Source: Candidatus Binatia bacterium
GTDB taxonomy: Bacteria; Desulfobacterota; Binatia; Bin18
Direction: 5' to 3'
Assembly: GCA_963422435.1 (NCBI GenBank)
Contig: OY729511.1
Span: 3,850,105 to 3,914,104, forward strand
DNA length: 64,000 nt
The translations under genes were made by a program, and so were the position numbers. The notes under the pieces were generated by a model. It had not been told where the DNA came from and ran no database searches. It was given only the letters and a program-made list of their open reading frames with translations. Shown in pieces: positions 1 to 64,000 of this stretch (the stretch's first letter is position 1; the number at the start of each line of letters is the position of its first letter).

Positions 1-221
1 TCATACGGCCACTCGGCGATGCAAGCACGAAGATTCAGGCGTGCGGTCACCACGTCCTCGTTCAGGTGGAGCACGGGGAAACTCTGGGACGGATGCCACC
101 GCCCCCCATGTTCCCGCGCGAAACCGGGATTGATCGGGTCTGTCCACGAAGGGTCGGCGATACGCCACCAGTCGTGACCATAGGGAAGCGTCTCTCGAAG
201 CAACTCCACCGCCAGTCAGCC

Positions 222-707
222 CTATGCCTGCTCGAACCGGAACATGTCCCGGCACGCGGTCAACAAGGCTTGCGTATCGCCGCGCGCCAGCAAATCCATC
301 AAGGAGGCACCGTCGAGCGCTCGAATCGGCCTCCGCACAACGGCCGGTATACGGTCGCGTTTGAGGTAGTGGGCGAGCAGTTCGGTAGCGGCGGCGAGAT
401 CCGATACCGCGCCGGCACGTCCCACGGGTGCGCCTTGCCTGAGCCACTTGCCGACCGCTTGGCGGCTCACGCCAAACAGGCGCGCCGCCTCGGCTTGACT
501 CAGTTTCCACGTCTCGAGCACTCGCGCAAAGGCCCGGCCCGCGCGCCGGCGATCAAGGCTCTCGGAGAAAGCGTCGAGCCATGCCGCCTCGTGCTGATGC
601 GCCGCATATATCTGCGCCGCCGCTTCCTCTGGGTCGAGTCTCTGGATCAATGTAACTGCGCTCATGCCGCGGACTCCGAGTTCGAGAGGCAGCCATATGT
701 CAACCAC
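222..707 (-). CDS. Type II antitoxin, Xre/MbcA/ParS family (HTH plus DUF2384-like C-terminal domain)
   Basis: 161-aa ORF with a central helix-turn-helix (LSQAEAARLFGVSRQAVGKWL) and a C-terminal segment (IRALDGASLMDLLARGDTQALL) typical of the antitoxins that pair with RES toxins. The 221 bp downstream before the window edge has no recognisable toxin ORF. Confidence 0.65.
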   Translation of the reverse strand: MVDIWLPLELGVRGMSAVTLIQRLDPEEAAAQIYAAHQHEAAWLDAFSESLDRRRAGRAFARVLETWKLSQAEAARLFGVSRQAVGKWLRQGAPVGRAGAVSDLAAATELLAHYLKRDRIPAVVRRPIRALDGASLMDLLARGDTQALLTACRDMFRFEQA

Positions 708-935
708 TACCGAATGTCAACCTCGGACTCTGAACCCCACAGGGAACGGTTCTGCTGGATGTCAGAGCCTCCACAATACAAAGAGGGATACCGCTCCAGC
801 AGGTATCCCAATGAAGATACGATTATCTTTTCGGATTCCTGTGTCACTCTCAGTCTTCCAACAAGAGAGCGATAACGCCTCTGGGCTTCAGTACCAGGGC
901 CGGATACACTCTCTCTCACGACGCAATCCAATACG

Positions 936-3818
936 ATGAGCCATAAGAAGGGCCTGCCAATATCAATGCCTACGCAGCGCAATCGTGAAGAGGTCGTCAA
1001 TACGCAACTTGCCGTGTTGATCTCACAGCTCGGCGTCACGGCCGACGCCGAAACCATTCATGTTCACGGCAAACACAGACCCGATGTGCTGTTCCAGCTT
1101 CGCGGCCTGCGGGCTGTCATCGAGGGCAAGTTTGCCGACGTGTCGAACGCCAAACAGATCGTCCTGGACGATGCCCGCAAACGCGTTCGGGCCGGCATTG
1201 CCCACATCGCTGCGGCAACCGTCTATCCCGAGCAACTTCGCACCACGCCCACCACGCAGATGCTTGATGTGCTGGCCGAGGCACGGCTGCACTACTGCAT
1301 TATTACCGAGACCTCCGAAGGCGATGAATGGTTCGAGGGGAATCCGGCGGCGCTGATGGAAGCCCTGCGCCGGGCGCAAGAGGCGCTCAGCCAAGATGAT
1401 CTCGTTGAGCGGACAGCCAAAGCGCTGCATGGCCGACTGGTCAGCGTGACTCAGCTCTGGCTGGGCCAGGCCGGCGCGTGTGACCGTCTGTCAAACATTC
1501 TCGGTATCACCCCGCCGAAAGGTGAGACACCAGACAAAGCCCAAGGCCGGCGCGAAACAGCGGCTAAGGTCTCGGCCCTGGTACTGGCCAACGCGCTGAT
1601 TTTTCAAGAACAGTTGGCGATAACGGATGGCCGGATCACCCCGCTACGCAAAATCGAAAAGGAAGCCGATTTAGTTGGCGCTATTGCGAAGCATTGGCAC
1701 TGGATATGGGAGAACATCAACTATGTGCCGATTTTCCAGCTCGGTGAGCGCGTGCTGGATGAACTGCCGAGCAATCTCAGCACCACGCAGGCCGTCAGCG
1801 CAGTACTCTCACAAGCCACAGCCATTTGCGAGCAACAGGCCGCCCTCCGCCATGACCTGATGGGGCGCATCTATCACTGGCTGCTGCACGAAGCGAAATA
1901 TCTCGGCACCTATTACACCTCGGTGCCAGCCGCTACCCTACTGCTCAAACTGACCCTGTCGGCGCACTGGAAACAGGACTTGGGCGACCCCGCGGAATTG
2001 GCGCACTTCAAGGTGGCCGACCTGGCCTGCGGAACGGGCACGCTGCTGATGGCGGCAGCCCAGGCATTTTCCGACGCGTACATCAGAACACGCGCGGCCT
2101 CAGACAGGCCGCTGGGCCAGCCGGAACTTTCGACACTGCATCGAACCTTGATGGAGCATATGTTGCACGGCTATGACGTGCTGCCTTCAGCCGTGCACCT
2201 GACGGCCTCGACCCTGGCCCTGCTCGCCCCGGACATTGCCTTTGTGCGGATGAATCTGTTTGTCATGCCGCTCGGCGTGGACCAGGGGCAGGCGCGGTTG
2301 GGCAGCCTGGATTTTCTTGACAACAGAGCACTCAGAACACAGATGGCACTTGACTATTCGCAGATTGAGACCGTCCGTACCGGCGCGTCCATGTCCCAAG
2401 AAACGAACGCGACGCTGCCCAAGCTGGACCTGTGCGTGATGAACCCCCCCTTTGTCCGTAGCGTGGGCGGCAACCTGCTCTTCGGTTCTCTGCCGGATGA
2501 ACGCGGCGTCCTGCAAAAAGACCTCAAGAAGCGACTCACGCACCTGCCAGCAAGTGCGACCGCTGGGCTGGGCAGCGTATTTGTTGCCCTGGCCGACAAG
2601 CACCTGGAAGTTGACGGACGGCTGGCCTTCGTCCTGCCGGCGGCCCTCGCTTCGGGCGAAGCCTGGGGGCCGACGCGCCAACTGCTCGCCGAGAGCTACC
2701 ATCTGGAAACCGTGGTTTCGAGCCATGACGCCGAGCGGCCCAATTTCTCGGAAAACACCGACTTGTCCGAACTGTTGTTCATCGCCCGCAAGCGCGGCAG
2801 CGGCGAGAAGTCGGGCAGAACGACCTATATCAGCCTGTGGCGCAACCCGCGCTCAATTCATGCAGCCCTGCACTTGGCGAACGCCATCGAGCATGTTGGC
2901 TCCATTGTCGGTATTGAAGAAGCCGGCATCACCGGGGCCAAGTTGGGAGACGAAAAGCTGGCCGAATTGATGACGCTGCCGGCCGCGTCGCCAGACGATA
3001 TTTGGCTCGGCGCGCTCTTTGCCCAAGTGGAATTGCTGCGTATTTCTTGGCACTTAGCGCAAGGCAGGCTGTCGATTCCAGGCTCAACGGAGAAAATGCC
3101 GATTCCCCTGTGTCCACTCCATGATCTCGGCGCACTCGGCCCGGACCGGAAACGGATACACGAAGGGTTCAAGGTCACAAAATCCGACTGGACGCCATTT
3201 CCGGGCTTCTGGGGACACAAGGCGGACGAGGTGACAACCATCGCGCAGACACCGAACTGCAAACTGCTGGAATGGCAGGATTCCCCGCGTGGTCCACACT
3301 ACGGGTCTCATCTGTGGCAGCGCGCGGGTCGAATACTTCTCGTCGAGCGATTATGGCCAATCACTCAACGGGTTTTAGCAGTGGGATTTGAGGAGAAAGT
3401 TCTCGGTAATACATGGTGGGCTTTCGACGAGTCTCAGTTGAATGAACTGCAACGGAAGGCACTGCTTGTATGGCTCAATTCGACCCTGAGCCTGCTCTTT
3501 TATTTTGGCCGGCGGACGGTCACACGGAGTGCCTGGATGCAGATGAAGCAGCCGGCTTGGGCGTCCATGCCGGTGCTCAATGTACGCAGTCTGACGCAAG
3601 AACAACTCACACCGCTTGCCAACGCCTATGACGAGGTGGCCTCGCAATCGCTCGCTCCGCTGGCACAGTTGGACGCCGACCCGGTTCGTATCCGCATTGA
3701 CGCTACCCTCTGCGCGGTTCTCGGCCTTCCCGCAATCGCCTCTGTTCGTGCCCTGCTCGCCCGTGAGCCGGGACTGACCGGGCGGAGGATTGGAGGGTCT
3801 ATTGTTAAAGCTGGATAG
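936..3818 (+). CDS. Single-chain type IIL/IIG (MmeI-like) restriction-modification enzyme: N-terminal PD-(D/E)xK nuclease, gamma-class N6-adenine methyltransferase, C-terminal target-recognition region
   Basis: 960 aa. Candidate PD-x13-EGK nuclease motif near the N-terminus (HRPDVLFQLRGLRAVIEGKF). SAM-binding motif I (VADLACGTGTLLMAAAQ) at ~aa 360 precedes motif IV (CVMNPPF) at ~aa 505, which is the gamma-class order. A ~450-aa C-terminal extension could be the target-recognition domain. Confidence 0.55.
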   Translation: MSHKKGLPISMPTQRNREEVVNTQLAVLISQLGVTADAETIHVHGKHRPDVLFQLRGLRAVIEGKFADVSNAKQIVLDDARKRVRAGIAHIAAATVYPEQLRTTPTTQMLDVLAEARLHYCIITETSEGDEWFEGNPAALMEALRRAQEALSQDDLVERTAKALHGRLVSVTQLWLGQAGACDRLSNILGITPPKGETPDKAQGRRETAAKVSALVLANALIFQEQLAITDGRITPLRKIEKEADLVGAIAKHWHWIWENINYVPIFQLGERVLDELPSNLSTTQAVSAVLSQATAICEQQAALRHDLMGRIYHWLLHEAKYLGTYYTSVPAATLLLKLTLSAHWKQDLGDPAELAHFKVADLACGTGTLLMAAAQAFSDAYIRTRAASDRPLGQPELSTLHRTLMEHMLHGYDVLPSAVHLTASTLALLAPDIAFVRMNLFVMPLGVDQGQARLGSLDFLDNRALRTQMALDYSQIETVRTGASMSQETNATLPKLDLCVMNPPFVRSVGGNLLFGSLPDERGVLQKDLKKRLTHLPASATAGLGSVFVALADKHLEVDGRLAFVLPAALASGEAWGPTRQLLAESYHLETVVSSHDAERPNFSENTDLSELLFIARKRGSGEKSGRTTYISLWRNPRSIHAALHLANAIEHVGSIVGIEEAGITGAKLGDEKLAELMTLPAASPDDIWLGALFAQVELLRISWHLAQGRLSIPGSTEKMPIPLCPLHDLGALGPDRKRIHEGFKVTKSDWTPFPGFWGHKADEVTTIAQTPNCKLLEWQDSPRGPHYGSHLWQRAGRILLVERLWPITQRVLAVGFEEKVLGNTWWAFDESQLNELQRKALLVWLNSTLSLLFYFGRRTVTRSAWMQMKQPAWASMPVLNVRSLTQEQLTPLANAYDEVASQSLAPLAQLDADPVRIRIDATLCAVLGLPAIASVRALLAREPGLTGRRIGGSIVKAG

Positions 3819-3936
3819 TCGTCCAAAAACCCTCCTTTTTGCCGTTGGCCTTATGCTGGATTTTGCACTTGGTATTTTCGTCGTACTTCTTCATCGGCGA
3901 ATCGAACTGCGTATGAAAGAGACCGGGAGGTCTGAA

Positions 3937-4053
3937 GAATGAGCGCTTACGGACTTATGGGATTCGCTGGACTCCTCATGGTTGCAGGAATGATTAGTGA
4001 CGTCGTAGGGCAGGTCGTCAGAGAGGCCGGGCGAGTTTCGCTGTAAGGATTGA
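3937..4053 (+). CDS. Candidate small membrane peptide (38 aa), speculative
   Basis: ATG preceded by GGGAGG at -8. Hydrophobic N-terminal helix (YGLMGFAGLLMVAGMI). Sits in a lower-GC intergenic stretch. A 9-codon mini-ORF upstream ends in ATGA, which overlaps this start. Confidence 0.2.
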
Positions 4054-4089
4054 GAGTGACAAACTGAGACGGTTCGACAGATCAGCCCC

Positions 4090-4123
4090 CCCCTCACCCT
4101 AGCCCTCTCCCTCCGGGGGAGAG
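4090..4123. repeat. GC-rich hairpin repeat, copy A (CCCTCTCCC-tccgg-GGGAGAGGG) with the shared 5' arm cctcaccctRgccctctccc
   Basis: 9-bp perfect stem with a 5-nt loop. The 21-nt 5' arm is near-identical (1 mismatch) to the copy at 62591-62611. Confidence 0.6.
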
Positions 4124-4238
4124 GGAATAAGACCCCCGACCACGAGCCCGCCGAAATCCTGCCCGCCGGGATAGCCATAACCCGGCGATTTGCTACGCTA
4201 TCGTATAGACCGGGACAGGAGGAGCGGACAGAAAAACT

Positions 4239-5570
4239 ATGGCGCATTTACGACAACTGCGGCTGGGCGCGTTCATGCGACCGGTCAGCATTCATACCGC
4301 GGCCTGGCGCTATCCGGGCGCGTTCCCGGATGCCAACTTCAATTTTTCCCATTACCAGCGCTTCGTCTGCACGCTGGAACGGGGCCGCTTCGACGCCTTT
4401 TTCATGGCCGATCACCTGGCCGTGCTCAATATGCCGATGGCGGCGCTCAAACGGAGTGCCACGGTCACGTCTTTTGATCCGCTCACCCTACTCCCGGCGC
4501 TGGCCACCGTCAGCACGCATCTGGGGCTGATTGCCACGGCCTCTACCACCTACAACGATCCGTATCATGTGGCGCGGAAATTTGCCTCGCTCGACCATAT
4601 CAGCGGCGGACGGGCCGGCTGGAACGTCGTGACCTCGGCCAACCCGGACGAAGCGTTGAACTTCGGACGCGAGGAACACATGGAACATGACGCGCGCTAT
4701 CGTCTGGCGCGCGAGTTCTACGATGTGGTGACCGGCCTGTGGGATAGTTGGGCGGACGATGCCTTTATTCGCGACGTCGAGGCCGGCGTGTATTTCGACC
4801 CTGAGAAGCTGCACGTGCTGAACCATACAGGCCGGCATCTCTCCGTGCGCGGCCCGCTGAATATCGCCCGGCCTATTCAGGGCTGGCCGGTCATCGTCCA
4901 GGCCGGCGCGTCAGAGGCCGGTCGTCAACTCGCCGCGGAGACCGCTGAAGTCGTGTTTTCCGGGGTCAATAATCTACAGGCCGCCCAGTCCTACTATGCG
5001 GATGTCAAAGGCCGGATGGAGGCATACGGGCGCTGTCGAGACCATCTCAAAATCCTGCCGGGTGCCTTTGTTGTCGTTGGCGACACGCTGGCCGAGGCGC
5101 GGGCAAAGAAAACGAAGCTCGACAGCCTGGTCCACCCGGATAGCGGCATGGCCACACTCTGCGTCCTGCTGGGCCATGACGTGTCGGACTCTGACCTGGA
5201 CAGTCCACTGCCCGACATCCCGGAAAGCAACGCCAGTCAATCCGGGCGGCAGAAACTGGTCGAAATGGCGCGCAAGGACAATATGACCATCAGACAGCTT
5301 GCCCAGTATGTGGGCGGCAGTTTCAGCACCCTGGAACTTACTGGCACGCCGAGCATGATCGCCGATCACATGGAGGAATGGCTCATGACCGAAGGGTCGG
5401 ACGGCTTTAATGTCATGTTCCCCTATCTGCCGGGCGGGCTGGACGACTTTGTGGACCGGGTCGTACCCGAACTACAGCGCCGCGGCCTGTTTCGACGCGA
5501 GTACGAGGGCGCGACCCTGCGTGAAAACCTTGGCCTGCCGCGTCCGGAGAATCGCTTTTTTACAGACTGA
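4239..5570 (+). CDS. LLM-class flavin-dependent monooxygenase, NtaA/SnaA/DszA family
   Basis: 443 aa. Start resembles this family (FMADHLAVLNMP...); the translation is TIM-barrel luciferase-like monooxygenase-like throughout. SD GGAGGAG upstream. Confidence 0.85.
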   Translation: MAHLRQLRLGAFMRPVSIHTAAWRYPGAFPDANFNFSHYQRFVCTLERGRFDAFFMADHLAVLNMPMAALKRSATVTSFDPLTLLPALATVSTHLGLIATASTTYNDPYHVARKFASLDHISGGRAGWNVVTSANPDEALNFGREEHMEHDARYRLAREFYDVVTGLWDSWADDAFIRDVEAGVYFDPEKLHVLNHTGRHLSVRGPLNIARPIQGWPVIVQAGASEAGRQLAAETAEVVFSGVNNLQAAQSYYADVKGRMEAYGRCRDHLKILPGAFVVVGDTLAEARAKKTKLDSLVHPDSGMATLCVLLGHDVSDSDLDSPLPDIPESNASQSGRQKLVEMARKDNMTIRQLAQYVGGSFSTLELTGTPSMIADHMEEWLMTEGSDGFNVMFPYLPGGLDDFVDRVVPELQRRGLFRREYEGATLRENLGLPRPENRFFTD

Positions 5571-5673
5571 AGAGAGCCTGCCCTTGAGCGTCCTTCGACT
5601 TCGCTGGCGCTACGCTCAGGACGAACGGAGAAGAAGAGAACCCAGCCGAAGGGTGGACAGAGGAGACAGTGCA

Positions 5674-6474
5674 ATGGCCGATACACAGTCGTCTCACGAG
5701 GCCGCCAGATTTTTATGGAACGAACGTCAGGCCGGCCGGCCCTTTGTTCCCATCCCGGAGCCGCATACACCGCACCGCCTTGAAGATGCCTATGCCGTTC
5801 AGGCCGAGCTTCAGCAATTTTTGACGGAAATCTATGGTTCTCTCGCCGGATATAAAATTGCGTTGACCACGCCGGTGATGCAAAAAATGGTCGGCTTTGA
5901 CGAACCTATTGCCGGCGCCATTATGGAAAAAACTATCCACCATACCCCGGCTCGGGTGCGCCTGAGCGACTATGGTCGCCTGGGAGTCGAGTGCGAGATT
6001 GCCGTGCGGCTGGCGCAAGATTTGCCAGCCGAGCGGGCTCCCTATACGCGCGAGCGTGTAGCCGGGGCAGTCGGGGCTGTCCTGCCGGCCTTTGAACTGG
6101 TTGACGATCGCCACGCTGACTACACCAAGATCGCCGACCACATCCTGACCCTGCTCGCGGATAACGCCTGGAACGACGGCATTGTCTTGGGTTCGCCGCT
6201 GACAGACTGGCAATCGCTCGACCTGGCTGCCATACACGGCACCATGCGCATCAACGGCGAAGTCGTTGGAGAAGGGGATGGTCGGGACGTGCTGGGACAT
6301 CCGCTCGATGCCCTGGCCTGGCTGGCGAGTACACTGGCCGCCCAGGGCAAGACCCTGTCTCAAGGCATGGTCGTCATGACCGGCAGCGTGGTGGCGACCA
6401 AGTTTGTGAGTCAGGGCGACCGGGTGCAGTTGACGATGGATGGGCTGGGCGAGGTGGAACTGAGTATTAAATAA
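5674..6474 (+). CDS. 2-keto-4-pentenoate hydratase family protein (MhpD/BphH/HpaH-like)
   Basis: Translation from MADTQ resembles MhpD (LEDAYAVQAELQ..., GHPLDALAWLA..., MTGSVV). AGGAGA SD 7 nt upstream of the ATG at 5674. The longer ORF from 5410 is an out-of-gene extension. Confidence 0.75.
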   Translation: MADTQSSHEAARFLWNERQAGRPFVPIPEPHTPHRLEDAYAVQAELQQFLTEIYGSLAGYKIALTTPVMQKMVGFDEPIAGAIMEKTIHHTPARVRLSDYGRLGVECEIAVRLAQDLPAERAPYTRERVAGAVGAVLPAFELVDDRHADYTKIADHILTLLADNAWNDGIVLGSPLTDWQSLDLAAIHGTMRINGEVVGEGDGRDVLGHPLDALAWLASTLAAQGKTLSQGMVVMTGSVVATKFVSQGDRVQLTMDGLGEVELSIK

Positions 6475-6524
6475 ACCGGGGAACCCACCCCGCCGCTCCG
6501 AGGAAGGGACAATACTATCCTCAC

Positions 6525-8150
6525 TTACTTCCCCATCCTTTCGTCCAGGAATGCGCTGACCTTACCAATCCCAATGCGCTCCTGCTCCAGGGTGTCACGG
6601 TCACGCACGGTGACGGTCTGGTCCGCAAGCGTGTCACCGTCAATCGTAAAGCAGTAGGGCGTACCGGCTTCATCCATGCGTGCGTAGCGTTTGCCGATGT
6701 TCTGCTTCACATCGAGTCGGACGGCGTATTGCGGGCGCAACCCCTGGTAGAGCTTCTCGGCCACCTCGGGCATACCACTTTTGTTGACCAAGGGAAAAAC
6801 GGCCGCCTTGATCGGCGCCAGCCGGGGGTGGAATTTCATATAGACCTTGCTCGGCCGGCTCTCGTCCGGTGTATAGGCTTCACACAGTGCCGCCAGGGTT
6901 CCACGGTCGGCGCCAGCGCTCGGCTCGATCACGTGCGGGAAATAGCGCTCGTTGCGCTGGTCGTCAAAATAGCGCAGCTTGTCCCCCTGACCACAATGGG
7001 TGGCGTGCTGGCGCAGGTCATAGTCGGCACGATGGGCTATGCCTTCCAATTCCCCATAGCCGGGCGCGGTAAACGGGAAACGATACTCGACATCGCTCGT
7101 GCCGGCTCCCTCTTTGGCGTAGTGGGCGAGTTCGTCCTGATCGTGCGCACGCAGTGTCAGGTTCTCGCCCGCCAGACCAATAGACTGCCACCAACGAAAA
7201 CGAGTGTCGCGCCAGTACTGATACCACTCTGCGGCTTCCTGGGGATGAATGAAGAACTCGATTTCCATCTGCTCGAACTCGCGCGACCGGAACGTAAAAT
7301 TGCGCGGCGTGACCTCGTTGCGGAACGCTTTGCCGATCTGCGCAATCCCGAACGGCACCCGCACCCGATTGGTATCCAGCACATTCCAGAACTGGGTAAA
7401 AATTCCCTGGGCCGTCTCCGGACGCAGATAGGTAACCGCCGACGGATCTTCGACCGCGCCGGTCGTGGTCTTGAACATCAGATTAAAAGGCCGCGGCTCA
7501 GTAATCTCCCCGCCACAGAACGGGCATGGCGGCTGTGGCAATTCGCCAGCTACGCGCTGCTCGGTGGCAAGCTGCCCAACCAATTGGTCCAACCCGATGT
7601 CAATCGGCGACGCTTCCTGTTCTCGTCCCTCAGTCAGGAGCGCCAGCGTTTCCGCTGGCTTGCGGACAAGAGCCAGGTTCGGGGCGCTCTTTTTTGCGGT
7701 CTTTTCTCCCCAGCGCTTCACGCTTTTGACAGTCACATTCCCCGCTTCATGCAGCTCTTTCAGCGAGGCATACCAGTCACTCTCGTGAATCATCTCATCA
7801 ATATGATCGTACCGTACGAGCTTCTTACAGTGACGGCAGGTGCTCATCAAATCGGAGAACCCGCCCACATGACCCGAGGCTTCCCAGACTTTCGGGTTCA
7901 TAATAATGGTCGCGTCCACGGGAACGATCTCGATGGGCCGACCGTCCGGACCAGGGGCCGGGCAACGGACCACGTCTTGCCACCAGGCTTCCTTGAGGTT
8001 GCGTTTCAGTTCAGCGCCGAGCGGGCCGTAATCCCAGAAGCCGTTAATGCCGCCGTACAATTCGGACGACTGAAAGATAAACCCGCGGCGTCGGCATAAC
8101 GAGACAATAGGGTCCATTGATTTTGTTGCGGGCGGAGTCTGTTTGCTCAT
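6525..8150 (-). CDS. glyQS: Glycine--tRNA ligase, alpha2 homodimeric type
   Basis: 541-aa translation matches class II GlyRS (IVSLCRRRGFIFQSSELYGG, FRNE, GIAHRADYDL). The start may be the second Met at 8117. Confidence 0.9.
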   Translation of the reverse strand: MSKQTPPATKSMDPIVSLCRRRGFIFQSSELYGGINGFWDYGPLGAELKRNLKEAWWQDVVRCPAPGPDGRPIEIVPVDATIIMNPKVWEASGHVGGFSDLMSTCRHCKKLVRYDHIDEMIHESDWYASLKELHEAGNVTVKSVKRWGEKTAKKSAPNLALVRKPAETLALLTEGREQEASPIDIGLDQLVGQLATEQRVAGELPQPPCPFCGGEITEPRPFNLMFKTTTGAVEDPSAVTYLRPETAQGIFTQFWNVLDTNRVRVPFGIAQIGKAFRNEVTPRNFTFRSREFEQMEIEFFIHPQEAAEWYQYWRDTRFRWWQSIGLAGENLTLRAHDQDELAHYAKEGAGTSDVEYRFPFTAPGYGELEGIAHRADYDLRQHATHCGQGDKLRYFDDQRNERYFPHVIEPSAGADRGTLAALCEAYTPDESRPSKVYMKFHPRLAPIKAAVFPLVNKSGMPEVAEKLYQGLRPQYAVRLDVKQNIGKRYARMDEAGTPYCFTIDGDTLADQTVTVRDRDTLEQERIGIGKVSAFLDERMGK

Positions 8151-8356
8151 AAGGTTGATCTCATTTTGTGTGTACTATCCTCCCGGTTGGTACAGCCGGA
8201 CTGGGCGGCGTGCATGATATTGGATGGCCCTGACCTCGGCAAGGGAGCAGGCCCGCGCCCCCTTCGATGCTGCTTTGGACAGGCCCCTTTGCGTCGGGGA
8301 TCGGACACGGTACAAGTAAGCGCGAAACAGTCATTGTGTCTGGCAAGGAGCAAACC

Positions 8357-9598
8357 ATGGACAAAGCTTTGGACGGTATCCGTGTTCTTGACATGACCCA
8401 CGTCCAGATGGGGCCTTCTTGTACCCAGATTCTCGCCTGGCTTGGCGCGGACGTCATTAAGGTCGAACTGCCGGGGCGAGGCGATATCACCCGCCAGCAG
8501 CTCCGGGACCTGCCCGATGTTGATAGCCTGTATTTCACCATGCTCAACTGCAATAAGCGCAGCATCACCATCAACACCAAGACTCCGAAAGGGCAAGATA
8601 TTTTTCGCAAGCTGGTCGAAGTGTGCGACGTGCTGGTCGAAAACTTTGCACCCGGTGCGCTGGACCGCCAAGGATTCAGTTGGGAGGTCATCCGGCAGAT
8701 CAATCCACGCATGATCTATGCCTCCGGCAAGGGGTTCGGCCCCGGTCCGTTCGCAGACTGCAAGGCATATGAGACCGTCGCCCAGGCCATGGGCGGGGCC
8801 ATGAGCACGACGGGCTGGGATGACGGCCCGCCGACCAGCACGGGAGCCCAGATTGGAGATTCCGGTACAGGCATGCATCTGGTGGCCGCGATTCTGGCAG
8901 CCCTCTTTCAGCGCGAGCAAACCGGGTCCGGTCAGCGGGTTGAGGTCGCCATGCAGGACGCGGTGCTGAACCTGTGTCGAGTCAAGCTGCGCGACCAGCA
9001 GCGGCTTGTCCACGGCCCCTTGAAGGAGTACCCACAATATCCCGATAAGACCTTCGGCCCAGCCGTGCCGCGCTCCGGCAACGCCTCCGGTGGCGGCCAT
9101 CCGGGGGTGGCCCTCAAATGCAAACCCGGCGGCCCCAACGACTACATCTATGTGGTCGTCCAGGCCCAAGTCTGGCAACCGCTAATGCAGCTCATCGACC
9201 GTGAGGACCTTATTGATAACCCGGAGTACGCCACGCCGGAGGCGCGTCTCTCGCACCTGGATGACTGTTTCGCGGTAATTGAAGCCTGGACCCAGAAGCA
9301 CACCAAGTACGAAGCCATGCAACGCCTCAACACGGTCAACGTGCCCTGTGGTCCGATCCTGGACATGAAAGAGCTGATGGAAGATGAGTCGCTAGCCGCG
9401 CGGGATATTGTGGCCGAAGTCGAGCATCCGGAGCGCGGACGGTTCAAGACAGTCGGCTGTCCGCTTAAACTTTCAGATTCTTCGGTCGAGGTCACGACTT
9501 CGCCCCGCCTTGGCGAGCATACCCAGGAAATCCTGCGGGAACTGGTCGGGTACGACGACGAAGAGGTTGAGGCAGCCCGGACCGAGGGCGCAATCTGA
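8357..9598 (+). CDS. frc: Formyl-CoA transferase (CoA-transferase family III)
   Basis: 413 aa. The N-terminus ([37 protein letters not shown]...[15 protein letters not shown]) is near-collinear with Oxalobacter formigenes Frc, including the glycine-rich [10 protein letters not shown] loop. SD AAGGAG upstream. Confidence 0.85.
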
Positions 9599-9622
9599 CA
9601 CCACTTCGCACGCACTCTCCGC

Positions 9623-11188
9623 ATGTCACTCATTACCTGGTCGTGGATCTTTCTCATCTTTTATATCGGCGGCATGTTGGCCATCGGCGTGTTTGCCGGG
9701 CGACGGGTCAAGCACGCTGACGACTTTGCCACCGCACGCGGCGCATACGGACCCTTATTTCTCGCGTTTGCCTTTGCCGCGACCACGGCCAGCGGCGCCA
9801 CCTTTCTCGGCAGCTCGGGCCTTGGCTACGAGTGGGGCCTGCCGACGATGTGGGGGTGCTTCCTGTACCCGACCGGGATGTATGTCGGCGTGTTGATCGC
9901 CATGCGCCTGGTTACCACCTCGGGCCATCGGTTCGGGAACCGCTCCATACCGGAGTACCTCGGGGACCGCTACCAATCCGAAGGCATCCGGATACTCATC
10001 TCGGTCTTTTCCTTAGTGCTATTTTTCTATCTGGCCGGGCAGTTGGTGTCCGGGCTGGTGATGTTCGAGATTATGCTGGGCCTGTCCCCCCTCTGGGCGC
10101 TGCTCATCACCACCACCGTGTTATTGATTTATGTCGTGCTCGGCGGCGCGCATGCCGACATCCTGACGGATGGGGTGCAGGGCTTCATGATGCTGCTGGT
10201 CGCGCTGATGGTGATCATCCTGTTTCTGACCGGATTTGGAGTAGACAGCGAAAGAGCGGGCCTGCCGGGCATTATCGACAGCCTGACCGAGCAGGACGCG
10301 TACCTGGTCGGCGTGCTGAATGCCGAGACCGCGCTGTATCATTCCTGGTGGTCCGTTGTGGCCATTTTTATTTCACACATACCCCTCGGCCTGCTGCCCC
10401 ATCTCGGGAACAAACTCTGGGCCTTAAAAAGCGTGAGCCAACAGCAATCGTTTATCAAACTGGCCTTCACGTTTGGGCTGACGCTGGGCATGCTCGGCTT
10501 GGGCGGTCTCCTGGCCCGCGCGATATTGGGCGATGCGCTTTATGCCGAGGGGGCGAACCCGAATCAGGCCCTGCCCCTCCTCTTCATCGAGCTGTTCCCA
10601 ACCTGGCTCGCCGCCCTCATTGGGGTGGGCGTGCTGGCGGCGATCATGTCCACCGCGGATGGGCTGGTCATCTCCTCATCCCAGGTGATTGCCAACGATC
10701 TCTACCGTCGGACCATCGTGCCTCGACTCAAGCATCCTCCGAATGCTGCGCAACTGGACCAGCGGATTTTAGCCATCAGTCGGGTGGCGACTGTTGTTGT
10801 TCTGGTACTGTGTACCGCCCTGGCCTGGGCTTTGGTCGAGACCAATATCGCCCTCATTGTCTGGATCGGGAACGGCGGCATGATGGCGGCCTTTGCCGGC
10901 CCCCTCGTGGTCGGTGCGCTCTGGCGCGGTGTCACCCGCACAGGCGCTTATGCCGGCCTGATCAGCGGTTTCGTCACCTTCCTCGTGCTGCACACCCAAA
11001 TGATTGATCCCGCCTGGTTCGCGCCCGGCCTGCTGCACACTGCCGCCTCCTGGCTGTACGCCGAGGGACCAAGCCCGTTCTCCTGTGCAACGATAGGGGA
11101 ACTCATGTCGGTCGCCTGTACCTATGTCGTATCCAAAGCAACCCAACCGCTGCCTGAGACGCACGTGCAGGCGTTGTTTGAGTCTTGA
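9623..11188 (+). CDS. Sodium:solute symporter (SSS) family transporter, paralog 1
   Basis: 521 aa with ~13 predicted TM helices. SSS-type N-terminus (HADDFATARGAYGPLFLAFAFAATTASGATFLGSSG). About 75% identical to the ORF at 14324-15901. Confidence 0.8.
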   Translation: MSLITWSWIFLIFYIGGMLAIGVFAGRRVKHADDFATARGAYGPLFLAFAFAATTASGATFLGSSGLGYEWGLPTMWGCFLYPTGMYVGVLIAMRLVTTSGHRFGNRSIPEYLGDRYQSEGIRILISVFSLVLFFYLAGQLVSGLVMFEIMLGLSPLWALLITTTVLLIYVVLGGAHADILTDGVQGFMMLLVALMVIILFLTGFGVDSERAGLPGIIDSLTEQDAYLVGVLNAETALYHSWWSVVAIFISHIPLGLLPHLGNKLWALKSVSQQQSFIKLAFTFGLTLGMLGLGGLLARAILGDALYAEGANPNQALPLLFIELFPTWLAALIGVGVLAAIMSTADGLVISSSQVIANDLYRRTIVPRLKHPPNAAQLDQRILAISRVATVVVLVLCTALAWALVETNIALIVWIGNGGMMAAFAGPLVVGALWRGVTRTGAYAGLISGFVTFLVLHTQMIDPAWFAPGLLHTAASWLYAEGPSPFSCATIGELMSVACTYVVSKATQPLPETHVQALFES

Positions 11189-11265
11189 ATAAGTTTCGAG
11201 GATAGATATGCAGGCCATCTGAACTGACACGGCATAAAAAGTTACAGAGGGAAAGCGGTAGTCAT

Positions 11266-11589
11266 ATGGCAAGTAGCATAAAAATAGGTCTTCAGATCGT
11301 CAGGGCTGTCCATCGCGCTCACAGACAGTTTCTCCGAGAGGCTGAGAGAAGACGTAAGGCTGAGAGAAGACGTAAGGCTGAGGAAAGGGAAGCCGCACGT
11401 CATCAACGAGAGTACGCGCGCTTGCTCAAACAGCAATCGCGTGAGAGAGCCGCTTACGAGCGAGCACAAGCGGTTGCAGGGAAGAATAGGTTTAAGCGGA
11501 GTCTAGAAAGCGCTCAAGCAGCTTTCGACATGAGATGTCGAGAGCGGAAAATCCTTCGTGACTCAATAGTCAATGCAGTTCTAAAATAG
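11266..11589 (+). CDS. Small Arg/Lys-rich predicted coiled-coil protein (107 aa), unknown function
   Basis: Low-GC ORF. Highly charged (ERRRKAERRRKAEEREAARHQRE), with an 18-bp tandem duplication at the nucleotide level. Stop lies 11 nt before the next gene start, so it is probably co-transcribed. Confidence 0.5.
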   Translation: MASSIKIGLQIVRAVHRAHRQFLREAERRRKAERRRKAEEREAARHQREYARLLKQQSRERAAYERAQAVAGKNRFKRSLESAQAAFDMRCRERKILRDSIVNAVLK

Positions 11590-11600
11590 AGTGGAGAACA

Positions 11601-13028
11601 ATGGATGCTCAGTATATTACGGGAACGCTGGGAGTCTTATCTTTTTCCATCATCACAACTTACTTCTTAGTTCGTAATAGATTTAAGAAGCAGATTGCAG
11701 CATACCGCTCCATCTCTGATGCGGTCGAGAAGACCACTCAGAAACTGACTCAAACTGAAACAGAGCTGACCGAAGCCCAGCAGGGACTTGAGACTGTTCG
11801 AGACGAAACGAAGGAGCTTCAAGACCTCAAGGAGAACGCTGGGCAACTTAAGGCTCAGTTGGAAGAGTCATCAAAGCAACTCGAAGAGATATCTGTCGAT
11901 ATTGAATCCAAAGAAGATAGACTGGACACCCTGGACGGGCAACTTCACCAATTAATGTCAAAAGTTGACCTCTATTCTAGAGTCGATGAATTTGTTGAGC
12001 ATGGCCTATTCGAAGAGCCAGAGTATCTATTTGAAACTACAGAGCGCTTCGCTGAAGAAATCAAACGAACCCGCGAGAAGCAAAAAGAATTGATCAAGAA
12101 TAAAGAAGCTGTCACTCTTCCTAGTTCCCTTACAGTTTCGTCAGATAAAAGGCAGGGCAAGAAAATACTTGAAGGTCAAGTCAAGCTCATGCTGACCACT
12201 TTTAATATTGAGTGTGATCTTCTTATCGGCAAGGTTAATCCTGGTAATTTTGCACGTGCTTTGGAGCGCATTGAGAAGCTGGCGGCTACGCTCGAAAAAT
12301 CTGCCGCTACTCTACATTGTGGGTTCAACATTGAATTTGTTCGACTAAAATTCGAGGAATGTAGGCAGCAGTATCAATACAAACTCAAGAAGCAGGAAGA
12401 ACAAGAGGAACAACGCCTGATTCGTGAGCAGATGCGCGAGGAACAAAAAGCGATCAAAGAATATGAGCGTGCATTGGCCCAGGCGGAAAAGGAGGAGCGG
12501 GTATACCGCGACATACTTGAGAGGGTCCGCAACGAACTTGAGCAGGCTACCGCAGGTGATCGCCTTCTCATAGAACAACGGATTGCTGACCTTGAGAGAC
12601 AACTTGCGGAAGCTGAGGCAAAAGAGGAGCGTGCCAAGAGCATGGCTGAACAGACGCGTCGTGGCCATGTCTATATAATAAGCAATCTAGGCTCATTCGG
12701 TGAAAACGTATACAAAATTGGCCTTACTCGCCGTCTAGAGCCTTTGGATCGTGTGAAAGAGCTTGGCGATGCAAGTGTACCCTTCTCATTTGACGTCCAT
12801 GCCCTAATCTACTCGGATGATGCCCCGGCACTTGAAAAGGCTTTGCATCGTAAGTTCGCTCATAACCGAGTTAACGTGGTGAACCTCCGTAAAGAGTTTT
12901 TTCGTACTGAGATTACCGCCATAAAAGAAGCAGTTGAAAAAATAACCAATGGAGAAGCTGACTTTAAGCTGACCGCGGTGGCAGAAGAATATTATGAATC
13001 CAGACGACTACAGAGAGTAGAGACGTAG
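11601..13028 (+). CDS. Membrane-anchored coiled-coil protein with C-terminal GIY-YIG-like (T5orf172/DUF4041-type) nuclease domain
   Basis: 475 aa. N-terminal TM helix (ITGTLGVLSFSIITTYFLV). Then ~330 aa of heptad-rich charged coiled coil. C-terminus: GHVYIISNLGSFGENVYKIGLTRRLEPLDRVKEL (GIY-x11-YIG spacing, with the Arg and Glu in the expected places). The gene's GC (~45%) is well below its surroundings. Confidence 0.6.
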   Translation: MDAQYITGTLGVLSFSIITTYFLVRNRFKKQIAAYRSISDAVEKTTQKLTQTETELTEAQQGLETVRDETKELQDLKENAGQLKAQLEESSKQLEEISVDIESKEDRLDTLDGQLHQLMSKVDLYSRVDEFVEHGLFEEPEYLFETTERFAEEIKRTREKQKELIKNKEAVTLPSSLTVSSDKRQGKKILEGQVKLMLTTFNIECDLLIGKVNPGNFARALERIEKLAATLEKSAATLHCGFNIEFVRLKFEECRQQYQYKLKKQEEQEEQRLIREQMREEQKAIKEYERALAQAEKEERVYRDILERVRNELEQATAGDRLLIEQRIADLERQLAEAEAKEERAKSMAEQTRRGHVYIISNLGSFGENVYKIGLTRRLEPLDRVKELGDASVPFSFDVHALIYSDDAPALEKALHRKFAHNRVNVVNLRKEFFRTEITAIKEAVEKITNGEADFKLTAVAEEYYESRRLQRVET

Positions 13029-13093
13029 AGTCAAAAAGAGGCTTTTCAGAGCTTCCTCCTACCTTCTGACCTTTCAGCAGGAGACTCAGTTAG

Positions 13094-13366
13094 GTGGACA
13101 CAGGTCTCGGTGCTGCACTGCACGAGAAAGGCAGCCGTATGAAAGATCAAAGCGTTGTCGTGCATAGCGATCCTGACATTCTCGGTGGAACTCCCGTCTT
13201 TATAGGGACACGAGTTCCGGTGAAAGCGCTATTGGATTACTTCGCTGGGGGACATACTCTGGATGACTTTCTTGATGATTTTCCTACGGTAACACGCGCT
13301 CAGGCAGTAGCAGTCTTGGAGCAGGAGGGACAGTTGCCGGCGGGTGTTCATGCGCGTTCTGCTTGA
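13094..13366 (+). CDS. DUF433-family antitoxin-like protein
   Basis: HSDPDILGGTPVFIGTRVPVKALLDYFAGGHTLDDFLDDFPTVTRAQAVAVLE matches the DUF433 pattern. Probably starts at the internal Met (13139). Overlaps the downstream DUF5615 ORF by 17 nt. Confidence 0.6.
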   Translation: MDTGLGAALHEKGSRMKDQSVVVHSDPDILGGTPVFIGTRVPVKALLDYFAGGHTLDDFLDDFPTVTRAQAVAVLEQEGQLPAGVHARSA

Positions 13367-13728
13367 TGAGTGCGTCCCCCGGAAGATTCGAGGCGAACTG
13401 CCGAGCCATGATGTCCAGACCGTAGCCGAGATGGGCTGGGGAGGCACAAAGAAATGGAGCCTTGCTCCGCCGAGCCACCTCGGAGTTCGGTGTCCTGCTG
13501 ACCGTAGATCAAGGAATCCCATATCAGCAGAATATCGGGGGTCTCTCTCTGGCTTTGGTCATCATCAAAGCGTCAAGCAATGACATCAATGACTTGCGAC
13601 CCAAGCTGTCTGAGGTGTTACGAGTACGGGAGACGATTCAGCCTGGCCAAGTGGTACAGGTTGCCTCACCACACGCTCTGGCCGTTCACATCCTTATATC
13701 ATCCAGACGGTTTCTTTCTGCGGCGTAA
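13350..13728 (+). pseudogene. DUF5615 (PIN-like) toxin partner of DUF433, disrupted by a +1 frameshift
   Basis: N-terminal half (MRVLLDECVPRKIRGELPSHDVQTVAEMGWGG) is in the frame of 13344/13350. C-terminal half (NGALLRRATSEFGVLLTVDQGIPYQQ...PGQVVQV) is in the frame of 13462. One extra A in aaagaaatgg (~13447) explains the shift. Confidence 0.55.
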
Positions 13729-13806
13729 ATAATAAGGCATTGCTGCCTGGTCAGCGAACCGTGTAGTAAGAATGAAATCACACGTCTGGCCAAAGGAGGG
13801 CTTAGT

Positions 13807-14241
13807 ATGGCCATGTCAGAACTGGAAGCGCGCATCATCAGGCTCGAAGACATCGAGGCGATAAAACAGCTCAAGGCTCGCTACTGCGAAATCTGCGACG
13901 ATATGCACAACCCCGACAGAGTCACGTCGGTCTTTGCTGAGGACGCCATCTGGGAAAGTCCAGATTTCGGCAAGGCTGAGGGCCATGAGGCGATTCGTGA
14001 ATTATTTCGCAAATTCCAAAATATGTTCAGCTTTTCCCAGCACAACATCACGAACCCCATCATCGAGGTCAACGGCGCTCGCGCCACCGGCATCTGGTAT
14101 ATCATGGGTCCGTGGACGTATGCCGAAAATGACGACGAGAAATGGCTGGCCCTGCGCTATGACGACGACTACGTGAAAGTCAACGGGGAGTGGAAGTATC
14201 AGCACTTACGGGTCGCCCTGCGGATGACGGCCGATCGATAA
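13807..14241 (+). CDS. NTF2-like / SnoaL-like domain protein
   Basis: 144 aa; LEDIEAIKQLKARYCEICDD...WESPDFG...KWLALRYDDDYVKVNGEWKY resembles the nuclear-transport-factor-2 fold family. Confidence 0.65.
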   Translation: MAMSELEARIIRLEDIEAIKQLKARYCEICDDMHNPDRVTSVFAEDAIWESPDFGKAEGHEAIRELFRKFQNMFSFSQHNITNPIIEVNGARATGIWYIMGPWTYAENDDEKWLALRYDDDYVKVNGEWKYQHLRVALRMTADR

Positions 14242-14323
14242 CACCAGCCCCTGCGCGCCGTGTGGCAAAGCGGGGTCCGTGGAATCCCCAGACTTCCCTT
14301 TGGACGTGTAAGGAAACCTGCCC

Positions 14324-15901
14324 ATGACACTTATTACTTGGTCGTGGTTCTTCCTCATCATCTATATCGGCGGCATGATAACCATCGGGGTTGTGGCCCA
14401 GCGGCGCGTTAAACATGCCGACGACTTTGCCACGGCGCGTGGCGCGTACGGACCGCTGTTTCTGGCCCTGGCATTTTCGGCGACCACTGTGAGCGGGGCA
14501 ACCTTCCTGGGCTTGCCGGGACTGAGCTACACTTGGGGGCTGACTACAATGTGGGGCGTCTTTCTGGGTCCTGCCGGCCTGTGTCTGGGCATGTTGCTCA
14601 CCATGCGTCTGATCACGAACTCCGGCCACCGGTTCGGCAACCGCTCCATCCCCGAGTACCTGGGCGACCGCTACCAGTCCGAAGGCATTCGGGTCCTGGT
14701 CTCGCTGTTTTCCCTGTTGTTGTGTTTTTATCTGGCCGGACAGCTCGTGTCGGGCTTGGTCATGTTCGAGATTCTGCTGGGTTTACCGCCGCTCTGGGCG
14801 CTGATCATCACCACAACTGTGTTGCTGATTTACGTGGTGCTGGGTGGAGCCCATGCCGATATTATTGCCGACGGAATCCAGGCCTGTCTGATGCTGCTGG
14901 TCGCCGTTGTGGTCGTCGTGCTCTTCCTCATCGGCTTTGGGCTGGATGTGGGCGAATCGGGGAGGAGCGGATTCTTGGGACTGGTCGATAATCTGGCCGC
15001 TCAGGACGAGCACCTGGTGAGTACACTCAACACGAAAACCCCGCTCTATCACTCCTGGTGGTCGATTGTCTCGCTGGTGATTTCGTTCATTCCGCTGGGT
15101 GTGCTGCCTCACCTGGGCAATAAGCTCTGGGCCTTAAAACACAGCATGTACCAGAACCGCTTTCTGACCCTCACGACCATATTTGTCATCACCTTGGCCA
15201 TGCTGACCTTGGGCGGCCTGCTGGCTCGGGCACTGCTGGGCGAGGCCCTGTTTGCCGAGGGCGCGACCTCGAATCACGCCCTGCCGACCCTCTTCATCGA
15301 GCTGTTTCCGACCTGGTTGGCGGCCCTGGTCGGTGTCGGCATCCTGGCCGCCATTATGTCCACCGCGGACGGACTCGTCGTGTCTTCCTCTCAGATTATC
15401 GCCAACGACCTCTACCGGCGGAGCATAGTCCCACGATTGAAGCATCCGCCAACCGAGGCGCAGCTCGACCGCCAAGTTCTATACATCAGCCGGGTGGCGA
15501 CCGTTGCCGTGCTGGTCATTTGCGCAGCGATAGCCTGGTCGTGGGTTGAAACCAACGTCATGCTGATTGTCTGGATTGGCACCGGCTGCGTCATGTCGGC
15601 CCTGGCCGGTTCCCTGGTATTCGGGGCCCTGTGGCGCGGGGTCACCCTGGCTGGGGCCTACGCCGGGCTGGTCAGCGGCTTTGTCAGCTTTCTGGTTCTG
15701 CACGCCCAACTGGTCGACCCGGCCTGGTTTGCCCCCGGCCTGCTGCACACAGTCGTCTCCTGGCTTTATATCGAGGGCGTCAATCCGTTCTCCTGCTCGG
15801 CCCTCGCCAGCCTCACCTCGGTCGTCTGCACCATCATCATCTCCAAAGTGACCCAGCCCCTGCCCGAGTCGCACGTCCAAGAGCTGTTCGAGGGGGTGTA
15901 A
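14324..15901 (+). CDS. Sodium:solute symporter (SSS) family transporter, paralog 2
   Basis: 525 aa; collinear with and ~75% identical to 9623-11188. Confidence 0.8.
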   Translation: MTLITWSWFFLIIYIGGMITIGVVAQRRVKHADDFATARGAYGPLFLALAFSATTVSGATFLGLPGLSYTWGLTTMWGVFLGPAGLCLGMLLTMRLITNSGHRFGNRSIPEYLGDRYQSEGIRVLVSLFSLLLCFYLAGQLVSGLVMFEILLGLPPLWALIITTTVLLIYVVLGGAHADIIADGIQACLMLLVAVVVVVLFLIGFGLDVGESGRSGFLGLVDNLAAQDEHLVSTLNTKTPLYHSWWSIVSLVISFIPLGVLPHLGNKLWALKHSMYQNRFLTLTTIFVITLAMLTLGGLLARALLGEALFAEGATSNHALPTLFIELFPTWLAALVGVGILAAIMSTADGLVVSSSQIIANDLYRRSIVPRLKHPPTEAQLDRQVLYISRVATVAVLVICAAIAWSWVETNVMLIVWIGTGCVMSALAGSLVFGALWRGVTLAGAYAGLVSGFVSFLVLHAQLVDPAWFAPGLLHTVVSWLYIEGVNPFSCSALASLTSVVCTIIISKVTQPLPESHVQELFEGV

Positions 15902-15986
15902 GCCTGAAAATGATAGGTTGCTCAGCCATACGCTCTATGCTGCTTCTAGCCGTCCATCCAAGCGTTCCGAGAAGGGCTACTTATGA

Positions 15987-16268
15987 CGAGTTTGCCGAAC
16001 AGTATCCCTCCCTATCACTGCACTGCGCCAGGACGCCACGACCGTGTGAAAGCAAGTCAGCCAGTCGGACGACCCGTTTGTCATCACCCAACGAGGACGA
16101 GCCGCGGCGGTGTTATTGAGTGCAGAAGCCTACCAGCGGGTCGAGTCTGAGCGGCAGATACCCAGGCTCCTGGCTCAGGGGAAAAAAGAAATTGCTGAAG
16201 GGCGTGGTATCGACTTGGACACGGTACTCGCCGAGGCCGATGTACTGCTTGAAACTGAAGACTTGTGA
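15987..16268 (+). pseudogene. Phd/YefM-family antitoxin remnant with an in-frame TGA and no in-frame start
   Basis: Frame reads ...TVSLPITALRQDATTV*KQVSQSDDPFVITQRGRAAAVLLSAEAYQRVESE...LETEDL*. This matches Phd/YefM throughout but is interrupted by TGA at 16047-16049. The only nearby ATG is in another frame. The stop overlaps the next ORF's GTG (GTGA). Confidence 0.55.
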
Positions 16269-16420
16269 CCGTTGGATTCACCCCGTCCGCTCGGGCGCAA
16301 TTCCTAGCTGCCATTACGTACATCCGTCGCGACAACCCAGGAGCGGCGAGACAGTTTCGCCAACGCGCCAAGCAGATTCTCCGTCGGCTTGGACAATTTC
16401 CAGAACGCAGCCCGGCTCGT
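16265..16420 (+). pseudogene. ParE/RelE-family toxin N-terminal fragment, 3' half lost
   Basis: MTVGFTPSARAQFLAAITYIRRDNPGAARQFRQRAKQILRRLGQFPE matches the ParE N-terminus. The similarity is lost where the convergent secreted-protein gene ends (16420). Confidence 0.5.
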
Positions 16421-16938
16421 CAGATGATGGGGGTATCCTCCACATCAGTCATCTCCATGTGTTGGGTGCTCTGGTTCCACTCAAATGTCGTGGTCTCCCC
16501 TGGACTAGGGAAACCCGAGAGCCGGCACGTGCCACTCGCCCCTTTCAAAAACGCCTCCCCTGTCGTCGTTACGGTGAGCCTGGCCTCCGCAAATAAGACG
16601 CCATTATCATAAGCCTTGGCGGTGTGGGGCCCATCGCCGAGTTCGCCCCAGTTCCAGATGGCGACAAAACCGTTGTCGGTATCTCCACACACCTCTTGGG
16701 TATCGGGCCGCTGACTGCCGTATAGCATGGGAACTGGATTCGGAATGCCCTCTGCAATGAGGGCCCCATCGTTGAATTCAACGGTGATGTCTCCCTCAGC
16801 GTCACATTTCCATCCGCTGATCACCCCAACACCCGATAATTTGGTCCCGTCGCTCGGCACACCAAGGGCAGACTGGGCATGAACCAGAGCCGGGACCAGA
16901 ACAATGAGTGTAGTAGAAATACAATGCAGAAAAGACAT
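16420..16938 (-). CDS. Secreted protein of unknown function (signal peptide)
   Basis: 172 aa; N-terminal MSFLHCISTTLIVLVPALVHA-QS signal peptide. AGGAGG SD upstream. Confidence 0.55.
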   Translation of the reverse strand: MSFLHCISTTLIVLVPALVHAQSALGVPSDGTKLSGVGVISGWKCDAEGDITVEFNDGALIAEGIPNPVPMLYGSQRPDTQEVCGDTDNGFVAIWNWGELGDGPHTAKAYDNGVLFAEARLTVTTTGEAFLKGASGTCRLSGFPSPGETTTFEWNQSTQHMEMTDVEDTPII

Positions 16939-17092
16939 CAGTACCTCCTAACTAAGAAAGAGTCCTTTTTTCTTTAGCTCTTCTATTTATCATTCCGTTT
17001 AGCTGCCTCTCATTTTTCCCGCCGTCGTTTCCACAAGAAGAGCAACCAGTACAAAAACCGATTCATAGTTCTCTCCCGCTGGGCTATTCCTA

Positions 17093-17791
17093 TTAACTGA
17101 TATACAGGGAGAAAGTCGAAAGCGCAGCAGAAGACGGGAGGGTAATTTCAATCTCAACAGTGTCGTCTTCTATGACAGGGGACCACACCGGAGGGTCGGG
17201 CGGCAGAGGACCGTTTACAGCAGTAGACTCCTCTGCCTGTGGGAGGGGACCGTACCCTAGCGGAGGGTCAGCAGGCAGCTCACGAGTCTGGGGAGTGAAA
17301 TCGTGCTCTGTCAGGGGAGCAAAGGTTTGGATGGGGCCAACCGGACTAGAGAAGCGCAGTTCTGCGCCTGCGGGCAAGATGGCAGACACGGCAATTCGTA
17401 GCGCCATCGCACCGGGTGAGGTCACGCTGGGCGCACTGAGCAGCGTCCCATCGCTCAGCGTGGTCCATTCCAGACGTGGCGCCATATCGTCACGATAGGC
17501 AGCGGGAATCTCCCGGCCAAAGCCGATTTGCAAAGGGAAGTCCTCTCTCTGCTCCCACTCCGCTTGCTCAGAGTTGGTGACCGCTGGCAACGTAATGCGG
17601 AGTAATTGGGGAATAGGTGTATCCTGTGTGAGCGACTGCGCTTGCTGCGGCAGATGAGTGTCGTCCTCCACTTCTGGGGGTCTGAATGCGCCGTCAATTC
17701 CTTGTGCCTCGCCGATAGCCGAAAAACTGAGAACCAGGATGAAAAAAAAGGGCAGAAAGAGAATATGTAGAGAAAACACTGATAACCTCAC
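17093..17791 (-). CDS. Secreted or membrane-anchored protein of unknown function (GTG start, signal peptide)
   Basis: 232 aa; hydrophobic leader LHILFLPFFFILVLSFSAIGEA. Pro-rich C-terminal region. GTG start 3 nt from the large palindrome. Confidence 0.5.
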   Translation of the reverse strand: MRLSVFSLHILFLPFFFILVLSFSAIGEAQGIDGAFRPPEVEDDTHLPQQAQSLTQDTPIPQLLRITLPAVTNSEQAEWEQREDFPLQIGFGREIPAAYRDDMAPRLEWTTLSDGTLLSAPSVTSPGAMALRIAVSAILPAGAELRFSSPVGPIQTFAPLTEHDFTPQTRELPADPPLGYGPLPQAEESTAVNGPLPPDPPVWSPVIEDDTVEIEITLPSSAALSTFSLYIS

Positions 17792-17793
17792 AG

Positions 17794-17838
17794 CATCCCT
17801 AAGATATAGTTTTAGCCACTAATTATATCTTAGGGATG
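17794..17838. promoter_or_regulatory. 15-bp perfect inverted repeat (CATCCCTAAGATATA / TATATCTTAGGGATG, 15-nt spacer); candidate operator or RBS-sequestering hairpin
   Basis: Seen directly in the sequence. Lies in the AT-rich divergent region between the secreted-protein gene (17791, minus) and the XRE regulator (17947, plus). An 11-nt direct repeat AGATATAGTTT occurs at 17802 and 17856. Confidence 0.6.
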
Positions 17839-17946
17839 TTTCCCTATCACCATCAGATATAGTTTGTCAAGTAAATACCACTGTGGGTCAATTCATCCGA
17901 CCTAGAAGCGTCTTCATACTGCCCTTGAACTGCGAGGCGGTTATGT

Positions 17947-18270
17947 ATGGATGACCGAAAACTATTGGGAAAGCGGATCAAAAGCCTGCGAAAATCAAAG
18001 GGGCATACCCAGGAGCGGCTGGCGGAAATCATGGACATCAGTTCCAACTATCTGGCTGGCATTGAGCGAGGAGAGGCAAATCCAACCCTGGCTCTGCTTG
18101 AGCGTCTTTCCACGGGTCTGGAGGTCCCGCTGCCCGAATTGTTCAAGTATCGCCCGGAGGAAGGATACCAACCGGCCCAACTTCGCCAGAGGCTGGACCG
18201 GCTGGTCAACGAAGCCGGTGACGGAGAGCTGCCCCGGCTGACTCGTGTTTTTGAGGCGTTGTTGGAGTAA
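17947..18270 (+). CDS. XRE-family (Cro/C1-type) HTH transcriptional regulator
   Basis: 107 aa; LGKRIKSLRKSKGHTQERLAEIMDISSNYLAGIERGEANPTLALLERL is a canonical HTH_3 motif. Confidence 0.85.
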   Translation: MDDRKLLGKRIKSLRKSKGHTQERLAEIMDISSNYLAGIERGEANPTLALLERLSTGLEVPLPELFKYRPEEGYQPAQLRQRLDRLVNEAGDGELPRLTRVFEALLE

Positions 18271-18358
18271 CACCGGGGCGAAGGCCGCCCCGCTTTGCCA
18301 CGGGGTGTACACTCATACGTATTGACATTTATGGTGAGTAGAGACGAAAAAAGAGCGG

Positions 18359-18556
18359 ATGACCACGCACACAACGCAATTTGTCTATTGGGAGGAAGAT
18401 GGAGCGTGGCTAGGCTATCTCCACGAGTATCCTGATTACTGGACGCAAGGCGAGACGCTGGACGCCCTGAAAGACCATCTGCGAGACTTGTATGCTGACC
18501 TGACCGGCGGGGACCTGACCGGTATCCGCAAAATGGACGAATTAGCCTTGACATGA
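18359..18556 (+). CDS. hicB: HicB-family antitoxin (short, N-terminal domain only)
   Basis: 65 aa; FVYWEEDGAWLGYLHEYPDYWTQGETLDALKDHLRDLY matches the HicB N-terminal domain. Its stop overlaps the next ATG (ATGA). Confidence 0.6.
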   Translation: MTTHTTQFVYWEEDGAWLGYLHEYPDYWTQGETLDALKDHLRDLYADLTGGDLTGIRKMDELALT

Positions 18557-18768
18557 AACGAGTCGCTCTAGTCAAACGGATTGAAGGATTTGGTTGTATT
18601 TTGGTAAGGCATGGCGGTAGGCACGCCTCTCATCTGCATAGGAAACAATAACAATATTGGTATCGTAATCCGGTAACCGGAGTTTATCAGCCGGTTCCTC
18701 GTCAGCGGAAAATCAAAGAGAATCTAGCCAAGCATATTATCAAACAGTTGAGTAATCCTTCTGGTTAG
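18553..18768 (+). pseudogene. hicA: HicA-family toxin with an in-frame TAA at codon 33
   Basis: MKRVALVKRIEGFGCILVRHGGRHASHLHRKQ*QYWYRNPVTGVYQPVPRQRKIKENLAKHIIKQLSNPSG*. Both halves resemble HicA (EGFGCILVR.GGRH...H and the C-terminal ...L...HIIKQ), joined by TAA at 18649-18651. Confidence 0.5.
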
Positions 18769-18840
18769 ACGGTAAATAGATACCGCCAAAGCCGCCCCGG
18801 TCTGAGGAATTGGAGACACACTGCACGGAGGACACACACC

Positions 18841-19488
18841 ATGCTGAAAATCTACGGGACGACCCTGAGCAATTATTACAGCACGGCCAAGGCCGCGCTG
18901 GTCGAAAAGGGACTCGCCTTTGAGGAAGTCCCGGTTATGCCGAGCCCGAAACCCGAAGTCCTAGCCAAAAGCCCGATGGGCAAGGTGCCCTATATTGAGG
19001 TCGAAGGCACAACCTTGACCGAGACAAACATCATCTTCGACTATCTCGAAGATATCCAGCCACAGCCGGCACTGTATCCCAGCGACCCCTGGGCTAGGGC
19101 CAAAGTCAAAGAAATCATCCGGTGTGTCGAGCTGTATCTCGACACACCGGCGCGGCGCCACCTGCCGACGGTGTACTTCGGCGCGCCGGTTGATCAGGCC
19201 GCATACGACGCAGTCCGGCCATTACTGGAAAACGGGCTACGGGCGCTCAAGCAACTCGCCCGCTTCGAGCCCTATATCGCCGGCGACACATTTACCTTCG
19301 CCGACCTGACCGCCTATTTCGAGATGCGCTTCACCAATCTGCACACTACGCAAATCTATAACTGGGACATTACGGCTGACGTGCCCGGCCTTGGCGAGTA
19401 TTTGCACTTGGTCGGCGAACGACCGGCGGTCAACGCGGTCGATTCCGTCATGCAACGAGATTTTGCGGCCTTCAAGAACAAGAGCTAG
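18841..19488 (+). CDS. Glutathione S-transferase
   Basis: 215 aa; N-terminal thioredoxin-like GST domain (MLKIYGTTLSNYYSTAKAALVEKGLAFEEV...PMGKVPYIEVEG) and C-terminal helical domain. Confidence 0.8.
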   Translation: MLKIYGTTLSNYYSTAKAALVEKGLAFEEVPVMPSPKPEVLAKSPMGKVPYIEVEGTTLTETNIIFDYLEDIQPQPALYPSDPWARAKVKEIIRCVELYLDTPARRHLPTVYFGAPVDQAAYDAVRPLLENGLRALKQLARFEPYIAGDTFTFADLTAYFEMRFTNLHTTQIYNWDITADVPGLGEYLHLVGERPAVNAVDSVMQRDFAAFKNKS

Positions 19489-19504
19489 TCCGCAGTATCG
19501 AGCC

Positions 19505-20128
19505 ATGGGCAGCAGCAAGACCGCGCCGGCGATTCACTACCGACCAATGACCGTTGAAGACGTTGGGGCGGTGCCGATTGGTCATCAGGGCGACGAGCAG
19601 GAGGTCCGCGCGCGCATTCAAGACCTTGGATCAAGCGCGATATTGGCATTTGACGGTACGCAGCACGTCGGCCAACTCCAGTTTCGGCGCTACGCCGCGG
19701 ATACCCGTTCGCCCAAGGGGCTGTGGGACCCCCTGTATTGGGGCGAGTTCGGCAACGCCGCGCCCGCGCTGCCTGACCACAGCCTGTCCATTTACTGTTA
19801 CCACGTCGGCCAACTCGACGACACCGACGACCGAGACGCGCGATATCAGGGCCGAGGTATTGGCCTGCGTCTCTTGGACTCTTTTTTGGACTGGGCCAAG
19901 CAGGCCGGCTTCGAGGCGGTGACGGCCAAGGCTACCCCTATCCCACGGGCCGTCATGGCTTTTATGGGCGGGCAGCCACCCAAAGCCTATCTGGCACGCG
20001 GCTTTGAGGTCTTTTCGAGCGTGGTCGATACCGAGCTGCGCGATATCGTGAAAGACAGGCAACTCGTGCCGGCTGAGGCGGACTACGATAGCGCCGCACA
20101 GGTCAGCTATTGCGTGAAGTTTTTCTAA
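19505..20128 (+). CDS. GNAT-family N-acetyltransferase
   Basis: Motif A QGRGIGLRLLDSFLDWAKQAG. The start was chosen at the first ATG after the GST stop; 19546 is an alternative. Confidence 0.6.
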   Translation: MGSSKTAPAIHYRPMTVEDVGAVPIGHQGDEQEVRARIQDLGSSAILAFDGTQHVGQLQFRRYAADTRSPKGLWDPLYWGEFGNAAPALPDHSLSIYCYHVGQLDDTDDRDARYQGRGIGLRLLDSFLDWAKQAGFEAVTAKATPIPRAVMAFMGGQPPKAYLARGFEVFSSVVDTELRDIVKDRQLVPAEADYDSAAQVSYCVKFF

Positions 20129-20194
20129 GGCATAGTGCGCGAGCCATAGCGTACTTTTCGGTTCAACAGGGGACATAATGCCGAAGCTGAACCC

Positions 20195-20541
20195 TTGCTG
20201 GACATGTCATTTGAGGTGCCGAAAGGGGAGAGATTACGGTCAACGTCACGCTTGAAAATCCCGACGACCGCGCCGTCTTTGAGCGGGGATATGGCGAGGA
20301 ATCGTCCATTCGCCGTTCCAGCATTGACGCGATTGTTGATACCGGCGGCGTCATGCTGGTCTTACCGCAGAACGTTGTTGAACGGCTCGGACTGGAAACA
20401 CGACGGACCGTGATTATTTCCTATGCAGATGAGAGGAAAGAGGAACGCCATGTGGCTGGTCCCCTGACCATCCACATGGGCAACCGTTTTATGAGCACCG
20501 ACTGTATTGTCGGTCCTCCTCTGAGTGAGCCGCTGAAATGA
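20195..20541 (+). pseudogene. Retropepsin-like (clan AA) aspartic protease with an apparent 1-nt deletion frameshift near the 5' end
   Basis: Frame 2 gives MLDMSFEVPKGE. Frame 1 continues ITVNVTLENPDDRAVFERG...IDAIVDTGGVMLVLPQNVVERLGL...CIVGPPLSEPLK with the catalytic DTG motif. The only in-frame ATG (20353) lies downstream of DTG. Confidence 0.5.
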
Positions 20542-20650
20542 TGGATCGCTTCCCTCAGGTTGTCGCGTGAATCAGTAGGGGGGCCGCCTAGCCAAACGAC
20601 GCCACACTTGGTATTTAGGCTGGACACAGTAGACACAAAGGAGGCCAGGT

Positions 20651-21898
20651 ATGAAAGTATCCATGTTTCACCTGATGCCCTACCGGGACCTGCCGGATGA
20701 TTTTGAACAACGCTACCACTCGGTCTGGGTCGATCCGCCCTGGACGGAACTGGGCGACGCCGAGAAAGTCGGCCAGTACTATAACTGGACCCTTGACGAA
20801 CTGATCCATGCGGCAAAAGCCGGTGTGGATGGGGTCTGCGTTAATGAGCATCATCAGAATGCCTATGGCTTCATGCCCAACCCCAACCTGATGGGCTCGG
20901 TCCTGGCGCGGGCCACCAATGGGATGGACGTGGCCGTGGTGCAGATGGGATCTACGCTCCCTACGACCAACCCGCCCACACGCGTAGCCGAAGAGTACGG
21001 CATGCTGGATACCATAAGCGGCGGCCGCCTGGTGGCCGGCATGCCGCTGGGAACGGCCATGGATGCCACCTTGTGTGCGGGTATCACCCCGATTGAGCAG
21101 CGCGAGCGCTATTACGAAGCCCACGATTTGATCCTCAAGGCTTGGACCGCAGATGAGATATTCGCCTGGAACGGCAAATACTATCAGCTCCCCAAGGTCA
21201 ACGTCTGGCCGCGGCCGATCCAACAGCCGTACCCGCCCGTCTGGATTCCCGGACTCGGCAGCCTCAGCACCTGGGAATTTGCCGCTCAGCACAACCACTG
21301 CTACTGCTTTTTGAGCTATTACGGCCCCAAGGCGGGTAAAAACGTGATGGACGGGTTTTGGCAATTTATCAGCGAGCGTGGCGTTGAACCCAACCCCTAC
21401 CGTGCCGGCTTTCTGCAACTCGTGGCCGTGGCCGAAACCGACGCCAAAGCCGAAGCCTTGTACGAAAAGCATATCCAGTACTTCTATAACAAATCCCTGC
21501 ATATCCCGCCCGAATACTTCTTCCCGCCGGGCCACCAGGATTATCGCAGCCTGGAAAATAATATCCGCAAGGGCATCTTCAAGAGCTATTTCGATAAACT
21601 CGACGCCATCCCGAACTGGAAGTTCAAAGACTTTGTGGACGAGGGCTTTGTGATTGCCGGCAGTCCGGCAACGGTTCGCGACCTGCTCACCGATGCCGTC
21701 ACCGACCTGCGGATCGGCAATTTGATGGTCTTGCTGCATATCGGCTCCATGCCGCATGACTTGACCCTCAAAAACATCGATATGTTCACCAGCGAAGTCA
21801 TGCCCCATATCCACGATATGTGGGACAACCAGTGGGAGAATCACTGGTGGCCGGAAAAGCTGCGGACCAAGCGCCAGGCCTCCATTGCAGCCTTGTAA
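20651..21898 (+). CDS. LLM-class flavin-dependent oxidoreductase
   Basis: 415 aa luciferase-like monooxygenase-like translation; SD AAGGAGG upstream. Confidence 0.8.
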   Translation: MKVSMFHLMPYRDLPDDFEQRYHSVWVDPPWTELGDAEKVGQYYNWTLDELIHAAKAGVDGVCVNEHHQNAYGFMPNPNLMGSVLARATNGMDVAVVQMGSTLPTTNPPTRVAEEYGMLDTISGGRLVAGMPLGTAMDATLCAGITPIEQRERYYEAHDLILKAWTADEIFAWNGKYYQLPKVNVWPRPIQQPYPPVWIPGLGSLSTWEFAAQHNHCYCFLSYYGPKAGKNVMDGFWQFISERGVEPNPYRAGFLQLVAVAETDAKAEALYEKHIQYFYNKSLHIPPEYFFPPGHQDYRSLENNIRKGIFKSYFDKLDAIPNWKFKDFVDEGFVIAGSPATVRDLLTDAVTDLRIGNLMVLLHIGSMPHDLTLKNIDMFTSEVMPHIHDMWDNQWENHWWPEKLRTKRQASIAAL

Positions 21899-21922
21899 GG
21901 ATACACCTGAAGGGAAAAACAG

Positions 21923-22720
21923 ATGGTCGCAGTCCAAGAACAAACCGTCAGTGTGTGGAAAAATCAGATTAACCCCACAGTCCAGGTCGCCGGCAGTGGG
22001 CCGGCAGTGGTCTTTTTGCACGGTGCCTACGGCCTGACCTGGGACCCCTTCCTGGATGCGCTGGCCGAGCAGTTTACTGTGTACGCGCCGGAGCATCCGG
22101 GTACGACCCTGGGTGATCCGGACGGCGTGAAGGCTTTGGACGATTTGTGGGATCTGGTGCTGTATTACGACGAGTTGTTTGCCCAGCTCGGCCTAGACAA
22201 TCCAACCGTCATCGGCCACTCGTTTGGCGGCATGATCGCCTCGGAGATCGCCGCCTGCTATCCGCAACGGGTTGGCAAGCTGGTGCTGCTGAGTCCAATC
22301 GGCCTCTGGCGGGACGACGTCCCGGTCAAAAACTGGATGATCCTGCCTATGGAAGAGGTGGTCAAAGCGGCTTTCTACGACCCCAGCGGTCCACTCGCCC
22401 AGCAGATGCTAACCATGCCGGAGGATGAGAAGGAAGCCCAAGATGTACAGATTCGGGTGACCTGGTCACTCGCCTGTACGGGCAAATTTATCTGGCCCAT
22501 TCCGGACAAAGGACTCAAGAAGCGCATCCATCGGATTACCGCCCCGACCCTGATCGTCTGGGGTGCCGAGGACAAGCTTGTCCCGCCGGCGTATGCCGAG
22601 GAGTTTGGGAGCCGGATTGCCGGCTCCCAGGTTGCCTTGGTCGAGCAGGCAGCACACGTGCCACAGTTAGAGCAACTCGGACGTGTCTCCGGCTTGGTCC
22701 GGGATTTTATTCAGTCTTAA
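21923..22720 (+). CDS. Alpha/beta-fold hydrolase
   Basis: VVFLHGAYGL...; nucleophile elbow GHSFGG; 265 aa. Confidence 0.85.
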   Translation: MVAVQEQTVSVWKNQINPTVQVAGSGPAVVFLHGAYGLTWDPFLDALAEQFTVYAPEHPGTTLGDPDGVKALDDLWDLVLYYDELFAQLGLDNPTVIGHSFGGMIASEIAACYPQRVGKLVLLSPIGLWRDDVPVKNWMILPMEEVVKAAFYDPSGPLAQQMLTMPEDEKEAQDVQIRVTWSLACTGKFIWPIPDKGLKKRIHRITAPTLIVWGAEDKLVPPAYAEEFGSRIAGSQVALVEQAAHVPQLEQLGRVSGLVRDFIQS

Positions 22721-22750
22721 CCCTGTCGCAAAACAAGAAGGAGGTAGAGT

Positions 22751-23119
22751 ATGATTAGTTATGTCACAATCGGAACGAACGATCTTGACCGCGCGGCCAA
22801 GTATTATGACGAACTCCTGGCCGAATTTGGGGCCAAGCGCATGATGGAGAATGAGCGCATTATCTTATGGGGCACCGCAGGGGCTCCGATGCTGGCGGTG
22901 TGCAAGCCGTTTGACGGCAATACCGCCTCGGTTGGCAATGGCGTGATGGTCGCCCTCGCCGCGAACAGCGCGGAACAGGTGGCCGCAATCCATGCGAAGG
23001 CGCTGGAGCTGGGCGGGACGGACGAAGGCGCGCCCGGACCACGTGGCGACGGCGGCATGACCATCGGTTATTTTCGCGATATGGACGGCAACAAGCTCAA
23101 CGCTATCCATATGGGATAA
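22751..23119 (+). CDS. VOC (glyoxalase/bleomycin-resistance) family protein
   Basis: 122 aa; MISYVTIGTNDLDRAAKYYDELL... and C-terminal GYFRDMDGNKLNAIHM are typical VOC beta-alpha-beta-beta-beta modules. Confidence 0.8.
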   Translation: MISYVTIGTNDLDRAAKYYDELLAEFGAKRMMENERIILWGTAGAPMLAVCKPFDGNTASVGNGVMVALAANSAEQVAAIHAKALELGGTDEGAPGPRGDGGMTIGYFRDMDGNKLNAIHMG

Positions 23120-23229
23120 ATCCGTAGATTGAGCATTTGCAACATGGGGTGGGGTCGAATGACCCCACCTTTATTCGTTCCCAACAGCCCCCCTATCTCC
23201 CCTTCCCTCTAGCCGTCCCCGCAATAGCC

Positions 23230-23805
23230 ATGCGTACCAAGGTCTGGATTTTTGGCTATGGGTCATTGGTCTGGAACCCTGGCTTTGTCTTTGAACAGCG
23301 CCAGGTCGGCTACATCCGAGGCTGGACGCGCCGTTTTTACCAGGGCTCAACCGACCATAGAGGGAGTCCGGGTTCCCCGGGCCGTGTTGCCACCTTAGTT
23401 GCCGATGCCCAATCCGTTTGTTGGGGCGTGGCCTATCAGGTTACCGGAGAGTCTCTGATATCGATTTTTTCCTATCTTGATGAGCGCGAGCAAGGGGGGT
23501 TTCGCCGGCATCAGGTGGACTTTTACCCCAAGGCCGGACCCGCGAATGCCGCTGCGCCCTCCGTTACCACCGCCTTTGTCTATATCGCTCAGGACGATAA
23601 TCCTCATTATCTCGGTCCGGCTTCCATCCCGGAGATGGCGCTCCAGATTTTTCATTCCAGGGGCCCGAGCGGATCGAATCGAGACTATCTGTTCCGATTG
23701 GCCGAGAGCTTACGTGACATGGGTGTGACGGATGAACATGTAAGCGAACTCGAACACTCCGTCCGTCAGCTCGGCGCCCACAGCAAAGACGGGTCAAGCG
23801 GCTGA
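23230..23805 (+). CDS. Gamma-glutamylcyclotransferase, ChaC family
   Basis: VWIFGYGSLVWNPGF...GWTRRFYQGSTDHRGSPGSPGRVATLV...VAYQV aligns with E. coli ChaC (PVWIFGYGSLMWNP...GRMLAL...GVAYRL). Confidence 0.8.
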   Translation: MRTKVWIFGYGSLVWNPGFVFEQRQVGYIRGWTRRFYQGSTDHRGSPGSPGRVATLVADAQSVCWGVAYQVTGESLISIFSYLDEREQGGFRRHQVDFYPKAGPANAAAPSVTTAFVYIAQDDNPHYLGPASIPEMALQIFHSRGPSGSNRDYLFRLAESLRDMGVTDEHVSELEHSVRQLGAHSKDGSSG

Positions 23806-23881
23806 GGCGAGGGATATAGCAGCAGGGATGTCGGGTCAATCGGGCAGGCCAAAGGCGATTACGGCATTGCCCAAGGGGAAA

Positions 23882-25672
23882 TCAAACAATTTGTGTCCAC
23901 CGGCGGCAACCGCCACAAATTGCTTCCCGTCTACCGCATACGTTACCAGCGGAGCCATTGACCCCGGCCCCGGCGTTGAAGTGCCACAGCGCCGTGCCGT
24001 CCTGGGCATTCCGGGCAACAAACTTGCCATTTGATTCACGGTGAAAGATCAGCCCGCCCGCCGTTGCGAGCGAGCCGCTCACCAGCGGCAGGTCCGTTTT
24101 GACCTGCCATTTGATCTTCCCGTCCTGGGGCGCGATGGCGCTCAGGGTTCCCCAGCGTTCGACGGTTTTATCAAACGAAATGACAATCCGCTCAGGCTGT
24201 CCGGCCTCCCCCGGCTTGAGTTGATAGCGCGTCGGGTTGTGAGTCCCCGAGACGTATAACCAGCCGGTTTGGGGACTGTACGACGTGGGTGGCCAGTTTG
24301 CTCCGCCCGCGGCTCCGGGCGCAATCCACATTCCTTCAGGGGTTGGTCTATGGAAGAGTAGGGCGTTCTGGGGCACAAAGGCTTCTGAGCGGCGTAATGG
24401 CTTACCGGTCTCCCGGTCGAATATATACAGCCAGCCGGACTTCGAGGCTTCCGCTACTGCTCGGACCGTTTTCCCATTGGTGGAGAAGTCAAACAGCACC
24501 GGGGGTGAGGCGACATCATAGCCCCAGATGTCATGCGGGACGATCTGGTGATACCAGCGCAGCGCACCGGTCTGTACGTCAAGCGCAACCAGGGAGGCCG
24601 TGTACAGATTGTCTCCGGGGCGTTTGTAATCATCATAACCGGGCGACGCGTTCCCGGTCCCGAAATAGATCAGGCCCAACTCCGGGTCGATTGACGGGGA
24701 GGAATAAATAGAGCCACCGCCGGTCTTCCAGGCATCGTGGTGTTTGTCCGCATTGGCGCGCTCGGCGGCCAGGTCGCGCTCCAGTACGTCGCCAAACGCG
24801 GTCTGGCCGACAAAATCACCTTCCCAGCCTTCCGAGGCGGTCGCATACCAGCGCCACACCAACTGCCCGGTCGTTGCATCATAGGCGGACAGGAAGGCGC
24901 GCAGGCCGCGCCGCGGACCGGGCCGGCCGAGGAGAGACGGGGCGTCCGCTTCGGCTTCACCCAGGAGGCCGCTATAGCCGGTCCCGCTCACGCCGACGAA
25001 TACCTTGTCGTCGTAGACGACCGGCGCCATATTCCCGGCAAAGCGTGTCAGTGCCGTGAGTGTGGCCGCGTTTTCGGGCCGTGCCGCGTCTGTGGCTTTG
25101 ATCTCTTTAAGCGCCGTCAGGTCAGCCGGATTTCCGGTCGTCGGATCGACAACCGGCATATCCCACACGCGTGCCCCCGTGGCGGCGTCGAGCGTCACCA
25201 GACGCGCATCCGCGGTGATCATATACAGTCGCCTGTCACCCAGGGCGAGCCCCCGGTTGTGGGTGCCGCAACAGAGCGTATCAACCGACATCTCATGCGT
25301 GTAGCGCCAGCGCTCTACCCCGGTTACTGCATCAAGGGCAACCACGTGGTTATACGGCGTGGTGAGATACATCGTTCCGTCGGCCACAAGAGGATTAGTT
25401 GGAAACGTGCCGAGTATACCGGTCTGATAGATCCACTTCGGCACCAGCCGATGCACGGTATGGGTCGTAATCTGCTCAAGCCCGCTGTAGCGCTGATTGG
25501 CATAGCCATGCCCATAGGTCAGCCAGTTGTCATGGTCGGCGTGGGCTTGGAGTAAACGTGTCCCTTCGACCGCCCTGACCGTTCCACCGCCAAGACAGAG
25601 GACAGTAGAGACACAGACTGCAATCCGTATGATCCGTCTGAGCGTCGTGTTTCGCTTTCCTCGTTTGTGCAT
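23882..25672 (-). CDS. PQQ-dependent alcohol dehydrogenase (methanol/ethanol family quinoprotein)
   Basis: ~596 aa with signal peptide. Vicinal Cys pair (DTLCCGTHNRG). Eight-bladed propeller W-motifs; HDIWGYD segment. Confidence 0.8.
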   Translation of the reverse strand: MHKRGKRNTTLRRIIRIAVCVSTVLCLGGGTVRAVEGTRLLQAHADHDNWLTYGHGYANQRYSGLEQITTHTVHRLVPKWIYQTGILGTFPTNPLVADGTMYLTTPYNHVVALDAVTGVERWRYTHEMSVDTLCCGTHNRGLALGDRRLYMITADARLVTLDAATGARVWDMPVVDPTTGNPADLTALKEIKATDAARPENAATLTALTRFAGNMAPVVYDDKVFVGVSGTGYSGLLGEAEADAPSLLGRPGPRRGLRAFLSAYDATTGQLVWRWYATASEGWEGDFVGQTAFGDVLERDLAAERANADKHHDAWKTGGGSIYSSPSIDPELGLIYFGTGNASPGYDDYKRPGDNLYTASLVALDVQTGALRWYHQIVPHDIWGYDVASPPVLFDFSTNGKTVRAVAEASKSGWLYIFDRETGKPLRRSEAFVPQNALLFHRPTPEGMWIAPGAAGGANWPPTSYSPQTGWLYVSGTHNPTRYQLKPGEAGQPERIVISFDKTVERWGTLSAIAPQDGKIKWQVKTDLPLVSGSLATAGGLIFHRESNGKFVARNAQDGTALWHFNAGAGVNGSAGNVCGRREAICGGCRRWTQIV

Positions 25673-25928
25673 GGAAAACCTCAATAGATGTGAAAAAGAG
25701 TAGCTTCTAGGTATAGGAAAATCGCTACCCTGCCTAATCCTCTCCAATGAAGCGGGGAAGAGATAAAATTGCCCCGCCAGGGTGCGATGGCTCCTCCCCC
25801 GTTCACCCCTGAGCCTAGCGAAGCGAAGGGAGGAGAAAACAGCTTCGTTCCCCGCTCAGTGGCCTTTTCACCCTGAGTGTGATTTGTTTGCCTGACCAAA
25901 TGAGCGATATAGCGGATAGGAGTAGCCG

Positions 25929-26726
25929 ATGTTGCAGCAAGCCCTAGATTTCCGGGAAGAGAGCGAAGCGGTCTTCGCCCTGCTCGACGGGTTGGACGAG
26001 CAGGACTGGGGAAGGAAAACGCAGTTCAAAGAGTGGACGATCAACGACATCGTGGCCCATCTGCATATGGGCAACTACGCGGCAGACCTCTCCTTGCAGG
26101 ATACGAACGCCTTCCTGGACCTCGCGAAAGAATTTACCGACGGCCGCACACAGCACGGCCGTCGGGCCTTCACTCACGTCTGGCTCGACGGGCTGCGGGA
26201 CCGTGCACTGTTGAACCACTGGCGCGCTTTCTCGCTTGAGATGACAGACCGCTTTGCGGCCGCGGACCCGAAAAAACGGGTGCAATGGTTTGGGCCGGAC
26301 ATGAGCGTACGCTCCAGCATTACGGCGCGTCTGATGGAAACCTGGGCGCACAGCCAGGCCATATACGACCTGCTGGGTCAAACGCGGACCGACACCGATC
26401 GGATCAAGAACGTTGTCGTCATGGGAGTGAACACCTTCGGCTGGACCTTCACGAACCGCAACCTCGCCGTGCCAACGGACATCCCCTATCTGCGGCTCAG
26501 CGCACCGTCGGGCGCACTATGGGAGTGGAATCAAGCGGATCAGGAGAACCGGGTCGAGGGCAGCGCCGTCGAGTTCTGTCAGGTGGTCACCCAGGTGCGC
26601 AATATTGCGGACACCTCACTTCGAGTGAGTGGCGATACGGCCACCAGATGGATGGCCAGTGCCCAGTGCTTCGCCGGTCCGCCGGAAGAGCCGCCCGCGC
26701 CGGGCAGCCGCTTCCGGCACGTCTAG
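25929..26726 (+). CDS. DinB_2 / maleylpyruvate-isomerase N-terminal domain family protein
   Basis: WTINDIVAHLHMGNYAADLSL... matches the DinB/YfiT-like four-helix metal-binding domain. 265 aa. Confidence 0.55.
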   Translation: MLQQALDFREESEAVFALLDGLDEQDWGRKTQFKEWTINDIVAHLHMGNYAADLSLQDTNAFLDLAKEFTDGRTQHGRRAFTHVWLDGLRDRALLNHWRAFSLEMTDRFAAADPKKRVQWFGPDMSVRSSITARLMETWAHSQAIYDLLGQTRTDTDRIKNVVVMGVNTFGWTFTNRNLAVPTDIPYLRLSAPSGALWEWNQADQENRVEGSAVEFCQVVTQVRNIADTSLRVSGDTATRWMASAQCFAGPPEEPPAPGSRFRHV

Positions 26727-26753
26727 GAGCCGCGCGCGCTGTCTCGGTCGGAC

Positions 26754-27461
26754 TCAGAATTTTTCCTTGAACGGCCGCACGTCGATTTCGGTCGTCCAGG
26801 AACTGCGGTCCTGATGGGCCATATGCCAATACGTCTCGGCAATGGCCTCGGGCTTGAGCATGTCTTCCTCGGTCATATTGGAAAAATTGCGGCCCGGGAT
26901 ATCGATCACGCCATCGACATTGACCCAGCCCACATGAATGCCCTTGGGACCCAGGTCGCGCGCCAACGATTGCACCAAGCCGCGCAGGGCGAACTTTGCC
27001 GGGCCGAAGGCCACCGAGCGGGGGCCGGCCTTCACGCCGGCGGTCGCGCCGGTAAACAGCATGGCGCCGCGCCCGCGTTCAAGCATGTCCGGAACTACTT
27101 CCTTCGCGCTCAGAAACGCGCCATAGGCGTTGACACGCCAAGCGTCCTCGTACTGCTCCGGGGTCATATCAGCGATCGTGCCGAAGGCCCCACTGCCGGC
27201 GTTATAGAGCAATATCTCGGGCGGGCCGAGCTGTTCACGAATCGTCTTGAACAGCGTCTCGATCTGGGCTCGGTCGCTCAGGTCGGCTGGTGCCTCGCAG
27301 ACCTGCCCCCCGTCAGCACGGATCTCTTCCGCCAGCGATGCGAGATATTCCGTACGGCGGGCGTTGATGGCCACGGCATATTCTTGGGCGAACCGATGGG
27401 CCAGCGCGGCCCCCAAGCCCGGACCAACTCCGAGTACTGCGACAACTGGTTTTTCTGCCAT
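26754..27461 (-). CDS. SDR-family oxidoreductase
   Basis: VVAVLGVGPGLGAALAHRF (Rossmann GxxxGxG); NAG; Y...K motif (AFGPAKFALRG). Confidence 0.8.
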   Translation of the reverse strand: MAEKPVVAVLGVGPGLGAALAHRFAQEYAVAINARRTEYLASLAEEIRADGGQVCEAPADLSDRAQIETLFKTIREQLGPPEILLYNAGSGAFGTIADMTPEQYEDAWRVNAYGAFLSAKEVVPDMLERGRGAMLFTGATAGVKAGPRSVAFGPAKFALRGLVQSLARDLGPKGIHVGWVNVDGVIDIPGRNFSNMTEEDMLKPEAIAETYWHMAHQDRSSWTTEIDVRPFKEKF

Positions 27462-27603
27462 GCTAGTGTCCTTTCGTTCGGAAGAGTTATGGCCCACATC
27501 CTACCGGTAGCAGGAGAAAGGGACAAGCGTTTGCAGCGGACACCTATCTGATATACCTATCGGCCTTTGTCCTGGGCAGAAGCGAGAGGCAGAGGAGAGA
27601 CGC

Positions 27604-28587
27604 ATGCATGCTGTCAAGTTTGGTTTGTTCCTCCCCACTGGCGACTTTGCCGCGGCAAAGCAGGTCGCGCTCCGTGCCGAGAACGACGGCTTTTATTCGG
27701 TGTCGATCAACGATCACTTTTTTTCTCCGTTGGGCACACCGCAGGTGCCGCAGTTGGAGTGCTTCACCACCCTGACGGCTGTTGCCGCCGTGACCAGCCG
27801 CATCCGTCTGACGCCCACGGTCGCCGCCGCCTCGTTTCGTCCGCCTCCGCTCCTGGCCAAGATCACCTCCACGCTGGACCACGTCAGTAATGGGCGGCTG
27901 ACCCTGGGCTTGGGAGCCGGCTGGCAGCAATCGGAATACGAGGCCCACGGGTATGCCTATCCCTCCAACGCGGAACGTCTGGACCAAATGGCCGAGGCCA
28001 TTCAGGTCATCAAAGCCATGTGGACCCAGGCAGAGCCGACGTTTCACGGCCAGTATTACGCAATCGATAGGGCATACAATAATCCGCGCCCGGTGCAACA
28101 GCCCCGTCCGCCGCTCATGCTAGGCGGTTCCGGGAGCGGACTGCTCAAAATCGCCGCGGCCGAAGCCGACATCCTCAATATCATCCCCCCCATTTTTAAC
28201 GGCAAAGACTTTGTGAACGACCCAGTCGCCACTGTCGCCTTCGACATGGCCCAACTCAAACGGCGGATTGGCCTGTTCCGCACCTATGTCGGGGAAGTCG
28301 GCCGTGACCCGCGGAGCATCGAGCTGGGCGGCATGGTCATGCTGTGTCTGTCCGACACGGCCGACGATCCCATGTTCGGTAAAATCGCGTCTCGCCTGGG
28401 CTTTCCCGATGTGGAGACGGCGCGCCGCTCTCCCCTGCTCTGTATGGGCACCCCGGCCGAGGTCAGACTGAATCTCACCATGCGTATTGAAGACCTGGGC
28501 ATCACCTCTTTCGTTCTCATATCGGTATCCGCGGATACGCAGGCGATCTTCGTCAAGAAAGTCATGCCCGAGTTTGTGTCCCCCTAG
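27604..28587 (+). CDS. LLM-class flavin-dependent oxidoreductase (F420-dependent type possible)
   Basis: 327 aa luciferase-like translation (MHAVKFGLFLPTGDFAAAKQVALRAENDGFYSVSINDHFF). Confidence 0.8.
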   Translation: MHAVKFGLFLPTGDFAAAKQVALRAENDGFYSVSINDHFFSPLGTPQVPQLECFTTLTAVAAVTSRIRLTPTVAAASFRPPPLLAKITSTLDHVSNGRLTLGLGAGWQQSEYEAHGYAYPSNAERLDQMAEAIQVIKAMWTQAEPTFHGQYYAIDRAYNNPRPVQQPRPPLMLGGSGSGLLKIAAAEADILNIIPPIFNGKDFVNDPVATVAFDMAQLKRRIGLFRTYVGEVGRDPRSIELGGMVMLCLSDTADDPMFGKIASRLGFPDVETARRSPLLCMGTPAEVRLNLTMRIEDLGITSFVLISVSADTQAIFVKKVMPEFVSP

Positions 28588-28605
28588 CGTGAGGATTATT
28601 CCTAC

Positions 28606-29466
28606 ATGCCCCACATTGGCAGGCTGAATACGCTCCGGGTCATTACGGCAACAGACAGCGGAGTCTCTCTTGACGCGGGAGAACTCGGCGAAATAGGACT
28701 CCCGCAGCCCGATGTTCCCGCTCCGTGTCGGACGGGCGAGCATCTCACCGTTTTTCTCTACACGGATTCCGAGGATCGGCCGATTGCCACCACGCACTCG
28801 CCCCATGCCGTGGTCGGCGACTTTGCCTTGCTTACAGTTGTTGCCGAGACACCGGTCGGCGCTTTTCTCGATTGGGGTTTACCCAAGGATCTGCTGGTTC
28901 CCTTTCGAGAACAGAATACGCCGATGAAAAAGGGACGCGCCTATATTGTCAGGGTCTATCTGGATGAGCGGAGTCAGCGCGTCGTTGCCTCGGCAAAGCT
29001 TGATCGCTTTCTGTCCGATACCGCGCCCACTCTTCACCCCGGTCAGGAGGTTGAGCTTTTCGTCTGTACCCAGACGGTGCTAGGGCGCAAGGTCATTATC
29101 AATCGTGCCCACTGGGGGCTGTTGCATTCCGGCGACATCTTTCAGCCGCTTCACACAGGGCAAGGGCTGACCGGCTTCGTCAAAACCGTGCGGGCGGACG
29201 GGAAAATTGACGTCTGTCTGCACAAGCCGGGATATGCCAAAGTCCGGGAGATCAGCGCGACCATTCTGGACGCTCTGGAACAACATGGCGGACAGATTCC
29301 CGTCACTGACCGGAGTACGCCCGCGTGTATCCGACAGTGGTTCGGGGTGAGCAAGAAGACGTATAAAAAAGCCTTGGGAGCGCTGTATAAGAAGAGATTA
29401 GTAACCCTGACGGATGCCCAGGTCAGCCTGAACCGGAACAGTCGGAAACAGGCCACGGGCATGTAG
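28606..29466 (+). CDS. S1 RNA-binding domain protein, CvfB/YitL family
   Basis: 286 aa with repeated S1-like segments and a C-terminal winged-helix-like tail; resemblance to CvfB. Confidence 0.5.
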   Translation: MPHIGRLNTLRVITATDSGVSLDAGELGEIGLPQPDVPAPCRTGEHLTVFLYTDSEDRPIATTHSPHAVVGDFALLTVVAETPVGAFLDWGLPKDLLVPFREQNTPMKKGRAYIVRVYLDERSQRVVASAKLDRFLSDTAPTLHPGQEVELFVCTQTVLGRKVIINRAHWGLLHSGDIFQPLHTGQGLTGFVKTVRADGKIDVCLHKPGYAKVREISATILDALEQHGGQIPVTDRSTPACIRQWFGVSKKTYKKALGALYKKRLVTLTDAQVSLNRNSRKQATGM

Positions 29467-29489
29467 CCGTGCAGGTTGCTTTTCCCCGC

Positions 29490-30308
29490 CTAGGCGCTCT
29501 GCCGTTCAATCCGCTTATGCAGCTTCTCCAGATAGGGTTGGACATCTGGCGCAAATGCCTCATGCTCGGACAGCCTGGCGAAGTGAGCCAAGGCTCGCGG
29601 ATATTCGGCTTCCGCGCCGGCATGGAATATCAGGGCGAGCCCGTTGTCGGCCAGCAGCTTCTGCCGGGCCTTTTCGTTGGAGAACAGGGCAATTTCCGCC
29701 ACAAAGCAGATATCCGCCAGGGTGACGCTCTCACCAACGAGATAGTCCCGGTTCGGGGCCAGCCCCTGCTCAATGCCGGAAAGATACATCCCAAAGGCGT
29801 CCTTCGCCCTGGCATGAATATCTGCCGTGAGCGAGCCGCCCATTAAGGCCAGGAGATAAATCTGCGTGTCCCGCGCAAAGACTAGGCTCGCGTCCAGAAA
29901 GCTATCGATGCGTGTAGCGGAATACGCATCCGTTCCATACACCGGATAGGTCTCCTGCCCCAGACGCCCCACCGCGCGCATGATACTGTTCGACTCAAAA
30001 ATCCCGGTCTTGCCGTCCGGACTGAACGCGGCCGGAACCGTCCCAAACGGGTGCGCTTCGAGAAAGGCGTCCGTCTTGAACAACCGGCCGCTAAAACCGG
30101 CCCGGGCCTGCCGTTCCGTCTCCTGGGGAGCCGTCTTTTCTTCCTCGGTCAGCGGGCGGGCCTCAAAATCCCACAGCCAGTGCTGCAAGTCGGGCGGCGC
30201 ACTGCCCCGGATATCAAGGCGGATATCGCACAGGCGGGCCGCAATGGTGGCCTTCCAGATGCGCGGGTTGGGCAGATAGGAAAAAATGCGGAGGTCAAAG
30301 TCTGGCAT
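29490..30308 (-). CDS. Glutathione S-transferase-like protein
   Basis: 272 aa; GST N- and C-terminal domain-like pattern (SNSIMRAV..., VTLADICFVAEIALF). Confidence 0.55.
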   Translation of the reverse strand: MPDFDLRIFSYLPNPRIWKATIAARLCDIRLDIRGSAPPDLQHWLWDFEARPLTEEEKTAPQETERQARAGFSGRLFKTDAFLEAHPFGTVPAAFSPDGKTGIFESNSIMRAVGRLGQETYPVYGTDAYSATRIDSFLDASLVFARDTQIYLLALMGGSLTADIHARAKDAFGMYLSGIEQGLAPNRDYLVGESVTLADICFVAEIALFSNEKARQKLLADNGLALIFHAGAEAEYPRALAHFARLSEHEAFAPDVQPYLEKLHKRIERQSA

Positions 30309-30377
30309 GGTGACTATCCTTTCCGAACGGAATATATCTCAGGCCAGAGAGCATAACAGAAGAGCGGGGCTGAGAAC

Positions 30378-30797
30378 ATGACGACACCCACCCACAGCCA
30401 ACAACCGAGGTATGGCGATGGCGATGCTTCCTTTCAGGCGGCCGGCGGTAGGACGGGGATTCGGCGGTTAGTCGATAATTTTTACGATTTGATGGAACAG
30501 TTGCCCGAGACCCAGGAAATTCGAGCCCTGCACCCCGCCGACCTCACCCAGTCCCGGGACAAACTGGCCCGGTTTTTATGCGGCTGGTTGGGCGGACCGC
30601 AGCTGTATCGCGAGAAATACGGCTCGATCAGGATTCCGAGCGCGCATGCCCATCTGAACATCGGGACGAAACAGCGCGACGCCTGGCTGTTGTGTATGCA
30701 CAAGGCGCTGGAGCAACAGCCGTACGCAGAAAGCTTCAAGGCGTATCTGATCGAACAGTTGGCTATTCCCGCGGAACGGTGTCGGACGCGGGATTAG
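30378..30797 (+). CDS. Group II truncated hemoglobin
   Basis: 139 aa; 2/2 Hb fold pattern (RLVDNFYDLM...H...LARFLCGWLGGPQLYREKYG...H). Confidence 0.7.
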   Translation: MTTPTHSQQPRYGDGDASFQAAGGRTGIRRLVDNFYDLMEQLPETQEIRALHPADLTQSRDKLARFLCGWLGGPQLYREKYGSIRIPSAHAHLNIGTKQRDAWLLCMHKALEQQPYAESFKAYLIEQLAIPAERCRTRD

Positions 30798-31108
30798 GCC
30801 ATAGAGCCCTCGGCCCAGGGTTGGCCGAGTCGCTCGGCGACCGCGCGGGGAGAATACGGAGACGAATAGAAACCGACCTTGTAGCTCGACCCGGTAGCAA
30901 CATCATTCCGCTGGAGTTCGACCAGCACCATGTCGGCGGACGACACCTCTTGCGCCGGAAGGCCGGGAGCAGGCGCGTGGTCGGTGTAAAATCGATGGAC
31001 GCCAATATCCAAAGGCCACTGGATACTCTCGAAAGGCCGCTCATAGGCCGGCTTGCCGCCGACGGCAATCAGCCGATTTTCCTGTCGGATAAACCACACT
31101 TTTGCCAT
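30794..31108 (-). CDS. Hypothetical protein (104 aa)
   Basis: ORF from MAKVWFIRQENRLIAVGG...; no family recognised. Confidence 0.4.
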   Translation of the reverse strand: MAKVWFIRQENRLIAVGGKPAYERPFESIQWPLDIGVHRFYTDHAPAPGLPAQEVSSADMVLVELQRNDVATGSSYKVGFYSSPYSPRAVAERLGQPWAEGSMA

Positions 31109-31112
31109 AGAC

Positions 31113-32321
31113 TCAGCTCTCCTTTGTGAGAATGGGGATGACTTCCGTTTGGACCGGATCACCGGTCACAATCGCTTCACTCTCGGTGACATAGACGTCA
31201 ACCTCACTGCGCACCCCAAAGTCTCCGGCCAGATAAATCCCAGGCTCGACGGAAAAACAGGTATGGGGCAGCACCCGGCGCGTATCACGGGTCTCGACGC
31301 CATCCATATTTGCGCCGTTGCCATGGACTTCCGTGCCAATGGAGTGGCCGGTTCGATGAAAAAACTGGTCGCCATAGCCGGCGGTGGTAATGACGGTTCG
31401 GGACGCGGCATCGACTTCGTGACCAAAGAATGCCTGTCCGCTGACCACGCGCGTTTTCACAAAGGCCAGCGCGGCATCTCGCGCCTCACGAACGAGTTGA
31501 AATATCTTCTGATACCGCTCGGGGACGACCCGGCCCATAAAGCCGGTCCAGGTGATATCGGCATACACCCCGTCCGGTTCTTTGGCCCACAGGTCAATCA
31601 AGACAAAGTCGTCGGGCCGAATCAGCGCCGTCTGTTCAGCCGTTGGCGTGTAGTGCGGGTCCGCGCTATGGGCGTTGGCCGCCACCACGGGCGGATAGGA
31701 GGTCGTCAGTCCGTGCCGGGCAAAGCGGTCCATGATGAACTGCTGCACCTGATACTCAGACGCCGGCGCGTTGTCGCTCAAATAGCCAAAGGCGGCCTCA
31801 ACCGTCTGGCGGACCACGGTGGCGGCGCGGCGATGACTGTGCCATTGCTCTTGGGTCCAGACCGCCTCAAAACGCTGCACCAGGTCCGCAGACGAGACCA
31901 CCTCAACCCCAAGCTGACGGATGGTTTCAATGGTGCCGGCGTCAACCCGTGAGATATACGGGATGGCATTCCCCGGCGAATACTGCATGGCAACGCGCCG
32001 CCGATTACGCAACAGTTCGGCCAGGCGTTGGGCGTGCTGCTGCCAGGTGAAAAACGGCAGCTTTGGTCCGGGCAGGCTAGCCAGACGATACGGCTCAATG
32101 GTGGAAACGAGTCCGACCGGCACGCCCTCAGCCGGAATGAAATAATACCAGCGCCGCGTCGACAACTCGGTTTCATCGAGCCCGAGAATCCGGTAGGCGA
32201 GCGGGTCGCTGCCCCGAAAATCATAAAACAGCCACCCGTCGAGCGTCTCCTCTTGCAATGCGCGCTGAATCTCGCGCAAGCGGTCTGCGTCCATACCCTC
32301 CTCGTTTGAGTTGCGGCCCAT
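31113..32321 (-). CDS. M24-family metallopeptidase (Xaa-Pro aminopeptidase/creatinase-like)
   Basis: Pita-bread C-terminal domain with metal ligands (D..D..H..E..E pattern: FFHRTGHSIGTEVHGNG...CFSVEPGIY). N-terminal creatinase-like domain. Confidence 0.8.
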   Translation of the reverse strand: MGRNSNEEGMDADRLREIQRALQEETLDGWLFYDFRGSDPLAYRILGLDETELSTRRWYYFIPAEGVPVGLVSTIEPYRLASLPGPKLPFFTWQQHAQRLAELLRNRRRVAMQYSPGNAIPYISRVDAGTIETIRQLGVEVVSSADLVQRFEAVWTQEQWHSHRRAATVVRQTVEAAFGYLSDNAPASEYQVQQFIMDRFARHGLTTSYPPVVAANAHSADPHYTPTAEQTALIRPDDFVLIDLWAKEPDGVYADITWTGFMGRVVPERYQKIFQLVREARDAALAFVKTRVVSGQAFFGHEVDAASRTVITTAGYGDQFFHRTGHSIGTEVHGNGANMDGVETRDTRRVLPHTCFSVEPGIYLAGDFGVRSEVDVYVTESEAIVTGDPVQTEVIPILTKES

Positions 32322-32358
32322 CTGACGAGATGGTAATACTAACCGCTGGAGGTTGAGA

Positions 32359-32634
32359 ATGAAAGCAGGAATCCATCCAGAAACGTATCGAGAGGTCGTC
32401 TTTCAGGACACCTCGGCGGACTTCGCCTTTCTCACGCGGGCATGCATCGAGACGAACGACACGATTGAGTGGGAGGACGGCAAGACCTATCCGTTATATA
32501 AACTCGATATTTCGAGCGCGTCCCATCCGTTCTACACCGGGAAACAGCGCATTGTTGATACGGCCGGACGAGTTGAACGCTTCCGCCGGAAGTATGGGTT
32601 GCCAGACCCGGAGAAGAAAAAAGAAGACGCATAG
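32359..32634 (+). CDS. rpmE: 50S ribosomal protein L31, type B (no CxxC zinc ribbon)
   Basis: [24 protein letters not shown]...[26 protein letters not shown]. Confidence 0.9.
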
Positions 32635-32670
32635 CCTGCGTCGGACGGACGCGGAGCAAGACCAAGCGGA

Positions 32671-32700
32671 GGGGCGGTTTTCTACCGCCCCTTATTATAT
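32671..32700 (+). terminator. Rho-independent terminator after rpmE
   Basis: GGGGCGG-ttttcta-CCGCCCC followed by TTATTATAT. Confidence 0.7.
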
Positions 32701-32731
32701 GTATCTCCGGCTCTGGCCCTTGGTTGCGATT

Positions 32732-33817
32732 ATGAGTGAAGCCGTTGCGTTGCGCGAAAAACTCTCCGAAGTTGAGAAGCATTACGAAGAAGTAGAACGC
32801 ACGCTGGGCCGTCCCGAGGTCGCCAGTAACGCCAAAGAATATGCGAAACTGGCCAAGGAGCATGCCGCTCTGGAAGAGGTCGTGACGTGTTTTCGAGAAT
32901 GGCGCAAAGTCCATACAGACCTCGAAGGCAGCAAAGGCCTGCTTGAGGATAACGACCCGGAGGTGCGCGACTTGGCGCAAGAAGAGATCGAAGGTCTGAG
33001 CCAACGGGCCACCCAGCTTGAAGACCGACTCCATCTTTTGCTGCTCCCCAAGGACCCGCTCGACGAGAAAAACGTGATCCTTGAAATCCGGGCCGGCACC
33101 GGAGGTGAGGAGGCGAGCTTGTTTGCCGCCGACCTGTTTCGGATGTATTCGCATTATGCCGAACAGCGGAGCTGGCGCATGGAGGTGCTGAGTTCGAGTC
33201 CCACCGGTTTGGGTGGATTTAAGGAAATCATCAGCATGGTGACCGGCAAGAATGCCTACAGCCGTCTTAAATTCGAGGGTGGAGTACATCGCGTCCAACG
33301 GGTCCCCGAGACGGAAGCGTCGGGGCGGATTCATACCTCGGCCGTCACAGTCGCGGTCCTGCCCGAAGCGGACGAGGTCGATATCGCCATTGACGAAAAA
33401 GAACTCCGGATTGATGTTTTTCGGTCCTCCGGCCCGGGCGGACAGAGTGTGAATACGACGGATTCGGCTGTCCGCATTACGCATCTGCCGACAAACTTGG
33501 TTGTCTCCTGCCAGGATGAGAAGTCGCAGCACAAAAACAAGGCCAAGGCCCTCAAAATTCTGCGCTCCCGCCTGCTCGAACGGGCGCAAGAAGAGCAACA
33601 TGCTGAAATCACGGCGTCCCGACGAAGCATGGTCGGCTCGGGAGATCGCTCCGAGCGGATACGAACCTATAATTTCCCCCAATCGCGGATGACGGACCAC
33701 CGGATCAATATGACGCTCCATACGCTTGAGCGTGTTCTCGATGGCGAGATCGACCCCGTCGTCGATGCTCTCGTCACTTCGCATCAAGCCGCAATGCTCC
33801 AAGCCGAAACCGGCTGA
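32732..33817 (+). CDS. prfA: Peptide chain release factor 1
   Basis: 361 aa. Contains GGQ motif ([23 protein letters not shown]) and PxT-type RF1 anticodon-mimic region. Confidence 0.95.
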
Positions 33818-33843
33818 ATCGGGCTTGGTGGGTTTACTCTCCG

Positions 33844-34797
33844 GTGAAGAACGCTCAGACTCACCCGACCCCACTCGTCCTCCCCCCGCGTCTCCAGCCG
33901 GATTCTTTATCCCGTGTTGAGACGGTTGCCCAGCTTGTGGCCTGGGCCGAAAATAGACTCAGGGCGTACGATATTGATACGCCTCGCCTGGACGCGGAAG
34001 TCCTGTTGGCGCAGACGCTCCAGGTCAACCGGTCTTGCCTGTACAGGCGACTTCAGGATGCGGTCTCCGCTGCCCAGAAAAATGCCTTCCAGCGGTGCGT
34101 GGCCCGCCGTACCCAGCGTGAGCCGCTGGCCTATATCACCGGCCACCAGGAATTCTGGTCGCTGGATTTTCAGGTCAACCCCTGCGTGCTTATTCCACGT
34201 CCCGATACGGAGATCGTCGTTGAAACGGCTCTCCGCCTGCTGGCCTCGTCCCGGATAGTCGCTCCACGCATCCTCGATATTGGGACGGGCAGCGGCTGCA
34301 TTGCCGTCGCCCTTGCGACCGAATTGCCGCACGCGCGGATATGGGCGGTCGATAGGACACCAGCAATTCTGTCCATTGCCCAAAAGAATGCCCACGCGCA
34401 TCAGGTCGGCCGACGCATCACATTTGCCTGCGGAGACCTGCTCGCTCCCGTGCCGCTTGGCGCACCGTTCTTTGACCTGATCGTGACCAATCCCCCGTAT
34501 ATCGACTCGCCAGTGCTCGACACGCTTCAGCCCGAGGTCCGCGCGTGGGAGCCTCGGAGCGCCCTGGATGGCGGAGTGGACGGTCTCGATTTTTACGGCC
34601 GCCTGTTGTACGACAGTCCAGACTACCTGCGGCCCGGCGGCTGGCTCGTCATGGAAATTGGGGAGACACAAAAAGACCTCGTAGTGCAGCTTGGACAAAA
34701 GCAGCGCCGCCTGCGTTTTCGCACGTGCAGGCAGGACTACGCCGGCCGGGACCGGGGTATCGTCTTCCAGAGGAGCGCTGGTAGTCGCTGGTGGTGA
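33844..34797 (+). CDS. prmC: Release-factor glutamine N5-methyltransferase PrmC/HemK
   Basis: ILDIGTGSGCIAVALA (motif I); IVTNPPYI (NPPY). Immediately downstream of prfA. Start codon uncertain. Confidence 0.85.
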   Translation: MKNAQTHPTPLVLPPRLQPDSLSRVETVAQLVAWAENRLRAYDIDTPRLDAEVLLAQTLQVNRSCLYRRLQDAVSAAQKNAFQRCVARRTQREPLAYITGHQEFWSLDFQVNPCVLIPRPDTEIVVETALRLLASSRIVAPRILDIGTGSGCIAVALATELPHARIWAVDRTPAILSIAQKNAHAHQVGRRITFACGDLLAPVPLGAPFFDLIVTNPPYIDSPVLDTLQPEVRAWEPRSALDGGVDGLDFYGRLLYDSPDYLRPGGWLVMEIGETQKDLVVQLGQKQRRLRFRTCRQDYAGRDRGIVFQRSAGSRWW

Positions 34798-34852
34798 GGG
34801 AGTGGGGCGGACTTTCATGCATTTCTTACAGACCTTCTTCGGATCTCTATAA

Positions 34853-36121
34853 ATGGACACGATTCTCATTCAAGGCGGAATTCCGCTGCACGGGGAAGTG
34901 GCGGTCAGCGGAGCGAAAAACGCGGCCCTACCGCTGCTCTTCGCCTCTCTGCTGACCCAGGAGGAATGCACCCTGCGTGGCGTGCCGCGTCTGGTCGATA
35001 TCCAGACCGCCTTGGGCTTGCTGACCGAACTCGGGGTACGGGCCGACTGGCTGAGTCCAAATGAAACGGTGCTCAGCGCCGAGCGGGTCGGTCAATTTGA
35101 GGCACCGTATGACCTGGTCAAAACCATGCGCGCGTCGTTTTTGGTGCTTGGGCCGCTGTTGGCGCGCTTTGGCAGCGCGCGCGTCTCAACCCCGGGCGGC
35201 TGTGCCATTGGTACCCGGCCGGTCAATATTCACCTGGCGGGCTTACAGCAGCTCGGCGCATCCATACGGATTCGGCAAGGCTATGTCGAAGCGCGGGCCA
35301 GCCAGTTGACGGGAGCGCGGATCGCGCTCGATTTTCCCTCTGTCGGGGCGACAGAGAATCTCATGATGGCGGCCACCTTAGCCACGGGAACGACCGTCCT
35401 GGACAATGCCGCGCGTGAACCCGAAATTGCAGACTTGGCGGCCATGCTTACGGCAATGGGCGCTCGTATTCATGGGGCCGGGAGCCGGACAATTGTGATT
35501 GAGGGCGTTGAGGCCCTGCACGGCGTCAGCCACCCCGTTATTCCCGACCGCGTCGAGGCCGGGACTTTTCTGATTGCCGGAGCAATCACCTCGGGCAATG
35601 TTCTGGTTCGCGGTGCCCGCGCTGACCATCTCGCAAGCTTTTTGGACATCCTCCAACGCGCGGGAGTCGCCATTCGCCACGAACCGGAAGGGATTCGGGT
35701 CCAGGGCAATGGGCGGCTGACCGGGGTCCAACTCGACACCCGGCCCTACCCCGGTTTTCCAACTGACCTGCAAGCACAGATGATGGCACTCCTGACCCTC
35801 GGTGAGCAGCAGAGCAGCATCACCGAAACAATCTTCGAGAATCGCTTCATGCACGCCCAAGAACTCGTCCGTTTAGGCGCGGACGTGCATGTCCAGGGCC
35901 ATACCGCGACTATTCAGGGCGTCGCGTTTTTAAGCGGCGCGCCCGTCATGGCGACGGACTTGCGGGCCAGCGTGTCGCTGATCCTGGCCGGCCTGGCAGC
36001 CCGCGGTGAGACGGCGGTCTCCCGGATTTACCATCTTGATCGCGGCTATGAACACATCGAGGCCAAGCTGGGACAGCTTGGGGCGAAAATTCAGCGTCAA
36101 ACAAGCCGGCCTGTCCAATGA
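34853..36121 (+). CDS. murA: UDP-N-acetylglucosamine 1-carboxyvinyltransferase
   Basis: 422 aa; [29 protein letters not shown]... with active-site Cys region ([11 protein letters not shown]). Confidence 0.95.
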
Positions 36122-37458
36122 CACGCTCTGCAACGAAAGCTCTGATTCCGCTGCTCTCCACAACAGACGCGGCCTGCCAGCGTCACCTGGACAAGCTGCT
36201 GTCGCGCGGCGAGAGCGCCAGTACTCAGGTTGAAGTCGCGGTCCGCTCCATTCTGCGCGATGTTCATAGGCGCGGCGACCGAGCGCTTGCGGCCCTCACC
36301 AAAAAATTCGATCAGGTGGCACTCTCATCTCATGAACTGGGTGTAGCCCAGGACGAGATGGAGCACGCCCTCAAGAGCCTGTCAGCACCGATCAGAAAGG
36401 CGCTACGGGCCGCGGCGCAACGTATCCGTCGCTTTCACCGCAAACAGCGTCAGTCATCATGGACCTACCGCGACGAGCTCGGGGTCACCCTAGGCCAAAA
36501 AATAGCGCCGCTTGAACGGGTCGGGGTGTATGTTCCCGGCGGCACAGCGGCCTATCCGTCTTCGGTGCTCATGAATGTGATTCCGGCCAAAGTTGCCGGA
36601 GTCAAAGAGGTTATCGTGGTCTCGCCGCCGTCTCCCGAAGGAGATAATCCCGCCCTGCTGGCCGCGGCTCGTATTGCGGGAGCGGACGCCTTTTTTCGGG
36701 TCGGCGGGGCCCAGGCGGTGGCCGCCCTAGCCTACGGTACCCAAACGATTCCGCGCGTCGATAAAATCGTCGGGCCGGGCAATATCTATGTCGCCACAGC
36801 CAAACGCCTTGTCTTTGGTCGGGTTGATATCGATATGATTGCCGGGCCGAGCGAGATTCTTGTGATCGCCGACCAGACGGCCAGACCCGACTATATTGCG
36901 GCCGACATGCTCTCCCAGGCGGAACATGACACCCTGGCCGCCCCGTTATGTCTGACGACATCCCGACGCCTGGGCCAGGCGGTCGTCCACGAACTCACCG
37001 AACAGCTCGCCCGACTTCCCCGACGTGCCATCGCGTCTGCCTCCTTACGTCGCTTCGGTGCGGTGATTATCGCCCGGCATCGTCAGGAAGTCGTGGCACT
37101 GGCCAATGCGATTGCCCCCGAGCATCTGGAACTGGCTGTTAAAGACCCGCACACCTGGATCAAAGATATTCGTCACACCGGAGCGATATTTCTGGGCCAT
37201 CTTTCAACCGAACCGTTTGGCGATTATATAGCCGGGCCCAATCACGTCCTGCCAACAGGCGGGACGGCTCGATTTTCCTCGCCCCTGGGTGTCTACGATT
37301 TCTTGAAACGCACCAGTGTCATACGGGCGTCGTCGCAGGCCCTGTCTGCCTTGGGCCCCGAAGTGGTACGGCTGGCCGAGCTTGAGGGACTTGAGGCCCA
37401 CGCACGGGCCGTGCAATATCGTTTAGACGGAGGCAGGCATGGCCGCACGCACAGCTGA
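36118..37458 (+). CDS. hisD: Histidinol dehydrogenase
   Basis: 446 aa with HisD signature regions (IDMIAGPSEILVIAD, AEHDTLAA). 4-nt ATGA overlap with murA. Confidence 0.9.
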   Translation: MTRSATKALIPLLSTTDAACQRHLDKLLSRGESASTQVEVAVRSILRDVHRRGDRALAALTKKFDQVALSSHELGVAQDEMEHALKSLSAPIRKALRAAAQRIRRFHRKQRQSSWTYRDELGVTLGQKIAPLERVGVYVPGGTAAYPSSVLMNVIPAKVAGVKEVIVVSPPSPEGDNPALLAAARIAGADAFFRVGGAQAVAALAYGTQTIPRVDKIVGPGNIYVATAKRLVFGRVDIDMIAGPSEILVIADQTARPDYIAADMLSQAEHDTLAAPLCLTTSRRLGQAVVHELTEQLARLPRRAIASASLRRFGAVIIARHRQEVVALANAIAPEHLELAVKDPHTWIKDIRHTGAIFLGHLSTEPFGDYIAGPNHVLPTGGTARFSSPLGVYDFLKRTSVIRASSQALSALGPEVVRLAELEGLEAHARAVQYRLDGGRHGRTHS

Positions 37459-38029
37459 TATACATCGGCAGACCACTGAAACCGATATCCACCTGAGCAT
37501 CCAGGTCGAAGGCGAGGGGCAGTACGAGGTCTCGACCGGCGTCCCTTTTCTCGACCATATGCTGGCACTGTTTGCCCGGCACGGCTTCTTTAATCTCAGC
37601 GTGCAGGCGAGCGGTGATATTGCCATCGACGATCATCATACGGTTGAAGATGTCGGTCTGGCGCTCGGCCAGGCATTACGCGAAGCCCTGGGCGACAAAC
37701 ACGGCATCCGCCGCTTCGGAGAGGCCAGCGTGCCGCTGGATGAGGCCCTGGTCGAGTGTGTGGTTGACCTGAGCGGGCGGCCGTTTCTGGCCTATAATCT
37801 GGAGATTCGACAGGAACGAGTGGGAAGTTTTTCGACGGAACTTGTCCACGACTTCTTTTTGGCCCTGACAAATCAGGTCGGCATGAACCTGCACCTGAAT
37901 ATGACCCAGGGCCGCAACCCCCATCACATTATCGAAGCGGGCTTCAAAGCCTTTGCCCGGGCGCTCGACAGCGCGGTGGAATACGACCCACGGGTTCAGG
38001 GTGTCTTATCCACAAAAGGTTCCCTGTAA
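37439..38029 (+). CDS. hisB: Imidazoleglycerol-phosphate dehydratase
   Basis: RQTTETDIHLSI...LDHMLALFARHGFF...IDDHHTVEDVGLALG motifs. Confidence 0.95.
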   Translation: MAARTADIHRQTTETDIHLSIQVEGEGQYEVSTGVPFLDHMLALFARHGFFNLSVQASGDIAIDDHHTVEDVGLALGQALREALGDKHGIRRFGEASVPLDEALVECVVDLSGRPFLAYNLEIRQERVGSFSTELVHDFFLALTNQVGMNLHLNMTQGRNPHHIIEAGFKAFARALDSAVEYDPRVQGVLSTKGSL

Positions 38030-38105
38030 ATTTGACTGGCTGGAGAAGGGCGAAGTGGCGCGCAGTGTGATTCTGTATTGAAAGAGTATCTCACAGAGAG
38101 GCGGC

Positions 38106-38389
38106 ATGGAAGACGCTCACTCAATTCGTGCGCAGATCAGGTACGAAACCGACCGCACAGGCCCCCCGGAGGGCTTCCCGCAATTCCCCGACCTGCCGGG
38201 CAGGCGGTACACCGATCCCCGGTTTATGAGCTGGAAAAGCGGCAGCTGTGGCGCAAAGCGTGGCTGTTTGCCGGGCATCTGGATGAGATTCCAGAGCCAG
38301 GGTGTTTTAAGCTGTGGGAAACAGCCGGACAGCCGGTTGTCATTCTCCAGTCGGGGTCGTTGCCGATGTCGAGCCACAGCTGGGACTAG
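38106..38389 (+). pseudogene. Rieske non-heme-iron ring-hydroxylating oxygenase alpha-subunit N-terminal fragment, frameshifted and truncated before the Rieske CxH motif
   Basis: Frame of 38106 gives ...LPGRRYTDP. Frame of 38078 gives VYELEKRQLWRKAWLFAGHLDEIPEPGCFKLWETAGQPVVILQSG, then a stop. A 1-nt insertion near gatccccggttt links the two frames. Confidence 0.5.
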
Positions 38390-38586
38390 GCGTTGTGAAT
38401 CGGCAGGCCGTAGATGACGGGTCCTCCCTCGGTATGCATATGCACCTGGAGGATGCCGTTGCGGCGCTCCATGTTGAAGTAGGTGGCGTATTTCTCACGA
38501 TAGTCCTTGAACCGCGGCCGGCTCACAAACCCCAGGCGTTGTTCCCGCGCACGCGCGTTCGGCCGTTCGTCAGTCTTCGTACTCAT
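38386..38586 (-). CDS. Small ORF (66 aa), possibly the 5' fragment of a truncated gene
   Basis: Strong SD AAGGAGGA 7 nt upstream of the ATG. Ends convergently, with a 4-bp overlap, at the stop of the Rieske fragment. Confidence 0.35.
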   Translation of the reverse strand: MSTKTDERPNARAREQRLGFVSRPRFKDYREKYATYFNMERRNGILQVHMHTEGGPVIYGLPIHNA

Positions 38587-38892
38587 GCGTCTCTCCTCCT
38601 TTGAACGTCGGCCCGGTCAGGCGGCAATGCCTTCGACAGGCGTTCCGGTAAAAAAGGGCGGCGGTTTCCCCAGGCGTAGCATCCCCTGAGGATAGGATAC
38701 TATCCCTTCCGCCCTGGTTTGGTGGGCGAGTTGCGAGAGAAATTTTTTCCCTAAAGGATACCGCGCCGGTTTCAGGCGAAATCAAACGGCTCGAAGACCT
38801 CGGGGGGATCGATTTGTGTGGCTATGCCTTTCAGGCTGAAGCCGATACCTTCGAGCGGACGGCCGATTTTTTGGCTTCGCTGAGGACGGGTG

Positions 38893-38917
38893 TGGGTGCC
38901 CTCTCCCTCAGGGCACC
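38893..38917. repeat. GC-rich hairpin repeat, copy D (GGGTGCCCT-ctccctc-AGGGCACCC) containing the gccctctccctc core
   Basis: 9-bp stem with a 7-nt loop, 20 nt downstream of the yghU stop. Confidence 0.5.
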
Positions 38918-38936
38918 CTTGAGGAGCGATGTGGTA

Positions 38937-39791
38937 TCAGCTGGCCAGCCTATCGAAGTCGCTGGCGCTGTGGCGTTCGATGAGCCGCTCTTCTTCTGGT
39001 CCCCAGGATTTGTTCACGCGGCGGCCGCGTTGGACGGCCGGCCGGGCTTCGATGTCCTTCGTCCACCGGATCACATGCGTGTACGATTTAACGTCAAGAA
39101 ACTCAGCGGCTTCATAGATATTCTGCCCGACTAAGGCGCCATACCAGGCGTAGTTCGCGATGTCCGCGATGGTGTACTCGTCACCACACAAATACTGATG
39201 GTTGCTGAGATGACAATTCAACACATCCAGGAGGCGTTTCGTCTCCATGGTGAAGCGATTGATGGGGTACTCGAACCTTTCCGGAGCGTAGGCATAAAAA
39301 TGCCCAAACCCACCGCCGATATAGGGAGCGCTGCCCATCTGAAAGAACAGCCACGACAAACATTCTGCGCGGGCTGAAGGCTCGGTCGGCAGGAAAGCGC
39401 CAAACTTTTCTGCCAGATAGACGAGCATGGCGCCGGACTCAAAGACTCGGGTCGGGGGGGTAGTGCTGCGGTCAAGGAGCGCCGGGATTTTGGAATTTGG
39501 GTTGACGGCCACAAAACCACTGCCGAATTGATCGCCCTCGCTGATGTCGATCAGGTATGCATCATACTCGGCCGCCTTGATGCCGAGTTCGAGGAGTTCC
39601 TCCAGCAGGACGGTCACCTTGACGCCATTGGGCGTGGCAAGCGAATAGAGCTGTAGGTCGTGCTCGCCGACCGGGAGTTCCTTGTCGTGCGTCGCGCCTG
39701 CGATAGGTCTATTGATTTTTGCAAAACGACCACCACTTTCTTTGTCCCACTGCCAGACTTTCGGGGGTGTGTACGTACTGTTTTCTGCCAT
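38937..39791 (-). CDS. yghU: Nu-class glutathione S-transferase YghU
   Basis: Near-collinear with E. coli YghU across the whole length (KVWQWDKESGGRFAKINRPIAGATHDKELPVGEHDLQLYSLATPNG...INRFTMETKRLLDVL...DEYTIADIA). Confidence 0.9.
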   Translation of the reverse strand: MAENSTYTPPKVWQWDKESGGRFAKINRPIAGATHDKELPVGEHDLQLYSLATPNGVKVTVLLEELLELGIKAAEYDAYLIDISEGDQFGSGFVAVNPNSKIPALLDRSTTPPTRVFESGAMLVYLAEKFGAFLPTEPSARAECLSWLFFQMGSAPYIGGGFGHFYAYAPERFEYPINRFTMETKRLLDVLNCHLSNHQYLCGDEYTIADIANYAWYGALVGQNIYEAAEFLDVKSYTHVIRWTKDIEARPAVQRGRRVNKSWGPEEERLIERHSASDFDRLAS

Positions 39792-39842
39792 AGCTTCTCC
39801 TTTTTTTGGAATGGTTTTCCAGAGCATGCGTAACGGGGCTGA

Positions 39843-40709
39843 TCAGCGCGCAACCGTGGGCGACCAGTTATAGATGCGGGCGAGGCTGCCGCCCATGAGC
39901 GCGGCCCGTTCGGAGTCTGACAAATGGTCGGTGACCCGGAACGCCTCGACCCCCTGCTCGTAGGTCAGCAACTCGACCGCCCGGGTCCAGTCCGTGCCCC
40001 ACAGGCAGCGCGCAAAGCCGTACGCTTCAAAGAGCTGTCCCAGAGGCTCCCAAATGTCGGCGTAGGGAAATGGCTCGTGCGACAGAGTGCACGCCCCGGA
40101 AATCTTGATGGCGACATTGTCATGCTCGGCAAGGGCGATGACCTTGCTAAGATCGGCAAAGGGCTCTGGCGGGGCAGGAGGCTTGAAGGGTTGCCGGAGG
40201 CCCACGTGATCTACGATTACCTGAGTGTTTGGGTTCCTGCGCGCCAGTTCACCCAAGAGCGGAAGTTTTCCCCAACACAGCACGTTCACCGGTAGGCCGT
40301 GCCGCGCGCCAGCCACCAATATCCGGTTCAGCCCCGGATCGTCGGCCGTCGCGTCACCCATCATCATGATGCGCGCCCCTACCACGCCCGGCCTTGCCGC
40401 CCATTCGGCAATCTCGTCGCTGACGGTTTCTACCCGGGGATCGAACGGTTTGATCAGACCGAACCGGCCGGGATGCCTGGCATACACTTCGAGCGCGTAA
40501 CTCGCCTCGAAGCGATACATGGTCCACGGCGAGACCAACAGGGCCCCGTCGACGCAAACGGCATCCATCGCTGCAACCATGTCATCACCCGTGACCTCGG
40601 ATGGGCCGGGCAATGTCCTCATCCACGGCCGCTCCGGGTGGTCATGTTCATAGGCATGGACCTGCGAGTCGATCGTCGGGGTCGGGGCAGTTTGCGAAGC
40701 GACCACCAT
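39843..40709 (-). CDS. Amidohydrolase-2 (TIM-barrel metal-dependent hydrolase) family protein
   Basis: IDSQVHAY (metal-binding HxH-like start), ...VIVDHVG..., C-terminal WGTDW. 288 aa. Confidence 0.75.
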   Translation of the reverse strand: MVVASQTAPTPTIDSQVHAYEHDHPERPWMRTLPGPSEVTGDDMVAAMDAVCVDGALLVSPWTMYRFEASYALEVYARHPGRFGLIKPFDPRVETVSDEIAEWAARPGVVGARIMMMGDATADDPGLNRILVAGARHGLPVNVLCWGKLPLLGELARRNPNTQVIVDHVGLRQPFKPPAPPEPFADLSKVIALAEHDNVAIKISGACTLSHEPFPYADIWEPLGQLFEAYGFARCLWGTDWTRAVELLTYEQGVEAFRVTDHLSDSERAALMGGSLARIYNWSPTVAR

Positions 40710-40720
40710 TCTTTTTGTTC

Positions 40721-41797
40721 CTATGCGTCCGCAAAGTGGGGCAGCACTTCTTCAACCAGCATGCGCTGTGAGTTCTCCCAGGCCTCGTTGTTTTCCGATT
40801 GATCGAAGGTCAGGGCCAGCAGGCAACCGAAACCTCCGGTTTGTTCGTACATATCGCCCAGCTTTTGGGTCACGGTTTGCGGTGAGCCGACCAGCCACAC
40901 ATAGTCAGCCAGATACGCTAAGGTCACGTCGGAATCCGGGACTTCAGGGTGGTGCTTGAACAAGCTCATCATCTCAAACGACTTGAAGAGCGGCAGCAGA
41001 TACTCGCCCCACACCCGTCCCAGCATCCCGTTCAGGGCTTGCTCGCGCGCCTCCCGGTCGGTCTCGGCAATATAGACCTCGCGCGAGATGCGCCAGTCAC
41101 TCCGAGATGGCGTGACGCCGGACCGCTCGGCGCCTTCAACGACGGCCTGCCAATGGGTGTTGAGATAGCTGTTGCTCAGCGCAATGCTGAGAGGCAGAAA
41201 GCCGTTCTCGCCGGCGAACTTCAGGGTGTCCGAGCCGGGGGTGAGGCCGGCGATACCGATGGGCGGGTGGGGTTGTTGAAAGGGTTTGAGGTGGAACTTG
41301 AGGGAGTCGAGCATGGTGTCAATACGGTTGAACGACCAGAACTCGCCCTGATATTCAAACGGCTCTTCGCTCTGCCACAGCCGGAGCATGATATTGAGTG
41401 CTTCCAGCGTCATGCGCCGATTTTCTCCGGCCGCGCCGTCCACATTGAACAGTTTCCAGTCGCTCGGCAGGCCGCTCGTTCCGACCCCCAGCATGAAACG
41501 GCCCTGGGCCATATGATCCAGAAAAGCCACCCGGTGGGCCAGCTCAACCGGATGATGATACGGCAGGAGATGGGCACCGGGACAGAGTTTCATGCGCTGG
41601 GTACGCAGGAGTGCCTGGGCAATGAGCAAATCCGGGGCGGGGTTGGGTTCCCACGGGGCGGTAAAATGCTCACCTATCCAGGCCTCGTGAAAGCCGATGC
41701 GATCAACAAACTCCAGGTGTTGCAGGTCCCACGCATGGCCCTCGTAGAGATCTCTTTCGGGTGGGTGTGAGGGCATCATAAAGACTCCGGCTTTCAT
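40721..41797 (-). CDS. LLM-class flavin-dependent oxidoreductase
   Basis: 358 aa luciferase-like translation (FHEAWIGEHFTAPWE..., GVGTSG). Confidence 0.8.
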   Translation of the reverse strand: MKAGVFMMPSHPPERDLYEGHAWDLQHLEFVDRIGFHEAWIGEHFTAPWEPNPAPDLLIAQALLRTQRMKLCPGAHLLPYHHPVELAHRVAFLDHMAQGRFMLGVGTSGLPSDWKLFNVDGAAGENRRMTLEALNIMLRLWQSEEPFEYQGEFWSFNRIDTMLDSLKFHLKPFQQPHPPIGIAGLTPGSDTLKFAGENGFLPLSIALSNSYLNTHWQAVVEGAERSGVTPSRSDWRISREVYIAETDREAREQALNGMLGRVWGEYLLPLFKSFEMMSLFKHHPEVPDSDVTLAYLADYVWLVGSPQTVTQKLGDMYEQTGGFGCLLALTFDQSENNEAWENSQRMLVEEVLPHFADA

Positions 41798-41958
41798 AGG
41801 CTTCCTCCTTCAGCTCCCGCTCCTGCGAGCTGTGAGAACACCTATCGGTTTTCGCCCGGAGCCTCAAGGCCGGGGAGTTTCCACAGTGAATACACGGTGG
41901 CCCAAGGCTGGCTCTCCCTTGATTCCCGCCAGTCCGACCGCAATAATGGCCCTCCACT

Positions 41959-42630
41959 ATGATTGCGATTATTGATTACGGCATGGGCAATCTGCGCAGT
42001 GTCCAAAAGGGCTTTGAAAAAACGGGCCACGCCGCCACCGTCACCCGGGACGCCGCCCAGATTGAGGCAGCCGCAGGCGTTGTTTTGCCGGGGGTGGGCG
42101 CGTTTGGGGCGTGCATGGATGGCTTGGCCAAATGCGGCCTGGTCGATACTGTCCATCGGGTGGTTGAGCGGGGCACGCCGTTTCTCGGCATCTGCGTGGG
42201 CATGCAGATTTTATTCTCGGAAAGTATTGAGTTTGGCCGGGTCCGCGGGCTGGATATTCTGAAAGGCAAGATCGTGCGGTTTGATCCGACCTCCCTGGCC
42301 GGGCAGAAAATTCCGCACATGGGCTGGAATCAGCTTCAGATACAACAGCCGCCCCCCCATCTCGACGGCGTGGCCGAGGGCGTGAGCGTGTATTTTGTGC
42401 ATTCGTATTATCCGGTCCCGGATGACGCGGCGATTATTGCCACCACCACAGAGTATGGGTTGCCGTTTGCCTCCAGTGTGTGGTCGGGCAATATCTTTGC
42501 CACCCAGTTTCACCCGGAAAAAAGCCAGACGGTGGGCCTGCGGATTCTGGCCAATTTCGGACAACTCGTGCGCGAGCAGCGCGCAGACAGCCCGTCCCGC
42601 GCCTCGTCTGTCTCAGTGTCACCATGCTGA
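41959..42630 (+). CDS. hisH: Imidazole glycerol phosphate synthase, glutamine amidotransferase subunit
   Basis: MIAIIDYGMGNLRSV...GICVGMQ (Cys nucleophile)...HSYY...FHPEKS (His). Confidence 0.95.
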   Translation: MIAIIDYGMGNLRSVQKGFEKTGHAATVTRDAAQIEAAAGVVLPGVGAFGACMDGLAKCGLVDTVHRVVERGTPFLGICVGMQILFSESIEFGRVRGLDILKGKIVRFDPTSLAGQKIPHMGWNQLQIQQPPPHLDGVAEGVSVYFVHSYYPVPDDAAIIATTTEYGLPFASSVWSGNIFATQFHPEKSQTVGLRILANFGQLVREQRADSPSRASSVSVSPC

Positions 42631-43355
42631 TTATTCCGGCCATTGATCTGAAAGCCGGACAGTGTGTCCGCCTCTATCAGGGGGATATGGACCGGGCCAC
42701 GGTCTACTCGGACGCCCCGGTTGAAACCGCGCTGCGCTGGCAACGGGAGGGAGCGCCACGGCTGCACGTAGTGGACCTTGATGCCGCGGTCAGCGGCACC
42801 ACGGTCAATACCAGTGCCATTGCGCGCCTCTGTCAGGCCTTGACCATTCCGGTTCAGGTCGGGGGCGGTATCCGCAGCCTCGCCACGCTCGAACGCCTGC
42901 TCTCGCTCGGTGTCAGTCGCGCGATTCTGGGGACGGTGGCCTATCGTCAGCCGGCTCTCGTGGCGGAAGCCTGTGCCGAGTTCCCCGGCCGTATTACGGT
43001 CGGCATTGACGCCCGAGCCGGTCGGGTCGCGGTCCAAGGCTGGACGGAAACGACCGACCTGGAGGCCACGGACCTGGCGCTCCGCTGTCAGGACCAAGGG
43101 GTGAGCGAAATCGTCTATACGGATATCAGCCGCGACGGGACCCAGCAGGGCGTGAACCATGAGGCCACAGCAACTCTTGCCGGGGCCGTCTCCGTCCCGG
43201 TCATTGCCTCGGGCGGAGTGGCGAGTAGCACCGACATTCAACGTCTCCTGCCTTTTGAATCATCTGGGGTCATGGGAGTGATTATCGGGCGGGCACTCTA
43301 TACCGGAGGGGTACAGTTGGGGGAAGCGATTCGGCTGGGTGCCTCCCGCGGATAA
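42624..43355 (+). CDS. hisA: 1-(5-phosphoribosyl)-5-[(5-phosphoribosylamino)methylideneamino]imidazole-4-carboxamide isomerase
   Basis: MLIIPAIDLKAGQCVRLYQGD...VQVGGGIRS...ASGGV. Overlaps the hisH stop. Confidence 0.9.
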   Translation: MLIIPAIDLKAGQCVRLYQGDMDRATVYSDAPVETALRWQREGAPRLHVVDLDAAVSGTTVNTSAIARLCQALTIPVQVGGGIRSLATLERLLSLGVSRAILGTVAYRQPALVAEACAEFPGRITVGIDARAGRVAVQGWTETTDLEATDLALRCQDQGVSEIVYTDISRDGTQQGVNHEATATLAGAVSVPVIASGGVASSTDIQRLLPFESSGVMGVIIGRALYTGGVQLGEAIRLGASRG

Positions 43356-43382
43356 GGCTCTTCTACAGAGCTGCCCGCGCCC

Positions 43383-43826
43383 TCATTCCGGCGGCGTCTC
43401 CGAGACAGCTCCCTGTTCAATATGGGTTTGGATGGTTTGGAAAGCCTGAAGCAGGTCGGTCGAAGTCAGAATCCCGCAGACCCGGTCGTTCTCGACCACC
43501 GGCAAACAATTAATGCGGCGGCTCAACATCTGGGTAGCGGCTTCGGACAGCAAAGTCTCCGGTTGCACGGTCACCACGGCAGACCACATGATGTCGGCGA
43601 CCGTGACCCGCTCCAGGTCCGACTCCCGGCTCATACAGCGGAGCAAGTCGCGGTCAGAAATCACCCCGGCCAAACGCGCCTCGGCATCAACCACCAGCAA
43701 ATGCCGGAACCGATGCTGGGCCAGGAGGGCTAATGCCTGGGCAAACGGTTGCTGCGGCCTGAGCGCAACCACGTCTCGGGTCATGACCTCTTTGACCCGC
43801 TGCGGATAGGTTTTCTGAGCTGCCAT
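43383..43826 (-). CDS. CBS-domain pair protein
   Basis: 147 aa; two CBS repeats (VKEVMTRDVVALRP..., VADIMWSAVVTVQP...). Confidence 0.8.
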   Translation of the reverse strand: MAAQKTYPQRVKEVMTRDVVALRPQQPFAQALALLAQHRFRHLLVVDAEARLAGVISDRDLLRCMSRESDLERVTVADIMWSAVVTVQPETLLSEAATQMLSRRINCLPVVENDRVCGILTSTDLLQAFQTIQTHIEQGAVSETPPE

Positions 43827-43957
43827 GCGCCCCTACTCCGTCTGAGCATTTTCGCACCGTGCAATCCTAGCATACAATCGAAGCGCCGGGCAGAGACACG
43901 CTTCCCTTGTCGCCTCCGGCTCGCTTCCTCTACAATGCGGAGGAGGGAAGGCAGGGA

Positions 43958-44929
43958 ATGACACAAGCGATATTTCACCCACTTCGGCGCCTCCGTCAGG
44001 CGATTATCAAGCAGTTCGCCGCCCTGCTCACCAAGCCCCTCAAGAACTATGCGGTTCGTTTTCCGAACAATTTGGATGCACTCAAGAGCCAGATACGCAC
44101 CGGGGATGTCCTGCTGGTGGAAGGCTCTCAGCGTATTAGCGAGGTCGTTAAATATCTCACCCAGAGTTCCTGGTCGCACTCCGCCATCTACATTGGCGAT
44201 GAACTGATTCGCAGCAATCATCCGCTGGCGGAGCAGGCCCGGACCACCTTTGGCGGCGACGCCCAGTTCCTGTTGGTGGAAGCGCTGGTTGAGGAAGGGG
44301 GCGTGCTGTCCCCCCTGTCGAAGTACGTCGAGTACAATATCCGTCTGTGCCGCCCGTACAACCTCCAGCCTCAGGACTGCCAAGTGATCTTGGACGATGT
44401 GATCAGTCAGCTCGGCTATACGTATGATCTCCAGAATATCCTGGACCTGGCACGCTATTTCCTGCCGGTCAGTCTGGTCCCGCGCCGGTTTCGCCGGCGG
44501 GCGCTCCATTTTGGGAGCGGGCGGCCGACCCAGGTCATCTGTTCCAGTATGATTGCTGCGTCCTTTGGCAAAGTCCGCTTTCCCATTCTGCCCCACGTCG
44601 AGTCCACTCCCGATGCTCAGGAAACGCGGTCCCCCTTTTACCACCGCTTCTTTGCCAAGGAACAGAACACTCGCGACCGGCCTGCCTTTCGGCGGCGGCA
44701 CCCCACCCTGATTACCCCGCGCGACTTCGATCTATCACCCTATTTCCATGCGATTAAATTCAATATCATCGGCTCGCGGCGGCTCGACTATCGGAATATC
44801 ATCTGGGCCGAAGACCGCGCTACCGGAGAAGCGCAGGCCCCCATCACACCGCCGCCCGCGCCAGCTCAGCCAGACCTCGCTGCTTCCCCAGTCTCCTCAG
44901 TACCGTCTGTCCGGGGTCGAGCCAGTTGA
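43958..44929 (+). CDS. Permuted papain-fold (NlpC/P60-like, YiiX/DUF830-type) putative hydrolase
   Basis: [33 protein letters not shown] (His region) precedes [12 protein letters not shown] (Cys region), which is the permuted order. Identification is tentative. Confidence 0.4.
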
Positions 44930-44979
44930 ACGCGGCCACCTCTCTTGACAGTTTTCCGCGAACGCCTGACACTGCGCCC

Positions 44980-45762
44980 ATGCTGAGCAAACGCATTATT
45001 CCGTGCCTGGACGTCAAAGAAGGCCGCGTGGTGAAGGGGGTAAATTTTGTCGATTTGCGTGATGCCGGCGACCCGGTTGCAGTTGCGCAGCGGTATGACG
45101 CAGAGGGCGCAGACGAGTTGACGTTTCTCGATATTACGGCCTCGCACGAACGGCGGCGGATTATTCTCGATGTTGTCCGAAAAACGGCGGAAACCGTTTT
45201 CATGCCGCTGACCGTTGGGGGCGGGGTGCGGGAGAACCAGGATATTCGTGACCTGCTTAATGCCGGTGCAGATAAAGTCTCGATCAACACCGCGGCAGTC
45301 AACCGACCTGAATTTGTCAAAGAAGCGGCCGAACGCTTTGGGAGCCAGTGCATCGTGGTGGCGATTGATGCCAAGCGGAGGTCGGCGTCCGAGCCGTCCG
45401 GTTGGGAGGTCTTTATTCATGGCGGACGCACCCCGACCGGCATTGACGCCGTCGAGTGGGCACAGCGCATGGAAGCCTATGGCTCGGGCGAACTCCTGCT
45501 GACGAGTATGGACCGGGACGGCACCAAGGCCGGTTATGATATTGAGCTCACCTGCGCGATAGCAGAAGCGGTCACGATTCCGGTCATTGCTTCGGGCGGG
45601 GTGGGAAATTTGCAGCATATTTACGAAGGTCTCACCGCGGGCAAAGCCGATGCCGCGCTGGCCGCCTCGATTTTCCATTACCAGGAACACTCCATTCAGG
45701 AGTGCAAGCGTTTCCTGGACGCCCGCGGGGTCCGGGTGCGGCTCTCAGACCATCAGGGGTGA
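44980..45762 (+). CDS. hisF: Imidazole glycerol phosphate synthase, cyclase subunit
   Basis: [23 protein letters not shown]...[11 protein letters not shown]...IASGGVG. Confidence 0.95.
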
Positions 45763-45786
45763 AGCAGACGCCCAAAAGGAGGAAGT

Positions 45787-46653
45787 ATGGCCAAGATCAT
45801 GATTGAGGCAGCCATCAACGGCAATTCCGATAAAGCCCGCAACCCCAATATTGCCTATAGCCCGGAAGACATTGCCAAGGATGCCATTGCGACCTGTCAG
45901 GCCGGCGCGGCCGCGGTTCATTTTCATGTCAGGGAGCCCGACACGGGCGAATGGGTGCAGGACGTGGGATATTACAGCGAGGTGTTCAGGCGGACGCGCG
46001 CGCGGTGCAATCCCATTCTCTGGCCCACATTTCCGTTCGGCGATGACCCGGTTGAGCGCTTTGCCCATTTTCTGGAACTCGCCAAAGACCCGGCTACAAA
46101 ACCGGACCTGGGCTGGGCTGATCCTGGCTCGGTCAACCTGGTTTCGTATGACGCGCGCACCAAAACGCTCTCGGGCGGAAATTTCATCTATCAGAATTCG
46201 TATGACGCCAATCGGTATTTTCTGGAACAGTCGCGGGCCTGCGGGGTGAGACCGACCCTCCAGATTTTTGATCCCAGCTTTCTGCGGGCGGTGCTGGTTT
46301 TTCTGGACCAGGGTCTGCTGACCGAACCCTTGTTGATCAAGTTCTATTTTGGCGGACCGGAGTTGCCGTTTGGCCTGCCCCCTTCCCTTAAGAGCCTGGA
46401 AGCCTATTTGGCTATGCTGCACGGCGTGCGCTGCAACTGGTTTGCGGCCACGCTTGGCGGAGATAATCTGCCGTTTATCCCGCACATCGTCAGCCTGGGG
46501 GGCCATGTCCGGCTTGGCCTGGAAGACCACCATTATGCGCGGGAGGGACAGCCCGCAAACCCACAACTTGTCGAGCGCGCCGTGGCAACCATTACCGCTA
46601 TGGGACACGAGGTGGCGACGCCGGACGAGGCGCGGGCCATCATAGAAGCCTAA
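45787..46653 (+). CDS. 3-keto-5-aminohexanoate cleavage enzyme family (BKACE/DUF849) protein
   Basis: IMIEAAINGN...AVHFHVREPDTGEW...; TIM-barrel BKACE pattern. 288 aa. Confidence 0.7.
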   Translation: MAKIMIEAAINGNSDKARNPNIAYSPEDIAKDAIATCQAGAAAVHFHVREPDTGEWVQDVGYYSEVFRRTRARCNPILWPTFPFGDDPVERFAHFLELAKDPATKPDLGWADPGSVNLVSYDARTKTLSGGNFIYQNSYDANRYFLEQSRACGVRPTLQIFDPSFLRAVLVFLDQGLLTEPLLIKFYFGGPELPFGLPPSLKSLEAYLAMLHGVRCNWFAATLGGDNLPFIPHIVSLGGHVRLGLEDHHYAREGQPANPQLVERAVATITAMGHEVATPDEARAIIEA

Positions 46654-46655
46654 AC

Positions 46656-47198
46656 ATGACAGCCGCCCACACCACGCGCATCGCCCAGATCCATGCCAGC
46701 GCTCTCAGGGCCATGCTGGTGGTGACGGGCGGCGGAACGCAGGCAATCGCGGATTTGCTGGCTGTTCCGGGTGCCTCACGGACCGTGCTTGAAGTGGTCA
46801 TCCCTTATAGTGAAGCCGCGCTCGCCGAATTTCTGGGAGCCGATCCAGACCAGGCCGTGAGCGTGGAAACCGCGGCGGCCCTGGCACGGGCCGCCTATAA
46901 ACGGGCAGTCGTCTTACACGCGGCTGAGGGATCGTTGGTTGGCGTTGCCTGCACCGCCGCGCTGGCGACGGACCGGCTCAAAAAGGGGACGCACCGCGCG
47001 CACATCGGCATCAGTATCGCAGCGGAAACCCGCGTCTATTCGTGCACGCTGACCAAGGGCGCACGAGACCGACAGGGCGAAGAACGGGTCGTCAGCGCCC
47101 TGCTGCTGGCGGTCCTGGCCCGGGCGTGCGGTCTATACCTGACATTTGACGGACTCCTGCGGGCCGATGAGTATATAGAGGAGCAAAGCGTAGAGTAG
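46656..47198 (+). CDS. CinA C-terminal/PncC-fold-like protein (catalytic motif divergent)
   Basis: VVTGGGTQAIADLLAVPGASRTVLEVVIPYSEAALAEFLG parallels CinA-C (TAESCTGG...PGSS...YSNEAK) but lacks the ESCTGG Cys. Confidence 0.35.
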   Translation: MTAAHTTRIAQIHASALRAMLVVTGGGTQAIADLLAVPGASRTVLEVVIPYSEAALAEFLGADPDQAVSVETAAALARAAYKRAVVLHAAEGSLVGVACTAALATDRLKKGTHRAHIGISIAAETRVYSCTLTKGARDRQGEERVVSALLLAVLARACGLYLTFDGLLRADEYIEEQSVE

Positions 47199-47272
47199 CG
47201 AGCAGGGTTGTCCCTCTTGCATGAGCGCCGAGCACCCACTACACATTGACTCAACAGACTCCGACTAGCGCT

Positions 47273-47851
47273 ATGAAAATTGGCATTGTCTCCGATATCC
47301 ACGCCGACGCGCCGGCCCTCCGGCGCGCGCTCAACGACATGCCCGCGACTGATTTATTGTTATGTCCCGGAGACGCGGTGAGTGAATACCGTTTCTGCCC
47401 GGCCACGGTCTCGCTGCTGCAAGAGGCGGGCGTGCGCTGCATTCAGGGCAATCACGAGGTCGTTCTTTTTGGCGGCCGTAACCCCGCCTACCTGAAAAAA
47501 TGCCAGGAGACCTTCCCAGCAGCGTCGCTCGCCTTTCTGGCAAACGCCCCCCTCAGCCGGGAGTTTGAGTGCGACGGCCTGCGGATTCTCATGGTCCACG
47601 CCAGCCCGTGGGAGCCCTATGAGGAATATATTTATCCGGGCAGCAAGCGCTTGGACGAGTTCGCCGCCCTGCCCTATGATATGGTCTGCTTCGGACACAC
47701 CCACGTGCCGCTGGTCCACCAGGCTGGCGATGTGGTGGTCATTAATCCGGGCTCGTGTTCGCAGCCGCGCGACCAAGACCGGCGGGGAGCCTATGCCCTG
47801 TTTGATACGCAGACGAGAGAAGGAACGATTTGCAGGGTGGAGCAGGCCTGA
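47273..47851 (+). CDS. Metallophosphoesterase (YfcE-like)
   Basis: MKIGIVSDIHAD...GD...GNHE...GHTH motifs. Confidence 0.85.
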   Translation: MKIGIVSDIHADAPALRRALNDMPATDLLLCPGDAVSEYRFCPATVSLLQEAGVRCIQGNHEVVLFGGRNPAYLKKCQETFPAASLAFLANAPLSREFECDGLRILMVHASPWEPYEEYIYPGSKRLDEFAALPYDMVCFGHTHVPLVHQAGDVVVINPGSCSQPRDQDRRGAYALFDTQTREGTICRVEQA

Positions 47852-47930
47852 ATCCGGGCACGTTTATGTCCGGGTCCAGGTGATCTTTTGACACCGGTCA
47901 TAACCACACGAGATAAGGAGACCGTCTGCC

Positions 47931-49226
47931 ATGCGTAAGCAACAGTCCCAGGTTCACAGCTCTCCCCAACAGGACGAGCAGGTCAGGCCGCCGACGAGTC
48001 GGCGCACGTTTCTGAGAAATGCCGCGCTGGGTGCGGTCGGTGGCGGCGCGGCGCTGGCAGCCGGCTGTGAGTATAAAACCCAACTGTTTCTGTTGAGCCG
48101 GCCTGAAACCGAAGCAGAGGAAAAAAGCCCGGACTGGCAGGAGGCCCGGGTTCGCAGCTATCGGCCATTGGGCCGGACGGGCATGGAGATGTCAGATATC
48201 TCGTTCGGCTGCTCGGGGCTCGACAACGCGGATGTTGTGCGGCGGGCCATTGATCGGGGCATCAATTATTTTGATACGTCCCCGGATTATTCGCGGGCCG
48301 GGTCGGAAAAAACTCTGGGTCAAGGTATTCAAGGCTACCAGCGCGATACACTCTTTATCGTCTCCAAGTTTTGTACGACGCAGGGTCATCTGAGCGATAC
48401 CACCCCGGTCAAGGATGTGATGGCTGCGGTTGAAGCCAGTCTCCAGCGAATCGGCACCGACTATCTTGATCTGGCCCATATTCATGCCTGCAATTCCATC
48501 GATCGGCTCATGAATCCGAACATCCACGAGGCCTTTGATCGACTCAAAGAGCAGGGGAAACTCCGTTTTCTCGGCGTCTCGTCCCATACCCCGCGGCTCG
48601 AATCGGTCATGCGTCACGCCGTGGACAGCGACCGCTTCGATGTCATCATGGTCGCCTATAGTTTTCGTAACTGGCCCGAGCTGACGAATATTTTCCACGA
48701 TGCCAAGCGGAAGGGGGTCGGCGTGGTGGCCATGAAGACCCTCAAGGGGGCGCGCCATAGCGCGTTGTCGGACTTTACCCCAACCGAACGGGAATCGTTC
48801 TCACAGGCCGCCTTTAAGTGGGTGCTGTCCAATCCTGACGTGAGCGGGCTTGTGGTCACGATCGGCTCCTTCCATCACATCGACGAATACCTACACGCCT
48901 CCGGGCAGCCGTTTCAGCAGGCCGACCTGGCCTTGCTCGAAAAATACGACCAGCTCGTTGCGAATGACTATTGTCCGCCGGGCTGTGGCGAGTGCTTGCC
49001 CGCCTGTCCGTCTGCTGTTCCGGTCAATGATATCCTGCGCTACGCCATGTATTATGAAAACTACGGCCAGCAGCGGGTCGGCATGGAAGAATACGCCAAG
49101 CTTCCATCCGCCCGGAACGCCTCTCAATGTGTCGACTGTCGGGCCCCGTGCGAAAGCGCGTGTCCCCACCAGATTCCGATTCAGGCCAAGCTGCTCCGGG
49201 CGAATCAGATGCTCCGGTTTGGGTAG
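47931..49226 (+). CDS. Tat-signal aldo/keto reductase fused to a C-terminal 4Fe-4S ferredoxin domain
   Basis: Twin-arginine leader ([23 protein letters not shown]). AKR core ([21 protein letters not shown]). Two Cys clusters near the C-terminus ([13 protein letters not shown]...[13 protein letters not shown]). Confidence 0.75.
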
Positions 49227-49234
49227 GCGCCAGC

Positions 49235-49732
49235 ATGAAAAAACTGAGTCATACCGACTCCCAGGGTCGCGCCCGGATGGTCGATGTGGGGGCGAAATCC
49301 GCGACCGAGCGGGAGGCCATTGCGACCGGTACTGTCCATATGCGCCCGGAGACGCTGCGACTCATTACGACGGGTCAGATACCCAAAGGTGATCCCCTCG
49401 CGGTCGCTCGTGTCGCTGGTATCATGGCGGCCAAGAAAACGCCGGACCTCATCCCGCTGTGTCATCCGCTGCTCATATCCTCAGTGCGTATTGAATGTAC
49501 GCCGGACGAAGCAAGCGGCCGCATTGACATTGAGGCGCGGGTCAAAGTCAACGGACAAACCGGAGTGGAAATGGAAGCTCTGACTGCGGTTTCCGTCACT
49601 GCACTGACCATCTATGATATGTGTAAAGCCGTGGAAAAGGACATGGTCATCTCGGACATCAGCCTCAAACACAAGAGGGGCGGAAAAAGCGGCACCTACG
49701 TCAGAGCGGCCCCTCCCCATCGACCGGAATGA
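49235..49732 (+). CDS. moaC: Cyclic pyranopterin monophosphate synthase
   Basis: [21 protein letters not shown]...IPLCHPL...[20 protein letters not shown]. Confidence 0.9.
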
Positions 49733-49852
49733 CCCGTGCGTCATCCCTTCTGACCGAGAAAAACCACTCCAATACCGGGCTCCGAGCAGGGAGGGGATTG
49801 AATTTCCCCGGGGAAAATGGAACCCTGGACCGACAGCCGATAGGAGCCCACC

Positions 49853-50467
49853 ATGAAGAGCCGCCCGTCTGCAAAGCCTGCCAAGAAGAAGACAGAAAGT
49901 ACGACGACGGTGAAATCTACAAAAAAACCAGTGAAAAAGCTGGTCAGAACCGCTGCCAAACAAAAAACAGTCGCGAAAAAGAGCAAAACAGCCGCTAAGA
50001 AAAAAACACCAGCCTCAGCAGCCGCCAAGACACTTCCTGCGGAGCCTGCTGAGGTGAAAACCGAGCCCCCCCCCACTCCCTCTCCCCCACCAGAGCCTGT
50101 CGCTCCTCCGGTTCCCCCTCCCCAAGCGTCCGACCAGGAAATCGGAGAGGAATCGTCACCAGCCGCGGCATCTCCCGTCTTTGTGAAGCGAGACCTGACC
50201 GGACCGGATGGGAGCATCCGTCCCGGCTGGGAAATGTGGATTGGCGATCATTGTTTCGGGCGGGCAGATAGCAAGGACTTGCTGCTGGCAAGCTTTGAAC
50301 GGCTCCAGAGTCCGCCGAGCAGTTTTCACTGGCGTGAAGTCCGTAATCGGATGCCGATGCGTGGCCGCGCAAAACGGCCCGTGGCTGCACAGGATACGGG
50401 GCAGGTAGCAGACAATGGTGGGGAACTGCTTGATGACGGCGTTGGGAAAACACAGGACGTTTCGTAA
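49853..50467 (+). CDS. Lys/Ala/Pro-rich histone-H1-like N-terminal tail fused to an unknown C-terminal domain
   Basis: AKPAKKKTES...KKPVKKLVRTAAKQKTVAKKSKTAAKKK, then a Pro-rich linker and a ~90-aa globular-looking region. SD AGGAGC upstream. The antisense ORF is Phe/Gly-rich and looks artefactual. Confidence 0.45.
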   Translation: MKSRPSAKPAKKKTESTTTVKSTKKPVKKLVRTAAKQKTVAKKSKTAAKKKTPASAAAKTLPAEPAEVKTEPPPTPSPPPEPVAPPVPPPQASDQEIGEESSPAAASPVFVKRDLTGPDGSIRPGWEMWIGDHCFGRADSKDLLLASFERLQSPPSSFHWREVRNRMPMRGRAKRPVAAQDTGQVADNGGELLDDGVGKTQDVS

Positions 50468-50588
50468 GACCGGCGCGCCGACGCACTCGACACGCAGGAA
50501 AAAAGACTGCGCAGATATAGCGGGGGAAGACAACAGGGGGAAGAGCAGAGCTGTCTCCGCTATGGCTCCGCTCTTCCCCCTGTCCGGT

Positions 50589-50909
50589 CTAACCTTGAGA
50601 CAAGGTCTTCAGATCTTCGGCCCAGTTTTCGTACGGGCGCAGGGGCAGCATTTCAACGTCTGAGACGATATGCGCGTAGCCGAGCTGCCAGATCGGCAGC
50701 CCATTGATCGCCTGGTCAAGCATATCGCCTGACTCCACATCCATAATCACCACCACCTCGGGTTTGCCCGCAACCTTCCAAATCCCTTTAATAACGCCGG
50801 CTTCCTTCGCTCCTAGGGCAGCTTCGGACTCCTTCCGCCAGACGGTGTAAAAGTCTTTATTCGACATATCAGCGGGTTTGTTAATCCTCGCCTTGAACAT
50901 GAGCAGCAT
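50589..50909 (-). CDS. Muconolactone delta-isomerase family protein
   Basis: MLLMFKARINKPADMS...; ~106 aa, the right size and N-terminal pattern for CatC-like ferredoxin-fold isomerases. Confidence 0.6.
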   Translation of the reverse strand: MLLMFKARINKPADMSNKDFYTVWRKESEAALGAKEAGVIKGIWKVAGKPEVVVIMDVESGDMLDQAINGLPIWQLGYAHIVSDVEMLPLRPYENWAEDLKTLSQG

Positions 50910-51046
50910 ACCGGTCTCCTTTCGTGTGCAATACGCTGACACGACCTATACCGACCTGCTCCGCATTCGTCAAATATATCTCACCCAACGCTCTCACATG
51001 AGTCCATATTTTCCGCGAACAGTGGAAAAGTGAGGGGCGATCAGGT

Positions 51047-52873
51047 ATGGGTGCGTGTATCTCTATGACAACAATATCTCGTGCGTTCTGGGCCTCTGCC
51101 CCACAAGGGGCGGGAGCCAACCACACACCAAGCGAGAAAATTCTGGCCCGGCTGCGCTGGCTCGCTTTAGGGGTCGGGGTCGGAGTTCTCTGGTTCAATC
51201 CACCTACCCTCTCCCAAACCGTTACACAATACTGTCTTCTCGGCAGCGTCCTGTACTGCTTGCTCGGTCAATATTTTGCCTATCGTCACTATAAAGGGAC
51301 GCCGTTGCCGTTTCCCATTGGGCTGAGTGATGTGGTCTTTATCGCCGTGCTGTGTGGCGTCAGTGGCGGCCTGTTGAGCCCGCTGTCTGTCTATTTGTAT
51401 GGACTCACCCTGATCGCAGCGCTCCGCTTTGGCTGGCAGGCAGGTTGTGGTATGGCACTCGCTGCGAGTGCAGCCTCAGGGCTGCTGCTCTTCCTTGTTC
51501 CCCCGCCGTCCGCCTCAATTCCTGAGCTCTACTCCAGCCTCGCCTTTCGCTGTACCCTGCTTTTTGGCATTGCCGGTCTGGCAGGCCTTTTTTCTGCACC
51601 ACGTCCCTCGCAGGACAGCCTTCCGAAAGCGGCTCCAGACCCTCAGCACGCCGATCAAATCGAGGCCCTTCAAGAGAAGCTCGCACTCTTGGAAATTGAC
51701 CCGCTCCTCCAACAGTTGGTTGAGGAAGTGTTGCGACGTATTCCCTGCCGCGGGGCGGGCGTTGTTCTTCTTGACCCGGACACCCAGGCGTGTGTCAAGG
51801 TCAAAACGGCAGGGTCTTTTCCGATGCTTGTCCCTGCTACGTGGGATCGTTCCTTTGCCAAAGGCGGGCCCCTACGGGCGGCTCTCACCCTTGGTCTCAA
51901 CGTCCTCAATACCTCGCAGGATATTTATGCGTGCTTGCAAGCGCTCTCTGAAAAAGAGCTGGCACAGCGACAGCTCCTTATCCATCCGCTTGGCAGTGAC
52001 TCGTTCCTCGGCTGTTTTCTTCTGTCTGATAGAAAGCAGCCCGGCGGCTTTCGTCTCCAAGACAGCGAGGTTCTCACGGACATTGCGCAATATGCTCTCC
52101 CTGTCGTGCAGCGCGCCTCCACACTTGCCGAGGCCCGTCGGTCGGTGAGGGAACTGCGTGGTCTTCTCCACGCCGTGCTCAACGCGCAAGAAGGAGAACG
52201 CCAGCGCATTGTCAGTGAATGGCATCACCAGATAGAAGAACGGCTCTTTCGCATTTTTCAGGACTTTCACGGTTTTCAGGAATTCGTCCTGCAACATGCT
52301 CCCGCGGGTCGTGAGCGCGTGAGCAAGCTTGCCGCTGAACTGGATACGGTCTCCGGGCTCGTCCGTCAGTTTACCGACGGATTGTTGCCACCGGTGCTTG
52401 AAGACTTCGGCCTTGTGCCGGCACTCCGCGCCTATGTGACCGACCTGCAGGAACACGAACCCTTTGAGGTGGCCATGCAGGCAGATGACGGGGACCGGTC
52501 CCTTCCGACCCAAACCAGCCGCACGCTCTTTCGCATTACCCAGGAAGCCCTCCACAATGTCCAGCGACACGCCAAAGCCAACCAAGTGCAGATTGCCCTG
52601 ACCTTCGAGCAGCAGGGCGTGTCCCTGATGATTAAAGATGACGGGCAGGGTTTTCAGCCGGAACAGTCCGTTCCTGGCCATTACGGCCTGCTCTATATGC
52701 GCGAACAGGCCGTCTCCTGTGGCGGACGTTTTTCGGTGCAAAGCCAGCACGGTCGCGGTACCGAGGTCCGGGTGGAACTCCCCATCACGGAAGATTCTGC
52801 CCCGGCGCCTGCCACAAACGCAGGGAGCTTTCCGCCGGCACCGGCCGTCGCCCCGGCCGTGTCCGAGTCATAG
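51047..52873 (+). CDS. Sensor histidine kinase (membrane N-terminal domain, GAF-like region, HisKA_3 plus HATPase_c)
   Basis: N-terminal TM helices; H-box region EGERQRIVSEWHHQIEERL; ATPase N/G boxes (NVQRHAKANQVQI, IKDDGQGF, GLLYMRE). Confidence 0.8.
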   Translation: MGACISMTTISRAFWASAPQGAGANHTPSEKILARLRWLALGVGVGVLWFNPPTLSQTVTQYCLLGSVLYCLLGQYFAYRHYKGTPLPFPIGLSDVVFIAVLCGVSGGLLSPLSVYLYGLTLIAALRFGWQAGCGMALAASAASGLLLFLVPPPSASIPELYSSLAFRCTLLFGIAGLAGLFSAPRPSQDSLPKAAPDPQHADQIEALQEKLALLEIDPLLQQLVEEVLRRIPCRGAGVVLLDPDTQACVKVKTAGSFPMLVPATWDRSFAKGGPLRAALTLGLNVLNTSQDIYACLQALSEKELAQRQLLIHPLGSDSFLGCFLLSDRKQPGGFRLQDSEVLTDIAQYALPVVQRASTLAEARRSVRELRGLLHAVLNAQEGERQRIVSEWHHQIEERLFRIFQDFHGFQEFVLQHAPAGRERVSKLAAELDTVSGLVRQFTDGLLPPVLEDFGLVPALRAYVTDLQEHEPFEVAMQADDGDRSLPTQTSRTLFRITQEALHNVQRHAKANQVQIALTFEQQGVSLMIKDDGQGFQPEQSVPGHYGLLYMREQAVSCGGRFSVQSQHGRGTEVRVELPITEDSAPAPATNAGSFPPAPAVAPAVSES

Positions 52874-53005
52874 TCGCGCCCACGCTGTCGCGGCCCTAGT
52901 CTCACCGGAGCGCGCCCGCTCCGTATTGCGCTTCACATTCTTCGGCAGACCCGATAGCATAGCGCCCCAGCACGGTACCGGCTCGACGAGACGGGAGTTT
53001 GTCAC

Positions 53006-54136
53006 ATGAAGTTTCACCTTTTCATCTATGCCACCCTAGGCCGTCGTCACGAACTCGAAGCGGGCATGGCGGGCAAGCGGCCCGAACTCTATCAGCGCAT
53101 GCTGAGTGAAGTGGCAGAGTATGTCCAGTTTGCGGACGAAGTGGGCTATGCCGGCTTTGGGCATCCCGAACATCATCTGCAAATCGAAGGCTTTGAGGCC
53201 AGTAATGAGCCGGGCTTATTGTCCATGTGGATTGGCCAGCACAGCAAAAAGCTCCGCGTGAATATGGTCGGCTGGGTCGCGCCGACGCATAATCCTGTTC
53301 GCACGGCAGAGTATATTGCGACCCTCGACCACATGCTCAAAGGCCGTTTGGCAGTCGGCATGGTGCGAGGCTACCAGGCGCGCTGGGTGCATAATTTTCG
53401 GATCCGTCCTGACCTGAACGCAGTCGGCGAATGGAATCGCAATTCGGAAGACGACAATATGAACCGCGAATATTTTCGTGAGTTCGTCGAAGTGGTACTC
53501 ACCGCTCTGAAAGAAGACACCTTCAGCTATCAGGGCAAATACTGGACGATTCCGCCTGAGGACTTTGTCAATCCGCACCCACAGGGGGTGTATACGCACT
53601 ATGGAACGGGCGTAGATGCGGATATGCGTATCCGCGAGATTGGTATTGCGCCTAAACCGTACCAGGACCCGCACTCGCCCATCTACGGCGGTTTCACCCA
53701 TAGCCTGCGCACGGCACTCTTCTGGGCACGCTACGGAGGCAAGCCGATTGTCCTGGCCTCAGACCTCGATTTCTGTCAACGACTGTGGTCCGGCTATCAC
53801 GACGAGGCGCTGAAACACGGGCATGATGTTCAGCCCGGAGACGAGGCCGCCTGGGGCGGCGCCATGATCTGCCATAAAAACATCGCGACGGCGCAGGAAT
53901 GGCTGACCGACCCCATGTGGATGTGGGACACTTGGTTTACTCCGTTCGGCCAGGGACATCCTGAGTTATTGGTTGGCGACCCGGATACGATTTCTCGCCG
54001 TATTGAAGCAGCCAGCAAGAAATTCCCCATCAAAGAGTGTTTTCTCCTCATCCAGCAAGGGATTCACGAGCGTGAACAGGTGCTCAGCTCGCTTGACCTG
54101 TTCGCCAACAAGGTCATGCCTCGCTTTGCCGACTAG
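53006..54136 (+). CDS. LLM-class flavin-dependent oxidoreductase
   Basis: 376 aa luciferase-like translation. Confidence 0.8.
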   Translation: MKFHLFIYATLGRRHELEAGMAGKRPELYQRMLSEVAEYVQFADEVGYAGFGHPEHHLQIEGFEASNEPGLLSMWIGQHSKKLRVNMVGWVAPTHNPVRTAEYIATLDHMLKGRLAVGMVRGYQARWVHNFRIRPDLNAVGEWNRNSEDDNMNREYFREFVEVVLTALKEDTFSYQGKYWTIPPEDFVNPHPQGVYTHYGTGVDADMRIREIGIAPKPYQDPHSPIYGGFTHSLRTALFWARYGGKPIVLASDLDFCQRLWSGYHDEALKHGHDVQPGDEAAWGGAMICHKNIATAQEWLTDPMWMWDTWFTPFGQGHPELLVGDPDTISRRIEAASKKFPIKECFLLIQQGIHEREQVLSSLDLFANKVMPRFAD

Positions 54137-54217
54137 AGCGCATCTGCTTTCCCGGGGTGTCCTCTCTCGTGCAGCGGGGTCACAGGGGACAGAGCGGCCC
54201 GACTGTCCTGGACGCAA

Positions 54218-56257
54218 ATGACTCCAACTGTTGGCATCGATATTGGGGGGACGTTCACTGACGTCCTCGTCCATGACGAAGGCGGCCCCGTCTTTCACAG
54301 GAAAATCCCGTCCGCCTCGGATCCGGCCGAGAGTCTTCAGGCGGCTTTTGCCGTCCTCCACACGCGGAATCTGCGTCCGAGCGCGCTCCTCTACAGCACG
54401 ACGCTGGCCACGAATGCCTTACTCCAACACCGCCTCCCGCGGGTCGGCCTGCTCATCACCGCCGGCTTTCGCCATATTTTGGAGTTGAACCAGCCCCAAC
54501 AAGGGCGAGATGACGGGTCCCCTTCGCCCCTTGCTTCTCGGCCAGTGGTGCCGCTTGAGGACATCCACGAGGTGACTGAACGTCTTGATGCCCAGGGGAA
54601 TGTACACATACCCATTGTCACAGAAGAGGTACCGGCAATAGCAGCCTGGTGTCATGCCCAAAACCTGAAGACCCTTGCCGTCTCGCTCTTGCACAGCGCT
54701 CGCAACCCTGAACCGGAGCGGCGGCTGAGAGCATTGCTGCTCGCGGCGGATCCCTCTCTACACGTGCGGCTCTCGTCCGATGTCCTGCCCGAACAACGCG
54801 AGTATGAGCGCACTGTAGCCACCTGTCTGAACGCGGCCCTCCAGTCATTGCTGGAAGCGCATCTCAATCGGGTCAGGTACAGCATGCAGGAGAGTGGCCT
54901 GCACCGGCCGCCGCTGATCATGCAGTCGTCCGGCGGGCTGCACAGCGGAGCGCGTGTCAGTCAGCGGCCTTTGACAATCGTTTCCTCGGGGCCCAGTGCG
55001 GCAGCAGTCGCCATGACCCGCGTTGGAGCCGCCAGCGGATTCTCCGATCTGGTCACGTTTGACATGGGCGGCACCTCAACCGATATCGCCCTCGTCCAGG
55101 CCGGGCAGCCTGTGCTCACCACGCACGGCCAGGTCGGCGGATATCCGCTCCGCACGCCTATGGTCGATATCACTTCTATTGGGGCGGGCGGTGGGTCCAT
55201 TGCCCAGGTGGACCCGGATACACGCTGGCGCGTTGGTCCGCTCAGCGCTGGTGCCGACCCCGGTCCGGTCTGTTATGGCAAAGGCGGGACACAGGTGACG
55301 GTCACTGATGCCAATCTCCTGCTGCATCGTCTGCCCGCGTCTCTGCTTGACGGGGCTCTTCCTCTTTCACAGGAAGCGGCCGCAAAAGCGCTCTTTGCCT
55401 TCGGACAGTCGCGCCACAAAAGCGCCATAGAAACCGCCCAAGATATCGTCCAATTGGTCAATCACACCATGTGTGGAGCCATCCGGCGTGTGTGTACGCA
55501 ACGCGGCCTCGATCCGCGGGAGGCGGTGTTGATCGCCGGAGGCGGAGCCGGTCCGCTGCACGCCGCCGATCTTGCCGCGTTGCTCGGCATTTCAACAGTT
55601 GTGATTCCAGCCCAGCCGGGGTTTGCCGCGCCCTTCGGCCTGTTCTATGCCGATATCCGGGAGGATTGTGCCGCGCCCGCACCGCCCGCCACCTCCGCGC
55701 TTGATCCCCAGCGGCTGACCCACCTCTTTACGCAGCTCGAACACCAGGCTGAGGCCGCCTTGAGCCAGCAACACCTACCGGGCGCAGCCAGGCAGTTCAG
55801 GCGGGCGGTGGACTTTCACTATGTTGATATGTCAACCCGTCTCACTATCGACCTTCCGCAGGGCAGGCTTACCAGCGATATTCTCCAGCAGGCAGTCACC
55901 CAGTTTCATCATAAGCACGAGCAGCTCTGCGGCTTTTCGTTTCAGGGCCGAAAAGAGGTCAGCCGGTCCACCCTGCGCATGACTGCCCTTGCGACGCGGC
56001 CAAAGCCGAGGCTACCCACGATTGCCGAACAGACCGGCCCCATGCAGCCGATAGACACCCGCTCGGTCTTCTTTTTTGAATCGCGCGGCTTTCAGACTTG
56101 TCCGGTCTATGCGCGGACGCACCTCGGGGCGGGGGCGGCCCTCACTGGCCCGGCGGTGGTTGAACAGTACGATGCCACCACACTCATCCCGCCGGACGGT
56201 CAGGCCACGGTCGATCGGTTTGGCACGCTGATTCTGAAGCCCACTATTGCCCAATAG
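54218..56257 (+). CDS. hyuA: Hydantoinase/oxoprolinase family A subunit, copy 1
   Basis: MTPTVGIDIGGTFTDV...; ~680 aa, with the acetate/sugar-kinase-like ATPase fold pattern of HyuA. Confidence 0.85.
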   Translation: MTPTVGIDIGGTFTDVLVHDEGGPVFHRKIPSASDPAESLQAAFAVLHTRNLRPSALLYSTTLATNALLQHRLPRVGLLITAGFRHILELNQPQQGRDDGSPSPLASRPVVPLEDIHEVTERLDAQGNVHIPIVTEEVPAIAAWCHAQNLKTLAVSLLHSARNPEPERRLRALLLAADPSLHVRLSSDVLPEQREYERTVATCLNAALQSLLEAHLNRVRYSMQESGLHRPPLIMQSSGGLHSGARVSQRPLTIVSSGPSAAAVAMTRVGAASGFSDLVTFDMGGTSTDIALVQAGQPVLTTHGQVGGYPLRTPMVDITSIGAGGGSIAQVDPDTRWRVGPLSAGADPGPVCYGKGGTQVTVTDANLLLHRLPASLLDGALPLSQEAAAKALFAFGQSRHKSAIETAQDIVQLVNHTMCGAIRRVCTQRGLDPREAVLIAGGGAGPLHAADLAALLGISTVVIPAQPGFAAPFGLFYADIREDCAAPAPPATSALDPQRLTHLFTQLEHQAEAALSQQHLPGAARQFRRAVDFHYVDMSTRLTIDLPQGRLTSDILQQAVTQFHHKHEQLCGFSFQGRKEVSRSTLRMTALATRPKPRLPTIAEQTGPMQPIDTRSVFFFESRGFQTCPVYARTHLGAGAALTGPAVVEQYDATTLIPPDGQATVDRFGTLILKPTIAQ

Positions 56258-56274
56258 GTCGAATTATTTATCTC

Positions 56275-57627
56275 ATGTCCATCCCCGCTCGACTCAACGC
56301 CCTGGCCAGCCGGCGCGCACAATACGTCTGGCATATCGGTCTCAACCTCTTTCTGCTCTTGGCAGCCTGTGCCATGTGGCAGTGGGTTACCTGGCGGGCG
56401 GTGTATCTGGTCGCCATGGTTCCGATTGCCATTGTCCCCTTCTCGTATGCCCGGCAACGTTTGCACGCCTCCTGCCGCAAGCTGCTTGGACCTGCTTCCC
56501 TGTCGCTCGGGCTCTTCAGCGTAGTCGGAATGATGTTCGATGCCATTATGGCGATGCAGATCCTGACTGCCCGGTCCGGCAGTCCGCTGCCGTTCTTGCA
56601 CGCGCCTGGTATCTCCTGGATCGGCGCTCTGTGGTATAGCGCCTATGGCCTCCTCCTGTTTGGTTATGCCGGTCTTGGCATTATTCGAGGATTCGTTCAA
56701 TTGGTGCAGCGCGTGAGCACATGGTTCATACGGCAACAGGCCCGGCACGCCCAGCACGATAATCTGCCCTCCCCCGAGCGGCGTCAATTCATGCAGCAGC
56801 TCGGTCTGCTGGGTGCGGGGGCACCGTTTTTCTTTTCGCTGTCGAGCCTCAAGCTCACCTATGATTTTCAGGTTGAGGAACGAGACTTGGTTCTGCCCGC
56901 CTGGCCCACGGCGCTCGACGGGCTGCGGGTCGCCCATTTGTCGGACATCCATGTGGGCGGGGCAATGGACCGTCCCAAGCTGCTCCACGTTGCCGCACTG
57001 ACGAATGCCGCCAGACCCGACCTCGTGCTGCATACCGGAGACTTTCTGACCCACCGGACCGGTGATTTTGACCTGCCGCTGTACGAGGCGCTGGCCCGGA
57101 TCAACGCACCGTACGGCCAGTGGGCCTGTTTGGGCAACCATGACTTCGACAATCCTCACCGCCTTGTCCGGTATTTACGCCAGGCCGGCGTGACCACCTT
57201 ACGTAATCGGGTGACGACGCTCTCGATTGACGGACAGCCCCTGGAACTCGCCGGCCTGGACTTCCTCTTCCAACGCTTTGATCGCGCCGTGCTCTACGAC
57301 CGCCTCATCAGTTCCTGGGGTCCCCGGCAGCCGGTCCCGCGTATTCTGCTCAACCACGACCCGCGCGCCTTTGTCACCCTGCCGGCGCGCTGTGCCGACC
57401 TGGTGTTGTCCGGCCATACCCACGGCGGACACGCCGGCATTCAACTGGGCAAGGACCGGGCACTGAGCGTTGTCGGCCTGCTCGGCATCCCTGATCAGGG
57501 ACTGTATCGTCATGCGGACATGCAGATGTTTGTCACCCGGTGTGTCGGGTTCTACGGCTATCCCATGCGGCTGGGGATTCCGCCAGAGATTGCAATCATG
57601 ACGCTCCGTTCGGCGCAAAAGACGTAA
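56275..57627 (+). CDS. Membrane-anchored metallophosphoesterase (calcineurin-like)
   Basis: ~6 N-terminal TM helices, then LSDIHVGG...GDF...GNHDF...SGHTHGG. Confidence 0.75.
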   Translation: MSIPARLNALASRRAQYVWHIGLNLFLLLAACAMWQWVTWRAVYLVAMVPIAIVPFSYARQRLHASCRKLLGPASLSLGLFSVVGMMFDAIMAMQILTARSGSPLPFLHAPGISWIGALWYSAYGLLLFGYAGLGIIRGFVQLVQRVSTWFIRQQARHAQHDNLPSPERRQFMQQLGLLGAGAPFFFSLSSLKLTYDFQVEERDLVLPAWPTALDGLRVAHLSDIHVGGAMDRPKLLHVAALTNAARPDLVLHTGDFLTHRTGDFDLPLYEALARINAPYGQWACLGNHDFDNPHRLVRYLRQAGVTTLRNRVTTLSIDGQPLELAGLDFLFQRFDRAVLYDRLISSWGPRQPVPRILLNHDPRAFVTLPARCADLVLSGHTHGGHAGIQLGKDRALSVVGLLGIPDQGLYRHADMQMFVTRCVGFYGYPMRLGIPPEIAIMTLRSAQKT

Positions 57628-57692
57628 CACCTAGTCCTTTCTCTGTAGACAGGTCCAGCCATGCACCCTACAGTAACACAAGGAGGGACAGT

Positions 57693-59756
57693 ATGACTTG
57701 GCGGTTAGCGGTAGACATTGGTGGGACGTTTACTGATGTCGTTGCGCTCGAAGAGAGGAGCGGGACGCTGCATTCAGCAAAAGTGCGCAGCACGCCGGAC
57801 GACCCGGCCCAGGGCTTTGTGAACGGCCTTGAGCATATCACGCAGCACGGGGAGATCGCGGCTCACGAGGTCAACGCGGTTTTTCACGGTACGACGGTTG
57901 CCACCAACGCCATCCTGGAGCGCAAGTATTCAGAGCTCGGTCTGATCATTACCGCCGGCTACCGGGAAGCCCTGGAGTGCGCCCGCCAGACCGTCCCCGG
58001 AGAATTTGGTGATATCACCTGGTGGATCAAACCGCCGCGGGTGGTGCCGCTCGAACGCATCCGTGAAATCAGCGCCCGGATGGACGTGCGGGGCACGGTC
58101 ACCCAGGAGTTGGACCGGGACGAAGTGGCGGCTATTGCCCAGGACTTCAAAGCGCGCGGCACTCAGGCCGTGGCCGTTTCGTTATTACACTCCTATCGCA
58201 ATCCAGAGCACGAGGAAGAAGTCCGACGCATTCTCCACGAGGTGTATCCGGACTGTTTTATTTCCATTTCGTCGGACATCTTACGCGAGTATCGTGAATA
58301 CGAGCGGACCAATACGACCTGCTTGAACACGGCCCTGATGCCCCTCCTGTCCGCGTATCACACCCGGATTGAACAGCACTTACGCGAACAGGACATCAGC
58401 GTGCCGTTTTACATCATGCGCTCAAGCGGCGGATTGGCCCAGGCCCAGGAGGTCGCCCGTTTGCCGATTGCCGCGGCCCTTTCCGGCCCGGCTGCGGGGG
58501 TAATTGCCGCTACCCATTTTGGCACGCTGAGCGGCTGCCAGGATATTATCACTTTCGATATGGGCGGCACCTCGGCTGATATCTGCCTGGTCGAGGGCGG
58601 CCAGCCGCGCATGTTGACGGAGGGAAAAGTCGATATCTATGACCTCAAAACGCCCATGATCGAGCTCCATACGGTTGGGGCCGGCGGCGGGTCGATTGCC
58701 TGGTTGGCGGGCGGACGAAGCCTGAAAGTAGGGCCGGACAGCGCGGGCGCGAATCCCGGGCCGGCCTGCTATGGTCGGGGCGGCAGCCAGCCGACGGTGA
58801 CGGACGCTAATCTGGTGCTGGGACGCATCACACCGACCATCGCCGGGGGAAGCGTTTCTCTGGATCTCGGTCAGGCAACCCAGGTTGTGGCCGAACTGGC
58901 CGCGGGCCTCACACTCGATACGATCGCCGCGGCAGAAGGCATTCTGCGCATAGCCGTTGAGAATATTGCTGCCGGCATTCGGACCGTTTCGGTGAAACGC
59001 GGACGCGACCCGCGTAGCTATGCCCTGGTCGCGTTTGGCGGAGCAGGACCGCTCCACGCCTGCTATCTTGCCGACTGGCTCGGTATGCAGCAGGTCATTA
59101 TCCCGCCCAACCCAGGCGTGACTTCGGCCTACGGCCTGCTGCTGACCGATGTGCGCGTGGACTTGGTGCATACGGATGTCCAGCGTGAGGACCGCCTGGA
59201 CGTAGACCGTATTGCGGCTGAAATTCAGGACCTGGAACGCCGTGTGACCGCCCGTCTGGAAGATGAAGGCTTGCTCACTCAGGAGACCCGACTCGATCAT
59301 TTTGTGGACATGCGGTACGCCGGCCAGGCCTACGAGATTCGGGTTCCACTCCCAATTGATTCGGCTACATCAGATATTCAAACCCATATTCAGCGCGCCA
59401 TCGTCGCTTTTCACGCCAGCCATAAGGACCTCTATGGCTATTCCTATGCAGGGAAGGAACTGGTCGAGTTGGTCAACGTAGGTGTCACCGGACTGGGACT
59501 GCTCAAACGCCCCCACGTGCCGCAAGCGCAACCGGCAGGCACGAGTCCGGAGCAGGCCCGGACGGGCCAGACCGCTGTCTACTTCTCCAAAAGCACGCTG
59601 GATACCCCAGTATACGATCGGTCGGCGCTGCAAACGGGCAACGAACTGAGCGGCCCGGCCATCCTCCAGCAGTACGACGCCACCACGGTTGTGGAGCCGG
59701 GCTGGAGTGGCCGGGTGGACCAGTGGGGGACGCTGCGGCTTGAGCGAACGCAATAA
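57693..59756 (+). CDS. hyuA: Hydantoinase/oxoprolinase family A subunit, copy 2
   Basis: MTWRLAVDIGGTFTDVV...; collinear with copy 1. Confidence 0.85.
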   Translation: MTWRLAVDIGGTFTDVVALEERSGTLHSAKVRSTPDDPAQGFVNGLEHITQHGEIAAHEVNAVFHGTTVATNAILERKYSELGLIITAGYREALECARQTVPGEFGDITWWIKPPRVVPLERIREISARMDVRGTVTQELDRDEVAAIAQDFKARGTQAVAVSLLHSYRNPEHEEEVRRILHEVYPDCFISISSDILREYREYERTNTTCLNTALMPLLSAYHTRIEQHLREQDISVPFYIMRSSGGLAQAQEVARLPIAAALSGPAAGVIAATHFGTLSGCQDIITFDMGGTSADICLVEGGQPRMLTEGKVDIYDLKTPMIELHTVGAGGGSIAWLAGGRSLKVGPDSAGANPGPACYGRGGSQPTVTDANLVLGRITPTIAGGSVSLDLGQATQVVAELAAGLTLDTIAAAEGILRIAVENIAAGIRTVSVKRGRDPRSYALVAFGGAGPLHACYLADWLGMQQVIIPPNPGVTSAYGLLLTDVRVDLVHTDVQREDRLDVDRIAAEIQDLERRVTARLEDEGLLTQETRLDHFVDMRYAGQAYEIRVPLPIDSATSDIQTHIQRAIVAFHASHKDLYGYSYAGKELVELVNVGVTGLGLLKRPHVPQAQPAGTSPEQARTGQTAVYFSKSTLDTPVYDRSALQTGNELSGPAILQQYDATTVVEPGWSGRVDQWGTLRLERTQ

Positions 59757-59782
59757 CGAAACGCATTCGACGGAGTGTCAGC

Positions 59783-61810
59783 ATGACCGACCACAAGCGG
59801 TTTTCGCAAACCTATTATGACAAAGCCAATGAGGCCGTCGCCTTTCAGGACTACGCCCCGTTTCGGTACGGCCAGGTTGCCCAGGACCCCGCCGCTGTCA
59901 GCCGCATCGACGCGCTGAGAAAACATCTGGACCCGATACTGGTTGATATTGTGGACGGCGGAATCGAGGCCGCCATTATGGAAGCCGAAGCCGCGGTCGA
60001 GCGGACCGCCCGTTCGACCATTATCCGCGAACAGCACGACTACCGGGCCTCGCTCAATACGCTCGACTGTCTGTCGGTCTCGCGCGTGTCCTGGGCCGCC
60101 ACCGCCGACCCGATTCGGATGAAGTTTCCGGCTGAGCGCATTTATGAAGGCGATGTGTTCATCTACAACGATGTCTATCAGTCGGCCGGAACGATCGGTC
60201 ATCTGCCGGACTATTGTGTGGTCACGCCTATTTTTTGGGACGAGCGGCTGATTGGCTTTGCCCAGATTTTCGGCCACGTCAACGATGTGGGCGGCCGTAT
60301 GGCGGGATCCTGGCCGAACACCTCGACCAGTATTTTCGAGGAGGGCACCATCTGTCCGCCCGTCAAGCTGTACGAAAAGGGTCAGCTCAACGAGGGACTG
60401 TACGATATCCTGCTGCGGAACAGTCGTTTTCCCGAAGACCTGCGGGGCGATATCGATGCCTTTGTTGGCGCGAATGAGGTCATTCGGCGTCGGGTAACGG
60501 AATTATGCGAGCGCTTTGGCGGCAACGAGGTGGAAGCCGCGTTTTATGAAATCCTCGACCGCTGCGCTGCGGTGGTGCGCGAGAAGGGCCTGCCTTTATT
60601 CCCGGATGGGGAGTTCATAGGGGAAGATTTTATTGAGAACGACGGCCTGACCCTGGACCAGCCGGTCAAGCTCCAGATCACCATGCGTAAATATCCGGAC
60701 AAGATGGTGCTGGATTTCGCCGGCACCAGTCCCCAGGCTAAGGGACCGATCAACTGGCCGGTCGATGGCCGTCATTACTCCAAATGGCTCGGCGCGTTCT
60801 TCAAGGCGCAGATTCCCGGCATCATTATTAACGAAGGCGTGACCCAGGTGTTTCGCTGTCGTATTCCACAGGGGACCATTCTGAGCCCAGAGTTTCCGGC
60901 TCCGGTGGTGAGTCGCATGACCTGTATGCTGCGTATGATCAGCGCCTATACCGTTGCCCTGGCCAAGGCATTTGACGGCGAGGTGGTGGCCGACATGCAG
61001 AACATTCAGATCTACGGCCTGTACGGACAGGACTTTGAGGGCAGGTTGTTTCTGATGCGTGAAATTTTCGGGGCGGGTTCGGGCGCGCGGCCGTATGCGG
61101 ACGGCACCGACGCCGTAGACTTGGTGCCCTATTCCAAAAACCTGCCGGCGGAGTTCATTGAACAGCGCTTCCCGGTTGAAGTCCTACGCGTTGGTCTGGC
61201 GCCCGATTCGGGCGGAGCCGGGAAATACCGCGGCGGGCTGGGCTACGAGAAAGAGATACGGACATTGGTTGACGGGTATTATCTGACGGTCACGGAGCGG
61301 ACCGCCTTTGCCTGCACGGGCATCAAGGGCGGCAAATGGGGCGCGCCGAGTTCGTCCATCAAGAACCCCGACACCCCGGAGGAAGAAGCGGTCTACTTCA
61401 GCCGGGATGCCATTCCGGTCAAAGCAGGGGACATTATTCGCCTCACCACCCCAGGCGGCGGGGGCTGGGGCGACCCTCTGGGACGCGACATCGACGCCGT
61501 TCGTATGGATGTGGTGCGCAAGCTCGTCTCGCCCGAGCGGGCCGAGCGGGATTACGGCGTCGTCCTGGACCCAGTCACGCACACAGTCGATCAATCAGCC
61601 ACAGCCCAACTCCGCCAACGGCTGGCCGAGGAGCGCGGCCCGGTCAAACTGATCGACCGCGGACCGTATGCGGAAACCTTAATCAAAAAGGGGCTGCTGG
61701 CCGTATCCGACCCCGAGCTTGAGTGTCTCGACTGCGCCGACGATGCGGTGCTGGATCACTATTGGAAGGATTTGTATAAGTACACGCCGCGGCCAATGGG
61801 GGGAGCGTAA
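59783..61810 (+). CDS. hyuB: Hydantoinase B/oxoprolinase family subunit with a C-terminal extension
   Basis: 675 aa; HyuB-like core, plus ~100 extra C-terminal residues ending in a CLDC-containing tail. Confidence 0.8.
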   Translation: MTDHKRFSQTYYDKANEAVAFQDYAPFRYGQVAQDPAAVSRIDALRKHLDPILVDIVDGGIEAAIMEAEAAVERTARSTIIREQHDYRASLNTLDCLSVSRVSWAATADPIRMKFPAERIYEGDVFIYNDVYQSAGTIGHLPDYCVVTPIFWDERLIGFAQIFGHVNDVGGRMAGSWPNTSTSIFEEGTICPPVKLYEKGQLNEGLYDILLRNSRFPEDLRGDIDAFVGANEVIRRRVTELCERFGGNEVEAAFYEILDRCAAVVREKGLPLFPDGEFIGEDFIENDGLTLDQPVKLQITMRKYPDKMVLDFAGTSPQAKGPINWPVDGRHYSKWLGAFFKAQIPGIIINEGVTQVFRCRIPQGTILSPEFPAPVVSRMTCMLRMISAYTVALAKAFDGEVVADMQNIQIYGLYGQDFEGRLFLMREIFGAGSGARPYADGTDAVDLVPYSKNLPAEFIEQRFPVEVLRVGLAPDSGGAGKYRGGLGYEKEIRTLVDGYYLTVTERTAFACTGIKGGKWGAPSSSIKNPDTPEEEAVYFSRDAIPVKAGDIIRLTTPGGGGWGDPLGRDIDAVRMDVVRKLVSPERAERDYGVVLDPVTHTVDQSATAQLRQRLAEERGPVKLIDRGPYAETLIKKGLLAVSDPELECLDCADDAVLDHYWKDLYKYTPRPMGGA

Positions 61811-61856
61811 TATCTGCGCCCTCTCCCCCGGTGGGAGAGCGTATCCGGGCAGATAT
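61810..61856. repeat. GC-rich nested hairpin, copy C (ATATCTGC...CTCTCCC-ccggt-GGGAGAG...GCAGATAT), terminator-like position after hyuB
   Basis: Starts at the hyuB stop codon. Inner 7-bp stem shares the CTCTCCC/GGGAGAG core; outer 8-bp stem. Confidence 0.55.
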
Positions 61857-62069
61857 CCTGGTCATATTGTCACAGATTAGGAGATAGCTAAGCACCCGCC
61901 TCTACGCTCTCCACAAGCCCGGGCTCAATTTTTTTTCAATTCGTTCTTGAGACGCTGTTCCGCGTGCCAGATGTCATAGTTCTGCTGCATCCGAAGCCAG
62001 AGCCCAGGACCGTTGCCGGCAAGTTTACCGAGTCGGAGTGCCATCTCGGTCTGCTTTTTCGAGCACTAC

Positions 62070-62516
62070 TCAGGCCGCTGGTTTCAGCTTGCCGCCGTGC
62101 GCTTCCAGATATGCGACCAGACGCTGACATTCCTCGTCAGCGACTCTGTCTTCCAGCAGACTGATGCGGTCGCCCTCAAAGACAGCCCGCTCCTCGCCTT
62201 CCATGCGGCAATCGGGTGCACCGTCCAGAGTGTAGGTCGCGAGCCAGCGCATCCAGACCTCGCCATTCTTTGCTATTGGTCCCTCAATGAGATCAACGCG
62301 ACGTGAGGTAAAGCGACGGTCGAAGCCATTCACCGCAACCTGAAAATCGCTCAGGATCGTAGCCCGGCTTTCGTGTCGTCCGCCCAGGGGTGGCCCGGCA
62401 ATAAAATCGTATACCGAATCCTCGGTAAAATAGGGCTCAAGCAGCGACCAGTCATCGCTGTCATACGCCTCTTCAAAAGCTTGTGCATATTCCAGGAACC
62501 GTTCGACAATACCCAC
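62070..62516 (-). CDS. NTF2-like / SnoaL-like domain protein
   Basis: 148 aa; cone-shaped alpha+beta fold pattern similar to 13807-14241. Confidence 0.55.
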   Translation of the reverse strand: MGIVERFLEYAQAFEEAYDSDDWSLLEPYFTEDSVYDFIAGPPLGGRHESRATILSDFQVAVNGFDRRFTSRRVDLIEGPIAKNGEVWMRWLATYTLDGAPDCRMEGEERAVFEGDRISLLEDRVADEECQRLVAYLEAHGGKLKPAA

Positions 62517-62590
62517 AGATGGCCTCCTTGTTCTCTCAGGTCAGTTTGGCTCACTTGTTTGAGCTGCCTGAGATGTCTGAATTAGAGGAA

Positions 62591-62622
62591 CCCTCACCCT
62601 GGCCCTCTCCCAGAGGGAGAGG
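62591..62622. repeat. GC-rich hairpin repeat, copy B (ccctcaccctggCCCTCTCCC-aga-GGGAGAGG)
   Basis: The 5' arm matches copy A at 20 of 21 positions. Lies just downstream of the PaaI-like gene stop. Confidence 0.6.
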
Positions 62623-62640
62623 AGAAGAGGAGTGGATCCC

Positions 62641-63078
62641 CTACCCTTTCGTTGCCACCACGGTCCACGTACTGCTCACCGTGGCGACGACTTCATCTTG
62701 CGCATTACATATGGTCGCTTCAACAAAGGCTACCCGCTGGCCCTTGCGCAGGACTTTGCCCGCCCCTTTGACCAAGCCTTTTTTGACCGGCTTGAGAAAA
62801 CTGATTTTCAGTTCCGCGGTCGTGGCAAATTCGCCTTCGTCCATGACCGACCCGATTGCACTGCTCAGCAGCTCGTCGGCAAAAACGCTCAGATAGCCAC
62901 CGGCCACATAGCCGAACGGATTCAACACGCGCGAGTGGCTGGCAGCCCACTCCCATTCGGACGTACCAGGACCGAACCGTACCGGTCGCAGACCAATCTC
63001 CCCATGCGCTTGCGTGGCATAGTCTTCGGGCCGATTTGCGCGCAGGGCGGCATTCAGTTTTTCGACAGGAGAAAGCAT
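62641..63078 (-). CDS. PaaI-family hotdog-fold thioesterase
   Basis: SHSRVLNPFGYVAGGYLSVFADELLSSAIG... matches the PaaI/YbgC-like hotdog pattern. 145 aa. Confidence 0.75.
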   Translation of the reverse strand: MLSPVEKLNAALRANRPEDYATQAHGEIGLRPVRFGPGTSEWEWAASHSRVLNPFGYVAGGYLSVFADELLSSAIGSVMDEGEFATTAELKISFLKPVKKGLVKGAGKVLRKGQRVAFVEATICNAQDEVVATVSSTWTVVATKG

Positions 63079-63165
63079 AGTTCCTCGTAGCACCTTTTGA
63101 TCGTCTTCTCAAAAGGGTAGCCGCGTGTCGCGATTTCCGGCAGTATGAACGACTCGGAGATGCGC

Positions 63166-64000
63166 ATGCGTAAAGAGATACTTATGGCCCGGCTGGCCGA
63201 GGTGAAAGAGAATGGCTTGCATCGTCGCCTGCACCCAGTTGAGAGTGCGCAGGACGCAACCATTATCCTTGAAGGCCGGGAGGTCTTGCTGTTTTCTTCC
63301 AATAATTACCTGAGTTTAGCCAATCACCCAGCCCTCAAGCAGGCGGCCCAAGAGGCGACCCAGCAGTACGGCTGTGGCAGTGGCGCGTCACGCCTGATTT
63401 CCGGCTCCATGGCGGTCCATCACGAGTTGGAACACCGCCTTGCGACACTCAAAAAAACAGAAGCGGCCCTTGTTTTTCCGACGGGTTATCACGCCAATAT
63501 CGGGGTGCTGTCGGCCCTGATGGGACCGGATGATACGATCTTGAGCGACAGCCTGAATCACGCCAGCATCATCGACGGCTGTCGCCTGTCGCGGGCTGAT
63601 ATCCGGGTCTATCGTCACACTGACACCGCGCATCTGGGTGAACTGCTGCAAGCGTGTCCAGCGACCGGCCAACGCCTGATCGTAACGGACAGCGTGTTCA
63701 GCATGGACGGCGACCTGGCTCCACTGGCGGAGATTGTTCGCCTGGCCCAACAGTATGACGCCTGGGTAATGGTTGATGAGGCCCATGCAACCGGCGTGTT
63801 CGGGCCGCACGGCGGCGGCCTGGTTGAAAAGCTCGGCCTGACCGGGCAGGTCGATATCCAGATGGGCACCTTGGGCAAGGCCCTGGGCTGTGTGGGGGCC
63901 TTTGTGGCCGGCAGTTGCGAGCTGATTGACTGGCTGGTGAATCGGGCGCGGAGCTTCATCTATACCACGGCGATTCCACCCGCGGTTGCGGCGGCGGTCC
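63166..64000 (+). CDS. bioF: 8-amino-7-oxononanoate synthase-like PLP-dependent acyltransferase (3' end outside the window)
   Basis: LLFSSNNYLSLANHP, GCGSGASRLISGSMAVHHELEHRLA, SMDGDLAPL and PLP-Lys in GTLGKALG all align with BioF. A Kbl-like alternative is not excluded. GGAG SD before the ATG at 63166. Confidence 0.7.
   Translation, partial: MRKEILMARLAEVKENGLHRRLHPVESAQDATIILEGREVLLFSSNNYLSLANHPALKQAAQEATQQYGCGSGASRLISGSMAVHHELEHRLATLKKTEAALVFPTGYHANIGVLSALMGPDDTILSDSLNHASIIDGCRLSRADIRVYRHTDTAHLGELLQACPATGQRLIVTDSVFSMDGDLAPLAEIVRLAQQYDAWVMVDEAHATGVFGPHGGGLVEKLGLTGQVDIQMGTLGKALGCVGAFVAGSCELIDWLVNRARSFIYTTAIPPAVAAAV

Follow-up and report, generated by a model that had tools for sequence, protein, structure and literature searches.

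A perfect palindrome beside an XRE-family regulator gene of Candidatus Binatia is probably the distal member of a conserved pair of operator sites

Introduction

This study asked what role is played by a perfect inverted repeat that lies between a regulator gene of the XRE family and a divergently oriented gene for a secreted protein in a Candidatus Binatia genome. The whole stretch of DNA that was analysed, 64 kb in length, is referred to here as the window. A sequence-only reading of the window had offered two possible roles for the repeat: as RNA, a stem that would hide the ribosome-binding site of the secreted-protein gene, or, as DNA, an operator bound by the product of the neighbouring XRE gene. 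To our knowledge, no transcription factor site has been characterised in Candidatus Binatia/Binatota. Comparison with related loci favours the DNA reading: the palindrome is probably O1, the distal of a conserved pair of sites (O1 and O2) situated between the XRE gene and the leftward secreted-protein unit, and its perfect symmetry is a secondary feature.

Results

A single-copy inverted repeat and an 11-nt direct repeat

The palindrome consists of CATCCCTAAGATATA (17794-17808) and, after a spacer of 15 nt, its exact reverse complement (17824-17838), just as had been read from the sequence. The arms are perfect over 15 nt and extend to 18 nt each if one mismatch is allowed. No other perfect inverted repeat in the 64-kb window with a spacer of up to 40 nt is as long, and when the window was resampled 40 times with a first-order Markov model, the longest such repeats measured 9-13 nt and never reached 15 nt. 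An independent Logan assembly (L001) carries a sequence identical to that of the window, and the palindrome is therefore not an assembly artefact. The 11-nt repeat that had been described as recurring 53 nt away was also found: AGATATAGTTT occurs just twice in the window, at 17802 and 17855, where chance alone would give 0.2 matches. The positions of the main features of the locus are collected in Table 1.

No further copies of the palindrome occur in the 64-kb window, and with just this one copy an interpretation as a mobile element or REP sequence was rejected. A reading as a terminator was also rejected, there being no terminator-like site and no T-run. The next-longest perfect inverted repeat in the window has 14-nt arms and a 23-nt spacer (50533-50546 / 50570-50583), and one with 13-nt arms and a 6-nt spacer lies within the GST open reading frame (19119-19131 / 19138-19150). 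Elsewhere in the window, positions 11001-13000 have a GC content of 0.46-0.50, compared with ~0.59 in the remainder, and may represent horizontally acquired DNA.

Table 1. Genes, binding sites, and candidate promoter elements of the locus, in window coordinates.
Feature	Position	Strand	Description
Secreted protein, 172 aa, next in leftward unit	16420-16938	-	No Pfam match
Protease remnant, 228 aa	17093-17779	-	Lysyl_endopep_N domain only (PF27052); hydrophobic N-terminal signal-like segment
O1, distal site (the palindrome)	17794-17838		Orthologous to O1 of other Binatia loci
O1 half-site, protease side, CATCCCTAAGATATAGTTT	17794-17812	+	Matrix rank 2, score 16.1; 13/19 versus consensus
O1 half-site, XRE side, CATCCCTAAGATATAATTA	17820-17838	-	Matrix rank 5, score 13.5
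Alternative candidate leftward promoter, GTGATA-17-TATAAT	17822-17850	-	10/12 matches, consensus scan only
O2, proximal site	17847-17890		Pair found at -100 in the window and at -96 in 13 other loci
Candidate leftward -35, TTGACA, at O2 centre	17865-17870	-	TTGTCAA nearly invariant; alignment
Candidate XRE promoter, TTCATC (17892-17897)-17-CATACT (17915-17920)	17892-17920	+	Invariant alignment columns
XRE/SinR-like HTH regulator, 107 aa, presumed O1/O2 binder	17947-18270	+	PF01381, E=3e-14

The leftward gene is a protease remnant that probably starts outside the palindrome

The sequence-only reading had set the start codon of the leftward gene (GTG 17791) directly against the palindrome and its Shine-Dalgarno sequence (AGGGA) inside one arm, and neither placement held. 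The protein as deposited (P0001; NCBI, ENA, and Logan) is 228 aa in length and starts at GTG 17779. The ATG of its orthologue in L002 (80% identical) aligns with this codon, and at the position of the upstream GTG 17791 the L002 sequence reads ATG AGG TAG, with an in-frame stop. A conserved GAGG (17786-17789) precedes GTG 17779 by 6 nt and is separated from the arm by 4 nt. The start and the stop in L002 together point to this GAGG, and not the AGGGA of the arm, as the Shine-Dalgarno sequence, and the true start is likely GTG 17779.

In relatives, the products of the corresponding genes are longer. That of L002 has 370 aa, followed by an IS element and then 494 aa, while in L003 a 299-aa product precedes one of 632 aa that contains Trypsin_2 and PPC domains. 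By blastn, the window is without ~2.8 kb that are present in L002 and L003, with the junction at 17046-17093, and this absent DNA specifies the catalytic (Trypsin_2) and PPC portions of a ~900-aa, secreted, lysyl-endopeptidase-like protease. Given this deletion, the supposed secreted-protein gene is a truncated remnant, of which the signal peptide and N-terminal domain are left. The following gene of the leftward unit, for a secreted protein of 172 aa, contains a domain of ~140 aa that is also found after the protease gene in L002-L004, and which is encoded divergently to the XRE gene in L009, L012 (twice), L014 (twice), L022, and L208. From this distribution, a secreted protein with the ~140-aa domain is likely a conserved target of the XRE regulator. 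On the forward strand of the same region (16110-16612), a 52-aa open reading frame overlaps one resembling ParE toxins (PF05016, E=7e-6); the latter specifies 115 aa and is longer than the 84-aa ParE-like gene of L208.

The divergent gene encodes a SinR-like regulator

The assignment of the divergent neighbour to the XRE family was borne out. Its product matches HTH_3 (PF01381) over residues 11-65 with 53.2 bits, relative to a gathering cut-off of 23, which places it in the XRE/Cro-C1 family. Among solved structures, the best sequence match was Bacillus subtilis SinR (1b0n_A, E=7e-10; residues 6-91 of the query against 1-86 of SinR), and the likeness runs past the helix-turn-helix into the linker and C-terminal helices. 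An AlphaFold model of the monomer shows a five-helix HTH domain with pLDDT values of 80-93, and two C-terminal helices (76-89 and 92-106) with values below 50. The fold neighbours of the HTH domain were the controller (C) proteins C.BclI, C.AhdI, and C.Esp1396I, together with ClgR and SinR. SinR is a tetramer (PMC3163267), and C.Esp1396I has been solved as a tetramer on its natural operator (PDB 3clc; PMC4041747). The 45-bp sites described below, with their four conserved blocks and their occurrence as two phased sites, would suit a multimeric binder.

Two other classes of HTH regulator were considered. No restriction or modification genes lie near the XRE gene, which speaks against a controller of a restriction-modification system; downstream, in the window and in relatives, there are a 65-aa open reading frame and genes for a GST and a DEAD-box helicase. 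Nor was a co-transcribed toxin gene recognised adjoining the HTH gene, as would be expected for a HipB/HigA-like antitoxin, and the NCBIfam antitoxin models match the XRE protein far under their cut-offs. The 65-aa open reading frame (18359-18556, forward strand; MTTHTTQFVYWEEDGAWLGYLHEYPDYWTQGE...) is conserved in most loci, directly after the XRE gene. Neither Pfam nor NCBIfam gave a match for it, and on reading its sequence appears to resemble HicB-like antitoxins.

Two sites at fixed distances upstream of the regulator gene

Close homologues of the XRE protein (74-97% identity, the closest being P0008 with 97%) were confined to metagenome-assembled genomes of Candidatus Binatia, and the upstream regions of the XRE genes at about 15 such loci were aligned and scanned. 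Two sites recur in them. In 13 of the loci, O1 starts 148-149 nt and O2 96 nt before the XRE ATG; the corresponding offsets in the window are 153 and 100 nt, because of a 4-nt duplication (ATGT) at the XRE start codon. This duplication (17943-17954) is not present in 10 aligned relatives, and makes an out-of-frame mini-ORF (ATG TAT GGA TGA) that overlaps the true ATG at 17947. O1, which in the window is the palindrome, is orthologous by position and core sequence in 14 other loci, and so has the arrangement of an operator: an inverted repeat upstream of its own regulator gene, with position and sequence conserved among orthologues. The axes of O1 and O2 (17816 and 17868.5) are 52.5 bp apart, equal to five helical turns.

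Both sites are composed of 19-nt half-sites with a core of AGATATA and a family consensus of TGTCTGACAGATATAGTTT. The XRE-side half-site of O1 is the same as the other arm at 17 of 19 positions, and includes TATAAT on the minus strand (17827-17822). The left half-site of O2 (17847-17865, TCACCATCAGATATAGTTT; matrix rank 1, score 18.5) includes the 11-nt repeat, the copy at 17855 thus being part of the left half of O2, and is followed by the spacer GTCAAG (17866-17871) and a right half-site (17872-17890) that is degenerate in the window. Across loci, the centre of O2 (TTGTCAA) is nearly invariant, while the spacer of O1 varies. A weight matrix was built from 18 half-sites of nine other loci, with the window left out, and used to score ~128,000 window positions. 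The left half-site of O2 and the left and right half-sites of O1 ranked first, second, and fifth. Other high scores, at 46179-46197 and 5278-5296, fell inside long open reading frames and had no partner half-sites.

The pair of sites accompanies the XRE gene even though the divergent gene varies among loci. In L002, which has two XRE paralogues, a separate pair accompanies each of them. In L002b, L011, and L015, 320-450 nt are inserted between O2 and the XRE gene, and the spacing between O1 and O2 is kept; the inserted DNA is GC-rich (L002, 8648-9020; also in L011 and L015), and moves both sites together with their 52-53-bp spacing unchanged. The sequence of L207, with an XRE protein that is 96% identical, ends inside O1. 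A scan of metagenome contigs with the O2 17-mer CAGATATAGTTYGTCAA was set aside: of the 120 loci recovered, none was related to the window by blastn, and they are therefore chance matches.

Two further conserved elements were seen around the sites. A leader of ~75 nt (...GGACAAACGAGTAAATCCGAAGCGAGAAACAAGGGAG...) is conserved beyond O1 on the leftward strand in L006-L018, L206, and L208 (e.g., L012, 2275-2351), where it sits between O1 and divergent genes that vary by locus; it is absent from the window and L002a. It gave no consensus RNA structure (RNAalifold, -0.7 kcal/mol) and no Rfam match. The motif AAnTTCAAAnTGAGACACYACC recurs at the edges of insertions and homology breaks around the operators (L002, 3725-3760 and 8935-8965; L009, ~2255-2280; L208, ~2755-2780; and L011, directly before the XRE ATG). 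It borders, for example, the 78-nt insert that splits O1 in L002a, and may be the end of a small mobile element.

Candidate promoters overlap or adjoin the sites

Promoters were called by scanning for the sigma-70 consensus, which may not be valid for this phylum. The nearly invariant centre of O2 contains a candidate -35 hexamer (TTGACA) for leftward transcription, and the conservation of this centre, compared with the variable centre of O1, supports a promoter role. On the leftward strand of L009 and L012 it forms part of TTGACA-16-AATAAT, with 11 of 12 consensus matches and a predicted start at the outer edge of O1. In the window, the -10 of the O2-centred candidate, as read from the sequence, is a degenerate GATAGG (17848-17843). 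The alternative leftward candidate of the window has its -10 in the XRE-side arm of O1 and a predicted start at ~17815, in the O1 spacer. With candidate starts inside or at the edge of the palindrome, the full RNA hairpin would not, or would barely, be transcribed. In the rightward direction, CATACTG is invariant in 11 loci and is preceded at 17 nt by TTCAYC; this is presumably the promoter of the XRE gene, and O2 ends 2 nt before its weak -35.

The arms vary like protein-binding sites

If the palindrome acted as an RNA stem, pairing should be maintained on the transcribed strand. With the window excluded, the arms of a locus agreed with each other at 13.4 of 19 positions, compared with 12.9 of 19 across loci (p=0.08). 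Mismatches between arms were mostly transitions, of which 26 would be G-U in the leftward RNA and 36 would be C-A, the latter equivalent to G-U in the opposite strand (p=0.25). A common arm consensus without strand-specific compensation is the pattern of a protein-binding site, and not of an RNA hairpin. Position 16 is asymmetric in 10 of 15 loci, being G in the far arm but A in the arm nearer the XRE gene; the window is one of these, and position 16 is the only mismatch between its arms. Pairing in the alignment (80.7%) exceeded that of column shuffles (76.8%; 1/500), an excess that relatedness alone could give and which was largely due to the window and L208. No Rfam family was found at E≤1 for positions 16900-18900 of the window, nor at the gathering threshold in 10 related loci. 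In the other loci, 100-450 nt separate O1 from the divergent start codon, and it cannot therefore be a ribosome-binding-site element in general. In the window, the likely Shine-Dalgarno sequence and start lie beyond the end of the stem (17794), and pairing is not kept by compensatory or wobble changes. It was concluded from these comparisons that O1 and O2 most plausibly act at the DNA level, as protein-binding sites.

The perfect symmetry is a derived feature

Although the O1 arms of the window are alike at 17 of 19 positions, they agree with the consensus at only 13 and 11, which are the lowest values in the set; an identity of at least 17 was seen in 1 of 210 comparisons across loci. With matrix scores of 16.1 and 13.5, its half-sites fall below all training sites (19.6-29), making this the weakest O1 of the set by the family matrix, and it may bind weakly. 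The perfection of the arms does not point to a better operator. The two arms share a derived outer flank that reads CATCCCTAAG instead of TGTCTGACAG. Co-evolution with a changed protein was considered and rejected. The HTH region is identical in P0010 of L206, with an XRE protein 95% identical and O1 flanks near consensus, and in the window itself O2 retains a flank nearer to the consensus, so a change in protein specificity is not the cause.

Substitutions that depart from the consensus in the same way in both arms, with the HTH unchanged, suggest copying from arm to arm. Most simply, the complement of the XRE-side arm, which probably served as the template, would have replaced the sequence of the far arm in a quasipalindrome template switch. 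In the syntenic relative L002a, where O1 is split by the 78-nt insertion, the XRE-side arm reads CCCTTAG and the far arm CTGTCAG. Template switching that turns quasipalindromes into perfect palindromes is an established mutational mechanism (PMC7202029). The arms of L208 also agree at 17 of 19 positions, and those of L006 are homogenised to a lesser degree. Homogenisation therefore recurs, which could mean selection and not mutation.

Discussion

The palindrome is best explained as a regulatory site that is shared by a family of related loci. The suggestion that it is an operator for the divergent XRE regulator gained support from the comparison, in which the sites lie at a fixed distance from the regulator gene in about 13 genomes and their half-sites stand at the top of the matrix ranking, and we infer that the regulator binds them. 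It would bind O2 as a dimer or tetramer. O2 would hold the leftward TTGACA -35 and abut the -35 of the regulator's own promoter, and the regulator would also bind O1, over the leftward -10 and start region. Axes that are 52.5 bp apart would place both sites on the same face of the helix, where cooperative binding is possible. Occupancy of O2 and O1 would then shut down leftward transcription and autoregulate the XRE gene. This is ordinary repressor-operator gene control, and its sole unusual feature is that the arms of one site have been made identical in this lineage. Some features of the window fit the model less well. The O2-centred promoter has a poor -10 (GATAGG), the first regulated gene is a truncated remnant, and a 45-bp site with core half-sites 22 bp apart is long for a single HTH dimer.

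The length of the sites also bears on whether another protein, such as a global regulator, might bind them, with the link to the XRE gene reflecting only a conserved promoter architecture. An extent of 45 bp with four conserved blocks per site is unusual for a small HTH dimer, and the half-sites resemble -10 hexamers (YATAAT / TATAGT), so that the conservation could be partly that of promoters. Half-sites that score above the two chance hits within open reading frames were found nowhere else in the 64-kb window, and XRE paralogues within one genome each have their own pair; binding by another protein is thus unlikely, though not negligibly so. Autoregulation through an upstream palindrome is typical of XRE-family repressors (cI, Cro, SinR, HipB, and C proteins). 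Sequestration of the ribosome-binding site by an RNA hairpin, with both arms in the leftward mRNA and the stem hiding the Shine-Dalgarno sequence of the secreted-protein gene, was the other proposal of the sequence-only reading, and is very unlikely. The 91-nt segment, if transcribed, does fold strongly (-29.5 kcal/mol, z=-3.8), and the stem ends 2 nt from GTG 17791. Against this, the probable start GTG 17779 and its GAGG (17786-17789) are both outside the stem, and the best consensus promoter would start in the loop at ~17815, so that only one arm would be transcribed, while transcription from the O2-centred promoter would begin where the outer arm ends. The distance of 100-450 nt from O1 to the divergent start in other loci, the absence of a G-U excess on the transcribed strand (26 versus 36), and the lack of an Rfam match point the same way. 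Least probable is a sequence without any regulatory role, whether a palindrome of chance or neutral origin or the terminal repeat of a mobile element. The adjoining gene is a deletion remnant, and insertions and rearrangements surround the locus in relatives, as might be expected of such a sequence; yet the resamples gave a maximum of 13 nt and no 15-nt arm, the palindrome is single-copy in the window, and its orthologues in 14 other loci contradict a neutral origin.

A separate question is whether the symmetry itself was selected, as a DNA cruciform or a stabilising RNA hairpin at the 5' end of the transcript, beside or instead of an operator. The window and L208 arrived independently at 17/19, pairing and covariation are slightly above those of shuffles, the single-stranded DNA hairpin is stable (-13.4 kcal/mol, z=-8.8), and with the leftward start predicted at the outer edge of O1 in most loci, the RNA would begin with the O1 stem. 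This is nevertheless distinctly improbable, as the arms of most loci agree at only 11-15 of 19 positions, mismatches compatible with wobble pairing show no strand bias, and 10 of 15 loci, the window included, show the systematic asymmetry at position 16. A spacer of 15 nt is also unfavourable for the extrusion of a cruciform. A more speculative view, which we regard as rather unlikely, is that the arms in this regulator family undergo recurrent concerted evolution by hairpin-templated copying, and that palindromes which have drifted from the consensus are kept. If true, the regulator would respond in the outer 8 bp to symmetry or DNA shape more than to the identity of the bases or, alternatively, the site would have a second, structure-dependent role, for example as a 5'-terminal RNA stem or a cruciform.

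The operator model resembles several known systems without coinciding with any of them. SinR of B. subtilis (PDB 1b0n/3zkc) is of similar size (111 compared with 107 aa) and layout, with an N-terminal HTH and a short, C-terminal helical region that multimerises, and it binds inverted repeats. It differs in sharing only ~26-40% identity; the C-terminal helices of the window protein are modelled with low confidence, no SinI-like antagonist was identified for it, and the half-site AGAYATARTTT bears no relation to that recognised by SinR. C proteins (C.AhdI, C.BclI, and C.Esp1396I; 1y7y, 2b5a, and 3clc) have the closest HTH fold, with target-normalised TM-scores of 0.8-0.94, and their composite operators of ~35 bp are bound cooperatively by two dimers, with autoregulation at their own promoter (PMC4041747). 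In contrast, the window regulator has an additional 40 aa at its C-terminus, and two sites of 44-45 bp that are 52.5 bp apart in place of one 35-bp box. In lambdoid phages (cI/Cro) and PBSX (Xre), the repressor gene is divergent from its targets, and multiple palindromic operators overlap both promoters. The proximal site of the window is similarly placed just upstream of the weak candidate -35 of the regulator gene, as is OR2 at PRM. The window locus, however, is not in a prophage, its flanks being chromosomal and conserved, its sites are far longer and only two in number, and a Cro-like partner is absent.

The perfected arms of O1 have a parallel in template-switch mutation, in which a quasipalindrome is perfected in one step by clustered and mutually complementary changes in one arm (PMC7202029). 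Here, the event is deduced from the comparative pattern alone, and no intermediate genotype was found. The locus thus provides a natural example of probable quasipalindrome correction within a functional site, where perfection is a derived departure from the consensus. More generally, the analysis gives a testable cis-regulatory model for the uncultured phylum Candidatus Binatia/Binatota (PMC8262859), comprising a half-site consensus, two phased sites, candidate divergent promoters, and likely secreted-protein targets, including the uncharacterised ~140-aa domain.
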